From: Klebsormidium nitens
Taxonomy: Eukaryota; Plantae; Klebsormidiophyceae
DNA length: 64,000 nt
Reading direction: 5' to 3'
Assembly (NCBI GenBank): GCA_000708835.1
Contig: DF237028.1
Location: 62,001 to 126,000 of the forward strand
In this document: positions 1 to 64,000 of the stretch, in pieces
Position numbering within the stretch: position 1 is the stretch's first letter
Layout of the letters: the number at the start of each line of letters is the position of its first letter
Notes under the pieces: generated by a model
Seen by the model: only the letters and a program-made list of their open reading frames with translations
The model's database searches: none
What the model was told of the DNA's origin: nothing
Program-made: the position numbers and the translations under genes

Positions 1-393
1 CATCACATGGGTTAGCTGTGAGAAGCTTCAGACCTAAGAAGTGACACTCTGCGGCGCACTAAAGCGCTTGTCCACAGATGGAAGGGAACTTCCATTCTGG
101 ATTCGGAAAGGGTTCTCTTGACCATTGGTTGGAGAAACTATGAAAGGTGATGGGCTTCCAACAACCTTCATCGTCGTCGGCACCGGTCTTTAGTCCATCT
201 GACAAGAAAGAAAACATCGGTTCAAAACAGAGCTAAGATCTGACGGGCTCTTCCACTACGGACTTAGTTTCACGCCGTCTGCACCCCACTGACTAACTAA
301 GTCAAAACACTGACGTCATCTCCTCCCACCCGTGACCGTTTGGCGGAAGGAAAGTGACCGTAAGAGCGAGTTGGCCGCCTTGAACACGCTTAC

Positions 394-729
394 CTGCTCG
401 GTGGAAGTATTGTTGTAATGCACAAAGCCGATTGCCCCCACCATTGCCATCGTGCCCGCCATGTTGGCTTCCGTCACCGTGTCCATCGGGCTGGACGCCA
501 CAGGCACCCTCACACTAATGTTTTTTGAAACTCGCCCCGTCAGATCAACTTCGTCCGTCGAAAAGTCGATGAAACCTGGGTGCAGAATCACGTCATCATA
601 CGTGAATGAGACCCCCTGCGAGAACAGCCTTGCTGCGGGGTACCCATCAAGTTCGTCATCATTTGGAGCGTCCCCTTGGACCCGTTCATAGACGCGCCCG
701 TTCATTCCCATGCTTTTGTCTGAGGCCAT
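394..729 (-). CDS. IMPDH: Inosine-5'-monophosphate dehydrogenase, first coding exon (rest of gene lies off the left edge)
   Basis: Translation DGYPAARLFSQGVSFTYDDVILHPGFIDF...SSPMDTVTE...GAIGFVHYNN matches the plant-type IMPDH N-terminus. Donor GAGCAG|GTAAGC at 394/393. No further in-frame exon found in 1-393. Confidence 0.93.
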
Positions 730-1609
730 CTAGTAATGGAACCCCTGACTGCAGAGCCACCCTCCCAAATCTCCAACTGCAACAATGGTCCAGTACTTGT
801 CGTTGCGCCAAAGGCTGTGGTTTGAGCCGCAGCTAAGAAACAGGCACAACGAATCAGTGATTGAGCTTATATCAGCGTCGAGACTCGAACCCCTGGCTTC
901 TACAATTGAACTTGAAAGTGCCCCTCAGCAACTTGAACAATGGAAGTACCGTAGCCTTAGGTATGGGCGCTTCAAATCAGTACTAGAGAGAGAAGAATGT
1001 GATCGATCGAAGAGGTGTGTGCAGCTGCTGACTCCTGAGCCTGAAGGCTGAAGTAGTGAGATGTTCAGTTCCAAAATCACGAACCTAGCCGCCCAGGGTG
1101 GTAATGGTACGTTAGATAAAACCATTGCCGATTTTGGCGGAACTAGAACGAGAGTTTCTGTCTGAAGAGAACATCTCGATATGCGCAAACCTGCAGGCGG
1201 GCGGCGGCCGCGCGGCCGGCCGCGCCACTGAGAGCTCAGCCAGCTCAGTCACATAAATTCATAATGCAGTGAGACTCGCGAGTCGCATATGAGCTGCAGG
1301 CCGCGCACTGATCAACAGTTCAGAGAAGCCCTTGCAGGGAAGGTTGAAGTTGCATGATCACGTCCTTATCTGCGATACAAGACGCCCTCAGAGACTTACA
1401 AAGGCCGGAGAACGGAGAGGCAAAAAAGTGGGAGTAGGCAGATAAGGGAAGATAAAGAGGCAGGCTTGCGAGGCTTTGTGAGTGCGAGCTGCAAACAGAG
1501 GTGTAGAAGTGACGGCCACGGCAAGGCCACGGCTTACCACGTACTAAGTTTCTTGTGACTTGAACGTTTCTTGACTAGAAAAGCAGGGCTTTCTTAAGAA
1601 TATTCTAGC

Positions 1610-2915
1610 ATGAAGAGGGCTGGAAGCGACACAAGGGCAATGCGTGAAAGGTCAGCACTGGTGCAGCAAACTGTAATCTCTTCCAGGAGGCTTGCTGTTC
1701 ATCTGTTTGTAACGGAATGCAGAAGTACATTCCTGTCATGTTGAGCAGATTGTTTTTGCAACATACGATGGCGGTGGTGCATGGACTTACATTCCTTCCT
1801 GCCCTCCCCTCTATATTTCCAGCGCCTTCTTTTGTGTGCCTTGCAGAAAGAAGGTCATTTGGGACGAAGACAATCTTGAGAATATTGAGGCCCACAAGCC
1901 GACCAGGCAGAAGATTACGGAGCCAAAGACCCCGTACCATGCTGCGGCTGCCTCAGATGGTATGGGCCACACCAAACATCTTTTCCTGTACATATGTATG
2001 CACTGGCCCGCAGGCGGCTTTTGAATGCTATCCAGTTTGCCGACTTGCCCCCTGTGCTCTGAGCGATAGTGGCAAAGTATGCAGAACGTCAGGGCCCTTG
2101 GCCTCTGGGCACCTTGAGCAACTTCGGGTCTGGCGTTGAGCTCTCCAATCAGTCATTTTCATGAACTCAACGTCCTTCAAGAATCTTTTCCCTGGTTGGA
2201 ATTAGGGGGAGAGGGCTCAACTCGAAGTTTGCTGTTGGATTGCAATTCTGTAGCTTTTGTATTGCCCCCTCACAGGGACGGTGTCACCTCATGATGATGA
2301 CAACGAGACAATGGAGATGGCTGCTCAGGCTGAGGCCATCCGGAGTGCCCTGACTGAGGTGGCCTCTACGTCGGGGGGAGGCAACCATGGCGGCCCTCGC
2401 AAGTCAGGGGGCGGTTGGACATCGTCTGAGGACGAGGGGGCTTCAGCTTCAGAAGTTGAGGGCATGGACGAGGATGAGGCAGCATATGCAGAAGGTAAGG
2501 ACGGGGGGGCGCCAGTGAACAAGATGAGCTGTAGCGATTCTTGGAGGCATGTTGGCTGTTGATGCTGCCAGCATAATGACCGGATTTGCCCTAGTGTGGT
2601 ACTCGATGTGTGCGAAAAAGCAATTAACTCGCGGTGGAGACGTCTTGCCTGCCAGAGTGTTCAATGTCGGGATCTGAGCACGTTGCTCTATCTTCTGCAG
2701 CCAATGGTCTGCACCCCGAAACTTCTGAGGACCACGAGGACTTTGTGCGGCATAGAAAGGCCCATTACGACGAATACCGGAGGTTGAAGGCTCTTCGTGC
2801 GCAAGGAAAGAAAGTAGTAGAGGACACCGATGAAGAAGAGGATTCCGCAAACAAAGGACCTCCCTTAGAAAACGGAACGGGGCCAGCTTCTCATAGTTCT
2901 CATCTACAATCTTAA
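1610..2915 (+). CDS. Protein phosphatase 1 inhibitor-2 (IPP-2) family protein, 4 exons
   Basis: Exons 1610-1650, 1847-1959, 2276-2494 and 2701-2915 join in frame. Motifs KKVIWDE (RVxW-like), KITEPKTPY and [12 protein letters not shown] are diagnostic of inhibitor-2. Confidence 0.92.
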
Positions 2916-4071
2916 CACTTGATGGGTAGTGTAAGTTCACTTTGAAACAGATCACTTCACTTGATATCAGCCCCGCAGTAACCTCCTGCATCTTACAGCT
3001 TCATCCCAAAAATGGAATGAGGTCCTCAATTCGATAGTGCCAGCGCAGTTGCGTAAAATTCCTTAGGAAGGAAGGATGTGGCCATTGGGGAGTTCTTGCC
3101 TCATGGTGCCAACAAGTCGTGAGGTTGGAGGGATAGCAAAATCAGGAGCCTTGACTTGAGATGGATACCGTAGGCAACGAATCGTGTCCGAGTGTACAGA
3201 AGTGCTGTTAGCCTAAAGTATGGCCGGTACTTGGCTTTTTGACCCGACCAGTATGGCGCAAGCAAGTGAATATCAAGATTCACAAATACCCTCGTGCCTC
3301 CGCACTCAAGCCTTCATGCAACTGGGACATGAGGATGATGTCAGTGTAAAGGTCGGTTGCATGCTGGTGCATTACTTACGTACCGGCCATGCACTACTGA
3401 AACTCGAAAGGATCGCATGGCGCGGGCCACACAAGTGCATGCAAGCTCATGCAATTGCCCGGCGGCCACTGGACATGATTGCCAGACCTAGCTTGTAATA
3501 TACACGTATACACGTATCCATACGTACATGGTTGACCTCTTGTTACACATACATTACGTACGTGTCTCCAGCCGCATATGCATATACCTATAGTCGATTG
3601 CGGGCCAGCCCTAATTTTTAGATATCAATGCATTGCGCCAGGCGAACAATAACGATTGATCGGTGTACCCAGTTGGGACTTAGTTGTGTGGAATCCACTG
3701 TCAGACGCGTATTGAACACGAACATGCATATTTGCATGTCACGACCTATTGCACGGCCTTGATTACCGAGCCTACAGCTTCTAAGCTTGACTGCATGTGT
3801 CGCACTATCTATCATGCGTTCGGTCATGCACTAATTTCTCCATGCGGTGTCATACCGAGCTCCAGAAACTTGCAATTAGAATGTACAGATAGATTAGAAT
3901 CTTTTAGCTCCATGCAAATGTTGTACCGCTTCAGTTTCCAGATTTTACTGAAACCGAGGGTCAAAGGAGAGCAGATCAATTCGTCACTTCCATGTAATCC
4001 TAGGGGAATTCGACACATGCAAAATGTAAACGATGTGTGTAGACTATGAGCATCTTGTGCCTGTCCAGTGC

Positions 4072-6287
4072 TCAATGATCATTGTTTGAAACTTCTGAGA
4101 TTGGGGGGACAAGCGACGGCTGCTCAGTTCGTCCTCTGCTTATCCGATAGCCCTCTACAGCTTGCTGTCTAAGACGCTCCTGCGAGCTCGCTAAAGCACC
4201 TAGGCTTTCCGGCCAGTGCCGCTTCCCAGCAGCACTCTTGTCCTTCGCCATGCGACTAACCTGTGTATTCCACAAGCATGCATTGAGTAAGTTCACCGGA
4301 AGCTTTGGCGGGAAATACTGAATGTCACACTTTGCCGCTTGAGTTTCGGGACGATCGCAGGCAAGAGGACCAGAAAGATTTGGCTTGTCTTCCTACTTCA
4401 CTCTTGGCTCCCTGTATCGCATCATTCGAGTGACTTTCGAACATTGAAACCAAACGAACTTACCTTTCCTACGTGCTTCGAGGACAGCTTTGGGGGCGCT
4501 TGTACCACGTCTCCGAACCGAACCTTGTCTTGCTTGTACAAGTTTCTGTAGGCCTCGTCTTCTTCATTGCTTCTTTTCTTCCGCTTCTTCCCCTTCTTTT
4601 CTTTCAAAAACCTGGAATCAAGAGTCTCGTCAAAGTCGCCTACACCAGTGGTGCTTGACAGCGGCAAGAGATCGTTTCCATTCTCTCGCAGAATTCCGGT
4701 TCTTAAGAAACGTACAGCTTGTGCCCGGTGGCTCTGCAACATTTCATGACAATGTTAAAGAGCTTTCCAACTTCGATTCGAGAAAACAGAAGGTGTTGGA
4801 ACCATAAATGCACAGAACTCAGGTCTCCCTTTCCTTCCTCGTTTTCGTCACTTGATGCGTACATGAACCCAGCAGACTGAATTCACGGCAAGTTTGGCTG
4901 CGGGCTCAAACAACCCATCAGACCGCAGAATGCGGCACGGAACAAGCTTCGAAGTGGCAGCGAAGACGGGGCTCAACAAACTCTTCAAGGTCAAATGGGA
5001 TTGTCGAGAGATTTCCAACATTCTGCCAAGTCAAGCAGAAAGTTGGCAAGACAAGCTGCCACAGTGTTTGTAAAGACTGCTTGACTTTAGAGGCTGTCTT
5101 GTAATTCGCATGGGCATACTCTTTTCAGATCCGGGTGGAAGCACGTGTATTGATCGTCCTCATAAATTATTCTGTCCAGAGGACATTCACAAGTTATTCT
5201 ATCCAGATTGCAAGATCCCGATTGCCAACTAAGATAGTCTTTCGTGTGGCGCCTGAGTTCGATCATGATATTTTAAGTGCAAAAGGGTAGCCGTATATGA
5301 GAACTCACTTCCGTCGTTTTGCCAAGCCCGTAAGAACTTCTTCCTCTTCCGGTTTGCCGTTTGACGTGTTGATGACCGTCAGCGGCTGTTCTCTGCTTCT
5401 TTTACTCCCAGCTGGCGGGCCCTTCTTTGCATCAGCCTTTTTCACTAACAAATTTTTCGCCTTCGCCTGCGCACGAACAGATATTGATCAAAATTTGCAA
5501 AACTTCCTCTTAAGCTCCAGTAGTGCCCTGAAAAGTACTGGTCTTTCCCCGAGAAGCGGGCCCAGGTTGCAGGAAGACCTGACTTTCTGAATGATCTGGG
5601 GCATTTCACCACCAGCATGCGCCATCACAAGCCCCACCAATCATAGGCCACACTCTGGCTTGAGTCCAAAGCCTTGAGATTGACACTGCTGCATTCTCTA
5701 GAGTCTCACCTCAGACGGACGCACAAGTCCTGGTAGGCCACCATCAGGACCTCGCTTCACGTGCTTCACTGATCCCTCCACAGAACCTAAGTAGCAATTG
5801 ACACTTTTAAAAGCTATGGCACCACCAGGACGACTTTATGATTGATGCATATTTTGTCCCCAAAGCAAGGGTTTCTTGAAACACACAGGGCAGAGCTTTT
5901 GCTGAATCAGAACTGTTAGTGGGCCCTGTGAAAACTTTGGAGTAGAAAGCTGCTTCTAGAAAGTGCAGGCGCACGGTACAAAAGAAACCTCTTTGCTCAT
6001 CCTGAAGAAGACAGGCATCGCATTCAATAAAACGCAGATGGTATTTATATTATTCAACGTGTTAGACGAGGTTGCCGATGTAGCAATCCAATCTGCAATT
6101 GGCAAAGTGCCTACATAAGCTCGCACGTACCCTTCATCGAATCCCTCAAAGCCATCATCCTTCGAAGCCCGGCTGGCAGGGCCTGGCCTTCTTTAAGTGC
6201 TTTGGGAGGTGGTGGTAGCCTTTGGTCATTCTTAGCCTCCTTCAGATTCGACTCACGACGCCGACGGCTTTTCCCTTTCGAAACCAT
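4072..6287 (-). CDS. CCDC137-like Lys/Arg-rich (probably nucleolar) protein, 5 exons
   Basis: Approximate exons 6287-6132, 5785-5710, 5467-5310, 4611-4471 and 4264-4072 join in phase. DKVRFGDVVQAPPKL and ERLRQQAVEGYR resemble the conserved CCDC137 blocks (from memory). Confidence 0.75.
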
Positions 6288-6747
6288 TGCGGCAGAGCTC
6301 CTCGCATGAAAGGCCTGTCGGCTTTTGTTATTTAGACAGCGAAGAAATGCTTCCGGTAGTTGAAATAGACTTGCTAACTGTGACTCTGTGAGCAGCACAG
6401 AGTAGGTCGCCCTCGCCCTTCGATGTCATTGCAAGTGGGATGATGATCACCACCAAGATTCTGAACGCATTATGATTTAGCTGCAGACTGCAGTCCCAAG
6501 TTCTCCCAACTAAGGTACGGTACTGTACCTAATAATTAGGCGGACTGGCAGAATTGGTGTGAAAAGCCACCAACTTCGCGCGACTTTGCAACACAGGGCC
6601 CAGGATCATGCGGTCACACTTCCCGGGAACCTACCCGGTTCAGCTACCTAAATCAGATGAGTCGATCGACGTCCGGCATTTAAATAAACTTAAAGGCTGC
6701 CAGTGTCTGTTCTCACCGATCGGAGATCTGTGCAGCGTGCAGAAAGG

Positions 6748-7041
6748 TACCGTAGTCCAACGTGATGATTCCGAATAAATAAATAATTATTTGCGTTCGG
6801 AAAGTCAGAAATTCGGATTTCCTATTCGGAAAGTGAAATTTCGGAAAGGTAAAATAACCTTGAAATGGTCCTCGGGAGCCGTAAAACTGCCAAAAACAGC
6901 CAAAAACTCCCCTTCGAACTGAGACCATAGGGCATTCGGATTCTTGTCGGAATCAGCATATATAATTCCACTTTCCTGGTCGGATTGTTGAGAAATAATT
7001 CGAAACAAAATCGTTCGGAATCATCACGTTGGACTACGGTA
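6748..7041. mobile_element. MITE, copy 1 (290 bp, Tc1/mariner-like, TA target duplication)
   Basis: Perfect 26-bp terminal inverted repeat CCGTAGTCCAACGTGATGATTCCGAA...TTCGGAATCATCACGTTGGACTACGG (6750-7039), TA on both sides, reiterated TTCGGA motifs inside, non-coding, second copy at 60.5 kb. Confidence 0.92.
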
Positions 7042-7300
7042 GCAAGGAGACGAAAATGCCAACTCTTTAGACCAAGTACAGTGCAGGCCAAGGCGCCACT
7101 TCAACGGCAGGACGCTGGAAGCTTGAGTCAGAGCTCCTGCCTGACCCAGCAAGCAAGTGAAGCTGTTTCTTTGTGCATTGGGGCCCGTCTTAGAGGAATG
7201 CTTGCCTTCCGCTCGCTGAATTTGTCTCCACATCCGGATCCGATGTTGGAGCGCTGAAAACAGCAACATTCGAAATTGCTCAGTTTTCCAGCCAGACACA

Positions 7301-9168
7301 ATGATGGATCCTGCGCCTCCAGCAAATGCAAACGTTGTGGCAGCGCAACAGTACACAGCCGGCCTGAACAGGCAATTTCAACACTTTCTTGATCGATCAG
7401 TCCCTCATCATTACTACCGATGGATAGGCTCTCTCGTTGTGGCGCTTGTGTACGGTGTTCGGATGTACTATATTCAAGGCTACTACATCGTCACATATGG
7501 CCTGGGAATTTACCTCCTAAATCTCCTGATAGGGTTTCTGTCTCCACGCAATGATCCTGAGAGCGAGGGGCCAACGCTGCCATCCAAGGACACAGATGAA
7601 TATAAACCCTTTATCCGGCGGCTACCAGAGTTCAAGTTCTGGTGAGATGCTGGGTCTTTTTGCGCTAAAACAAGCTATGTTTTGTGGACTGTGCACTTCC
7701 TAGTGAAATGCTGAAAGGTTAGGGTTTGGCACCAGCACTATTGCAGTGCACTCATGGTTGCTCACAAACCGTCAGCACAGCTCCTTTCCAGCTGCTGATG
7801 CTCTGGCATTAAGCTCCATTCGCATCATGGCCCAGCGGTTTCTTTAAGTCGGATCTCCATCTGGTTGCATGTAGCTGATAAACACATGATCTTTCAGGTT
7901 TTGCTTTGTTGACCATTTGTTGAAGAGGGCAGGTATGATGGGTGCATGGATATCAACAGAGGTCAGATGGATTCAATGCAAAGCAGTTCTGCGGCTTTCT
8001 TCTCGATTGGAATCTGATGCCAATGAAGGTCAAAGCTGCCAATGAAGGTCGAGCGGCAGTTTGGTGCGTTGTCCACAGTGAAAAGTACCGGGGCCCACCG
8101 CTTCATGCTCACCACATCCTATCAAACGGCAGCGAACTTGGAAACCGGAATTCCTCTGACAGGCCCGTAACATGATGGAGTCATTGCTGCGGGCTTGTTG
8201 GAGTAGTATATCAATCTGGTTTTGTAAGATGATTCAGATTGCTGCTGAATTGGGGATATACTTCTTGTCAGTGCCTGACAGGAACCAGCTCGTTTACTGA
8301 TCTTGATTGACAATGTCGTAACGTATGTCTGAAGGGGCTGGTTAGGTGGCACCTCTTTGTGTAACTTTTGAGAGACAGAAGCCTTTGCTCATTGGCTTTT
8401 TGCTTATTTGAGATTGATCGTTTTCGCGTTTCTGAAAGATTTGCTTGTGAATGGGAAGGGATGCGCGGCTCCATCTGCTAAGCGCTCTGCATGTGCATTT
8501 GAGAACGCAGCAAACTACTCCGTGCAGTTCATACTTGTTGTGGGTGACCCGTGACCAATTTCTGGGGGAGCAGCTTTTGCCCCTGTGAAGGTTCTAAAGA
8601 CAAATCTGGATCCCCGTTGTTTTCCGCAGGTACGCTGCAACGAAAGCCTTCGTCATCGCCTTCTTCATGACCTTCTTCCCCATCTTTGATGTCCCAGTTT
8701 TCTGGCCAATCCTTCTCATGTACTGGCTTGTCCTTTTTGTCCTCACGATGAAGAGACAAATACGGCACATGATCAAGTACAAGTATGTGCCCTTCTCATT
8801 TGGAAAGCAGGTGAGGTGGACTTTGTTGGTTTGCAGTCCCTGCGGTTGCCTTCTGTTGTTCCTGATGGGGTTCTAGATGTTGCCAACTGGTTCCATCTGG
8901 GCAGACTTGTAGACGAAGATAAGGATCTATGTCAGCCTGTCTGATCTAGTACCCAGGTTCTGAAAGTTAAGAATAAGCTGCTATTACTTCGAAGCATTTG
9001 AAGGAGCTTTGCTTAACAATTACAGCTCTTGTACTAGCGCTTTGTGTGTTTGCTCGATGAGCACTTCGAAATATCCTCCTGAAGCAACTTTGCTTGGATG
9101 TCGTGCAGAAATACGGCAAAGGGAAAAGCGTTGTTAGCGCAACGAGTGGTCCATCTAGAGCCGACTAG
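7301..9168 (+). CDS. RER1: RER1 ER-retrieval receptor, 3 exons
   Basis: Exons 7301-7641, 8630-8810 and 9109-9168 join in frame. [36 protein letters not shown] and [14 protein letters not shown] are Rer1 signatures. Confidence 0.96.
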
Positions 9169-9729
9169 TCTGGTAAGCAGCGTCAGTTGTTTCTGAAAAT
9201 TCTTCGGAGCTCACTATTGATGATGCCAAGCATTGAGGCATTCAAAATGACGTTTTGCAACTGGTCAATGTGAGCTTTGGGAGAGGAGCAATGTGTAAAG
9301 GCGTGCAACATCCCCTTGATTTCGACCTTCCATCATATCGAACTTTGACGAAGACTGCGGTGGGTGTTGCCGTCCCCCTATTGCCGCATGCTATTGACAG
9401 CGCTGTGTTGCATGGATACCTTGTCACCTATCGTATCTGCATCGTAGGCGCCCAGCCCAGGAACATCAAGCATAGCAACGTGCCTCATCTGACATTCGTA
9501 CGTGGACTGCTCAAGCGCATGCACTATTGGCCAGCATGGTCAACTTGTCTCTGCACATACACAACAACATGACAGATTTCCGTCATAGAGCTAGGTTCTT
9601 ATTGGACGTGCCTCAAAGATATTCAGGCTTACAGCCAGCCCGAGACATCACTAGCGCTACGTGGGTCATATGATGGATGTAGGTATGTGTATCCTTTGTT
9701 AAACGTTTGTCTACTATATGAGGTAGGCT

Positions 9730-10426
9730 TATGTTCTCTTCCAAAACCGTAGCCACATATGGGCCATGCATGCATAGGCTTCCATTTGGCATACACGGGA
9801 ATTGTGGTTGAAGGTTTGAACGCCTAGCTACCTCAGAGCCTACCCTCATGCAGGGCCTACTAGAGCTCAAGGGGCTATGTTATAGTCCAAATCTAGCACC
9901 TCAGTGGCATCGTAGCCGGTGTCCGTGGTCTGATGATCATATAAAGACATGAAGCTATGAAGTACGGGGCAGGGGTTTTTTTAACGGTCGGCATGGTGCA
10001 CAGTGTAACATGATACACCGCAATTGCTTCTGCGCCTCTCTGCGGTCTACATCCCTACCAAGATTGTTGCCCGCTAATTAGCGCGAATCCTAGTTCCAAC
10101 AATGATTGCCCGCGGAGGCGACAAGTAGCTAGCGGAGTCACGGTTGCTTTGACTAGCATGCGCCACTGGCAAGTTTAGTTGTAATCCGGTAAGCTGTTGT
10201 TAGACTAGGTTTGGTGACTAATTCAGGGTGCGCACTTTGATTTGGTAAGGTAGCTAGACGTTCAAAACCCAAACAATTCCCATGTATGCAATGGAAGCAT
10301 ATGGCCCATGTGGCTTGTTTGAAAAGAGAACATCATAAAGACATGCTGCATTGGACTAGCTACACACCATGAACAAAAGCCTTCAATTCAATATGATGTT
10401 CTCTTTTCAAACGCCGTAGCCACATG
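9730..10426. repeat. Degenerate dispersed repeat: three fragments in alternating orientation
   Basis: 9730-9832 is an imperfect inverted copy of 10249-10337. The reverse complement of 10392-10426 matches 20107-20141 at 34/35 nt (CATGTG[G/A]CTACGGCGTTTGAAAAGAGAACATCATA). Confidence 0.8.
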
Positions 10427-11305
10427 ATCGTTATCTAACTTTCCTTGGTTGAATATCACTTTTATAATATCGAACATCATTGACTTGTTTCTGTCGAGGC
10501 CAGTAACTTCGCCAACCCCATGCATCATGACGGCATTTTTTTCTGCATGTACTTGGAACACTTGGTTGCAGATTTGAGCGTCTCTCTAAGGGCCTGCAGC
10601 TATCGTGCCAGGGTTTGCCATGGTGAGATACACTGCGCCGCGCCAAACAGAAAAGTTTGCACTAAAAAATAGTCGACGAAAGCCTCAAAACATCGTGCAA
10701 CACGACGCAAGTAAATCAAACAGCTCAATGGCTGCCCATTGGATGAACATTATGAACAATCACATAGCTTAATGGCGCCCAATGAGTAATCAGATCACGG
10801 ACAGTCCAAGGTCGAATTCTCGAACAACAGTACCCGATGGACACAATAAAGCTAGAAGGACTCGTGAGGCACAACTTTTCAGTCAAAACGCACGATCTAC
10901 GAACCCCTCTCAGCCAGATGGGCTGCAGACTTCTTCCTATGGACTCGATCCAAACCATTCAGCTGACTTTTCACTGCCAGCTCTAGTACCAGTCTATCCT
11001 CCCCATGGAGTTTGTGTCAACCAATCGGTCAGTTGAAATTCTGATTTCCAAATCTACGCAACGAACAAGGTGACAGAACCCTCATCCTGGCTCGATGCGG
11101 TTTCTCCTTGCCAAGCCATTGCAGAACGAGCTTGCTTTTGATCAATGTGCACAGAAGCAGGAGAATTTGATTGCTCGAGCTGTTCCTATGGAAACATATG
11201 CGCACAATCCTGTCCGCCCCATGGAAGCCCATGCACAGGAGCCCCATCCAATCCATCTCAGTAACCCCTAGAATGCCCGCCCTTTTTCCTGCCTGCCTGC
11301 CGTCC

Positions 11306-12506
11306 TTACTTTGCGCTGATGTCCTTAATCGCGTTAATCTGCTCCTCCCCCATGGCAGACAAGACCGTTACCACCAGCTCCTTCCCGGCAGCAAAGTCGG
11401 CCTTGAGTTTCTGGGCCAACTCATCATCATGAGTGGGTAGCTTCAAATCATCGCGCATGTCCCCGGAATCTGTCAGCAGCCCGGTATAGCCGTCATCCGT
11501 AATGTCCATGAGCTGGTAGTCAGTGCGCTTCACGTGGGGAACCTCCGAGTTGTGAGATGACGGCACAATATCTTCAAGCTTCCTTCCGTTGAAGATATCC
11601 TTCAAGAGGAGTACAGCAACGTCAATAAATGATCAGCATCTAGAAAGAAAAAAGCATCAGCATCCAGGGAACAATGTCAGCAGCGGGGAGCAGCAAATTG
11701 AGCAGATCTAGCAAGTCAAGTCTCTGCGAAGTACAGACACAACCACTCAAAAGCTGCAGCCCTCCATCGGGCATTCAGTGGCACAAACATCCTCAGTCAT
11801 AAAAATCCAAGTGCCTTCGTCTGAGACCTGGCAAACCCTGTACCTGCTTTAGGCAAGAAACCAACTGTTTGACAGAAGCATTCTGTGTTGCCCCTCCTAA
11901 AGCAAATTGAGCCAATGGAATGCTGTTTCTAAAATGATCTAAAGTGCAACTCACAATTCCAACGAAGTTACACTTTGCGTGGCCGTGCTTCCCAGTCTTG
12001 GAAGTGGAAACTTCCGCAACCTGCGGTAGACAAAAGACTGTTAGCTGGTATCTTTGATTTGGAGAGGAATGGAACTGCATGATCACATGCGAGCAACATC
12101 CATTACCACAAGAGGTGGCGCACTATACAATTCTATTCAACCTGACATTTACTACTTGCCGCGTGAAACCTACACAAAACTCAAGGTGGGGGAAGACTAC
12201 AAGACTTGCACAGTCTGCCCTCACCTTGCAGGGTCTGCCCTTGATCACGATGAAAGCTCCCTTCCTGATGGTGCCAGCTTGCTGCGGGAACGTCAACGAC
12301 GCCCCCGCATCTCCAGCTCCATCGAACGTATGCTCATCATCTGCAAAATACACAAGCAGCTTCTGAAAAGATCAGACAATGTATTGAAGAGGACTACATG
12401 GAAAGCGTCTACGTATATATCTAACCAAATCCACGATGCAAAAGCGAAGAGATTGAGGAGCATCGAGAAGCTTTCTGTACCTCATCCTTAGATCCTCACC
12501 CGACAT
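11306..12506 (-). CDS. eIF5A: Eukaryotic translation initiation factor 5A, 4 exons
   Basis: Exons 12506-12500 (ATGTCGG), 12340-12225, 12020-11955 and 11599-11306. Contains the hypusine motif [12 protein letters not shown] and DIVPSSHN. Confidence 0.97.
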
Positions 12507-13863
12507 GTTTGCTGCTTCTTGTCCAAACGGCGCCCTTCTGTCAAGGTTGCGAAGCAGGACGGCGCCCTTGCTCACAACCTTCGAGGCAGCTCGGAGGAGA
12601 AGAGGCCGAAACCGATCATTGCCAATCTGGTCTTCCTCCTGAGACACTTCTGGGCGGCCGCTTCAAGTTCAGGCGGCCCGTCGAGGCGTCAACGATAACG
12701 GTGCGCGGAACTGTATCGCACATGCTCAAGTTCAGGCCCAAAAGGTACCGGGTACGCTTGAGGTCAGTTGCATGCATGTTGTCTTTTCTAAACCGGCGGT
12801 TAACGTCGTCTCTTGGTCGCCGTTGGCCCCTACTACCTAGTGTTGCTCAAGGCGTTCTAGCTCCACTGGCACTGTCTACCACTGTACCAGTCTACAGATG
12901 ATGCCAATGGTGCTTTTCAGATTCTTTCTGGAGGAAGGTTTTCTTCGGTTGCACAGAAAACGTGCAGGCACGAAGACGCATTGCTTTCAAGAAAATTGGA
13001 CTATTCAGTGCCTCAGCACGGCTCATTTCAGCTCTTCAGCAGACATTGCAGACAGTGCGTAAGTGACAGCGATTCGAACTACTGTTCCATGTCATTCCTA
13101 GTTGCGGTTGAAACATAGAGCAGTTCGTGGTGGCCAATCTGGTTGTGAAGCCTTGTGTTGGCAGTGTCCAGCTTGCAATTGCCCTAGCAATCCGCTTGAG
13201 TGCAGGTACTCAAAGAGCCAAGCTGATTGGTCTTCATCAAAGTTGGTTGGGGCTTGCAGCCATCGCCAGTGCTATGTTGAAGGGTTCATCAGCTGAATCT
13301 GAGCAGCTTTAACAGTACTCATGGGGTGTTCAGCTGCAAATCTGCAATTTTCATAAGCAGAGAAAGAAAGTGAATGTTTCTTCTGAAGATAGTGGAGCTG
13401 AAGAGGAAGCCCCCGTACCAGTGCGCAGAGCAGCTGAAACGCCTTCGAAAACATTGATAGGTGAGGAAGGGAGTCATCTCAGCACCGTTTCGCAGCGTGG
13501 ATGGGAAGCAACCTGCTTGCTTGCTCAGCAGCTCAGCCTGAATGCTGCTGGACAGTCTGGGCATAATCCCTAGAAGATGACTTTTATGCTAATGTTCAAG
13601 GAGACTGATGATACTGTCTGTCAACAGCCCTTGCATGATGAGTTTCCTTTTCGCAATCCTGTTGAAATTCGTATCTTCGACGTTCATGTCAGAGTTTATT
13701 TGTGGCCATGTAAACCTCTATGGGCGCTTCACTAACCAGCCCGTCTGAGCTTTGCAAAATTGTTTACTATTACAATGCCGCCCTGCCTCCATATCTCATG
13801 ACACAAAGGTATGTACCTACCAGCGCTTACATGTTGACCTTTGTACAAATGCAGTGGTGCATT

Positions 13864-16800
13864 ATGCGGAGGCCTTCAAGATTCACTCATGGGAGCCGGC
13901 AATCCAGATCGGTCCAGCTCTGCCGAGTCACCACGCTGGTCGTTGGCTTGCTCGTTTGCGGCATCTATGCCCGGTTTTTGTGGCCTTCTTCCACTGAAAG
14001 GTAAGGTAGTCCAATCCTGAACATGAGCTGACCTTTAAGATAGAGTCAACCATGGTCTGAGGAGGTTTTGTGTTGGATACATAGGCGAAGACTTTCCGTA
14101 CATGAGGCATCAGAAAGGTGCCGTGAACAAACTCGGCGTGGTTCACTGCCCCCGCAATCTGGGCAAGTTCTGCACTTTTCAGAGCCAAGTGGTAGTCTAA
14201 GCCTTTGTCTTGCTGTTCAGGGAGGATGCTGACCACGACATCCGGACAGAAATGACTGAGAGCAACGTCTCAGCCGAGAAGATCCAGAGTAGGTCTACAT
14301 TGCCCTATCTGACTCCCCTGTTCTGGAGAGAGTCGGTCTGCGGTCAAGCTGCTGTCCACCTTCACTCTTAATGCGCCCACGGTCTTCTCAAGTCTGAGCT
14401 GATTGGATCACCCGCTTGAGGCTTGCACAGTCCTGGCAAAGCGCACTAATGCAGGTTTTAAGTGGGGTGAGGTGCTCGGCAGGACAGATGCAATGATGTG
14501 TGGTTCTTGACAGCGTGTCATTGCAAAGGTGATGGCTTGGTTGACAACCTGCAGAAAAAGTTTTTCTTTCCCCCTTCCCAGCGCCCCAGCAGAAGCTGTG
14601 GTTGACGATTGGGATTCCCACGGTGCCGCGGCGTAATGACATTGACTACCTAATGACGTGAGTCAATCAAATCTACGTCTCTTCCAGCCTCCATTTGTTG
14701 CCTGTTTCATTCGCGGTCCCGGCGCACCCTTTCGCAGCGATCTAGTCCTGCAAGATTGGTTCGGGGGCCTTCAGGTATTGTTCGTCTTCTGTGCAGCACG
14801 GTGGAAGCCTTGCTGCAGGAGCTTCCTTCAACATTGGACGCCCCGCTGTATGCCAAGGTGACCCCGCACAGCGCTCCCATCCTGAGTGGCCTTGTCTTGC
14901 TATGCCGGGGTGCTGGCCACGGCCGCAATTGAGGAATTTTTGGACACTGCACGAAATCTTTTCACTACGTTGCGTCCGAACTTGGTCGGGGTGGCTGTTC
15001 TCTGCTTAGTGGCCAGTCCGAGACTGTTCTTATTCTGAGAATCCGCAGTGATGGTCGTCAGACAAATGATCAGGCCAGATTTTCCGCAGTACCCGTGGAT
15101 CACGGAATCCTTTCACAACTGATTTTAGCTCGCTCCTTTTTGCAGGTTCGAGTGATTGTTATGAACAACAAGAAGGGCAAGCACGTTGTGTTCGAAAGAG
15201 CCAAGACGCGGTACCAGAACGCGGGCACTGATGTGCTCCTTTCCCGTGCCATTGCGGCATCCCACATTGAGTTCGTCGACAACCCGGGAGACTTCGTAGA
15301 TCCGTGAGCAGCTGGCCAGCCTTATCAGGTTTTCTCTTTGGGAGCACTTGCGGCAGATTCTAGTGCAAGGAGGAGGACCGCTCTCTACTCGCAGTTTGAC
15401 GTTCCCCCCGACCAGTCGTTCCGGGTCGTCAATGAGGAATGCACAGGATCAAGTTTTGTTCATGAACTCCTGGAGCGAGACTCCATCGCGATGTAGAAAG
15501 TCGAAGTCGGCCGCGCTCAAGCCTATGCTCTAAACTCGCCAGTGCACCTCCGAACTAAATCATTGTCGAACTTCAGTCACAGCTTGTGCCGTTTTGAAGC
15601 TCGAATTCCATTGCTCCATTCCCCACTGTTTAAACGGGTAAAACTTGAAGGTGTGGATGTGCATCTCGTTTCGAACTCACGACGCTCCGGTTTTGCAGCT
15701 TCAAGGGAAAGATCGAAGAGCCAGACGACCTCAACAACCCGTCCTCCCGGCCTGGCAGGTGAAACAACCAGATAATCTTTCTGACACATTTTTTTTCCCT
15801 TTTTGGGGATGTTCAGATGCTCGCAAAAAGTCCCTGCGAAGTTGCACAGGTGTGCATCCATATTCAGGACTGAGACGGAGTTGCAGACATGCTTGCAACC
15901 CACCAGGACCAAATGCGATTTCAGTCTTCGACCCCCGTGAATTTTGAGTCGACTGGTTGCTCGGCATTGCTTTCCAATCGAAGCTTCTGACACCTGGAGT
16001 TTCGTTGAAGTTGCGAACCCGGACCTGTCTTCATTGCGCAGTGCGGTGCGGCAGCAGACATGCGACCTGATCACGCTTATGGAGGAGGCGCTTCGGAGAC
16101 CCTCCGACTATTACATGTTTATGGAGGTGAGGGACGACGGGCTCTATGATGGAACGTTTAGAAAACTAAACGGGATGGATGGGAGGTATGTTTTCGGAGA
16201 CCCTCCGACTATTACATGTTTATGGAGGTGAGGGACGACGGGCTCTATTATAGAACGTTTAGAAAACTAAACGGGATGGATGGGAGGTATNNNNNNNNNN
16301 NNNNNNNNNNNNNNNNNNNNNNNNNNNNNNNNNNNNNNNNNNNNNNNNNNNNNNNNNNNNNNNNNNNNNNNNNNNNNNNNNNNNNNNNNNNNNNNNNNNN
16401 NNNNNNNNNNNNNNNNNNNNNNNNNNNNNNNNNNNNNNNNNNNNNNNNNNNNNNNNNNNNNNNNNNNNNNNNNNNNNNNNNNNNNNNNNNNNNNNNNNNN
16501 NNNNNNNNNNNNNNNNNNNNNNNNNNNNNNNNNNNNNNNNNNNNNNNNNNNNNNNNNNNNNNNNNNNNNNNNNNNNNNNNNNNNNNNNNNNNNNNNNNNN
16601 NNNNNNNNNNNNNNNNNNNNNNNNNNNNNNNNNNNNNNNNNNNNNNNNNNNNNNNNNNNNNGTTTCTGCCAGCCGTTTGCAAGGTCACTTTGTGGCGAAC
16701 TAACTCTTCGTGACCAGATTGGTGGCCCGCAATGGTGGATTTGAAAGCCGACAGGACCGGGGGCTTTTCGATTGCTTGGATGAGTCTGGGGGCGTTATTC

Positions 16801-19367
16801 ATAGTGTGATTGCTGATTGCAGGACGATTTCCGGACGTGTGGAAAGGCTCTAGAGGCGACGAAGTACGCCATTGGGCTCGCCACGGAGGTAAGGCACGGA
16901 AGTTCCCTTAGTATACAGATTGCCTTCTCAAGGCGCACTTGAATTTAGCGTGTCTTAGAGGAGGTAATGCAGTCGCTACACTGAGTACTTTGAAGAATCT
17001 TCAACAGCCTCTACGCCACCTTACTGTCCATTGAGTCCCACGACCATCAGCTTGTGTGATCTTCCGCTAGTTATTCCTTGAGGATAAAAAAGCTGGTGGA
17101 TTGGCGCCGCGTTTGTTGGAGGTGGCGTCGGTGATGCGAAAAAGCGGTTTGACGATGTGGATAGTGCTGCTCTGCGTTGGCTGCTTCTCCACACGAGTGT
17201 GTCACCAATTGCGATGTCCACACCGTTCCGTATATCAGGTCTCCGGTTGGACCCTCCTGTTGCTCAGTGTCAGAGTTCATTGGCACAAACCGTGCAGCCG
17301 CATCCCTTCTATACCGCGTCACCGTCATCGTTCATGAGTCGCGCGGACGCGCATGCACAAAAGCCGTGGTTCTCACAGCCGTTTCAGGGCGGTGTGGTTG
17401 GAAATCAGATGCAGTTTCGGTCCTTGTTTTCCATATCGCAGGAGTTTGTGAAGACAGGACTGCCTCAACAGAGATCGACAAACTTGCAGCTCCTCAGTGC
17501 TGCAATGCGGGTGTGGGAATGGATGAATCTTTCCCAAGTCCTTACCTCTTGGCCACCGCGTCCGCATGCCGATCCGTCGCTTCTGCTGTTCCCCAGATGA
17601 GCCCCAGCTGGCTGGCTATGCGCGTGTCGTACGGCATGAACGGCATTGTGATGCGGTCGCGGGACCTGCCGCCCTTCTCCGACTTCCTGCGGGAGCACCT
17701 GGCGCGCCTGCCGCCTGATCTCCTCTGGACGGTGAGCGCACCGTATCTAGCACGCGCTGCCTCGTCAATCGTCATTATCGTTCTTCGTCGTTCTCGTGCT
17801 TTGTCTTTCAGTGAACTTACGACAGCAAGGTAGACCGTAAAAGCTTTGGATGGGCTCTGTAAGCTTGCGCTTGGCTAGATGGTCTCTTTCGAAGTTGGGT
17901 TGGAGTATCAGACACTGCAGGCAGATTACATGGCAACATCGAGTGGAGCATGGTGATAACTGCAAGAGTTGCAACCTTTGTACACGTGAGATGCGGCAAG
18001 GATTGCTTGTCAAGTGATCCCAAAGATCGTAAACCCATGGCGCGTCCAAACCCGGGACCCAGGTGGACAGCCCAGAGTGGGACGGTGCTCGCGGCTCTGT
18101 ATCTCGGATTGAAAAGTGGTGCCCGACCTTCTCTTTGCAAACTGGGGGTAAATGCGTGATCTGTGTGCTAGATTGCCTTAGCAGCTATAAGGCTAGGATG
18201 ATTTCCGAATGTCCTGCTGACGTCGGCCACTTCGGAACGCTGCTTCCCATTCCGGGCAAAACTCTCCGAGAGTCAACTTGTTACAAGCGTTATTCAGCTG
18301 TCTTCTTTGTCACGCCCCCCGCTGTTGTGCAGGGTTACCTGGACGGGCGCACGTACGACAAGCCCGAGGAGGACACGCGCGTGAACCGGGGCCCGCTCAT
18401 GGTGTTCAAGCACAACCTGTTTGACCACATCGGGACGGTCTCCTCGTTCGAAGTGCGACCAGACCGGCCGAAGTGGTGAGGCGCCCGTTCCTCAAGCAAC
18501 AGAACACTTTTGAAGTGGACGGAGGCTGGTCGTACGTGGTTCTCCGTTTCGAATTCGGACGGGTTTGTAAGACGCGGGCGTCCTTTGCGGGGATGTTTCT
18601 TCCAGTCCTTTGGTAGCCCGGATGGAGGCCATTCACAAGCCGCTGCGTGGATCACCCACGCTTTTCGTCTACTTTTGTACTACTACTTACTGCCACTGAC
18701 TTTGAAAGCCTTGGATCCACTACGACAGCAGATGACGGGAAGTGAAAACGACTGTTAGGTTGAAACTGCAAAGAAATCGTTCCAAGGTGGAAACTGTGCT
18801 CCTTCTACGAGAAGCGATTGATTAATTGAGCAGGTCACAAGATAGCCTACCTGCGGCACGAGGGTTGCCCAACGGGCTTCAACCATGAACGGTTCCATCT
18901 TGAACGTGCTCGGAGATGGAACGGCTGTAAATTATATTTGGGGTGTCCCAATCGGTCACTTCGCTGCCTGCGATATCCCTCTTGACGTTGCAAGTTTGAC
19001 GTGCTCTCGTCTCTCTGACCGGCCAGCGGTCAGAATCACATGTGGCCGAAATCTCCGGAGAGCAGGTTAGTTGTACGTGTCTACCCCTCGATGAACGGGT
19101 TACCGACCTCAGGCTCAGCACTTCTGTTATTGAGTACCTCGGCTGCCCACTCAATCACCTTTCCAGCTCTTTTGTCGTCCTGACTCATCCTGTTGCACTC
19201 GCAGGCCGGGTTGTTACGAGTCTATGGCAAACGTCTGGTCGTTGCAAGAGCACGAGCGATTCGATCCACGGTGCGACGAGTTTGACGTCTCCCCGTGCAT
19301 CGGATTGACCACGGACTCAAAGGCCGCTCTGATATACAAGGGCGGGCATTCTTTCCAGCCTCCTTAA
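13864..19367 (+). CDS. GT54/MGAT4 (GnT-IV)-like type II membrane glycosyltransferase, 11 exons, about 383 aa
   Basis: Exons 13864-14000, 14221-14288, 14582-14657, 14797-14857, 15146-15303, 15699-15758, 16042-16126, 16823-16888, 17597-17731, 18333-18475 and 19205-19367 sum to 1152 nt with consistent phases. N-terminal TM segment TTLVVGLLVCGIYARFLW. Motifs LTIGIPTVPRR..DYL, VRQQTCDL, DYYMFMEDDF, WLAMRVSYGMNG..DLP..FL..H..PPD and HNLFDHIGTVSS parallel MGAT4 motifs. Confidence 0.8.
16092..16290 (+). repeat. 101-bp tandem repeat running into an assembly gap
   Basis: Unit TTCGGAGACCCTCCGACTATTACATG...GGGAGGTAT starts at 16092 and again at 16193. The second copy is cut by the N-run. Confidence 0.9.
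16291..16661. other. Assembly gap (N-run) inside intron 7 of the GT54-like gene
   Basis: Run of N characters. Confidence 1.
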
Positions 19368-19989
19368 GCTTGTCGACCTTTAGTCGAGAAATGAGCACAC
19401 GCTATCCGCAGATTCGCAAGAGGATATCAGGGGGTTTGCCCCTAGTCAGATACTTGGTTGAGAGCTCGGTTGATCAATTCGATCAATTATTGCAGCCTCA
19501 TCGGTTCTTTGCGCAATCGTCAGGTTAACTGCTAAGTCTTTCAGTTTACTGCGGGCTTCTATGAACATACGTAAGTTCCCCTCGCTCTCGAATCCGTCAA
19601 AGTCAGTTGCCTGATTGGACTTGTTGACTTGGTAGATCCCTGCAGTTGAACTGACGTTCCATAAAATGGGGAAAGCTAGAGCTATAGCCAATTGCTCGGA
19701 CCAAAAAAAAGCGATCTCAAAATCAGAGAGCTTATGTACGCCACCGGACGATTGAATATGAATGGCAGAGCCAATACTGCTAGCTAGTCACGAGCAATCT
19801 AAGACATGCAGTTACAGCCGCTAGTTCAAAATCGACAACATAAGATCATCGAATGTGTGCGTCAGGGGAAGCCTATCGGGCGCTGGCCGTGCACTGGCTA
19901 CCGTCAGCCTTACTACGATCAGCCTGGGCCCGTAATAGCATCGCAATCGATTCAGTCGCATCATGGTCTTACTTCACTGGACCATGGTT

Positions 19990-20700
19990 GAGCAGTTGCC
20001 AGGAGCTAGGTTTGGACTAATGTAGCACACGAAGATTTGGGAGGGTATAGATAGGCTTACAGAACGCAAACATTTATGACCATGTATGCCATGGCAGCCT
20101 ATGGCCCATGTGACTACGGCGTTTGAAAAGAGAACATCATAGCATGCCACTCGTGATCGATCGACCCATAAAGGACCGTCCGTCCTGAATGATTGCCTCA
20201 CTTGATCGGTTTATCTATTGGTGCATGTATGCATGCAACATGGGTTGGATGCCTGAAACTGATCGCGCGCGCTCATGTGCATATCATGCAAGTATGTCGC
20301 TAGCAGTGCACTGAAGCTGCTGGCGCACGATTGCATATGCCTGTAGCTAGCCCCGTATGCAATGATATAGCGGGCGCGCATCACATGCTGGCGGCACTGA
20401 TGCATGCAGTTGGATATGACATGGTGCATATGGACAAGGTGCCGGATACACTATGCCGCGGTGGCTATTTCAAGCTAAATGGTGGCTATATCACTGATCG
20501 ATCGGTGCTATTAAATTTTCAATTCAAAATGGTGAGCTAGCTAGAGTATCATGCAACCCGCATAAAGACATATGAATGCAGTCCACGCCTCTTCAAACCG
20601 ACATGCCAGCAGCCTTCAATGTATTCCACGGAATCATGCAACCGACCATGATACAAGGCCAAGCTAAGAAGCATCATGTGCCTTGTTGGAAAAGCTATCT
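19990..20700. repeat. Second locus of the degenerate dispersed repeat family, CATG/TGCA-rich
   Basis: 20080-20141 matches the 9.7-10.4 kb fragments. The shared short motifs CATAAAGACAT, AGCCTTCAAT and CTAGGTTTGGACTA also recur. Confidence 0.65.
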
Positions 20701-20818
20701 GAAAGTACACGTCAGGCGGAGACGCGTTGAGCTCTACATCTTCAGATTTACGCAAGATAGTAGAATTGCTTCATTAAAATGGTTGAACAGCTTCCGAGAT
20801 ATACATTGGCCAGGTCGT

Positions 20819-22278
20819 CTAAATTCCGCACGCGCATGCTACTCTTTGCAGAGCGCTCCGCATGCCCGTGCTCATGGAACGCATCTGACTCGTTGCTGCC
20901 CCCTGGGCGGCAACACGGCTAGCAGACCTGACAGAGCACAACCCACTGGATGACTGCAACCTGAACGCAGGCTTGGCAGCAACAGCGGTGCCCCTGAAGG
21001 AAGAGCCGAAAGACTCCACGATGAGTGCCTCAACTCTAGGTGCGGGGATGGAGCGGGAGGCTGGAGGAGATGCGAGCGACGCGGATGCCTTGTTGCTCCT
21101 CTTCTTCTTGTCCCCCTCCTTCTTTTTGCGGCTCCCGTAGTAGGGCTCCTCCGTTTTGTTGAAATCGACCATGGGGAGAATGCCAATCTGACGGAGGAGG
21201 CTGTGGACAGTGTCCGTGGGCTGGGCCCCGCAGTCCAGCCAGTGCCTGGTGTGCAGGAAGCAGAACAAATGTGAGCGTCAACAGATGTGACTCCAAGAAA
21301 CCATACCAGCTATACAAGATTAGAGGCGCAAGCATGAGCTATGAAGTCGCTGCGAGCAGGATTATTGTCTGATATTTGTGCAAAAGCTGAGGGTGCCCAC
21401 ACGGTCGAGAATAGTGCATTTGCAATACTGGGGCCGCAAAAAGCATTTTCTAGTGTCTTGCAATCAGGTCAAAGCATGTAAGTACACATTCCTGGCTCCT
21501 CTAAGGCTCAACCAGGTGGTGGACTTGATACCTGGTACGGAAAGCACTCCAACGGTCTACAGAAGCCGCCAATGAAATTTGGTAGACGCCCGATTCGTGA
21601 GCCAAACAATTCTTGCCCCTAGTTGACTCCTTTCCCGCTCAGGAAGAATCCAGAGGGAGGAAGTGGAGCCGTAAGCTCCTGGACCGGTGAAAGAGCCAGG
21701 GAACAAGTGAACTCACTGGATGCGCTCCGCCTTCACATTGATCGTGTGGTTCATGCCCGGCCGTCCTGAGAGAACAGGACACTCAAATTCGAGGCGTCGT
21801 TAGCATCAAAGCGGTCACAGGACTCCAACTTACTATGTACATATTGCTCGATTGTTGACAACATGAGAATGCAGCCTCCATAGTAAGTGGCGTCATTCCA
21901 TCCCGCACCTTTGTTGATGACTAGTGGTGTGGTACAGAAGTGGCATCACGGATGTTCTGAGTCGTGGACCCGTCCTAGATGCACCTCTCAAGCAAGCTTC
22001 TGAGCAGACATGGTGGCATTGTAAAGCAGCCAACTTAGCACCAAAGCAGGCAAGAGAAAGCACACTAGGTCTTGGAAAACTTCCAAGCTAGTTAAGCCAC
22101 ACTTTGCAACAAACAAGCTTTGTAACTGGTGGTACGTCAGCTCACCAGCTTTTGGGTCATACTGCCCCAGAATCTCGATGAATGCGCCATCGCGAGGAGC
22201 TTTTGAGTCCGCAGCAACGAGGCGGTAAATGGGCAAGCGAATCCTGCCCTTCCGCTGCAAGCGTATCTTGACAGCCAT
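20819..22278 (-). CDS. RPS16: Organellar (bacterial-type) ribosomal protein S16 with long C-terminal extension, 3 exons
   Basis: Exons 22278-22146, 21765-21717 and 21245-20819 join in frame: [42 protein letters not shown]...[21 protein letters not shown]. Confidence 0.93.
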
Positions 22279-22559
22279 GGCCTTACGTCAGCTGTACCCC
22301 GCAGCAGACTACTGATCACCTGTTCTAAGCATCCCGCGCTCGCCTTGCCGCTCTCAAGACTCCTTGAAGGGGGCTCATCGGAGAGAGCGTTTGGAGATCT
22401 GAATAATCTGATTGGCTACTTGGCGCCATGCTTAAACAACGACTGCACCGCAGGTTCGAGTATGTATGCTGTGTCAATAGTAAGCGAACACGCAGACTGG
22501 ATCATGCCCCGGTCGTCTTACGGCGGCCCTCACAGGCTCGAACTATATCTGTAGCCACT

Positions 22560-22730
22560 GCTCGGTGGTTCGAACCCCCCCCCGCCCCCCCCCTCTAAAG
22601 TGTCTATGTATCTACCGGGCCCGTTTTGAATCATCCCGGTCGTCATGCAGCGGCATCCTCAGATTCGCACAGAACTGCAGCTAGTGCCCGGTGGCTAGAC
22701 CCCCCCCGCCCCCCCTCTCAATGTGTCCAC
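22560..22730. repeat. Two direct copies of a C-tract motif (probable TE remnant)
   Basis: CGGTGGTTCGAA-C-tract-G-C-tract-TCTAAAGTGTC at about 22563 and CGGTGGCTAGA-C-tract-G-C-tract-TCTCAATGTGTC at about 22689. Confidence 0.6.
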
Positions 22731-25700
22731 CACGGTGATATCACTTTCACACAGCCGCAGGATGATTCAATGGGGATTCAATTGATTTTGAAGCCGTCTC
22801 AGCCGTCGATATCTAGCTTTGGCACCCTCATCGCCACCCAAATCTCTTGAGAACAGTGGACAGCCGTCGACTGTTTGAATCTGTGGACTGGGACCGTCGA
22901 TGTGGGTGACTCCAACCAAAATATCCAGAATATCCGATCTCCAACTTGTATTGCAGCCTGAGCTCTTCATTCCTCTTCAACTTGCTGATCCTGACAAAGA
23001 ACCCATTGGCGTTACAATCATGTCAAGAGCGCCATGAGCCTAGCCATATCCAAAATTCAGATCACCACCTTCACAAGTGCGCACAGCCGGCGGCCAGCCG
23101 TTCTCCCTAGGCACTTCCCGAAATCCTCCGATCCTCCGGATTTGCAATAAGAGCCGCCCATCTTTGCCAAAGGATAGAAGGATTTGAGACCAAGTCTCCA
23201 AGTCTATGCCTCGGTTTTGCCCAACGGTTCTGCCTGCCAAGCTTTGATCAGGATCTCGCGCATTCAAGCGCACTTGGCTGCTTGCCACGGGCCAACCCGG
23301 CTATTACTTTGCAGGACCTCAGCCCTTGAGCCAACAGGTAAACATGAGACATTTCCCACACTTACTTTTTCATTGGGTCTGAGTTCTGTACGAACGGCCT
23401 CAAATTTCAAGCTCTTTCAAGATAACCTGCTTCGAAACTACGTCTGCAAAAGTAGACTGACTGTTGCTAAGGATTGGATCACTGGATATGTTGACTTACA
23501 ATGATCTTTCAGTCTTTTGGCGGCGGCTCATTTCCACAATGTTCTCAACGATGAAGCATTGTAACTTCTTTAAACTAAAGCACTTGACAACTTACAAAGA
23601 CAATGCATGACAGTGTGGCAACGTGTCTTTCGTGCCAGGCTGTAATTCATAGTCAGCATTTCAAAGTTTTTGGCTGCAAACATTCTTCCTTTTGTGTCAG
23701 TATCACATTATATTTCAGGGCAACGACCGATATGATCTGATTGGAACTGTATCTGCTTCAAAGACATGTTTTCCAGGTGCAGTTAACAGTCGCCTTCATT
23801 GAAGGGACTCGCTGTTTCCAGCTTACACTTCGCAACCTCTGCTTCGTGTCAAATGCGACCGCATGTTTCAAATTTTGCTTGTGCCACAGGCGCAGCAAAG
23901 ACTCTGCACAGTTCTCAAGCAGCCTTACAGCACACGCTGCCAACGCGTCCACTCTTCGCCGCCAACACATGTGTCAAACCACAGTGCCCAGTCGCGTTGT
24001 ATCATCCCTCTATTGTGCACCTTGATGGCGAGTCAGCACAATCACTCTTGACCAAAACAGATGATCTCTCAACTTCTACCAAACGACCATCAGTTCCAGC
24101 TTATGTTGTCTTTACTATGCAAACAAAGCTAAGCTCAGAGCAGATTCATGTGTCTTTGGACTACTTGAAGGCACGGTGCCTCAATTGACCACACATCTTG
24201 TTACTTTAGTATGATTCTTGAATGAGACAATGAACTTGCGCCAGGCAGTTCTCAATGCCAATGGTGGTCTGAAAAGCTTCAACCTCATTAGCCTCACGCT
24301 CTCATGTTGGATTCCCATCAAATCCGCTTGTATAAATCCCCCCAGATTGCATTTCAGAATCCCTTGAGCACATGAGGTTTCGGATGGCCAACTTCTGCAT
24401 AGTACAATTTTTCGGTTCTACAACAATCGCAATGTCCTTATCGTTTTGAAATTGCCGCACTGATGTACCAGGGAACCGACCTCATTTCTGCCGACATGCA
24501 TTTCGACTATCGCAAGCATCTTAGCATATACTGCATGCCTTGAAGTGCAAACATGTTGTTGAGCTGCATCAAATGGACGCCCTCGTTTTTCAATGTCTTG
24601 CGCGGACCTGCCTAAGATATAAACCTCGAATTTATGGCAAGTGATACATCATCCTACTATCCTATGATTTTGTTGAATCCAGTAGGCCGCTCAAGCGGGA
24701 TCTAGTGTTCAAACTGGGAATGCGGTCATCCGCTAGATTGATTGCTCAAACAAGCTCAATGATATGCTGCAAAACGCACAGGGGACGCGCAGCAACTATT
24801 CTCGATCACCGTTCATACCTAGATATATGTATAATGAGTGTTGAAAACATTTTGAGACTCATAACCCTGATGCTTTGATCCGATCAGCTCAGACTTGCCA
24901 GATCGGACAAGATTTGCCGCCTCGCCGTCCAATCGAGTCCGAATGATCGCAAATGCGCAGACAAGCGCTCAGACCCGCGCTCAAAGTCCGAGTCAACTTA
25001 GCCCCCCATACTCCATGGCGGCTCCTTTTGGACTAGCTAGCGAGCTAGAAGCAATGATCATTGGGTCATTGCTTGCAAGACAAAGCCAGATCCACCAGAC
25101 CACTGCCGCAAGGCCAGCTCATCCAAAGACTGATCCAAGTTCCAGTGCTCGGCGGAACTTTTGCAGGGTACGCAGCAGGGTGCCATACCTTACATCGGAC
25201 GGCACACGTTCCCTGTTTTCGCATCGACGGTTCTCGACTGCAGTAACGCTTGTTTTGAAATTAGCCCCAGGCTCATCAGTGGGTGCGGCCGCGGCCATGG
25301 GTGCAGTACTACATATCGGACGGCTGGAAACAAAGCCATCCAAGTATCCACGGCTCGCATGCTCGCAGTCGAGCCCCCTCACTCTTGATTCCTTCAGGTT
25401 CAAGTGGTGTCTGGTCTCTGTTCTGCTGCCCTGGAATGAAACATTGAAAGGGAACCCGCGCGCAGAACGCACCCTGACTTCTTGTTTGATCGGGGGATGA
25501 CTTCGCCCCCCACAAAAGAGTTTCCCGGCGTCATGATCTACGTTCGACCCTTCGATTCATCCATCTGACGGGCTTCCTCTCGTTCAGCGCGCAGAACCTT
25601 AAGCAGCCCCCTAAGGCTAAAGGCTGAGGCTAGGTGCTAGCTTTGTGGGTGAGCTCTGTGCATTGACTCAATCAGAGAGCAGCTCGGTGGACATCGTCTT

Positions 25701-25871
25701 TCTTTGATTCTGATTAATTAGGTAGAGATCTGTTCTTTGATGGCGGGTGGTGACGGCAGGGACAGCCCTTTTGGCATACTGCTACCAAGCTGCTGACAAC
25801 GCTGGACCCTCGGAAGGTCTGTTTTAACGATGGTGTCAGCACCGGCCCAGTAACAGAGAAAAACTGGACAA

Positions 25872-28800
25872 ATGGCTGCCACAATGCAGCAACTTTCTGC
25901 CACTGCTGCTCCTTGCAGAAATCTCTGTTCGAATCGGGCTCCTCGCAAGGGGTGCGCTCATACACAAGCTGCGGCGGCCGTGGTGCATTCTCCACATAGA
26001 GCCTTCTTAGATCAGGTTTCGTCGAGAATGCTGAGACTACGCGGGACGAGACAGGAGGGCAACTGTGGAGCCCTGGCAGGAAATGCAGTCCAAATGCAAG
26101 GTGGCGCCGCTATAAGGTGTGTTTCCGAGCTGCAGAAAATGCTGTGAGGAGTGAGAGTTGATCTTTCCTCCATGCCAATGCAATGCTTGAAGCAAGTGTG
26201 ATCTTGAAATTGACCTGTGACGCAGACGTCAGCTCCTTGTGATGACAATGCTGTGATTGGTCACACTCTTCACCACATATGGTTTTCAATGGGTCACCTC
26301 CCACCTCTTCTTTGCAACCACCAGGACGTCCTCCCTGACCCTGGTCATTAACGAGCCCAGGTCACCTTCCTGCAATGTTGCTTTTCATAAAGTAACAATA
26401 TCTTACCCACCTTCATTGGTCCGAACCCTCTTCCTGCAGCCACCATGCAACAGCCCCTAACCACCCGGTGCGGTGCGCCGCCTCTGCTCACGAGCAAGCG
26501 GAGGGCGCCTCTGAGCTGCCTGAGAAGCGGTGCGTCGTTGGGCTTGGCGGCGCGGGCATCGACTACCTTGCTGAGGTGGCGGCATACCCCGCCCCCGACG
26601 ATAAGATCCGCACCACCACCCTGCAGGTAGCCCCGGGCCCAGCCTCAGCGCTTCCCCCCTAATACAGCCCCAGGCAAGCCAGCGCCGCCTGTCATCGCCA
26701 CAGATGGTTCCTCCTGGCCGTGTAGTTCTTTGGAGTGGTTAAGCCTCTTTCTATAGTTGGTTGCAAGCAGTCCGGTGTTCCAAATCCCCTTGTACGAGCC
26801 CCTCACTTTGAACCCATTGTCTTCCAGAGGAATTGGCTTTGACTCACCTTTGTGTACATGAACAACGTCAAGTTGGAGACTGAAACCGCCCACATGGCCT
26901 CCCACCTTCTCCTCCGGCTGGGGAGCCACTTTCGTATTTCACAAGCTTTGGTGATTTCTAACGGGGGGTCATCATGTGTCTTCGCTCCAATCAGGTCCAG
27001 GGAGGGGGCAACGTGGGCAATGCTCTGACGGCCGCTGCGCGACTGGGGCTGCAGCCTCGAATCATTTCCAAGGTGGCAGACGATTCTCTGGGGGGCCAGA
27101 TTTTGGCAGAACTAGAGGGGGACGGCGTGGACACACAACATATGGTGGTGGCGCAAGGAGGGGTCTCGCCCTTCACGTACATCATTGTGGATAGGGCCGG
27201 GCACACTAGGACGTGTATTCACACCCCAGGCCAGCCACCGATGCAGTCGCACGAGCTCACACAGGACACGGTGAGGCAAACTGAAGCGCAGCATATAGTG
27301 ATTGGCAAGACTGTCAGATGGAAGAGAATGGGAGCTACAATATCCACATGAGGATATTGATCCAGAGATACACGCCCGCTCTGCAAGAGCGGCCTCAGCG
27401 AAGGCCGTGGACGTTCTTTTCCCGCAGCTGCCATGATTAGGGCAGATTGTGGCCGATCAACGTCGAACGTGAGCAAAAGTTCGGGCTCACCAATCTGGGC
27501 TGAGGCTTCGATTGACGTTCTCCTTGTAGATCTCATCAGTCCTGGATGGTGCCGATCTGGTGTACTTCGATGGGCGTCTCGCAGATTCTGCCATCCTTTT
27601 GGCCAATGAGGTATGTAAAACACATACTGAACTCTGAACTACCAAAAGCGCAGAGTCTCCCACACTCTTATACCCTCGGCCAAATGAGATGCAGCAAACG
27701 CATAACCCAAACTCAGAGTTTCTGTGTGTCGATACGTGTGCTTGATCGAACATTGATATGAAAGTCGTCATTGCTGTCTGCTTGATTCTTCCAACTCGTG
27801 GTCAAAGAAATCCCTCAAAAGGAAAAATATTCAGCCGTACATTAGTTGTCACCTCACGGTGCAGCGTTGTGCATCCAAAGTCAGGCAATAATCTCGTGTC
27901 GTGTATCTCATGACCGTCGCTCTGGCAGTGTTTCGTTCGTTCTGATTGGTAGAGAAACTAACAAGCGACCGTTCAAAACAGTCTGGATTAGTCTGGATCG
28001 ATCGAAAAGGATGGTTCGACAGCGCACAGAAAGGACAGAGTTGGCATCTTGAGAGGTCTTTCCAAGTGGCTCTTACCGATTGGATGGAGTGCAAACCAGA
28101 TCGACATTCAATCGATCACGTCGATCAAGAGCAGGTGCCTCTCTGTCCGGTCGGGCCGGATGCATTGAGGCGATTCTTGAGAAAATCCTCTCTTTCCAAC
28201 TATAACGCTCGGTCCGCTTCTCCTTGGTGCAGGCTTCCGCTCGCGGGCTCCCCATCCTAGTTGATGCAGAGCGGCCGCGGGACGGCCTCGATGCGCTGCT
28301 GCACCTGGCAACGCACGTCGTGGCATCCGAAAAGTTTCCTTTGGTGAGTGTGGGGTAAGCACGCATCGTCCAGCGAACAAATTCTCCTACATCGGGCCTA
28401 ACGCTTTTTCCCCCTTAATCTCCTCGAATGAACCCCATTCGGGTCACGACTGTGGCTTGTGGCTGCTTGGGGCTTGGCCCTTCCAGGCGTAGTCTCAGTG
28501 AACCATCGCCTCGCCCATCCCTGAGATCTGTGGACGGTTGAGATCCTGAGCGTGTGCCCTCTGTTTGAGCTTCCACGCTAATTTTGGGAGTGGGTTCCGG
28601 CACAGGCTTGGACGGGCGCTCCCGGGCTGGGCGGCTCTCTCCTCACTCTTCTGCAGCGGCTGCCACGTGTGCAACAAGTGACGGTTACACTAGGCGCGCG
28701 CGGTTCGGCCACAGTCGAGAGGCTGCCCCTCCCGGCAGGTCTGTTCGTTTCCTTTCAGATCCTGTTCCGAAATCCTTGTTAGATCAAATCGACTGAAGAT

Positions 28801-30941
28801 TAACAGCCCGTAAGTGAATCTGTATCCTTTGCTTCTGCCTCCCTTTAAGCTGCTCTCGATCATCCTATCAAACTTTCGCACTTCCATCGATATGGACTCT
28901 TGTGTGCAGAACATTTTCAGTTGACGTTGTCTTCTGGCAATACTTTGCACGCCCTTCACGCTGAGCGACGTATCGCCCATGCTGTACCGCGGACTCTCTG
29001 CTACTTGCCGCATCCTCTGATCGATACAAATCGAAGAAACCAGTCCTCCGACTAAAGCGGTGTTCGATAACGTGCAAATCGCGTCTGCAAAAGTTTTGCA
29101 CGCGCCTTCTATTGTACGAGGCTGCATCAATGACGGAGCCCTCAGGAGAAAAGTATCAATCCTCTGCAACCAGCTCAGAAAGTAAAGCGTCTCGATGTCC
29201 AGCAGGCCACTTTGCAAGCGCACAATGATTAGAGTAGAATCGCTTTCATCATCACTGCTATTGGATTCAATCCTCAACATTTGTTTCTTTGTTGCAACGC
29301 AATATGACGCTGAGGCTTCCCTCTTTCTTTCCACTTCAGACGGCGACTCTCCCGCCCTCGACGTGGACGAGGCGTTGCAAGGCCTCATTCTGCGCGCGGA
29401 GCAGAAGCGCGAGCAGGCGGGGGCGGGGCCGCGGCCCGTCGTGGTCGCCTCCAAGGTGGGGCCCACCGGTGGTGATAAGTCCACCCTTCTCGGTTTTGAA
29501 CCAGTCGGCCATGTTGGAGAGCCCTGCATTACCATCTGTGTTAGTGCCTTTGCCTTTTCTTTGAAAGTTTAAAGCGAAACGATGTGAGGTTGCGAGCACG
29601 AACTTCAACCGACGTCTTTGCTGAGTCGAGAGTGCTAAAGCAAATTCACTCTGGATCTCAAGCCATGCTGGGTCTCCAACACTTTGCTCTGGTATCGCTT
29701 TCGAGGCGATCAATCGGGCGTGTGCGAAAAGCGCCGCTTCTCAGACGGCGTCATCGTCAGCCCCTACCCTCTTGGCTTCCTCTACTGCAACGAAACCATC
29801 ACCAACCGAAAGCTGTGACTGTGCCCCAAAAATATCGCACCTCCAACAAAACTTCGGATTCTCCTCCAAGAAGTGCGCTCTGCTCACTCGCTCTCTCACT
29901 GCTTTTCGTTGCTCCCTGTCCCTCCCAGTCGGGCCGCCTCATCTCGTCCCAGCTCGGCCCAAGCGACGGCGGTGACGTGGCGGGGCGCGTGCTGTACGCT
30001 TCGGCAGTGGCCTTGACCGCGCATCAGATTGTGGACACTACAGGAGCGGGGGACGCCTTCATCGGGGCGGTCCTGTATGGTGAGGGCGCATACTACATTG
30101 CAGCATCCGATAGGAGCCTCGCGTGCTGGTGATTGTGTCGCGGCGTCTCGTGTGGTATTTCTCGTGATGGCGATTCGAACCGCACACGTCTCGTGGCGGT
30201 GCAGTAGGGAAAGTCTGACACAGCCAGGTTCGAATAACACTTGGTAGCTCGATCTTAAGAACGTCCAGAGTGTGGTGCAACTTTTGTTGGAGGTCTCTGG
30301 CAACAAGCCATAGGCCCCCGTACGAATCTTGCCGACGGGCTCTATGAAAACGAGCGCTCAACTTCTTGCAGGGTTTACGGTCGAAACAGTCCGCATGTGG
30401 AAAGAGTTGAGTCTCAGCCAGTCTTGAAGCAACTTCCGGGAGCGAGTACGAGATTGTGAGATGGATGTTTTGACGTTCAGCTCTGATTACTTCCGCTTGT
30501 TGTGCAGCTCTTTGCGCTGGGCTTCCTGCCGAGAAGATGCTCCGGCTGGCGGCGACAGTGGTAAGTCACCTTATGTTCTGTGCTTATGCTCCTCCCTGTT
30601 GAAGAGCAACAAAAGATTCAATACCCCTTCCTTGTAATCGACAACAAGGAATCTCAGTAGTTGACGCTTTGAAGCTCTGACGATGCTACTACGGGGAAGC
30701 TGTCTCGACAGATGTCCAATTGGTTTGGTCTGGCCCGGTGACTCTAAGTGCGTACAACGCTTTCAGCTCACGTTTGGACGTAACATTCAGTTCGACTTCT
30801 TGTGTTTAGCAGACTTTGATCCCCAGTTTATGTATCTTTGGTCGCGCTTGTTTGCAGGCGGGAGAGAAGTGCAAGGCACTTGGTTCACGACCAGGCCTGC
30901 CCAGAAGAACAGACCCGTGTATCCAGGACCTGCTTGGCTGA
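25872..30941 (+). CDS. PfkB-family carbohydrate kinase with N-terminal transit-peptide-like extension, about 10 exons
   Basis: Exons near 25872-26117, 26440-26627, 26995-27270, 27530-27610, 28233-28343, 28606-28738, 29340-29457, 29930-30079, 30508-30561 and 30858-30941. Signatures GGGNVGNALTAAARLG, VTLGARGS and DTTGAGDAFIGAVLY. First-exon boundaries are less certain. Confidence 0.92.
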
Positions 30942-31932
30942 TGGTCCACTGCCTTGGCAGACCAGACTCACTAATGTCCTGGTTGTTTTGGCGTTCTATT
31001 ACATGCTCGACCTGCGATGGTCCGAGAATCCGAATGATCACGGATGAAAAGCTTCGGGAGTTTACAAGAAGGTTCAACGTGATCACAAGCAGCGCGGACG
31101 TATATCTGAGTACTTGGCTAGGTCAAATCCGAATGATATGGAACTTGAAGCGCAACCCAACTGGCATTTCACCACGTTAGATTGGTGATTTAACACTGGG
31201 CTGAAAAACTTTCGTCGTCTTTCAACGCGGTGGAACTCGACGATCTGAGCTTGTTTAAGGAGCAGCAAGTCAGCCTTTGCAATTCCATGCCCCATCGCGG
31301 TCCTTGAAAGACCTGGCGCAGCTCTGTCATGGCGTTGTAAAGAGGATGTAGTAGTGCTGGCAGATCAATAACTTGAGGCAGGGTCGCTGAGAAAAGCAGG
31401 GTATGCACATCACCCGCCAGTGACTAAGTTGATATCCCATTTATGAAAGCCCTGAATGAGATGATACGCATGCCCCCATGTTCCGGTGTTGCAAATGAGC
31501 GGCCCTCCCTAGCTGGGGCCTGCATGCGCATCAGACGTCCATGTGGGCCACATGGACGGTAAGTACCTTGTAAATTAACTCATTGGGTCCCGGTACGTAC
31601 CGCTTCGCACAGCATCTGGATGACTTCTGCATGGCAGGAAACAAGAAGGAACCTTGGAAGAAGGACTTGCCACAGGTGACAAAATCCTTAGTTGTTGACA
31701 GTGAGTGGCGCTTCAAGGTGCCGGCGGTCCTGCCGGCGCGCAAGTAAACTTCGTGCACTTTGGAAGTTATTAGTCATTTGAGTTCCTGCAATCTGGATAA
31801 TGCTGGCCGGCTCCATCGACCTGGGCGCACGCTTTGCGAGATCCCTTGCGAGTGGTGGTGGTTTCCGCTGGGTCAATGTCTTGAGAGCACCTACTGTGCA
31901 GAGGCACGAGGCGGGTCCCTGTACCTCGTTCG

Positions 31933-32253
31933 ATGGCCACCCCGCAACTGGTGCAGCAAACCCCCAGCCCCTCCTCCGCGTCTGCCCCAAGCTCTAGCGA
32001 GCAACTGGAACGGCTCTGTCGTCGCTGCAACAAGTACTTCAGCCCTGCTCGCAATTCTCCCCAGTCCTGTCGCTTCCACAGGAAAGAGTTTGTGTGCCGC
32101 TGGCACGACGACCAGCGCCGGTACTATGAGCTGGGGCCGGACGAGCCGCCCTATGCCGCCAAGTTCTACGACTGCTGCAATGCTGAGGACATCAACGCGC
32201 CTGGATGCGCCACCAGCAAGCACATCACTTACGACGATCTAGAGGAAGACTAG
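31933..32253 (+). CDS. Small (106 aa) intronless Cys/His zinc-finger-like protein
   Basis: Clean ATG-TAG ORF with GC3-biased codons. Pattern CRRC...CRFH...YDCC...GC...H; the block FVCRWHDDQRRYYELGPDEPPYAAKFYDCC resembles an uncharacterised conserved plant protein as I recall it. Confidence 0.8.
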   Translation: MATPQLVQQTPSPSSASAPSSSEQLERLCRRCNKYFSPARNSPQSCRFHRKEFVCRWHDDQRRYYELGPDEPPYAAKFYDCCNAEDINAPGCATSKHITYDDLEED

Positions 32254-32330
32254 CTGAAAGAAAGGACGCCGGTTTTTCTCCGTTGTGAAAAAAGCCTCTA
32301 GGTGGGGCGGCCCTGACACGTAGTAGCCCA

Positions 32331-35300
32331 ATGGCCGTTCTATGCGAGACCAACCAGATGTCGCTTGCTCTAGAGAGGCGCATCTTTGCGTCTTCCCCCG
32401 CTGGGCGAGCTATCCCCTGCACGCTGGTCACAGGCTTTCTCGGCTCTGGCAAGACCACCCTCGTCCGGCACATCCTGGCCAGCAAGGGCGACCTCCGCAT
32501 TGCAGTGCTTGTCAACGAGTTTGGCCAAGCCGACATTGACGGCGCCCTTTTAAACACCACCCAAACGAGCGCCTCGCTGGGCATTGCCCCTCCCCGTGCC
32601 CTCTCCCACGGCTGCGCTTGCTGCGACACTAGCGAGGAGTTCCGGGCCGCTGTACGAGGCATGCTAGAGAGCCAGGACGGCTTTGATTACTTGGTGGTCG
32701 AGACCTCGGGGCTGTCGGACCCTCAGCCGATGGCGCACGCGTTAATGGAGCTGGGAGTGCGGCTCGACATGGTTGTGGCGGTAGTGGATGCGGAAGCGCT
32801 GTGTGGCATGCTGGAGAACGAGGTGGCCAGGCGCCAGCTGGCGGCGGCGGACCTGGTGCTCGTCAACAAGTGAGGCTGCAAGACTCTCCAGGGAGGGACG
32901 CTCGATTGTGGTATGTTACCTGCTGGGGAAAGCTGCATTGGTTTGAGTAGACTTTACAAGAAGCGTGAGATTTTTCCACTCTTGCCCAATCCTTTATAGG
33001 AGCTGCCAATGTGCAATTTCAAGGCAGCCATTCGGGTAGGCATTGTACTCGGAAATTTGCTGAAGTGATTGTTGTGAACTTGTCTGAAAGAGCTTTGAAG
33101 GGGCTCAGAATTTTTTCTACCTCTGCCAGAAAGTCCCTCATGGGAAGCTCACAAGAATTGTGGCAACTCCCTTGTCTCGTTAGGGGCTTGTCTCCTAAGG
33201 TTCATAGGCCGGCGGACGGGTAGGGGCCCTACCTGGTCTGGTGGTTAGGGTGGGTAGGGGTGCGGAGCGCGTAAGATTTTTGGGTTAGGATTTTTAGTTG
33301 TGGTGCCCGGCGTTTCTAGATCTTAGGAGGCAAGCCCCTTCGGAGACAAGGGAGCTGCCAGTACCTCACCAGACTCCAGCATTGCTGCCTCTTGCCCTCA
33401 TACCCCCAGGTCTTCTCTGCAGGTGCGATCTGGTGTCTCTGGCTGGCGTCTCTGATGTCGAGGACCGCGTGGAAGCCCTGACAGGGGGAACAAAGGCTGT
33501 GCGCTGCCGCTACTCGCGGGTACCCCTGGAGCTCGTTCTCAACATCGACATTCGGCATGCCACCACTGACGTGGCGCTTGCGACCAACGGGGCAAGTGGC
33601 TACTTGTCGCATGAAAGAGTGAGGACTTCTGTGAAGCTGAAAATGAGGGAACCAGAGGGAGTGCCAGTAAGACGAAGCAAGGCTTTGGGGTTAACCAAGA
33701 TGAACGAAGGTACGAAAAGGATGGCGGGAGGGAATGACAACAATGGGCACTCCGCGCATCTGCCGGGAGGGGCTGTGAGGGATTCTAGTTCGCATCCAGG
33801 GAGTGAAAGCAACCGCCGCTTTGATGAAGCAAGGTGCTCACCAGGTTTCCAGGCGGAACGGGGTTCAAGTTCGCACGCCGGTCCATCGGGTCACGTTCAC
33901 GTGACCCAGTTTGGGTCGACGAGTGTGCATTCGGAGGTGCCCCTGTCTTTGGCTGCCTTCCAGGAGTGGGTGCTGGAGCGGCTTTTGACAGCAGGGGGAG
34001 TGCTGCGGGCCAAGGGCATCGCCTGGTTTGCAGAGGACAGGTAAGGTGCCCCTTCTCAAGACACATGCGTCTCTTATCTGTTCAATACCAGATAGCTGAT
34101 TAAGGACTGCCAGTCGTTCTCGTTTGAGCCTTCGATGCAACACGGGAAATCGACGTTGTACGCGTTTGGACTTGAAGAGCTTTGCTTTCGGCATTCATTT
34201 CAACAAGTCGTTGCCCTTCTTCGCCTACTTATGTAGAGTTCTTGTCGAGAACACCCCCAGGTCAGAGGCGCACATCTTCTGTTACAGCGGAGCAACAAAT
34301 GACTCGAGAATTGGTTTGCCTTCATCCGCATCATGATACCAGTATTTCGCAGATTGTTTTGGAGAATTGTACCCTTCGCTCCTCTTCTTTTCTGTATACG
34401 GCTTCCCTTACGACTCGCGGAGGTCAAACTCCAGCTGACGGTTTTCCCCTCTTCATCGCCAAAGGTTTTCCCCATACCTTCCCGCGCTCCTTGCAGGTCC
34501 CGCCGTTATGTCTTCCAGTACAGTGGCCGCCAGCGTCTGGATTTGCACACCGAGGGGCTCTGGGAGAGCCCGCCCCACACCAGCGTCGTTCTCATCGGCC
34601 GAGACAAGGCCGCGCTGCCAGGTACAATTCCCCAGGCTTGTATTCTAACCCGCTCAGATGATCATTCCTCGTTTCAGCAGGGTTTCGGAATGGGGACTGT
34701 TGCGCAACAGAGGGCTCCTGCGTTATTGACAGCAGCGTGTGTCTTTCTCTTCAATTGTTGTCGTGTTGCCAGAAGGAAGCGTTCGTGGGAAGCCGAGAGG
34801 GTCTAGCTTGCGACCTCTCTTCTTCCATCTAGTTGCATCTTGATCCCTTGATCTGCTTCAAGCCCGGGGCTCTGTACTTGAGAAACTGGGCACAAGACAT
34901 CGTTGGATTCAGTATAATCCTTTCGCAACTCAGTCCAGGTGCAGAAGTTTCTTCTGTTCAGAACCATTACTGACGTCGTGCTTTGGTGCAATACCAGGCC
35001 TGGAATCAACGCTCGAGGTTTGTGCGGACCGCACACTCCAACCGACAGATGAGACGCGTCCTGTGCCACCAAGTCAAGCTTTTCGAGACCTCATGGCGCG
35101 CGACGACCGTTTCAAGGTGCGCCAAACTGCGCCAACCTTGCTCGGTCTGCCTGATATGTTCTGGCAGCTTCGCAGTCTGTCTCCGTGGTAGCGTGCAATT
35201 GTAAGCTCTGGCCTACGGTGTTGTATACACGTCGTCATTAATGTAGAGGGTCCACGTAAAAGACTCCTCTGTCAGACGATTGGAGCGTATCGTACTGTGC

Positions 35301-36601
35301 GCTTAAGTCCTGCATCCCCATTCTCGACATTCATCTTTCTTATCGGATACAACCAATGCTAACAAGACGGCCGTCGAAACAACCGACACTACCGGTGTCT
35401 GGTTGCGAAACGACACAAAAGCAATCCGCGGACTCATTGACTTCCTCTTCTGTCTGACGCCCTTAGTCCAGGTTATCTTACGCACTGTTTTTTGCAGCTG
35501 GTGGCGGCGACCTCTTGCTTTGAAGCGGACACGGCGAGTTCGGCTCCTTTTCGGGATGAAGCTGACACCCTGGTGCGCTTTGTATTGAAGGGCGATGCGC
35601 TCAGAGGGGTCGACCAGGTACGGACTGAGAGCCTACTTGGATCGAACTGTGCAGTTAGCAGCTCATTCGCAGACTGTTCCAGCGAAGCCGTGCCAGGGCG
35701 GATGGGGAAGCCGCTGATCTGTGTATCTGACTGGCGCTGTTTCTCTTGACAAGTTGCTGAGGCCAGTATAGCGTCCATGAAGCCTGCCCGCGCAGATTAG
35801 CTGAGAGGAAGACGCTCGGAAACCCGCCTCTCGTTTTATTTGAGGACTCTTGTTTCCGAGCGGCTGGACGTCCTGCACCGGACTATCTTGCCCTTACCGT
35901 TGTCCTTGCCCGGACGAATCTTGTGTCTTGCTTGACAAACGTTTCATTCATGTGTAAACCAACACCGGATTGCCCGCTCGTAGTGCTGGTCATCAGCGAT
36001 CTTCAAACGAGAACTGGGCACCCCACAGCTCTCCCTGCTTATGCAGGACTTTGGTCAAAACGATCTTGCTTCTCTATCGCTATTTGACCAAAACCGATTT
36101 AGTGACTTGTATGTGCCGTGGGTGCAGAGAGCGCTGACGGAGTCGCTCATTGCGAAAGTGAACGGCCACAGGAAGCTCTTGCTGGCGGCAGTGGACATCC
36201 ATTCAGAAGGTGGGAACTCACTTTCGACGTTCCGCATTTCACTTTCATCAGCAGGAATGTCACGGAGTTTTTGTTTGTTCTCTGTAAGACATCCCGAGCT
36301 TTCATTCGATGGCTTAGCCAAATCGCTTGCCGGTGAGAGTTGCAGCCGGAAGCTTTTTCACTGCCAGTAGTGGAGTTTGTTTCGGAATGCGAGGGTGTAC
36401 AGTAATGATCTTGAAATTGTTCGAGTCGAGCACTCAGTTTATGCCGGAATTTTCGATGCAGGCTGTGTTGCACAAATGGTCCTCGGGCCTGCTGTCAATG
36501 CTGAGGATGCGTGGGCCCTGGTCGCGCAAGAAGCGGGCAAAGCACGGGCAGCGGCCTTCAAGAATATTCACGCCTGCAGGTGCGACTTCACCAGGAGCTA
36601 G
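32331..36601 (+). CDS. COG0523/CobW (ZNG1-like) G3E GTPase metallochaperone with an extra C-terminal domain, 7 exons, about 580 aa
   Basis: Exons 32331-32869, 33423-34040, 34497-34621, 34998-35116, 35498-35617, 36128-36209 and 36462-36601 sum to 1743 nt in phase. Walker A GFLGSGKT, VLVNEFG, GCACC (CxCC), VVETSGLSDP, VNKCD and CobW_C VLRAKGIAWF are present. Confidence 0.92.
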
Positions 36602-37500
36602 CAACTCTCGCCAACAGTTTACATAGAAGCTCCTTGCACGCGACTGTACATAGTCGAGACTCTGCACGCTGACTTTGCTGCTCACCTTTGCAAAGACGCT
36701 ACTTCGTAAAATCAGACTAAAAGTCCTGCGGGCCGATGCAAGACACAGTGCGACGTAGGCCCGCCGGACTTGCAGCGTGCGGCTGTTGTCCATCTATCTG
36801 ATCATGTGGCCGATGGTCTGTTCCGGCATCTGAGCTGCAATCTCAGCGCAAGAACTATAACTCGATCAATCTATCTTCAGTGCCCGGCCAGATATGTCAA
36901 TGCCGCCGCCGCCCCACATGAGCCTTCTGCGTGACATATTGTTGCATTGAACATGTCCGATCAAGTTCGATGCATCCTAATTGGTCACATGTGCGTGCGA
37001 GGTCAGCTCCTGACGTTATGGGAGGGCCGCAGTATAGTTAAGATCTCCACGTATGTCCAATCCCGTGATTCAGGCTCTGGCACACATGGCTGCAGCTAAC
37101 ATGCATGCACGCGGAACAATCAATCAGTAAAGCATGGGTATATTAGAACTTGCGCGACCTTGAATACTGTATACTGTAACGTACTGCACAATATAGGTGA
37201 ATATCAGGTACGTCGGTTCAATACTTGCCAGTTGCTCACTCATTGCTGTATCCTTTGCTTTGCAGAAGTCTGGTGAATTCTGAGGGCTAAAAGAGGCTGA
37301 AAACGGGCGTAGTAATCCGCAAATACGCAATCCTTGTCGATCGAGTCCGTCGCAAGGCCCCTGACTGCTTGTCAAGGCAACCTTGCGGCTGTTTAAAGCT
37401 GAAATGCTATGTGAGTCTCCTACGTATTCAGAATTGTATCGTATGTACAAAATCGATCTTGCGCGCGTCAGTGCCCAACAATATGAATCAGAACCAATAG

Positions 37501-40500
37501 CTACGCTTGGTCATCCGTCTGATCCGCATCGCTAATCTTGACTCGTCGTTCCGTCTTTGTGGCGTCCTCCCGCTTCTCGTAGCTGGCTACCGCTGCTGCC
37601 GCCACCAGGAGCGCCCCGCCCGCCCAGCCCTTGGGGCCGAGCACCTCGTGCAGCAAAAAGAAGCTGAGCAAGGCGTTGAAAAGGGGAGTCGTCGAGTACA
37701 CAATCTGCGCGGCACATGTCGACGAGCTAGGTGAGAAGGGCTCCAAAGGTGATCGTGGAGAATTCGAGAGGGTCCGCAGCTTAAGGATGATCAAAAAGCG
37801 CGCTCGTAGTCAACTGTTCGAACGAGACTGCCGACATGCTCCTTGAAGTCCTCCGGTAGCCATTGGATGAAGCAAAGAACGAACAGCAAACGCAGCAACG
37901 CCTTCGACTTCTGCGAATCATACTCGGCACTCGATTTTCGATACGAACCGTCCCAGCAGGCAAACGTCAGCCGACGAGATTGGCGTCCGGCCGACTCAAA
38001 TTAAGGGCGTGGGCCGAAAATCCGAAAAGCCGACAGAAGCGTGGTGTAGTTGAGCTACGCAGTCTTGTGACAAGCCGACCGGTTCGAGAGCAGTCGGCCT
38101 CGGAGCGGACAATCGAATCTCCATATCAAACGCTTTGAGTCGGCACGGACCACGACAGACCGACACAATTTCGATTTCTAAACGGACGCCAACATAGACG
38201 GACATTGGGTGGGACAAATGATTCAGTCACCAACAGATCCTTCACGAGGACGCTCTCCGTTCGGATCTAGCAGCAATGAACCGCGCCAAACAAGAAACCT
38301 GTCTACTCATAAAATGAAGTCCTGACCTGCGCCTCTGCGGCAGGAACGGTCCTCTGGCCGACCGCCATGATCAGCGACGCAAGCGCCCCGGGGAAGAGCG
38401 ACGAGTACAGAATTACTCCCCACAACAGGGGGCTGTCCCAGCCCTCCCACGAGGGTTGTGGGGGCCCCCCCAAAGCGAGCGAGGACCCCCAGTCCCAGCC
38501 CATCCAAAGGAGCCCAAGGCCAACGCCCACAACCATCTTGGCGGCGGTGAGTGCCAAGGCGGGCAATCGCTGCGCATGCACGCCCAAACGGACCTGAGCA
38601 GATAGGAAGAATCCTCAGAATCCCACTTTCCGACGGTGTCGGCTTTTCCAGTGTTGAGCATTCTGTGCGTCTAGGTTTGTGGAAGCTTTAGCAACCACTT
38701 TGCAGCGGTGTTGGACGTTTGGGCTGTTGCATGTGTCGTTTGATTTGGTGGTCCAGTGGTTGCTTGTACGAAGCTGGTGTTGGCTTGGTGGAAAAAGGGA
38801 TAAAACAAACGACTGGGTCTCGAAGATCTAGAGGGGCGTCAGCGGCATGCATTCGACAAGTGAAGGAAACGGAGAGTGTGATTTTGACATCCGAGTCGAA
38901 GGGTCAGACACAAGGCCTTGCTCTCGTTATCGATGCTGCAAGAGCGGAATACGTGACGAAGAAGGAAGCAAATGGCAGGGAGAATATGGCCCGACACCCT
39001 ACGAAACGATGATCCGGTTTGGGACACTCGAAGTTCCTTCGAGAAGGAAACAAGATAACGCAACCACCTAGCGCCTACATTAGCTGAATCACTTCCTATA
39101 CGCTGCAAGAGGAACGGGGACACATTGAGATTGGAAGACCTTGGCTCAAGCAAGGTTCAAAACAGGCATCGCTACAAAGTCCCCAACCATACTTGAAGTG
39201 GCCTTTCCGAAAACGAAATCTTTGACAAGACCTCGTCCTGACGTTTGAGCACGCAAGAGCTTCTCTTGATTGGACCCGACGTTCTGCAGCGGCACCCCGC
39301 CTCGGCTCACCGTAAACATGGCGTAGCAGAAGGCTGACGCCAGCAGGTACGCGTCCCCCACTACACTCCCCTCGGCGGTGCCAGCGCTTTCGTTGGAGCT
39401 CAGGAGAAGAACCCCCGCAATGCAGAGAGGAACGGCGACTAGCATACTCTTGCGCACGGGCTGCCCTGAGGCCAGCAGGATGGCCGGAACCAGAACGTTG
39501 ACAGTCTGAATCAGGAAGCCCGCCTGCGTGGCGGTGGTCTCCTGCAGGCCCATCATCTGCAGCAGAAGGAGGGGACGAGTGACGTCAAGGTGTCGTATGG
39601 GTGACGTCAGGTGAGGGCTCGAGGCAACTTCGAGGGCGTGGTGCTGCATTCGGAAGGGTTTGGAATGAAAAGTAGAGGAGATACCAAATGATCCTCGTGT
39701 TTCAGACGACGAGCTCTGAGATGATGTCAGCCTGGTTCGCAGATCGATTTAGTGCTGTAGTGGACGAACATTGGGAAACTGAAAGCAAAACGGAACAGTG
39801 GTAGTCTGTGGACCTTGCAAAGCCTAGCACGAAGCCCGCCATAGATCTAGCTTCTCTCAAAGCATCCAACCAAAGCAAACTCCTGAGAATGTTCTAGACT
39901 TACAGATAACAGCCAGTCAACTCACCTCGCTCTCGAATCCATTCCTTGGCCAGTCTTCCGGTGACTTTCAAACTTCAAAGAGGTCTCAAGTTCAACACAC
40001 CTCCTTCGTACTGAAACAGTCAAACTCGTGCTTGGCGAGCTTCCCACCTGGAGTGCGGTGCCAACAGTGTTCCAGAACCCCAGCTCAGCGCCCGCGAGCC
40101 AAGTGCCTGGGGGAAACCCCCAGGCGCGCCATAGGCTGCTGTCGCTCTCTGATGCTTCAGCAGCTGGTTGGGACTGGGACTGAGCTCTTTCGACGGGCAG
40201 GACGGCAGCATAAGCGACCACGGACAAGGCTGTAGAGACAAGCATCACCGTCAGCCTACACAGAGCTTTGGCTCGACGAATTTAGGTAAACTGTAACCTG
40301 GGGCGAAGGGGCGTTTCAGCTCGTGAAAAAGATGGCTTCCAAACCTTGATGATGTGAGACTGAATGGAACAGACAGACACAAGCATCAAAGAGTGCGAAG
40401 TCTTTCTCACCTGATCGCAATGTGGTCAGGATGCTGACAGACGGTGGCCCTGGGTTTTCGTAGATGTACTTGATGGCTGGGCCATACGTACCTGGTGTAT

Positions 40501-41411
40501 AAGAGCAGCCCACGTCGGAAAAGAATTTCGAAATGATTATGTTCTGTACTTACTGAGGGTCACAAGAGGCGATATCAGGAACGTCTTTGGCTCAGACCCT
40601 AAATATATGCCTTGCCTTGGCATCCTTGGCGATTGCTGGAACAGAAGAACATTCCAACTCTCAACGACACCCCTGCAACTGAAAGCTCATGGAAGCTCAG
40701 GAGACCGTATGCCCCCTTACGCTGGTTCGTGTACGTGTCTACAATACATTTGTGGCCATTATTGATTCTTATCTCCGCACTATTGAATGTCAGCATGAAG
40801 CGAAGGCCCGTAATTGCAGATGCAAAGCTCTCACCCCATAGCAGTGGCACCAGAAACAGGACCAGCTCTGCTTTTCCCCTTGACAACTGCCAAGCACTCG
40901 ACACGCCCAGCGATTCTGAAGCGTCTCCAGAAGTCAGCAGTGGCTCATCTTCTGCCTCTGCACTGAACAGAATAGGCGGTTTAGTTGGCCCTTTATCTCC
41001 TGTCAATGCAGCGTGATCCTGGTCAAGGACCTCCTCTGTTTGTGTATTGCCACCACGGGTGGCTTGGGTTGAAACATCTGTCAATCTGACTTCCCTAATA
41101 AGTTGTGGTTTCTTCTGCCGCCCTAACTCCATCAAGTGGCCTGAGCAACGCTTAAAGCCAGGTACTTTGGCTGCTTTCTCAATTCTGGCATCTTTCTCAA
41201 TTCTGGACGGTGTAAGCCTTGCTAAATAAGTCCACTGGCAGCCAAGGTGCGCACCACCAGTGGCGCACCGAAAAGACTGCCTGATCACCAGATCACTGAA
41301 GTTGCCTACATGGTACTTCCTGCGAGTCTGGCCTTCCAGGCCGCCATAAGTATTGTGTGTACCTGGCACCAGAACTCCTTGCGTGAGCGCACTTCTTTCT
41401 ACAGCCAGCAT
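37501..41411 (-). CDS. EamA/DMT drug-metabolite transporter with N-terminal extension (probably organellar)
   Basis: Approximate exons 41411-40831, 40491-40413, 40250-40045, 39557-39309, 38594-38325 and 37700-37501. Motifs GAELGFWNTVGTALQMMGLQETTATQAGFL, GDAYLLASAFCYA, GQRTVPAAEAQIVYSTTPLFNALLSFFLLHE. Start codon uncertain. Confidence 0.88.
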
Positions 41412-42007
41412 ATTAGAGCCCGCCCAAATCCTAAGCTGCAGGTCTCGACGGTTCACATAGGAGCCTGGCCCCTTCCTCTTCTTTCAGGCAACTCTTAGCC
41501 ATATAGCGCCCCTCAATGCATCATGGTTCATTTGATGTTGCCACCTCAATGATATGCTTGTTGATGGTCGCAGTCAGATTCACACCCCTTCATGTTCGAG
41601 ATCTGCCAGATGCAGACTTGAAATCGATTTGGAAGTTCAGGGCCACATTATCTAGTTTGCTAGGCACATTGACCGGTTGCCCATGATAGGCGTTGCATGG
41701 TGGTGGTGCTTGAGACGTTTTGAGCCCCTCCGGATGGTGGTGCAGAGGGATCTGGCCCTGCTTTTATAAGGGTGGCGGTGCTGTTGCTGAGCCCGCCATG
41801 CTGCAGCTGCTTGCGCAAAGAAAGGGTGTTGGGTGGCTGTCGACAGCAAGCCTCAAGCTGGTCCAGCTTCCACTCCTTCAAGAAGCAGGAAATGCCGTAA
41901 AGCAAAGGGTCGCAAACTCTCCCAGCGCAGGATACAGAGCTGCAGCTCATCATGGTCGGGATCGGGACGGCAGCGAAGGTGCTTGGACAGGTTGGGGAGG
42001 TGCAAGC

Positions 42008-45000
42008 ATGCAATGCAGATCCCTTGGCGCAGCAGCTCGCAGCAGCTGGGCCAGAGTCACCCCCAGCATATCAGGTCCGAGCTGGGCCAGAGTCACCCCC
42101 AGAATTGCATCTCAGAGGTTTCTACGCAAAAGCTACTCCACATCCGCAATTGAGGAGGAGAAAGCAGATGTTGTTGTCATTGGAGCAGGGGTTGTTGGTT
42201 TGGCGATTGCCAGGCTGCTAGCGCTGTCAGGCAGAGAAGTGCTGGTCCTTGAAGCTGATGCTGCGTTTGGCACGGGGACAAGTTCCCGGAACAGTGAAAT
42301 AATCCATGCAGGACTTTACTATCAGGTTGGGAGCCTCAAGGTGAGTGGAAAGGCCAGCCGCTGCCAACAAGAGATCTCAGCTTCACCCCTTCAATCTGGT
42401 CCAGATCGGTGGGGGCATGAATGTCAGGATTGTAAGTTAATCCACCTTTGTATCTCATCCTTGTTATATCATGGGCCCCTGCACCATGAGAGCATCCTCA
42501 CACTGCAAGGCACATGTATTGACTGCTGTCAGCACAGGAGATCAATCGGTCCCTTTCACTGCTGTCAGCACGGGAGATACACGCGATCACGCTTCAAAGC
42601 AGATCTGATTGCTATTCCCTGTCCTGACGTTCTCCACAGGCCCAACTATGTGTTGAGGGCAACCGAATGCTGTACGACTATGCCCGGGAGCATGATGTTG
42701 GCCACAGGCGCTTAGGGAAGCTGATTACTGCTTGCGGAGATGATGAGATCCCCAAGCTTGCCAAACTCCATGTGAGTACCAAGGATTGGCGGCACGATTA
42801 TTCCGTCCCTGAGTGCGCTGCCTTTGCGGTTGCGAGCACTTTATTGATATTTGTCTCCATCCAGCACAAGTATTGATATGCACAAAGTATTCAGCCAATG
42901 ATCTTGCTTGCTAGTCCATAGCTCAAATTTTTCATTTCTTTGTGCTACAAGATAAAGCCAAGGTGACCTGTCTGCAACTCATCAGGTTCTTGTGTTCCCG
43001 CAGGAGAACGCTAAGGCGAATGGAGTCTCAGACGTCGACTGGATTTCTTCTAGCGAGGCTACGGATCTCGAACCCAACGTGCGGTGTGTTGCGGCGCTGC
43101 TATCAACTAATACCGGAATCATAGACAGCCATGGCCTTATGGCGGCGTTCCTGGTGAGCTGGAGCCTTTTGACAGATTCTCCATGTTCAAAGTTGCTTTC
43201 AGTGGACGTCAATGAACTAACCTATGTTCGGTCAGTACAAGGAATGGCTGTCGTTTGGCACTTCAGAAGCATGGCCTGCAAATGTAATGGTCAATGAACA
43301 GTTTCATCTGCCTTTGAAATCTTCTAGGCTCCTTGTAGGCCCTTTTCGTGCTGCCTCACTCGCCAAGCAGTTTCCGCTTGATAGAAATATCGATTTATGG
43401 ACCGGCCCTTGTCTAGTGAATTGACGGAAATTTTACCTACATAACTCATCTTCAATCTTTTTCTTTCAAAGGAACCATTAAACACGTACTGATTAACGAC
43501 ATGTGAAGCAATGAGTCGGAATGCTTGTATGCGTTTTGCCAAGCCTCCATCTGCTTGATCGAATATCGCCAGTGTGCTCGAATCGAATCCCCCACCCCAA
43601 TCAGCTAGCTCCCATATATGCGAGAGTCCTCTATGTCTTTGGAGCTTCTGACCAGCTGCTATGCAAATGCAAACCCCCTACATCTCTCCTCCCCAGGCCG
43701 AAGCTGAGGATCACGGAGCGGTGTTAGCTGTCAACAGCACAGTAACGGGCGGCGAAATATCTCAGAATGGCATAAGCCTCGAGGTGACAGATTCTACCGA
43801 TCTGCGCAGCGCCGAGGGTGCACCTGTGCCACCGACCATGCGGCTCAGTTGCTCTGCTGTCGTCAATGCTGCGGGGCTAGATGCTCAGGCAACCGCCAAG
43901 GTGAGGAAACTTTCAACCACGATTACCAGGCCGAGGGCTGCGGTTTGAGATTGCTTGGCAGGGCTCCTTCCCCGTTCACCTCCAATCAGAGATCACTGTG
44001 CAAACCTCCGCTCGGCTTTGAATATCGATCGATCCTTCGATTTCGCCAAGGATAAAATGAGGACTCGAAGTAGCCTGTTGTTTTCTACATTCCGTTTCGT
44101 TGCTCCATAACATTCCGCCTTCGCCCCCCTACAGAAGCTCGCCCATTGCCCCCCCGAGCTGATCCCCCGGAGGTACCTTGCACGCGGCAACTACTTCTCC
44201 TTCTCGGGGGCCAAGTCGCCCTTTTCCCGCCTTGTGTACCCCATCCCCCCGGAAGGTGGCTTGGGCGTGCACGTGACCGTCGACCTGGGCGGCCAGTGCA
44301 AGTTCGGGCCGGACGTCGAGTGGCTACCGGAGGGCGCCGAGCAAGCGATTGCCAGGTCAGCTATAGTGGCATGGCCACCGGAAGATCGAAGGATCTCGAT
44401 GTCTTCCATCCGAAGGAGATCAAAGCTAGATTGCGAACTGTTTGAACACGACAAAATCCTGTCTTGAGCCTTTATGTTGGTTCTCCTTAGCAGCTTTGTC
44501 TGGTCGCTCACTTCTTCTTTGATTGCAGCCCGAGGGGTGCAGGTTTGCTTGACGATGTTGGTTCTTCTTAGCAGCAAGGGTTGTCTGGTCGCTCAGTTCT
44601 TTGTGGCGTTCAAGATTGCAACTTGAGGGGCGCAGTTTTCCGTGTCGTTTTATTGAATGGACAAAAGCTCGATAAACAAGACGCTCACGACGCCTTGACC
44701 AAAGCCCACGGCGCCAGTGAGGCTGTACGAGGAGCATTGCTGTGGTGTTTGAACTCTCCCCGAGCTGGGGAAAAGAAAGACCTTGTTAAAGCTTGACCTG
44801 GCCGGCTGATGCACGAACTCTCCTGGTCAATCGTATTCTCTTTCAAGCTACATTGTGCGTTTTCGTAGTTATGACTACACCGTCGACCCCTCTCGTGCGG
44901 CCGCCTTCTACTCCGCCATCAGGGCCTATTACCCTGACCTCCCGGAGGGATCTCTCGAGCCCGCATATGCTGGCATCCGGCCCAAGCTGTTCGGCTCGGG

Positions 45001-45175
45001 GCAGGCGGACGTGGGCTCTACCGACTTCATGATCCAGGGCCCGGCGGATCACGGTGTGCCGGGACTGGTCAACCTGTTTGGGATCGAGTCACCCGGCCTG
45101 ACGTCCTGCTTGGCGATTGCGGAAGACGTGGCAAGGAAGCTGACAGCAACAAAAAATAAAGTGGGCTCCGTCTAG
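42008..45175 (+). CDS. L2HGDH: L-2-hydroxyglutarate dehydrogenase (mitochondrial FAD oxidoreductase), 6 exons
   Basis: Motifs [68 protein letters not shown] and [18 protein letters not shown]. Exons about 42008-42340, 42640-42772, 43003-43152, 43697-43900, 44135-44356 and 44869-45175. An upstream in-frame ATG exists at 41798. Confidence 0.94.
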
Positions 45176-45709
45176 GCTTTGCTCACAGATCATGTACAGC
45201 ACAGTACAGAATCGACACGCATAAATTTGCATAGGCAGTATTGAAGATGGGTTTTCAGATAAGAGTCGCACTATGGATAGCGTGTTAAATACAGTTGGTG
45301 CCCTATAGGTATGCAGCAGATAGGTAGTTGTTGTGGTGGGCTCAAATATGTGCAAAGTTTGGAATTGTAAATTGAATGCAAATTTTAGATCAAGGAAATG
45401 ACCTGATACCGGAGTGCAAACTTATTCTTAAGACCTGCTTGACAAGCTTGTCAATCTGATATTACCTTAGTGTTAGAAGAGCACTGATCAAATCAGCCGA
45501 TTAAAAGTTTGCGGCCAGGTCGCGTTATTGTGCACCGCACACAAGTTGCCATGCAACGGAGTCCGGCTCCGGGAGCCTGGCCGGGCGCGGCCGCTCCGCC
45601 AACCGCCGCGGCCGCCCGGGTTGCCATGATTACGCGCGCAAAACCTTTTGGCGACGTGAAGGTCCAAGACCCTTCGCCAAGGGGTTTTGTTTTCCTTGCA
45701 CGACGTTGT

Positions 45710-45719
45710 GCCACGTAGG
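45710..45719 (+). promoter_or_regulatory. G-box-like ACGT element upstream of plastocyanin
   Basis: GCCACGTAGG about 330 nt upstream of the petE ATG, with other ACGT cores nearby. Function is inferred only. Confidence 0.3.
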
Positions 45720-46048
45720 TCCTTTCAGCGCTTTGGATAGGGTGAAAATTGTCCTCCCCCCTGCTTTCGTTCTCGGGGGCACCTCTCCAATAGAGGATCG
45801 TCCCCCCCAGAAAGAGGTCCCAGTAGCTGCCCCCCGTATAGCGAAGTTCCTGTTCAGGGCCCGTAGTGTGACCCTAGCTCTCCTGGCAGCAACGCATGTG
45901 AATAGGGCAGACTATGATTTCCTCGTCGCACCACTGCCAATAGCTTTGAAGTCCTCCAATTCGGCCTCTTCGTGTAGATATCTGCTTCTGAAAGACCGAC
46001 AGCTCTCCTTCGCCGCCTTCCTTTCGTTCGCGCCTCCTTCCTGACGCA

Positions 46049-47602
46049 ATGGCTTCCGCTCTGGCCTCCTCCCGGTGCGTCTCCTCCGTGGCTGGCCTTG
46101 CTGCCGTCAGCAAGTCCGCTGCCATGACCACCCCCCGGGTGGTCGCCCCCCGCGCAGTTCTCCCCAGCTTCAAGAAGATTGCCCAGACCGCGGGTGTGTC
46201 AGTTGCCACTCTTGCCGTTGCTTTCAGCGCCAACGCTGCTAACATTAAGATGGGAGGAGACGGTGGCGAGCTTGCTTTCATCCCTAGCTCTGTAACTGTG
46301 TCTGCTGGCGAGACCATCACTTTCACGAACAATGCTGGGTTCCCCCACAACATCGTGTTTGACGAGGATGCCGTCCCTGCTGGTGTGGACGCCGGTGCCA
46401 TCTCTCACGATGTAAGTCCTTTTTTCGTCCATTGAGGTGGCCAGCATGGCGCATTGTCATCAGACCCGATTGTCTCGTTACAAGCTTACAGGGTGCTGAA
46501 TTTCAGCATTGGAATTTTGCCGGCACTATTATTTGTGTCGAGCATGATCGTGCTCATTTTTATGGGAGGGTCTTGAGTTTGAGTGGAATCCTTAGACTGG
46601 CAGGCGCTGGGGTGTCGTGAAAGTCAGCTGGCATCAGGAGGCGGAATCTGTAGGCGGTAACTGGCGACTATGTCTTTGCAATGCTTTGTGGTTGCTATGT
46701 GAACAGGGAATATGGAATCTAAGCTTGTTGGAGGGGCACCTCCCATGCTCAGAAGAGCAGAAGGAATGCATTTTTGATGGACAAATCGGCAGATTTATGA
46801 GAGGACATCTACTGAAAGAGAAGGATTTTATGCGCCACATATCAAGGGATTTCACACGTTTTCAAAGAGTCGAGGGAATGCAAGGTGGACGTACAAATAG
46901 GGCCAGTGCACGCAGTCAAGGCAAAGGCTTCGGGTGTTGGAACTCTTTCTGAGGTCCAGAATCTGGTTGGTCTCATGGCGCAAGTGATCGTCTTGATTGT
47001 GTCCCAATGGCTTCATTTGACGACAGCCATTTCCTCGAACATAGCATCTTGGTCGTAAGCAGGAGCAGAGGTCAAAGTGCAGGGAGGAGTTTCTGGTAGA
47101 CCCCTCATTTGCTACTCTATCTCCTCCACCAAGACAAGTCAGCTGACAGATGACAGGGGAGCCATCATCACCAAGAAGGAGCTTTTGACGGACTTCGCAG
47201 TTTACCGTTATAGATGTATGATTATGACTGATTGGAGGGTGGTTTGCACGGGGTTTCAAATGCCCCTGGATGGAGGGTGTTCTTTTGTTTTGACCAGACC
47301 ACACATTTGGTTTTTTGGGACTTTCTAGTGGTCTGCACGCTGTTCTTTATCGGTCCACTTCTTGAGGATATTCTCCTCCGTGCAAGAGTTGCCTGCCACA
47401 TGGCTGTGTTCCTCTCTTGACCGCTGTCACACAGCTCGTGGCAGTGCAAACAAGCTTGACCAGGTTCTTTTTTCTCTGCCAGGACCTCATCAACGCCAAG
47501 GGTGATGTCGTGACCGTCACCTTGAACAAGGCTGGCGAGTATGAGTACTACTGCGAGCCTCACCAGGGTGCGGGCATGACTGGCAAGATCATTGTGAGCT
47601 AA
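46049..47602 (+). CDS. PETE: Plastocyanin precursor, 2 exons
   Basis: Exons 46049-46411 and 47483-47602. Bipartite transit peptide ending ANA; Cu ligands in FPHNIVF and [12 protein letters not shown]. Confidence 0.98.
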
Positions 47603-48828
47603 ACGAGTTGTAATATTGAGCAAGGTCAAATTTTTAGGGTTAGGTAGTCATTCTTACGGGTTGCTGAAAGGACCAAGAGAAGGCGCGACACATGTAAATT
47701 GTTCTTAACGAAGTTCTGCTCGCCAAATGCCATTGCCTCGGTGCCCATCTTTCAGCATGCAGCCTATTCAATGCAGAGTGACCCTTTTGTTGTCACTTCT
47801 GGTGGGTGTTTGCTACGCCACGCGTCTTGTTTGTTGCTTGACAACAGACACGTATGAAACGGAGGGTCAGCTGATGACACATTTTCTGCACTGACGTTGA
47901 ATCTCACTCAACACTCAACCCATGTGGCTTCTGGTAAAATCATCCAAGTGAAAAGATCCTTAGCAAAAGGTACTGCCAAACCACATGTGGACCTCATCGG
48001 GATAAACAGACGCGCTCCATAGTCGCTAGTAGTCGAATGCTGATGCATCTGTTGACCCAAGCCTTCTTAATTAATCATTGCTTGCAACAATCGGAGTCCA
48101 GACGCCTTGTTTAATCTGGCCGCCATGCGTTGCCTTTCGTGATTGATTTCAAGATGAATCATTCCATGTAGAACCTCTCTCATGCATCAGTCAATGTATC
48201 ATTGAAAATAGATTGGCTATAATGATGCAAAATTAAGTTATGGCATACGTTATGCTCATCCGGATTACAGGCGCAGAGTTGCACTTAGCGAATGGCTCGT
48301 CAGTGTAGCACTATCTCGTCGGAATTGCGACATGTGCTCAGTGCAAGACAAACTTACATGACGCGCAGAATTTGTGCACACGATGGTCTCGATCTTTTCG
48401 TACTCGCCGCAGCCAAATAGGCCACAAGCTTCTCATGGCATACATGTATGAATTGTGTGTGTGTCACGATGGTATACCGTAGGTTTAGTTATTATGGTGT
48501 GCAGACCATGAACGCAGTTGGTTGAGTCCAGGATCGCTCATGATTTCCATGTCGCCTGCAGCGCGTCGTCACATGCCACAAAAATGGTCAGCGCAGATAT
48601 ATACACAGTATGTCATGCCGGCACGACAGTACAACACCATCCGTGCATATACATTTCGCACTGCAGGATTGGCGAGGGCGCACAGCTTGATTCATGCCCA
48701 ATGCGCAACTGCACGATTGGCACAAAATTGAGAGCCGTAGCAGACACACCGGCTCTCTCTTACAGTGACAGAACTTCCCGTCTACACAAGTGGGCCGATT
48801 CGGTCATGCTTTATGAGCTCCAATCTCG

Positions 48829-51800
48829 TCATCTGTCATGACCATACCGCGTCACCTCCTTTTCCGCTATGGACAATCCCTTTTCAGCCTCTCCATTTCC
48901 TTGCCACACCAACCCATTCCTGACGACTTGTTTCAGCTCCACCGGCTCCCCATCCGCCATCCGCATGACCGCCGGGCTGCCCTCCAGATCATCCTCCTCC
49001 GGCAGAAGCCGCGTCTGCTCGCGCACCCCCCCGTCCTCCCCCTCGGGAAAGCTCATCTCCAGCTCGACGGGGCCCTCCTCCGCGGCCTGCGCGCGGGCTT
49101 TGTCCCGGTCCTTCGGGTACGTGAAGTACAGCAAAGTGTAGGTCAGGGAACAGATGGTAAACGGGATGGCGATGGTCGTGAAGAGCCCGTTCGCCAGGGA
49201 GCGCGCGTTGGAAGCGCGCTCGGCGGCCGCGGACGGGCCTCTGAGGTCAGCGGGGTCGTCCGTGATGTAGCCGTAAAGGCGCTCTGCTACGAAGCCCACC
49301 GCGGGGGAGCCGAAGGCGGAGATGACCGTCTGGGAGAGCGAGAAAGGGGCGGCTTTAGCAAAAGCCTGTGCTCTGGAATAAGCAAAGGGACAAGTTCCAC
49401 GTGCCAAAAGAAGGTCAAAATCAAGCCCATTGCGAAGCCAGACACCGAATAGGACCGTGTGGTGAGGAGGGAGGAAAGACGGCGCAAGGAGGCGAGGCGT
49501 GTCGTTCATTAAAGGGGCGTGTCTTCAAACGGAGGCGTAAAAATCTCAACGAAGTCGTCCGAACGGAGGCATGTCATCAAACCTTGCAAGACTCTAGGCG
49601 ATACGAAAAACTTCTGGAGGTCAATGTCGTAAATTTCAAGGCCGATTCTTGAACCTCTCGAAAGTGCTTGGTCGGCTCTGACAATGCAAGCAGCAGGTCG
49701 ACGAAGGCTTCAAGAAGCCCGCGGTTCAGAGTAACCTGCAGAAGAGCAGCCCGGAGCGGGTGCGGCGCTGACCTCGAAGCAGCGGTCGAAGGCGTAAATG
49801 GAGGTGCGCAAGTGTTCCGGCACAATCTCGGCGAAGATGGGGTTGTTGGTGGCCGGCGCGTTCCACGAGATGAGCAGGCCCATGGAGAACAGCGTGCCGC
49901 CGTGCGCGTACCACAGCGCCGGATTCCGCGGGATGAGGTGCAGCAGAAGCAGGGCCAGCGGAACGGCCACGCCCGACGAGAACTGCGAGCACATGATGCG
50001 GCCTGCGGGGAGACAGGGAGCGGGAGAAGTGTCGGAACAAGTGGTCATGCTTAATCAGTGCTAGAAGTGACTGGAACAAGTTATCGGAAAGTTTTGGCCT
50101 GCATGAGCTGCGAACGCCCCCTCAAGGTTCAGGAGTTCACAGTTCGGGCCTCTTATACAGAGCAACCAGTTCTAAGAGTCACCGGTCTGGTCTTGGAAGA
50201 AGGGCGTCCAGTAATACGGCTAGAAGATGAACATCTGTCTAGAGAGAGAGGGATGTAAGGAGGGTTCGTAACCTGATGCCTTCCTCCGCAGACAGCGTTT
50301 TGCAAACAGGGTCTCTCGAAGCAAGACAAAACGGTCCCGTTCATCAACGAGGCCAACGTACCATAAATGTTCTGTTACAACAATGAACCAGCCTCGCAAA
50401 CGCAAAAGTAACAATATGAAGGGCGGCAGTCCCAACGACCTTTTCACGACAAGGAGCGATGACGTCTTGATCAAGAACCGGGTCCAAGCGTACCAGAGTT
50501 CGGCAACCTGCGGGCAGCGTAGTCCCCCAGGTATCCGCCGAACAGCCCCCCGAAGCACGTGCCCACCGAAAAAGACGCCACCAGCGCCGCGGCCGCGCCG
50601 TGCGAGTAGCCCACCAGTTCCAGCCACAGCGTGTAGAACACCATGGCGTTCCATGGGAAGCTGCCGATCGTGCCCTGACACGCAAATGAGAAAGGGTGTC
50701 ACAGGGGCCGGACGACTCCGAATGCAAGGGTCTTTGAGACGGTCGGACTTTATCAAGTCGAGGAGACTCTGCCAGTTTGATAAAAGAGGGTCGCAGGGTC
50801 ACACCCTAGTTGCCAGCCTAGAGGCCCCGAACCCTAGAATGAGATCAGAAAGAAAAGAAGAGACAAGAAAAGAAGAGACAAGAAAAAAAGAGGGGACACC
50901 CGAGTGGTAGACGCGATGAGTACCGAATGCTAATGCTAGGTGCTGTTCCTTATGAAGGGAAGTGCAGCGTTACTTTGACGCGTCTGCTTGGTCGGTTGGC
51001 CTTTGCGCTGCCCTTGCCCAAAGCGTGGGCTTCGCTTCGAACGCTTAAGCAACGATCACCCTCTTCCCCTCGTGGCGAAGAGGGGATCTCAACGAAGAGA
51101 ATCCAAAGAAGGTGAGGATAACCAGAGCCCTAGCAAAGAGGCTACCTGGGACTTGACGGAAGGATACGAGGTTCAACACTTGCGATCGAAGACAAGACTC
51201 CAATCAATTAATGTGGGCAACACGAGAAGAGTCTTTCCAGGGCATATAGACGACAAGTTGGCCTTCCCTGTACTGGCAGGCGCGAGCCTGTGTCAACTGA
51301 TATCGGGCACAAATATTGCTACCCCGACTCCCGAGATCCTCTACTTGTCCTCTTTGAAAATATTGCTTTGCAATGATGGCTTCCTAAGCATTAAGCGTCC
51401 GAACAAGAGACCTGATGCGATACTCGTTGGTTGATTTTGGTTGCGAGCTTTATGACCAACCCCTGGGTTCAGCAAACTCGCCGACATTAAATCTGACACG
51501 TTCCGCAGCCTTTGCTCTTTTCGCACTGCACAAGCGGCCTTGATGATTCTCGGAAGGTCAAACCGCTGAATTGACATGAAGGAAGCCAGAGCGCAGATTC
51601 ATCGGTCACGGACTTTTCTGATCCACACAACAAGGAGACATCGGCATCCTGCCGAAAGGTCATTGTAGATCGTTGAGCCCGAGTCCCCACCTGAGCAATG
51701 ATGATCTGGAAAGTTCGAAGAGACACGACGGTCTTCGCCCCCGCCCACAGCTCCGTCAGGCTCTCCTTGACGCTGGCGTCAGCAGGGGGTCGCGCCACGT

Positions 51801-53653
51801 CAGCATCCTCGTCATCGAGCTGGGCACTGCAGGAGACCGTCTCTCAGATTCCACAACGTCTCCGAACACGATCCAAAGTGCTCAGAGGATCTGAGCACAA
51901 AGCTTCAGTGAATCAGGCCCTCGTTTTCACAAACGCCCGACTGAGTTTCTATGAGTGGACAGTGCCCCCGAATTGCTACACGACTTCAAGTTGTGCCGCG
52001 GTCATTGTCACCACGGCGAGGATCTCAACACGTGCAGGCATACAGAATGCCCAGAAAGACAGGCACTGAAAACTTCGTTGGCAGCTGGGCACTTCAGAGC
52101 AGAGTTGCTGCACTCGACAATTGCAGCCCCCTTGCTCTGCATATACTGGATCGCAGGGCCACTTAGGAGGCCCCGTGTCATGTTCTTGCTTGAATCGAAG
52201 AATTTTCCCATCTAATCGCCACGTTTCTCTTGAGACAATTGTTCTGCACCCTTCCAGAACGAATAGGAGCTCCCCAGTCCCACTTTGCTGGGCACGCGTC
52301 AAAAAATCAATGCTCCCGTTCATTGCTTGAAGTTCACCCCGGACCGCGGCTATTGATGGGCTCCTCACCGTATGCTTGAGTACTCGTTCACGTCTCGCGG
52401 GTCCACCGCAAACACGTAGACCGCCACGCCTAGGATGACACTGATGATGGCCAAAACAAAGAAGGCAAGCCGCCAGCCGGCAATAGGGCCCAGCGCCGTC
52501 CCAGCCAGAAGAGTGGCAAACACACCACCCACGATCGCCCCTGAAAGAGACAATGTTCCGAACGCGTGAGAAGAAAGGTGCTTCAAAGTGAGCCCAGCTT
52601 GATTTTGATTGTACGTCCTTCCAATAGTATTTGTTTCTGTGTTCTCTCAGTACAACTGATGTGAAGACAGCCCTCAGTATCTTGACTAGAAAAACAACAA
52701 TCACTACAGTAACGTCCTTATGCCCCTTCCCTGGCTCCGAGTTTACATGGAGTCATCCGAGATCCGCAATAAGAGAGTTACATCAGTGCGCTCAGCAGAG
52801 CCCACCTGAGTTGCTGGTGAGTTGCAGCCAGCCAAAGCCCGCCCCCCGCTCCGCTTCTGTGCTCGCATCTGCCACCACCGACTGGATCGCCGGCAGCACG
52901 ACCGCCAGGCCCACTCCATTGATGGCGCGGGCTAGGGCGAGCTGCCAGTAGGTGGAGGAGAGCCCCACAGCTGCAGTCGCAATGCCCCACCAGATTGCGC
53001 CCAGACCGATGATGTGGCACCGGTTGTGGCGCTGAGCGAGGTATGCGGCGAGGGGGGACGTGGCAGCCTGGACGAAAAGGAGGGCCAGAGATTGATGGCA
53101 CGCCCCAAAATGAGGCGCTCTCGTTGAGTCCTCAACGTGCAAAGCTCTCTTGTAAAATTAAATGGCCAATGCTGCCAAGTGCGGCGTACAAATGAGCAAG
53201 TGAGAGAGTTCCGGGAGTCACCAAGGAGCAGAACAAGCGTACCACCCTTTAGATCGTCTTGAAAAACAAGGTGCAAGCACAGCGGTGGGCTTACCTGCAC
53301 CAGCCCCCGAATGAATGTCAGAGTGCCCAGGGCAGACGGGCTCGAGTGGAAGACCTGGCTGACTTCTTGGAAAACCTGAGACCAAAGGGAAAACGCGGTC
53401 AAAGTTTGCTTTGAGCAAGAATGTTGACACCAAATATCAGCTGTGGACACGAGACATTCATTCGAGCTCCATGACGAAAGTGGCGTCGGTTGTCATCAAT
53501 GCTAGGAATTGGGGCCCGTACAGAGATCACACGTACAGCTGGGAGGAGCGCCTCATCGGCCTTCTCGGTGATCGAGGCAAGGTTGACGAGCAGCAGTGTT
53601 CGCTGCGCCGGACTGAAGTGGTGCCAAAGCTTCTGCATTACACGTTGTGCCAT
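48829..53653 (-). CDS. Major facilitator superfamily transporter (plant spinster-like group), 8 exons
   Basis: Motifs LVNLASITEKADEALLPA, LALARAINGVGLAVVLPAIQSVVAD..RGAGFGWL, FQIIIAQGTIGSFPWNA and NNPIFAEIVPEHLRTSIYAFDRCFE, spread over GT-AG-bounded exons. Confidence 0.93.
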
Positions 53654-54189
53654 CGCCTTTCACGGGCGGTCCCTGAGATGGCTTCACCATTGGCGCTACG
53701 CCATCAATCGCAGACACGAGTGTGCACACCTTTTGCTGCCCAGTTAGAAGTTGCCCAAATTGGACTGGCTCTCAACTGAGTGATGGCAGCAACGAGGATC
53801 CGTGAAAACGATTTGCAAGGTAGAATGCCGAGCTGAGAGTCGTCCTCAACCAATGCTGATACTAGTGATAGTGAAGGGCAACACAATGCAGAACTTTTTA
53901 ACTTCCAGTTTTCGACCTTGAAGTTGGAAGAAGTCGTGCATTTCGAGTTCAAGTTCAAGTTCAATCATACCAGGTGCTTCAACTCTAGGACGTTATTGTC
54001 AAGGGGCGCCAATCGAGCTGAAAGAGGTCTTCTCTCAGCTAGTCCTGTTAGGCCGCCACACAGCCTGACAGTGACTGTTGGCTGCCATTGCACTGGTGTG
54101 CTACAATTGTGTCACTGCTTTTGATCTAAAAGAAAGAATACTTGTATTATAAAGTACCTTGGAACAAGTGTAAGGAGGAAGGTTCAAGC

Positions 54190-56527
54190 ATGCCTCCAGG
54201 ACACAGGCGCAACCGCCCACATAATGAGGGCTGGCAGGGCCGGCTACTCAACAGGACGCTAGGCGGAGGTGAGCTGTGCCGTGGAGAATGCCTGAAGGTT
54301 TGGTTGCCGCAAAGTTTGAAAGATGCAAAATCCATTGATATGCTTTTTGTCAATTGTCAAATGACTGTTTCAAAAGGTGGTCATCAGCCTGGTGGACGCA
54401 CTGCCGCGCCTCAGATGACGCCGGCATTAAGGCCCTGACTTTTGAGCTGGAAAAGCCCAATTATGCATAGAGAAGGTTTTATCTGGACTTTTGAAGCTTG
54501 TATCTGCACACAAGTCCATGGCTCAACCTCCTCTCAAAAGTAGTACAAATATTGTCCGCCACATCCAGTTTTCAACTCTTTGAAACTCAATTGTAACATC
54601 TTGCCCAGGTTACAATTGACAACTGACCGAGGGAACATGGCCTAATCCGCTCACAGCTTTTATCACGCCCAACACAAAGCCCTTGGATGGCGGTCCTACT
54701 TCTGAGTAGTTCAAGACGGGGAGACTTCTCTTGGCCAATTGAATGAAAGCCACATCACTGATTTTGCTTTCCATGTCCTCCGCTGTTCCGGAGCCAGGTG
54801 CAGAAGGGCACTTGTTATTTGAAGAAGCTCACTGATCCCTGCGCTATGTAGCTCATAGCTCAAAAGAGTGAGCTTGTTTTGCAGCTGGGGTTGGCATGCT
54901 AGGGGGCTCTTTGGTAGCTCTCTACAAGGGCCGGCCAGTCTCCACCTACACGCTGACCGTGGGGCTTAATGCAGCAATTGCCACAGCGTGCTGTTGCGGT
55001 GAGCGAGGTCTTTGCGCCCACTCTTCCCAGGTCTTCTCATGGGCGCATGATCACTTGAAAATGAAGTTGCAGCAAATGTTACTGCTTGCGGAAAGGGCGG
55101 CCTTCTCGTCTCGCAATTGAAGCTCAGACTTGTCTGCATTAGAATGATTCTTGATTGATCCGCTTAAAAGACTGCTTCCTGACCTTGAAAAGTGATAAGT
55201 TACTGGCACATTTTAAGGAGAGTTGGGGAACCTTAGAGCAGAACTCTGGGAACTTGCCTCTAAGCATTCTAATTCTTTCACTCACGCCACGAACTGTGCA
55301 ATCACAACACGGATTAGAAGGAACACATGATCGGAGCATTCTGGCTGCGTCTTATGGAGAGCCAACTGATTCGCTTAAAAGATTGCTTCCTGACCTTGAA
55401 AAGTGATAAGTTACTGGACGCATTTTAAGGAGAGTTGGGGAACCTTAGAGCAGAACTCTGGGAACTTGCCTCTAAGCATCTGATTCTTTCACTCACGCCA
55501 CGAACTGTGCAATCACAACACGGATTAGGAGGAACAAATAATCGGAGCATTCTGGTTGCGTCTTATGGAGACGGCACCAATTTTAATAAGATGTTTAGGA
55601 AGAATCTCTTTAACGCCGTTTATGCCTGATGCAGGGGCCACCGAAGCTGTGCGAGAAGTGCGTCATGGGATGGACGGATGGCAGAACGCACTTGTGGGGT
55701 CTGCAATCAGCGGAGCCTTTCTGGGGCGCTTCTGGGGTGAGCTCCTAGCGCTACTAGGAGCTCGTCAATTATTTTTGGTTTCAGTGTTGTGCTGTAGCTC
55801 CTTCGCTTGCAGAGAACGTTACTTAGTCGGGAAGCTACAGACTGAGGGTATCGTTCATCTTGCGTCGTCTCCCTGTCTGGCTTCTTCATGGCTCTCATCA
55901 TCCTGCAATGCCTGCCTTATCTGGAACCAGACAACGGAATTTATCTTTTGACAGTGTCGATAGCAGTGTCCATTAACAGTTTCGATAGAAATGTTGATTG
56001 ATGTAGGAACGCAGACTTTTTGCGAGCTGGCGTATCAAGGGGTTCTGGAGCGCCAACATACACTTTATTTCGGCTCGCTTGGCTGCTGATATAGATGTGA
56101 TAATGCCAAAGATGGCCCTGTTGAGCAAGTCGCCTATGGTCGATTAGGCTCGGCAGCTGCAGAGGAAGTTTTGAGACTTCAATATATTTTCATCTCTGCA
56201 GGTGGCCCGAGCCGAGTCCTGCCGTTTGCATTTTCCTTTGGAGTTCTTGGAGTAGCTGCCTCGTTCGCTTCAGACCAGTTGCACGAATACAAGATAAGGA
56301 GAGCACTCGTCAATTTAGAGACAGAGGAGACAGAATCGGGAAAAGCTTTACATTGTCTGGACGACCGTCAGGATGGATCGGAACGTAGAAAAGAGGAGGA
56401 AAGTGCGCCTTCCATGTGGGACTGGCTGCCGGTGCGGCGAGCATCAGAGGACGAAATCAGGAGGCGTGAAAACAAAGTGGAGGAGTCTCTTGCTTCGCAA
56501 AAACAACGGGAAAACAACGGGCATTGA
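54190..56527 (+). CDS. Tim17/Tim22/Tim23-family membrane protein, 4 exons
   Basis: Exons about 54190-54268, 54885-54998, 55632-55735 and 56201-56527 join in phase. Gly-zipper TM segments AGVGMLGG and EAVREVRHGMDGWQNALVGSAISGAFLG fit the family. Confidence 0.8.
55156..55571 (+). repeat. 211-bp tandem duplication inside intron 2 of the Tim17-family gene
   Basis: Unit TGAT(C/T)CGCTTAAAAGA...CTTATGGAGA starts at 55156 and again at 55367; the copies are near-identical. Confidence 0.95.
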
Positions 56528-57222
56528 TTGCATCAAATCCAATCTCCAGTTACTGTCACTCAATGCCAGACTTATGTTGGATGCTGATTGAATGATGCTC
56601 AGTAGGTAGTCAGCTATTCCAGCCGAAGAGGTTTGTTAGCTTGCTTAGACCAGGACTGACTCTTCGTGACGCCATAGGCTGTGCGACCGTACGGCTTCAG
56701 CATACAAACTGTGTGTTTGAGAGATGCTCGATCAATACCAACTTACACGACTGGTGTGGGGTCCTACAAAATACCATTGATATCCTTTACAGTTGCTGCG
56801 GACAAGATCCTTAAGGGTGACGACGTACGGTACTTTGACAGTACACCACCTTGATTGGATGCCTGAGTCACTTGTGTCGGTCGGTGTTGACGCTCAGTGA
56901 GCTGTGTCAGGTGAGTACGCTCCGCAGCTAGATATGGCCTTGGAACGAAACATAATCATGCATGCACCTTACTGTTTTGCATGTTAGAGTTCGTTAATTA
57001 GCAACCTACTACACCTATCATGCATCCATGAGCCTGATTCTGTAACCTGCGTGAGGCGCCTCAGACCGTTTGGAACATGCATGGTAGCCAGTACGTACAG
57101 GCTATCATCCTATATGTTAGGGCAAGGCTAGCCATGCATATACTAGCTCAACTGTATAAGAGGTGTAACATGGGGAGTCGGCGCCCCAAATCCATCTTAA
57201 CATCGTGGATTTGCAGTCAATC

Positions 57223-57949
57223 NNNNNNNNNNNNNNNNNNNNNNNNNNNNNNNNNNNNNNNNNNNNNNNNNNNNNNNNNNNNNNNNNNNNNNNNNNNNNN
57301 NNNNNNNNNNNNNNNNNNNNNNNNNNNNNNNNNNNNNNNNNNNNNNNNNNNNNNNNNNNNNNNNNNNNNNNNNNNNNNNNNNNNNNNNNNNNNNNNNNNN
57401 NNNNNNNNNNNNNNNNNNNNNNNNNNNNNNNNNNNNNNNNNNNNNNNNNNNNNNNNNNNNNNNNNNNNNNNNNNNNNNNNNNNNNNNNNNNNNNNNNNNN
57501 NNNNNNNNNNNNNNNNNNNNNNNNNNNNNNNNNNNNNNNNNNNNNNNNNNNNNNNNNNNNNNNNNNNNNNNNNNNNNNNNNNNNNNNNNNNNNNNNNNNN
57601 NNNNNNNNNNNNNNNNNNNNNNNNNNNNNNNNNNNNNNNNNNNNNNNNNNNNNNNNNNNNNNNNNNNNNNNNNNNNNNNNNNNNNNNNNNNNNNNNNNNN
57701 NNNNNNNNNNNNNNNNNNNNNNNNNNNNNNNNNNNNNNNNNNNNNNNNNNNNNNNNNNNNNNNNNNNNNNNNNNNNNNNNNNNNNNNNNNNNNNNNNNNN
57801 NNNNNNNNNNNNNNNNNNNNNNNNNNNNNNNNNNNNNNNNNNNNNNNNNNNNNNNNNNNNNNNNNNNNNNNNNNNNNNNNNNNNNNNNNNNNNNNNNNNN
57901 NNNNNNNNNNNNNNNNNNNNNNNNNNNNNNNNNNNNNNNNNNNNNNNNC
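57223..57949. other. Assembly gap flanked by an identical 30-nt sequence
   Basis: N-run; CATCTTAACATCGTGGATTTGCAGTCAATC occurs at both 57193-57222 and 57950-57979. Confidence 1.
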
Positions 57950-58347
57950 CATCTTAACATCGTGGATTTGCAGTCAATCATTGATGCAAACGCGATTCCT
58001 TTTTAAATCCTTGATGCATAACACCCGCGGTGCGCTGAGCCCATGCATGCGTCATGCATGGGTGAGTCACTGTCATGTACTGTGAGTGATGCAGTCCGAC
58101 GACTAGGTTCGATGCGAGCCTGAATTGGCGCAGACAAAGAAACAAAATCATAGAAACAAAATCCATAATGGCGTCCACTTCGAAACTTGAAGTGTGCGTA
58201 TGACTTCCTTTTGTGAAATGCGAAGGCAAAGTCTTGTGAAATATGAGAGGTATTGTTAGCTCCGATAAAGAGTTGTTACAACCCGCGCTCACCTCGTAGC
58301 AATGATCGACAATTTTGCAGTGGCAGTGCAAGAATCAGTTGTGCCTA

Positions 58348-59681
58348 TCATGCATCTCGGACAGTCAGCCGCTCAATGATATCCGAATGCTGAGGGTACT
58401 TTTCTAATAGCGGGTCTCGCTGGGCCAGCTCAAAGTCTGCAAAGTCGAAAGCTGGAGCAACCGTACAACCGACTAAGGAGTAGTGCGTTTGCGCATCCCG
58501 AGTTGTCTTCAACTCCTTCCCGTCTGCATCAACCGTCTCGTAATCTAGTGTGGGGTATGCTCCGAAGTAAACCCCGGGAGATACTACAGCTTGGAGGCTG
58601 ACGTCCAAGTTGCTTCGGGTCGGGGTGCCGAGGGCGTGCTTCGTCAGCTTCCCATTCTCGTCGATTGTTACGACCTGGAATTGGAGTGCATATAATCAAG
58701 ATCACCTTTGGCAGGCAGATGCTCTGCAAAGGCTGCTCCGCGATGTTCGAAGGTGCATAACCTTGTACAACCCGCAAAGAAGTATCCCTCCTGACTGAGG
58801 AACAAGTCATGAACGAAGTCCTGAGAAAGATACCCTTTGGAGAACCGACATTCTGTTCGACTTTCAGAAGCTTGGGGATTCATGCAAACTCACTAAACTG
58901 ACAATTGAAGCAAGCTCACCGTCAACGGCTCCCCCATGTAGAAATGCCACCCCTCAGCCGAAGGCATCTGTATGGAAGCAAACTAAATATCAAACTTCCG
59001 AACAGGGAAGGTTCAGATCCGGCAGCATGCATCCACCAATGTCCTCCGTCGGTGCCGGAATGAACACTTGCTGCCCCGTCACGCACCGCTCAAAGTGATG
59101 AAGCCCTTTCTTTGCTGGCACAGGGTATGTCTGCTCAGATGGGCTGCCGGTTATCCTTACCCTGTGGAGTCGGGAGACGCTGCCACTGGGAAGAAGGAAG
59201 TAGATGATGGTGCTGACAGGACGGTCCACAGTATCTGCACATGGGGCACCTCTTGTAACCTTCTGAAGCTTGTGCGACTACTGGCTGCCAACATAACCTC
59301 CCCAAGAGTCCAAAACGAGGTATTCATTCTTCAGAACTGCTCTGGATCAGTGTCTAGTTCTTGATCGGCATAGGAAAGAGACCATGTATAGGGGGGGATT
59401 CCTCATGCATCCAAGGCCCCGGATCAGGGCAAGACAGGATGACTTGATCGATCCCGGCAGCAAATATAGGGCGGGTTGGTCTACTCGAGCATTGCAGCGG
59501 ATTCTACTCGACTATTGCAGCACATTTAGAGGGCCGACTCACAGCCATCTGGAAGCTGGTCCTTGGACAGGTGCACACTGTCGTCCCTGAATGTCTCTTT
59601 GAAGAAGCCTCCTTCAGGATGGGGGAGCAGCTGCAGCTTGGCCACCAGCTCGTCTGTTGTCAACATGTCAGCGGCCGCCAT
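58348..59681 (-). CDS. Cupin_5/DUF985 family protein, 4 exons
   Basis: Motifs LQLLPHPEGGFFKETFR, RPVSTIIYFLL, SRLHR-MPSAEGWHFYMGEPL and YSLVGCTVAPAFDFADFEL, in four phase-consistent exons. Confidence 0.93.
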
Positions 59682-60524
59682 CTCTGACGCTGGATCTGGG
59701 AAGAGGGTTGCTGAAAGATCTCTAAACGCAATCAATCGATGGCAGACTGATCAGTCGCCGCTCTCCTAATAAATGCACTTAGAGTGTGCCTGAGCAGCTT
59801 GGTGACCACTGGAACCATTTCGACCCTCACATTCGATGATCCAGGACCAGGGGCTTGACGCAATGCTTTGAAATAAGGAGCACCGCTACGGCAATGCTGC
59901 GAAATATTGCAGTCTAACCGCAAGTGTAAAGAAAGGCGCTTTCCTGCTCGCTTCACATCTGTAACACGGGCTCTTTTGATTGAACCAGCTTACTGGGAAT
60001 GTTAGACACATCGGGCTCACCTCGTGCAGACCCTCGACCCACGCTCTGCAGAATTCTGGCAAACCCCTCAACGATTCAATTGCAGAGCTGGCCGGATCGA
60101 CGAGACGGATCGCCACCACCACTTTACCAACGATGAGCGGTGCCTAGCTAGCGCTGGCTAGCGCTGACATATGGTGAAAGCAGCTCAGCTCAGCTCTAGC
60201 TGTTCAAGGCGACAAGAAAGTCGACGAGATCTTCAGCCTCAGGATAGCTTCGGTGCTCTATTCTTCGTCCTCGATGGCCCCCGTGTTGTCTTCACCTCGG
60301 CCGTAGCGAAGGACGTCGAAAGACGGCAGCAAGCGACTGCAGTACAAGGTCCAGGGTTTTTAGCGCTCGGCAAACCGGCAGGTTTCTGGCAATATCTCAA
60401 CGACCGGCAGAACTTTGTCTTTTAAATGAAGCACCTAAATTAAACAGTGAAATGACTTGAAACGTAGGTAGTCTCCAAATGACGGTTTTCGTGCACAGAA
60501 ATTGTGCATGGCTAGTGCTACATA

Positions 60525-60818
60525 TACCGTAGTCCAAGGTAATGATTCCGAATAAATAAATAATTATCTGCATTTAGAAAGTCAGAAATTCGGATTTCGC
60601 ATTCGGAAAGTGGAAACTCGGGAAGGTTAATTATTTCTGGAATGGTCCTCGGAAGCCCGAAAACGGCAAAGTTCGGCCTCAAAATCCCCTTCCTAGTGAG
60701 AACATAGGGCATTCGGATTCTTGTCGGAATCATCATAAATAAATCCGCTTTTCTGGTCGGATTGTCGGAAAATAATTCCAAATAAAATCGTTCGGAATCA
60801 TCACGTTGGACTACGGTA
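60525..60818. mobile_element. MITE, copy 2 (290 bp, TA-flanked)
   Basis: Same length and orientation as copy 1. The right TIR is identical and the left TIR has two substitutions. The interior is colinear but diverged (roughly 80% by eye). Confidence 0.92.
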
Positions 60819-60849
60819 CTAATACTAGATGATATAGCGTGGGTGTGGC

Positions 60850-61899
60850 ATGGCGTTGAACGCCAGCACAAAGAAGATTCTTCGAGGTCTGCTGAGCCAA
60901 AAAAGCTCAAATCCAGCTTCTTGCTCTTCATTGATCTCCCTTATGCACAGCCAGAAGTGGTCGGGGCCTAGATCGCAGGTGGGCGCAGCAGTTGGTGACA
61001 ATTCACGAGCAGGTCGCAGCCTGCGAGAACACCACCAGTGCCGCACTCCACATTCCTTCCCTCAGGCTTTCCCAAAGGCACCTATCCGCCCGATCCAGAC
61101 ACCCTGCTGGCCAGAATTGCCAAGCCTTTTAGCTCGCAGGTTTTGTGTGGCTGCAAAAGCACATACCATGGCAAGCGGGGCAGGCGAAGGCACAGTCCCA
61201 CTGGTAGAAACTAGGGAACAGACAGCCATGAGTTCTCTGCCACCAGCAGAGTCTCTGGTTGCAGAGAAGAAAGCTTCGAGAAACGTGGTCAAAAAGGAGC
61301 TGCGCCAATTGAGCAAAGAGCAGAGGCAGGCGGAAGATGAGGCCATTCAGCGGCACGTCCTTGACATGGATTTTTTCCAAAAGGCACGTCGCGTGTGCGC
61401 CTACCTGGCGTGCGAGCCGCTGCGAGAGGTGGACACCAAGCGCATTGTTCCTGCTGCACTGAGCCAGGGAAAGGTCTTGTATGTGCCGCGGGTAGAGGAT
61501 AGGGCAGCGCATATGCGGATGTTGCGCATTGAAGATCCAGACAATGATACAGAGCGCAACAGCATGGGGATAGCAGAGCCGACGCCTTTGCTTCGTGACG
61601 GCCAGCCGCGTGAGGACGTAATGCAGGCCAAAGAAGCTCTAGATCTAATCCTAATGCCAGGCCTAGCTTTCGACCGGAGCGGCAAGCGTTTGGGAAGGGG
61701 AGGCGGTTACTATGATGTTTTCTTGCAGAGCTATGTGAATCTAGCTGAGTCAAAGGGCTGGAAGCGACCAATTTTGATTGCAATGTCGTACAAAGCTCAA
61801 ATCCGAGACTCAATTCCTGCTGACGAGACTGATCAACTGATAGATGGATTGATGACAGCTGATGGCCTCTTGACATTTGGTGATCAGATTGGAGTTTGA
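60850..61899 (+). CDS. 5-formyltetrahydrofolate cyclo-ligase, single exon, long N-terminal extension
   Basis: 349-aa uninterrupted ORF. Motifs AYLACEPLREVDT, LYVPRVED, DLILMPGLAFDRSGKRLGRGGGYYD. Confidence 0.95.
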   Translation: MALNASTKKILRGLLSQKSSNPASCSSLISLMHSQKWSGPRSQVGAAVGDNSRAGRSLREHHQCRTPHSFPQAFPKAPIRPIQTPCWPELPSLLARRFCVAAKAHTMASGAGEGTVPLVETREQTAMSSLPPAESLVAEKKASRNVVKKELRQLSKEQRQAEDEAIQRHVLDMDFFQKARRVCAYLACEPLREVDTKRIVPAALSQGKVLYVPRVEDRAAHMRMLRIEDPDNDTERNSMGIAEPTPLLRDGQPREDVMQAKEALDLILMPGLAFDRSGKRLGRGGGYYDVFLQSYVNLAESKGWKRPILIAMSYKAQIRDSIPADETDQLIDGLMTADGLLTFGDQIGV

Positions 61900-62802
61900 A
61901 AAAGTGAGTGTTGAGTGCGGAACGTTTAGTCGATTAGTGACGGAGGACAGTCCTGGGGCCTGGACACTTTGCAGGAGACGGATGGCTTTGACTGGTTCAG
62001 GTGCTTGAAGTGATGTACGTTCACACCCGCTTTACAGTCGTTGTCTGCTCGCACGGCCAAATTCTACGAACTTTGATCTGACGTGCTAGTGAGTGTTTCA
62101 TCAATACTGCAGACAACATCGCTTTATTGGTGCCGCAGGCTGGAAGGCTGCTGGAAAGATGAGTTTTGCATGCGATTGTGCAGCAAGAGGTGTGGATTCC
62201 TTGTAACCTGAAGTTGTCATGCGCGCAAACTGAAATAACATGTAGAGTGCTGATTCGATCTCATGCCAGGGGTCATATATGCACTTAATGTATACAGCTC
62301 GATCCTTGACATCTAGGTGCGCAAATACTCATTGAACCAGGCAGCGCATGTGTCGTTGATCAATTGATCATATGTGTGCCAGTACATGTGACCCGGCTTC
62401 CAAGGCTGGTACATGCAGTTGATCATTTTCTACTAGATCGTTCTTAACTAATCACACAATAAAGCACGACAAGTGCTCTGTTGCCAACATCAAATGTAAG
62501 AGCAAGTAAAAGTCCCTCAAGGACGGTGCCAAAGACACGTCAAGCTCTACGAAGATACAGAGCTTCATAAGTTCGCACTAGAGGTTTATGTACATACAAA
62601 ATCCTGAAAGCAACCTGCATTTTCAGCATAGACTTGGACAAGATGGGAATCTCAGTAGGTCCTGGCTGTGAACGATATGAAAAGAAACATGCCAACGACT
62701 CCGGCTTTGTATGTACAGTTTCTACAAGCAATCCGTTCCCTCTGATACCTTGATGCGATTTGTCGGAAGTTGGAAGATATACACAGGCGAGACCTAGCCA
62801 TA

Positions 62803-63992
62803 TTACACACTGCTTTTCTCCATGTTGTTGCTCCTCTCCGTCGTGTGAGCAATTTCGTCGATGGCCTGACTCACGTCCTCCTTCTTCCCAGTGAAGGTGC
62901 GCGTTAAGGACTCCACTGTCGGCATCTTCAAGTTAGCAATCTTTTGCATCGTTGGAGTGTCCCGGATGGAAGGCCCGTCCTTCGTCATGTTGATGATGGT
63001 CCCAGGAGTGGCGATCAAGCCATTGACCGTATTGGTGCCCAGCTCCAGAGCACCACCGATAGGCTGCAAGGATCCATGGCCTTGCTGAGGGTTCATCATC
63101 AATAATCAAAGACTCCCAACCCTCAGCATCTTCGACTTGCACATGCTATGATAAGATCGTGCTCAGCTTCGGCAAACAGATTCAGCTACATACAGGCAAA
63201 TGAAGGGACCATTAGAAGAACGATCGGACTCATTGAGCCCCAGATATCGATTCGAAGTCGAGGGAATGGACTTACTTTGCAAAACGCTCCGGCGAGCCCC
63301 TTGGCAAAGCCCTTGGCGATGGCGACTCCAGCAATACCAGGGGAATCCCTTTGATGCGTCCTCGCCGCCTTCATTGGCTCTGTCTGCACAAGGACCAGGA
63401 GAGCGTTGTGATTCTTGAACATAAGACTTGCTTGTCAGGCCTTCCTGGGGGTAATTTGTGCTTGTACATGATGAATGTGGTCCGTGAAATGAGGGGTCAA
63501 AGACGGCCTTCGAGTGGCAGCTGCTCAAGTTCGCAACAAAGAACAGCTATAGACCGTGAAAGTATCAAAGAATCGGTACCAAAACTCCTTCCGTCAACAA
63601 AACAGCATAATGACTCCATTGACACCACAGCTTCATCAGAAACGGAGATTTCTTAAGAGAATACCAACTCAAAAGCAACTGAGTAAGCTCGAGATGAAGT
63701 CCGCTCAAGGGGTTTTCAACGATGTAGCGGAGTCACAATCGAAGTACTCACGACCAGCCCAGCTACCCCATCGTACACCCCGCTCCCAAGGCTCTTCATT
63801 CCATAGAAAAGGCCCTCCCCCACATGCACAGGCTTGTCGTGTGGCTCATCACGCAAGAAGGCCGGCTTCGCAAGCTCGATGCGACCTTCAGGCGTTGACG
63901 ACTGCACGAAATGATTGTGGCCAACGTCAGTGTCTCCAAAAGAATTTTCTCACCACGAAGGAGACTAGAGTAGATGCTTCTGCCCAGAAGAC
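62803..63992 (-). CDS. 3' end of a gene ending in an ATG2/VPS13 C-terminal (ATG_C)-like Gly-rich amphipathic region; partial
   Basis: Phase-0 exons 63992-63954, 63901-63752, 63383-63276 and 63063-62803 give ...GEGLFYGMKSLGSGVYDGVAGLVTEPMKAA...GFAKGLAGAFCKPIGGALEL..., matching the ATG_C pattern as I recall it. Upstream exons are off the window. Confidence 0.65.
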
Positions 63993-64000
63993 CTGAAACA

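Follow-up and report, generated by a model that had tools for sequence, protein, structure and literature searches.

Two adjacent genes of the alga Klebsormidium nitens NIES-2285, one encoding a small Cys/His zinc protein and the other a COG0523/CobW-type GTPase, probably constitute a conserved dicistronic nuclear transcription unit, a reading to which we assign a probability of about two in three. The window analyzed was a stretch of 64,000 nucleotides of scaffold DF237028.1, and coordinates are counted from its first letter. According to this reading, transcription would start near position 31680 and yield one spliced mRNA of ~2.65 kb carrying, in order, a 106-aa CHORD-like two-zinc protein (ORF1), 77 nt, and a 580-aa COG0523/CobW-type GTPase (ORF2). 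Each would be a cistron of its own, with no fusion of the two by splicing or readthrough. Transcription of both proteins would be coupled, and the yield of ORF2 would be set below that of ORF1.

The locus and its RNA

ORF1 extends on the + strand from an ATG at 31933 to a TAG at 32251-32253, with an in-frame stop 5' of its ATG. ORF2 begins on the same strand with an ATG at 32331, at a frame offset of 2 and beyond a 77-nt gap (32254-32330); another candidate start of ORF2 is at 32358. The original prediction had described a 106-aa ORF lying 77 nt ahead of a CobW ATG at 32331, on the same strand and in another frame, and all of its coordinates were reproduced; its end coordinate, 32869, was found to be the exact end of CobW exon 1, with a GT donor at 32870. 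Its statement that the other gaps exceed 500 nt was checked for the immediate neighbors and holds for them, as in the public annotation the PfkB gene ends ~690 nt upstream of the annotated start of the zinc-finger (ZnF) gene and the EamA gene follows ~900 nt after the CobW stop. The same annotation treats ORF1 and CobW as two separate gene models, both of which the dicistron reading would correct. ORF1 corresponds to the C-terminal 106 aa of GAQ81395.1 (KFL_000790200) and is identical to P0410; the exact 106-aa product had no match in the gene index because the public model is a 154-aa version. A chlorophyte origin of the window was rejected, given this identity with a K. nitens locus on DF237028.1 and an MTHFS gene at 60850-61896 whose named matches, among the top 120 listed, all came from streptophytes. 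The features of the proposed unit are as follows.

31680..31932, + strand: 5' leader of the putative shared transcript, from the RNA contig starts, with two upstream AUGs (31800 and 31876)
31800..31997, + strand: 65-codon upstream ORF, out of frame and overlapping the ORF1 start; not conserved in the related locus L001
31933..32253, + strand: ORF1, predicted CHORD-like Cys/His zinc protein, 106 aa (from orthologues, ligands, AF2/Foldseek, and dN/dS)
32254..32330, + strand: inter-ORF spacer, 77 nt, AUG-free; length kept in relatives, sequence not
32331..32869, + strand: ORF2 exon 1, COG0523/CobW G domain (from Pfam cobW) containing the motifs Walker A (GFLGSGKT) and CxCC (GCACC); splice join 32869 to 33423
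33423..34040, + strand: ORF2 exon 2, completes NKCD, contains a Ser/His-containing linker, and starts CobW_C (from RNA joints, translation, and Pfam)
34497..34621, + strand: ORF2 exon 3, remainder of CobW_C (from RNA joints and translation)
34998..35116, + strand: ORF2 exon 4, first part of the C-terminal extension, without Pfam match (from RNA joints and translation)
35498..35617, + strand: ORF2 exon 5 (from RNA joints and translation)
36128..36209, + strand: ORF2 exon 6 (from RNA joints and translation)
36462..36862, + strand: ORF2 exon 7, coding sequence as far as the stop codon (36599-36601), followed by 3' UTR; RNA contigs terminate at 36839-36867

RNA evidence was taken from short-read assemblies of four public runs (X1, X4, X9, and X11) from four independent studies. 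Single contigs of X11 (2644 nt) and X9 (2632 nt) comprised ORF1, the gap, CobW exon 1, and six GT..AG joints and extended to ~36860; X1 and X4 gave shorter contigs that also ran across ORF1, the gap, and exon 1. The contigs started at 31680 (X9), 31691 (X1 and X11), and 31744 (X4), and RNA depth was zero in the bin 31450-31649 in 4/4 runs. All six CobW introns were spliced out, and from ~31680 to the end of exon 1, ORF1 and the gap included, the RNA was colinear. The four runs exhibited no splice joint or contig break between 31691 and 32869, which rules out fusion of the ORFs by splicing into one protein, an outcome that the original prediction had named as one that would refute it. Its central claim, that both proteins may come from one mRNA, is supported by these spliced contigs covering both ORFs in four studies and by the tight pairing kept in relatives, as described below.

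A contig across two genes is no proof of one transcript, and low-depth unspliced contigs were present in the same runs. Two separate, non-overlapping transcripts might in principle have been merged by the de Bruijn assembler or through contamination with genomic DNA or pre-mRNA. This explanation is barely credible, however, as the spanning contigs were spliced and of high depth (54-264x, compared to 3-13x for the unspliced material), the path was identical in four studies, and a continuous 31-mer path is impossible from transcripts that do not overlap.

Overlapping transcripts are a stronger alternative, which we regard as possible though rather unlikely. Short-read contigs do not show molecule ends, and the identical contig would result if a CobW transcript started inside ORF1 or the gap and a ZnF transcript had its poly(A) site beyond that start. 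In such nested units the long RNA would exist, most CobW would be made from a shorter monocistronic mRNA driven by a promoter located within ORF1 or the spacer, and the ZnF gene would have no terminator of its own or a terminator inside CobW. The two separate genes of the public annotation agree with this arrangement. In X1 the depth was 264 for the exon-1 contig and ~350 for the later exons, a ratio of ~75% that, being one figure per contig and a weak measure, leaves room for a shorter CobW-only RNA. In X4, however, the equally weak per-contig depths were equal, at 162.9 (contig with ORF1 and exons 1-2) versus 163.8 (exons 3-5). A Trinity contig of K. subtile containing the ZnF ORF also fits nested units: the 106-aa ORF is its longest ('.p1'), so most of CobW is missing from it, and it could represent either a fragment or a monocistronic RNA. 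On the other hand, no break or branch was observed between the ORFs in four runs, though unspliced intron contigs of only ~6x coincide with exon-end breaks in X1.

The two encoded proteins

Orthologues of ORF1, ~95 aa in length and with 61-85% identity, were found across streptophytes, and the family (387 representatives) is widespread in land plants as stand-alone genes. Among 32 diverse members, C29, C32, C46, H49, C81, C82, and C92 were invariant and H97 nearly invariant, matching the eight Cys/His ligands for two zinc ions that define a CHORD domain. The dN/dS ratio relative to L001 was 0.105 over the whole ORF. Judged from these comparisons, ORF1 is a genuine gene on which purifying selection acts.

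The Pfam CHORD model (PF04968) did not match ORF1, for which the only Pfam signal was a BTK motif that, with 19.8 bits, stayed below its cut-off of 24. When an ORF1 profile was compared with the PDB, the best match was a CHORD domain (2yrt, E value of 0.0028; 2xcm, E value of 0.011). The AF2 model had a mean pLDDT of 77.7, with a core above 90, and its top two Foldseek matches, 2yrt and 2xcm_E, were both CHORD domains (probability of 1.00 and TM of 0.57-0.61 on the target, with weak E values of 5e-3 and 1e-2). The predicted fold of ORF1 is thus closest to the CHORD domains, which are known from the HSP90 co-chaperones RAR1 and CHORDC1 (PDB 2xcm and 2yrt). The likeness lies in the eight ligands and in the CC...GC...H second half. 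Unlike RAR1 and CHORDC1, ORF1 is a single domain of ~75 residues, with neither a second CHORD nor a CS domain.

Since ORF1 belongs to a conserved protein family that stands alone in land plants, dicistron is the more apt term for the locus than the "long uORF" that the original prediction had offered beside it; two separate, close, same-strand ORFs for conserved proteins are present. It is highly unlikely that ORF1 is mainly a regulatory uORF that slows CobW translation or makes it respond to Zn, with the ORF1 protein secondary. ORF1 does occupy a uORF-like position, with its stop far ahead of six introns; because six exon junctions follow that stop, coupling to NMD would be possible, and the Arabidopsis CDC26-TTM3 bicistron is cited as NMD-sensitive (PMC11892635). 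Set against such a role are the stand-alone land-plant family, the eight conserved ligands, and the confident CHORD-like core, and a dN/dS of 0.105 along the entire ORF indicates that selection acts on the protein.

ORF2 consists of 7 exons and encodes a 580-aa COG0523 GTPase. The two domains, GTPase motifs, and CxCC motif that characterize COG0523/CobW G3E GTPases were all found: Pfam returned cobW (PF02492, E value of 1.6e-40) and CobW_C (PF07683, 24.6 bits against a cut-off of 22), and GFLGSGKT, GCACC, ETSG, and NKCD (the last across the exon 1/2 junction) appeared with the invariants in alignment A4. The dN/dS ratio relative to L001 was 0.094, indicating purifying selection. The C-terminal extension, searched exon by exon as short pieces, gave no Pfam match.

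The nearest relatives of ORF2 were CobW proteins of Closterium, Cinnamomum, prasinophytes, and cyanobacteria (45-51% identity), and by its distribution among taxa ORF2 fits "cluster 4" of an earlier survey, a patchy streptophyte group (PMC10642216). About 28 residues precede the P-loop, and a short N-terminal motif that is conserved in Klebsormidium, Closterium, and Cinnamomum differs from that of ZNG1. With exon 1 alone as the query, the NCBIfam CobW, YjiA-like, and ZigA models all scored far below their cut-offs. ORF2 is probably not ZNG1, being set apart by its relatives, taxon pattern, and N-terminus rather than by direct comparison with ZNG1. The ZNG1 parallel drawn beforehand does not seem to suit this protein, with the taxon pattern fitting "cluster 4" and the best matches lying elsewhere.

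Linkage in relatives and access to the second ORF

ORF1 was located directly ahead of CobW exon 1, on the same strand and at 57-78 nt, in the loci L001, L002, L045, and L046, among which two further Klebsormidium-like lineages with saturated synonymous sites keep the pair. The spacer measured 77 nt in the window, 78 nt in L001, and 57 nt in both L002 and L045. Synonymous sites were saturated relative to L002, and the upstream neighbor genes of the window differed from those of L002 and L045. In the same comparisons intron 1 varied from ~330 to 660 nt, and noncoding sequence was only ~50% identical. Because spacings of 78, 57, and 57 nt were kept while intron 1 varied and noncoding sequence diverged, the short distance is more than chance. 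A spacer this short, conserved in length but not in sequence, also leaves little room for the internal promoter of nested units. Synteny, suggested beforehand as a check, was thus upheld in Klebsormidium-like loci and failed in Riccia, Closterium, and two plant-like contigs. In the Riccia and Closterium loci no CobW gene lay within 10 kb of a zinc-protein gene, and outside Klebsormidium-like algae CobW was near the zinc protein in 0/42 metagenome loci, mostly plant-like (L003 and L005 were inspected further). "Rosetta stone" fusions of the zinc domain with CobW were absent from the ten longer family members scanned.

The spacer had an identity to L001 of only 55% and was free of AUG in three of the four loci. 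A comparison of the spacer with Rfam gave nothing at an E value of 1 or below, its predicted fold was unremarkable (z of -1.09), and no sequence block was conserved in it between the deeper lineages; an IRES-like RNA element or a strong spacer structure was thus not supported. Stop-codon readthrough or frameshift fusion was ruled out, since the frame offset between ORF1 and ORF2 is 2 in the window and 0 in L001 and L002 and further in-frame stops occur within the spacer.

The start context of ORF1 was TCG ATG G in the window, L001, L002, and L045. By its T at -3 this context counts as weak, and some scanning ribosomes would be expected to go past it. ORF1 itself contained 4-11 extra AUGs per locus (32126-32205 in the window), several with a purine at -3, and the ORFs opened by them all stopped before the ORF2 AUG (4/4, 4/4, 11/11, and 10/10 in the four loci). 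Observed/expected AUG ratios inside ORF1 were 1.32 (window), 1.07 (L001), 2.21 (L002), and 1.85 (L045), and the ratio for the whole region ahead of ORF2 was 0.88, so that AUG depletion upstream of ORF2 was not found. Internal AUGs in this number and context should strongly cut scanning to ORF2, which favors nested units. For a dicistronic mRNA, the weak ORF1 start and the ending of every internal ORF before the ORF2 AUG suggest that ribosomes would most likely arrive at ORF2 partly by leaky scanning and partly by reinitiation following the internal short ORFs or ORF1.

Possible function and known dicistronic systems

The COG0523 Zn chaperone ZNG1 docks on the zinc finger of its client METAP1 (PMC10642216). 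The Klebsormidium pair resembles this system in having a COG0523 GTPase with CxCC and an N-terminal motif ahead of the G domain, here encoded downstream, and a Cys/His zinc protein, here encoded upstream; it differs in that the zinc protein is CHORD-like whereas METAP1 has a zf-C6H2 domain. By analogy, the CHORD-like protein might be a dedicated client or client-adaptor of the "cluster 4" GTPase, with the N-terminal motif of the GTPase docking on the zinc domain as ZNG1 does on METAP1 and, in Klebsormidiophyceae, the dicistron serving to set their stoichiometry. We consider this unlikely. The one-mRNA part of the original interpretation was supported, but the client, adaptor, or sensor role proposed with it found no support, given the lack of fusions among the members scanned, the unlinked genes elsewhere, and a CobW protein that does not look ZNG1-like and is patchy in streptophytes, in contrast to a zinc protein common in land plants. 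If true, the client reading would provide the first client for a plant COG0523 family outside ZNG1 and would explain in functional terms why a eukaryote has an operon-like pair. A CHORD-like protein that stands alone and a COG0523 GTPase other than ZNG1 are both poorly understood, and the pairing of these metal-related proteins offers a cheap functional hypothesis.

To our knowledge, two-protein nuclear mRNAs are documented at large scale mainly in chlorophytes, and the plant lineage proper has provided few cases, such as CDC26-TTM3. If the dicistron reading is true, the branch of the green lineage that includes land plants makes use of two-protein mRNAs as well, Klebsormidium being an early-branching streptophyte alga. 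No mention of this locus or of Klebsormidium nuclear polycistrons was found in a literature search. Two studies (PMC11892635 and PMC9768141) cite CDC26-TTM3 as a bicistronic mRNA shared by land plants and green algae. It is similar to the Klebsormidium locus in its streptophyte host, in its small upstream ORF and larger downstream enzyme ORF, and in an upstream stop ahead of introns, on which NMD may act; it differs in its proteins and in being conserved across plants, whereas the present pair is linked only in Klebsormidium-like algae.

Nuclear loci of this dicistronic type are an established feature of chlorophytes (Gallaher et al. 2021, PMC7896298; Duenas et al. 2025, PMC11892635). The main texts of both papers do not mention a CobW or zinc pair, and the supplements of PMC11892635 that were examined contain no CobW/COG0523 term. 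The Klebsormidium locus shares with the chlorophyte polycistrons two conserved, non-overlapping, same-strand ORFs, a small ORF1 (321 nt), a short gap, spliced RNA contigs over both ORFs, a weak ORF1 start, and conservation in relatives. Unlike those loci, it belongs to a streptophyte (Klebsormidiophyceae) and is known from short-read contigs and sequence. Its spacer of 57-78 nt compares with chlorophyte medians of 212-260 nt. The chlorophyte bicistrons with demonstrated leaky scanning are AUG-depleted (PMC11892635), with median observed/expected AUG ratios of 0.71 and 0 for chlorophyte ORF1s, whereas the Klebsormidium ORF1 has ratios of 1.07-2.2. An ORF1 that is not AUG-depleted would provide a test case for reinitiation versus pure leaky scanning across a long first cistron.

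Arrangement and annotation of the two genes

The original prediction placed a 106-aa Cys/His ORF (ORF1, encoding the zinc protein ZnF) 77 nt ahead of the ATG of a CobW gene (ORF2, encoding a COG0523 GTPase) in a different frame, and its coordinates were exactly right.

Features of the ZnF-CobW pair (window positions)
31933-32253, + strand: ORF1, ATG 31933 to TAG 32251-32253, 106 aa, with an in-frame stop 5' of the ATG
32331, + strand: ATG of ORF2, 77 nt past the ORF1 stop in another frame; Pfam cobW E value of 1.6e-40
32869/33423, 34040/34497, 34621/34998, + strand: CobW splice joints 1 to 3, from RNA contigs
35116/35498, 35617/36128, 36209/36462, + strand: CobW splice joints 4 to 6, from RNA contigs

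Position 32869, where the original prediction ended, is the final base of CobW exon 1. The public annotation already carries ZnF and CobW as two distinct models, in the order PfkB gene, ZnF, 104 nt, 571-aa cobW/CobW_C gene and EamA gene, as in the window. The C-terminal 106 residues of the Klebsormidium nitens ZnF model (GAQ81395.1, KFL_000790200, 154 aa) are identical to ORF1; the protein shares a 90% cluster with the closest ZnF match, and its locus is on scaffold DF237028.1 of GCA_000708835.1 (window position = L049 position + 23630). This model gains 48 extra N-terminal residues from an ATG at 31631 and a predicted intron at ~31745-31901. Since the RNA contigs of four runs begin at 31680-31744, 3' of that ATG, and are colinear across the supposed intron, and since orthologues are ~95-120 aa, the extension is unsupported and looks like an annotation error. 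The public CobW model begins at M10, the second Met (32358), a start that would make the spacer 104 nt. Protein-level conservation, with synonymous changes, covers the nine codons from 32331 in three related algal loci (L001, L002 and L045), which makes a 580-aa form starting at 32331 rather than 32358 plausible.

Transcript and translation of the pair

High-depth contigs from the RNA runs lacked the introns at six GT..AG joints, indicating that the runs are RNA in practice. One continuous spliced path was found to span both ORFs. Run X11 gave a single 2644-nt contig (31691 to 36862) and run X9 a single 2632-nt contig (31680 to 36839), each passing through ORF1, the spacer, CobW exon 1 and the six joints. 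The same path was split over two to four contigs in runs X1 and X4, with breaks at exon ends only, those in X1 being overlapped by low-depth intron-retaining contigs. No joint or contig break was observed within 31691-32869 in the four runs, which came from four studies, and a splice fusing ORF1 and CobW into one protein, named by the original prediction as evidence against it, was thus not found. Depth at 31450-31649 was zero in all four runs, placing the transcript start near 31680.

The suggestion that both proteins may come from one mRNA is supported by the continuous spliced path in four runs, although contigs do not show the ends of molecules and one that covers two genes is not proof of a single transcript. 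Mean depth in X4 was 162.9 for the contig of ORF1 plus exons 1-2 and 163.8 for that of exons 3-5; in X1 it was 264 for the exon-1 contig and ~350 downstream. The main rival, in which a nested promoter would serve CobW, we consider unlikely. In K. subtile, the 106-aa ZnF ORF (P0411) bears the label '.p1', making it the longest ORF of its Trinity contig, which must then be without most of CobW; this contig may reflect a fragmented assembly or a monocistronic form and is a caveat to the dicistron.

ORF2 is offset from the ORF1 frame by 2 in the window but by 0 in both L001 and L002, and the spacer contains extra stops, showing that the two ORFs are independent cistrons. A T was present at -3 of the ORF1 AUG in 4/4 loci, and the spacer had no AUG in three of the four. 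Leaky scanning has been demonstrated in chlorophytes (PMC11892635), but K. nitens ORF1 differs from that design: synonymous shuffles revealed no AUG deficit within ORF1, the observed/expected ratio being 1.32 in the window, 1.07 in L001, 2.21 in L002 and 1.85 in L045, which counts against pure leaky scanning of the chlorophyte kind. Each internal AUG opens a short ORF of 2-49 codons that ends ahead of the ORF2 AUG, making reinitiation possible; in L002, one in-frame internal AUG re-enters ORF1. The K. nitens leader also holds a 65-codon uORF (31800-31997) that overlaps the ORF1 start and is not conserved in L001. The best reading is that a true dicistronic mRNA would carry ORF1 and then ORF2, with ORF2 being reached by leaky scanning plus reinitiation.

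Nuclear dicistrons are already known as a kind in the green lineage (PMC7896298, PMC11892635), with CDC26-TTM3 as a plant instance. The searchable literature contained no mention of the DF237028.1 locus, a ZnF-CobW pair or Klebsormidium as a dicistron host lineage.

Unspliced contigs at 3-13x lay over CobW introns in all RNA runs (32915-33452, 34013-34523 and 35588-36154); they represent pre-mRNA or intron retention and reach ~2-5% of the depth seen for spliced RNA. In X1 and X4, a short GGGTTAGG/GGTAGGG-rich stretch of CobW intron 1 (33239-33269) is where contigs from other places attach, which suggests a dispersed, telomere-motif-like repeat.

Conservation of the pair

In L001, ORF1 sits immediately 5' of CobW exon 1 and shares its strand (identity of 85% for ZnF and 93% for exon 1; 78-nt spacer), as it does in L002 (68% and 76%; 57-nt spacer). 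L045 and L046, which are sister contigs to L002, likewise have this same-strand order with a 57-nt spacer. The window and L002 have saturated synonymous sites, spacer and intron identity is ~50-55% even against L001, and CobW intron 1 ranges from ~330 to 660 nt across the compared loci. The upstream gene is PfkB in the window, and L002 and L045 have eIF-5A and Rer1 in its place; downstream, the EamA gene is retained. No CobW lay closer than 10 kb to the ZnF gene in Riccia or Closterium, and none of 42 metagenome loci found by the ZnF profile had CobW; two of these, L003 and L005, have other genes after the ZnF ORF. Linkage in relatives was seen in L001, L002, L045 and L046 but not in Riccia, Closterium or the 42 loci. 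From these comparisons, with the pair kept within the clade and the genes unlinked outside it, the pairing is concluded to be a feature of the Klebsormidium lineage that is under selection for tight spacing.

The two proteins and their possible link

ORF1 orthologues of ~90-120 aa (61-85% identity) occur in the Klebsormidium relative L001, the metagenomic alga L002 and many land plants, and dN/dS against L001 was 0.105 (dS 0.78); ORF1 is a real, conserved protein. A profile search gave 387 family representatives; the closest members looked up (land plants and Closterium) are named "uncharacterized" or "CHORD domain-containing." Among 32 diverse members, ligand positions C29, C32, C46, H49, C81, C82 and C92 were invariant and the eighth, H97, nearly so. 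The AlphaFold2 model (mean pLDDT 77.7, core blocks >90) had as its best two PDB matches 2yrt (the CHORD domain of human CHORD-containing protein 1) and 2xcm_E (RAR1 CHORD2), with a probability of 1.00, TM of 0.57-0.61 on the target and weak E values, and the sequence profile likewise ranked 2yrt and 2xcm first. Pfam returned nothing on ORF1 but a BTK motif below threshold. We call the product a putative single-domain CHORD-like two-zinc protein rather than an established Pfam CHORD member.

The RNA-supported joints give ORF2 seven exons and 580 codons (stop 36599-36601), with Walker A GFLGSGKT, CxCC (GCACC), ETSG, NKCD across the exon 1/2 junction, and CobW_C. The ~150-residue extension C-terminal to CobW_C (exons 4-7, 34998-36601) had no Pfam match, exon by exon; it is fully conserved in L001, and L002 and L045 show its first and last parts only. 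The nearest named relatives are from Closterium, Cinnamomum, Tetraselmis and Pyramimonas (49-51% identity), followed by cyanobacterial CobW proteins (~45-48%). In alignment A4, a ~12-residue motif N-terminal to the P-loop, N-Q/E-M-S-L/I-x-x-E-x-R-I/V/L (32331-32420), is present in Klebsormidium, Closterium and Cinnamomum and missing from the cyanobacterial homologues; it is possibly a partner-docking motif. We infer from taxon pattern that ORF2 fits "cluster 4," a small streptophyte group of nucleotide-dependent metallochaperones that is separate from both ZNG1 and ZNG2 and has a patchy presence in land plants (PMC10642216).

The tested data neither support nor exclude a physical link between the ORF1 protein and the GTPase. 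No ZnF-CobW fusion was found in ten longer family matches scanned, and other streptophytes (Riccia, Closterium and plant-like loci) show no linkage of the two genes. In land plants, the GTPase family appears patchy but the zinc protein is widespread, which argues mildly against an obligate partnership. Gallaher et al. (PMC7896298) report that in ~80% of polycistronic transcripts one or more of the encoded proteins has no known function, so a functional link of such a pair can rarely be judged.

Elsewhere in the window, 60850-61899 holds an apparently single-exon gene for a 349-aa 5-formyltetrahydrofolate cyclo-ligase with a ~120-residue N-terminal extension. The named cyclo-ligase matches among the top 120 listed were from streptophytes only, including Chara, Sphagnum, Selaginella, liverworts, Closterium and many land plants, which places the window in a streptophyte and rejects a chlorophyte origin. 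Runs of N (assembly gaps) lie at ~16400-16750 and ~57200-57950 and account for the fall in GC that the composition profile seems to show at 56-58 kb.

Follow-up and report, generated by a model that had tools for sequence, protein, structure and literature searches.

A COG0523 GTPase gene of Klebsormidium nitens with a probable decarboxylase-derived small domain and a conserved Cys-x-Cys end

COG0523 metallochaperones are numerous, clients are known for few of them, and the basis of their client specificity is an open question. The Klebsormidium nitens gene KFL_000790210 may bear on this question. A first-pass annotation of the surrounding window (64,000 nucleotides of contig DF237028.1, assembly GCA_000708835.1), made from the letters alone, described a CobW/ZNG1 metallochaperone that apparently continued, after its CobW_C domain, into the small domain of a group II pyridoxal phosphate (PLP) decarboxylase, an architecture that it did not recognise. 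Is this a single gene, does the added domain come from a decarboxylase, and what might such a domain do on a GTPase?

KFL_000790210 is one expressed gene of seven exons (32331-36601, forward strand; Table 1), in which every intron runs from GT to AG, the phases are consistent, and the spliced coding sequence amounts to 1743 nt with the stop counted, or 580 codons. RNA contigs from four runs in four studies have all six introns removed exactly at the modelled sites, including the junctions between exons 3 and 7 for which confirmation by RNA had been proposed, and two single contigs (2633 and 2632 nt) cover exons 1-7 from about 31700 to about 36840 with no mismatches. The segment that had been assigned to the added domain on the strength of phase-consistent exons (34998-36601) extends from the start of exon 4 to the end of the stop codon, and the peptides quoted for it are present. 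The public KFL_000790210 protein (571 aa) contains the peptides of all exons in their genomic order, and wherever a codon is split, a single residue separates two of them. Its model begins at the second ATG (32358); we favour the ATG at 32331 because the residues NQMSLA upstream of the annotated start are kept in orthologues.

The reading of exons 4-7 as a separate gene, or of the fused model as an artefact of annotation or assembly, could draw before testing only on the shortness of these exons and on their lack of a Pfam match. It is refuted by the transcripts spliced through exons 1-7 in two runs, by the orthologue of Chara, which is a single uninterrupted open reading frame of 570 codons and so rules out splicing as the source of the fusion, and by over 50 fused proteins found in independent genomes and transcriptomes. 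The fusion of a CobW protein to an additional domain is almost certainly real.

Table 1. Features of KFL_000790210 in the window. Features within exons 5 and 6 were placed by the family alignment together with the domain HMM, whose positions are given where available.
Feature	Position	Strand	Content
Exon 1	32331-32869	+	G-domain of COG0523 GTPase; Pfam PF02492, E 2e-39
Walker A (exon 1)	32433-32456		GFLGSGKT
Metal motif CxCC (exon 1)	32610-32624		GCACC
Walker B (exon 1)	32697-32711		VETSG
Exon 2	33423-34040	+	Completion of NKCD (split codon), low-complexity linker, start of CobW_C
RxKG (exon 2)	34006-34017		RAKG
Exon 3	34497-34621	+	Middle of CobW_C; PF07683 profile positions 44-80
Exon 4	34998-35116	+	Final 7 CobW_C residues, 18-residue linker, decarboxylase-like domain from 35075
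First helix (exon 4)	35078-35116		AFRDLMARDDRFK; decarboxylase-like domain, HMM 13-26, profile positions that human AADC matches from residue 386
Exon 5	35498-35617	+	Variable loop, first strand, family-specific loop (ALRGV); HMM 15-60
First strand (exon 5)	35570-35593		LVRFVLKG
Exon 6	36128-36209	+	Second helix, next strand; HMM 62-91
Second helix (exon 6)	36134-36163		LTESLIAKVN
Exon 7	36462-36601	+	Last strand, final helix with conserved Trp; HMM 96-137
AWALVAQEA (exon 7)	36509-36535
C-terminal tail (exon 7)	36569-36586	+	HACRCD
Stop codon (exon 7)	36599-36601	+	TAG
3' UTR	36602-36886	+	Transcript contigs of four runs end at 36839-36886

The GTPase core is complete. Walker A, CxCC, Walker B and NKxD (here NKCD, with a codon split across exons 1 and 2) are close to invariant in the family alignment, and the R, K and G of the RxKG motif in CobW_C, which has been described as an arginine finger (PMC13001444), are invariant there. 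Pfam places PF02492 at residues 20-195 of the protein (E 1.1e-43) and PF07683 at residues 335-426 (E 2.1e-12); in the exon-by-exon scan, PF07683 matches the exon 2 peptide at residues 164-204 (E 3.5e-5). All of these motifs are held in common with the G3E GTPases of the COG0523/CobW group (ZNG1, ZigA, YjiA, YeiR and CobW). Those proteins end with CobW_C or with a His-rich tail, whereas KFL_000790210 adds a decarboxylase-type small domain and a Cys-x-Cys (CxC) tail.

The added domain, of about 125 residues, is encoded by exons 4-7 and located after CobW_C. A hidden Markov model (HMM) of it, built without KFL_000790210, matches the protein at 79.4 bits (E 1.4e-26, HMM positions 13-137 on residues 445-570). 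When the whole window was scanned in six frames with an HMM built from other species only, the best four matches were exons 7, 5, 6 and 4 (E 6e-7, 0.0095, 0.0098 and 0.095, respectively), colinear along the HMM. Searched against the PDB, the domain profile, which contains no decarboxylase sequence, finds human AADC (residues 386-477, E 2.8e-8); the best 14 matches are all decarboxylases, and the first other family appears only at E 0.15. Further matches are pig DDC (5.6e-7), fly DDC (2.4e-6), Catharanthus TDC (2.6e-6), Arabidopsis PAAS (4e-6), rice TDC (8e-5) and HDC (1.6e-3), with all of these alignments inside chain residues 382-513, the C-terminal small domain. Two disjoint sub-profiles, likewise free of decarboxylases, reach the same enzymes at E 1.4e-6 (streptophytes only, including the Klebsormidium protein) and E 1.3e-6 (non-streptophytes). 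For all three profiles noise begins at E 0.15-0.5, and above it stand group II decarboxylases only. The four sequence blocks by which the resemblance had first been noticed do occur in decarboxylase order, at identical HMM positions in AADC and in the Klebsormidium protein.

This relationship is visible to profiles and models rather than to single sequences. A phmmer search of the PDB with residues 436-571 of KFL_000790210 returned no decarboxylase, only chance rows for a DARPin and ExoS, so that the link requires a profile or a structural model. Single exons searched with phmmer in the PDB yielded no match other than one to haemoglobin, due to chance; Pfam had no match to exons 4-7 taken singly or to the extra domain of four orthologues, and a word-index search with the Chara domain recovered the query itself only. 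An NCBIfam row for benzoylformate decarboxylase (E 0.003, far below the cut-off) was set aside as a chance match to an unrelated ThDP enzyme.

Structural comparison used the AlphaFold model of the Iris orthologue, to which the Klebsormidium protein is tied through the family HMM. The domain in this model has a pLDDT of 86.4, and by shape alone its fold is a common alpha/beta sandwich. With Foldseek, the check originally suggested for this domain, the best 41 matches in the PDB are all group II decarboxylases (77 columns, rmsd 1.7 A, identity 22-32%), and VIA-align superposes residues 27-105 of the model on AADC 405-480 with Z 9.1 (rmsd 2.0 A, 72 residues, 25% identity). A shape search of the ESM Atlas gave rows that were all PF00282 families or fragment clusters named as decarboxylases, whereas a feature search there, which gave aminotransferase and PF00282 fragments with scores of 0.89-0.92, added nothing. 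Against the small domains of AADC/DDC, HDC and the plant enzymes TDC, TyDC and PAAS (reference structures PDB 3rbf, 1js3, 3k40, 6eew, 6eei and 4e1o), the family domain has the same alpha/beta fold from the first helix to the last and shares the motifs D-x-R-F, hydrophobic-F-x-L-x-G and L-N-x-x-L...N as well as the Trp of the final helix. The Klebsormidium domain has Thr at the position of the family's near-invariant Asn.

Could this resemblance have arisen by convergence, the domain being a generic sandwich of the ferredoxin-like kind seen in many metal-binding domains? In a search independent of Foldseek, the best decarboxylase reached Z 7.9, close to the N-terminal metal-binding extension of CzcP (4u9r, Z 7.6) and subunit E of Mrp (Z 7.2), which are unrelated chains, and the search tool itself remarks that best scores of Z 7-8 are common. 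The three profiles, in contrast, culminate on group II decarboxylases alone (E 1e-6 to 3e-8) and always within the C-terminal small domain, and identity after structural alignment is 25-29% for decarboxylases against 3-15% for other sandwiches. We therefore regard convergence as improbable, and the domain very likely shares ancestry with the whole of the C-terminal small domain in group II decarboxylases of the AADC type. The idea of a CobW GTPase bearing an orphan domain of this kind is thus borne out jointly by profile search, predicted structure and the order of the four blocks.

The rest of the enzyme is missing from KFL_000790210. PF00282 is found neither on the protein nor on any exon at E values up to 10, and the CobW domains, with a low-complexity linker, account for all residues before 427. 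Compared with the decarboxylases, the protein is without the N-terminal domain, the PLP-binding large domain and the Schiff-base lysine; lacking the large domain, it cannot be a decarboxylase. The neighbouring genes (PfkB, a small ORF, EamA and DAO) likewise agree with the earlier remark that no large domain is encoded nearby. An upstream Cys/His ORF was considered as a conserved partner and rejected, as it is not adjacent in Chara or Chlamydomonas schloesseri.

A small domain separated from its catalytic domain might nevertheless retain its ancestral binding mode. It would then dock on a fold-type I PLP enzyme at the large domain, perhaps in a decarboxylase that lacks its own small domain or has had it pushed aside, and the GTPase would regulate or mature that enzyme besides carrying metal or instead of it. 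The retention of the whole domain, from first to last helix (AADC 386-477), and the conservation of its core motifs across very distant eukaryotes fit such a role. On the other hand, no PLP enzyme adjoins the gene in Klebsormidium, Chara or C. schloesseri, and a loop and a tail that the family has added to the domain point to a new role; we consider this docking unlikely. It seems a little less probable again that the domain still recognises fold-type I large domains in such a way that this GTPase family couples metal and GTP state to how a PLP decarboxylase is assembled or how active it is. If true, metal homeostasis would be tied directly to amine or amino-acid metabolism, and the family would offer the first PLP-enzyme small domain working in trans.

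The two additions that distinguish the family domain from the decarboxylases are a conserved loop of about seven residues (P-L-x-G-I) and a C-terminal tail of about 12 residues that terminates in CxC. This CxC is found in 60 of the 61 complete family members (HACRCD in Klebsormidium) and is missing from decarboxylases; the AADC alignment stops just short of it. In the full-length Iris model the tail has a pLDDT below 50. The suggestion that the terminal HACRC forms an extra metal site gains support from this near-universal retention, whereas metal binding itself stays putative, and we would give the tail about an even chance of being such a site.

The same conservation bears on whether the domain is only a decaying relic of an old fusion, with no function of its own. 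It carries no annotation, its loop in exon 5 is variable, and the whole gene has been lost in some lineages, namely most eudicots (PMC10642216). Against decay, recognisable motifs are kept from oomycetes and chlorarachniophytes to angiosperms, the CxC end is all but universal among complete members, and the AlphaFold model of the Iris orthologue is confident. A relic is accordingly very improbable.

The fusion is old and widespread and not confined to the Klebsormidium genome. When the same architecture was sought in other proteomes, as had been recommended, at least 50 COG0523 proteins were found to carry the domain after CobW_C, in streptophyte and chlorophyte algae, a liverwort, a lycophyte, a fern, Amborella, monocots, a chlorarachniophyte and an oomycete. 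A FastTree phylogeny, the only tree made, was built on the G-domain and CobW_C with the extra domain removed, and included 50 distinct domain-bearing proteins of at least 300 aa, drawn from 68 HMM matches that include near-identical cluster members. Its best split puts 46 of these 50 on one side. Presence of the domain requires nine label changes on the tree rather than one, compared with 45 in shuffles, and among the starred sets KFL_000790210 falls into one of 18 rows, 17 of them domain-bearing, and into one of 29, of which 28 bear the domain. The four-part layout thus marks a single clade of eukaryotic COG0523 proteins that is coherent for the most part, which makes a single origin followed by retention most likely; the fusion most likely arose once, by capture of the 3' end of a decarboxylase gene.

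Within COG0523, the label ZNG1 first given to the protein is not supported. KFL_000790210 scores far below the NCBIfam cut-offs for the bacterial CobW, YjiA and ZigA equivalogs (CobW, 140 bits against 332; PRK11537, YjiA-type, 108 against 361; ZigA, 107 against 600). Zhang et al. (2023, PMC10642216) described an uncharacterised 'cluster 4' in a similarity network of nucleotide-dependent metallochaperones, a streptophyte cluster set apart from ZNG1 and ZNG2. It comprises Charales, Klebsormidiales, Marchantiales, Polypodiales and some angiosperms, with related proteins in chlorophytes and protists and patchy conservation among land plants. These taxa match those of the domain-bearing family, and on this match of taxa alone KFL_000790210 probably belongs to cluster 4; the available text of that paper names no accession and does not mention a C-terminal domain. 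The architecture is unfamiliar in that Pfam and NCBIfam leave the extra domain without annotation, and no description of the architecture emerged when the literature was searched for CobW or COG0523 combined with decarboxylase or pyridoxal. It is not unique to this genome and is already present in public protein sets, annotated with PF02492 and PF07683 only.

How might the four parts work together? Like the other members of COG0523, the protein would be a metallochaperone driven by GTP, and the captured small domain would form a rigid scaffold or docking surface. This scaffold could display the flexible CxC tail, joined by an Asp and by a His or Cys close by, so that a second thiolate metal site is formed. 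From that site metal would move to a client, or be exchanged in either direction with the CxCC site. The tail would in this respect resemble that of the copper chaperone CCS, in which a C-terminal CXC is a transfer site, as are the His/Cys-rich tails of UreE, HypB and SlyD; the likeness is that of a short flexible Cys/His motif at the end of a metallochaperone, the folds being unrelated. The role of the small domain as scaffold or docking surface is put forward tentatively, and the client docking or ligand sensing that the first-pass annotation proposed would likewise be putative functions. As an overall account, a metallochaperone made of a fused GTPase, a decarboxylase-derived domain and a CxC tail is the explanation that we find probable.

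An algal COG0523 protein that carries an extra protein-interaction domain at its C-terminus, and is linked through it to one specific partner, is already known. CBP1/ZNG3 of Chlamydomonas consists of CobW, CobW_C and a WW domain (PMC12891040, PMC13368412); it differs from the present family in the nature of this domain, in belonging to another clade and in its range, which is limited to Chlorophyceae and Trebouxiophyceae.

It is unusual for a fold-type I small domain to persist without the catalytic domain to which it belonged. A eukaryotic COG0523 subfamily can now be defined by an exapted decarboxylase small domain and an almost invariant CxC end, and the domain is a candidate for annotation by database curators. 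The subfamily also provides an experimental handle, with the domain, the tail and the partners as targets, including in Chlamydomonas. An orthologue of the domain-bearing protein is present in that alga (C. reinhardtii, XP_001703275.1).

KFL_000790210 reads as seven exons on the forward strand between 32.3 and 36.7 kb, every intron running from GT to AG, and its exon phases maintain a single reading frame across 1743 nt. The 571-aa public protein of this gene, P0166, holds all of the exon peptides in order, with single residues between them at split codons; the public model is therefore the exon model taken from the second ATG, at 32358. The in-frame upstream ATG at 32331 would add nine residues (MAVLCETNQ); orthologues from Chara, a fern, a liverwort and Mesotaenium share the 'NQ' ahead of 'MSLA', so that translation probably begins at 32331, the preferred start, nine codons before the annotated one. 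The first-pass annotation had placed a PLP-decarboxylase small domain, apparently fused to a CobW/ZNG1 protein, at 34998-36601; this span extends exactly from the start of exon 4 to the stop codon, and the peptides quoted for it are found in the exons read from the window.

Exons of KFL_000790210 and its Cys-x-Cys tail (window positions)
Feature	Position	Strand	Remark
Exon 1	32331-32869	+	GT..AG-bounded
Exon 2	33423-34040	+	GT..AG-bounded
Exon 3	34497-34621	+	GT..AG-bounded
Exon 4	34998-35116	+	GT..AG-bounded
Exon 5	35498-35617	+	GT..AG-bounded
Exon 6	36128-36209	+	GT..AG-bounded
Exon 7	36462-36601	+	GT..AG-bounded
Tail HACRCD	36569-36586	+	Cys-x-Cys in the window

Contigs of four runs from four studies were mapped onto 31700-37400. 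In every run all six introns are excised where the model puts them, with depths of 25-390 over exons against 0-15 over introns, and this exact excision of GT..AG introns identifies the runs, otherwise guessed to be RNA, as such. Two single contigs from different studies (2633 and 2632 nt) lead from ~31700 to ~36840 via all seven exons with no mismatches. The six exon junctions are thus confirmed on spliced contigs in four studies, and contigs spanning exons 1-7 contradict both a transcript end behind exon 3 and a separate gene made up of exons 4-7. The Chara braunii orthologue (10001-11713 of the locus extracted from BFEA01000011.1) is one unbroken 570-codon ORF with no introns, as against six in Klebsormidium, and so proves independently that the fusion did not arise from modelled splicing. 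The notion that the fused gene is an artefact can be given almost no credence.

A full-library search with exon 1 leads to COG0523 proteins, and many of the best matches are 480-730 aa long. The C-terminal regions of these long proteins can be aligned to each other; block for block they also match exons 4, 5, 6 and 7. An HMM of this C-terminal domain, built without the window protein, matches P0166 at residues 445-570 (79.4 bits, E 1.4e-26), and its four best matches, when the entire window is scanned in six frames, are exons 7, 5, 6 and 4, in colinear order.

The kinship of this extra domain is established by sequence profiles. A family profile of 23 sequences, with no decarboxylase and without the window protein, was searched against all PDB sequences and found human AADC (residues 386-477, E 2.8e-8), followed by DDC of pig and fly, TDC of Catharanthus and rice, Arabidopsis PAAS, Rhodiola 4-HPAA synthase, poppy TyDC and human HDC. 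In every case the alignment lies inside the C-terminal small domain of the chain (overall residues 382-524), and the first unrelated protein appears only at E 0.15. Two disjoint sub-profiles, one of streptophytes (window protein included) and one of chlorophytes and protists, each find decarboxylases (E 1.4e-6 and 1.3e-6, respectively); P0166 alone, in a single-sequence search, finds none. The four blocks on which the first-pass reading was built occupy the same profile positions in AADC and P0166. At residue ~504 (36137-36139, exon 6) P0166 has Thr ('ALTESL') in place of the family's nearly invariant Asn ('LN..L'), and the decarboxylases also have Asn at this position.

The domain of the Iris orthologue, modelled by AlphaFold2 with the family alignment (pLDDT 86.4), has an alpha-beta-alpha-beta-beta-alpha layout, and its first 41 PDB matches in Foldseek are all group II PLP decarboxylases (77 columns, rmsd 1.7 Å, 22-32% identity). 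VIA-align places residues 27-105 of the model on AADC 405-480 (Z 9.1, rmsd 2.0 Å, 72 residues), and a shape search of the ESM Atlas yields nothing but PF00282 families and fragments named as decarboxylases. In a Foldseek-independent shape search the best decarboxylase (Z 7.9) barely exceeds unrelated alpha/beta sandwiches (Z 7.6 and 7.2), so that shape alone is no proof of kinship. Convergence of fold would account for such near-equal scores; given the profile matches, it is decidedly unlikely, and the decarboxylase small-domain reading is borne out by the profiles together with Foldseek and VIA-align.

An exon-by-exon Pfam scan assigns exon 1 to the CobW nucleotide-binding domain (E 2e-39), assigns the end of exon 2 together with exon 3 to CobW_C, and has no match for exons 4-7. 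Walker A, GCACC, ETSG, NKCD and RxKG are all present; in bacterial ZigA and MigC, CobW_C contributes RxKG as an arginine finger (2026 preprint, PMC13001444). Because these COG0523 motifs are intact, the product is presumed to function as a GTP-dependent metallochaperone. Its scores against the NCBIfam CobW, YjiA-type and ZigA models fall far short of their cut-offs. Of the original 'CobW/ZNG1' label, COG0523 membership stands, by the PF02492 and CobW_C matches, and the ZNG1 part is not supported. In the hit list, the proteins nearest to the G-domain after the domain-bearing family are CobW-family members from cyanobacteria (Phormidium, Leptolyngbya, Nostoc, Anabaenopsis, Nodularia), a possible hint that the GTPase part is plastid-derived.

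The family adds to the decarboxylase domain a conserved P-L-x-G-I loop, inserted after the first strand, and an extended end. The AADC alignment stops with the last helix, and the family runs ~12 residues further to a Cys-x-Cys found in 60 of the 61 members with a complete end, often with His or a third Cys before it and Asp after it. The full-length model of the Iris orthologue (pLDDT 77, pTM 0.70) predicts all three domains with confidence, but not the tail. The captured small domain may act as a scaffold or docking surface, and the CxC tail could provide a second thiolate site that exchanges metal with the CxCC site or a client. Contact of the ancestral type with a PLP enzyme is unlikely. 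As first read, the PF00282 large domain is found neither in the protein nor in the annotated neighbours (PfkB, small ORF, EamA and DAO). That the domain is a functionless relic seems highly improbable.

Family members occur in streptophyte algae (Chara, Klebsormidium, Mesotaenium, Spirogloea, Chlorokybus), land plants (liverwort, lycophyte, fern, Amborella, Aristolochia, Vanilla, Iris), chlorophytes (Chlamydomonas, Volvox, Edaphochlamys, Pleodorina, Sanguina), the chlorarachniophyte Amorphochlora, the oomycete Aphanomyces, and MMETSP and environmental eukaryotes. In a FastTree tree of the GTPase and CobW_C parts, with the extra domain left out, one split holds 46 of 50 domain-bearing proteins and five proteins with seemingly truncated or mis-modelled ends, and the domain label changes 9 times, against 45 in shuffles. 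This fits, without proving, a single old fusion. The architecture, not recognised at first, is not unique to Klebsormidium and is already in public protein sets, where precomputed annotation gives members PF02492 and PF07683 only and leaves the extra domain unannotated. Against Pfam, NCBIfam and the papers searched, what appears to be new is the identity of that domain and the recognition that it and the CxC end mark a broad, old family. The literature search found no paper joining CobW or COG0523 to a decarboxylase domain. A published similarity network of nucleotide-dependent metallochaperones contains a small, uncharacterised 'cluster 4' whose proteins come from Charales, Klebsormidiales, Marchantiales, Polypodiales and some angiosperms and have relatives in chlorophytes and protists (Zhang et al., 2023, PMC10642216); its taxon list matches the domain-bearing family, the likeness being one of taxa, and the paper says nothing of the extra domain. 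Chlamydomonas CBP1/ZNG3, with its added WW interaction domain, shows that algal COG0523 proteins can bear such a domain C-terminally (PMC12891040).

The gene order in K. nitens is PfkB, a small ORF, CobW and then, on the opposite strand, a convergent downstream EamA transporter-type gene (~37501-38600). The small ORF (31933-32253, + strand), Cys/His-rich and 106 aa long, lies 77 nt upstream of the ATG at 32331; public annotation gives a 154-aa product there, and a BTK zinc-motif match is weak (E 7.7e-4, below cut-off). It shares spliced contigs with the CobW gene in two studies (start ~31700, ~2.63 kb), which fits one dicistronic mRNA, or could also reflect assembly of overlapping transcripts. 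At the Chara and C. schloesseri loci, both examined, the ORF is not adjacent to the orthologue. Intron 1 contains, at 33161-33360, an inverted repeat of 39 nt, with arms 87% complementary and separated by 122 nt, that looks like a miniature, MITE-like transposon. Numerous contigs, from all four runs, match the repeat core (~33234-33275) alone and then leave it for other sequence, so that further, transcribed copies of the element exist elsewhere in the genome.
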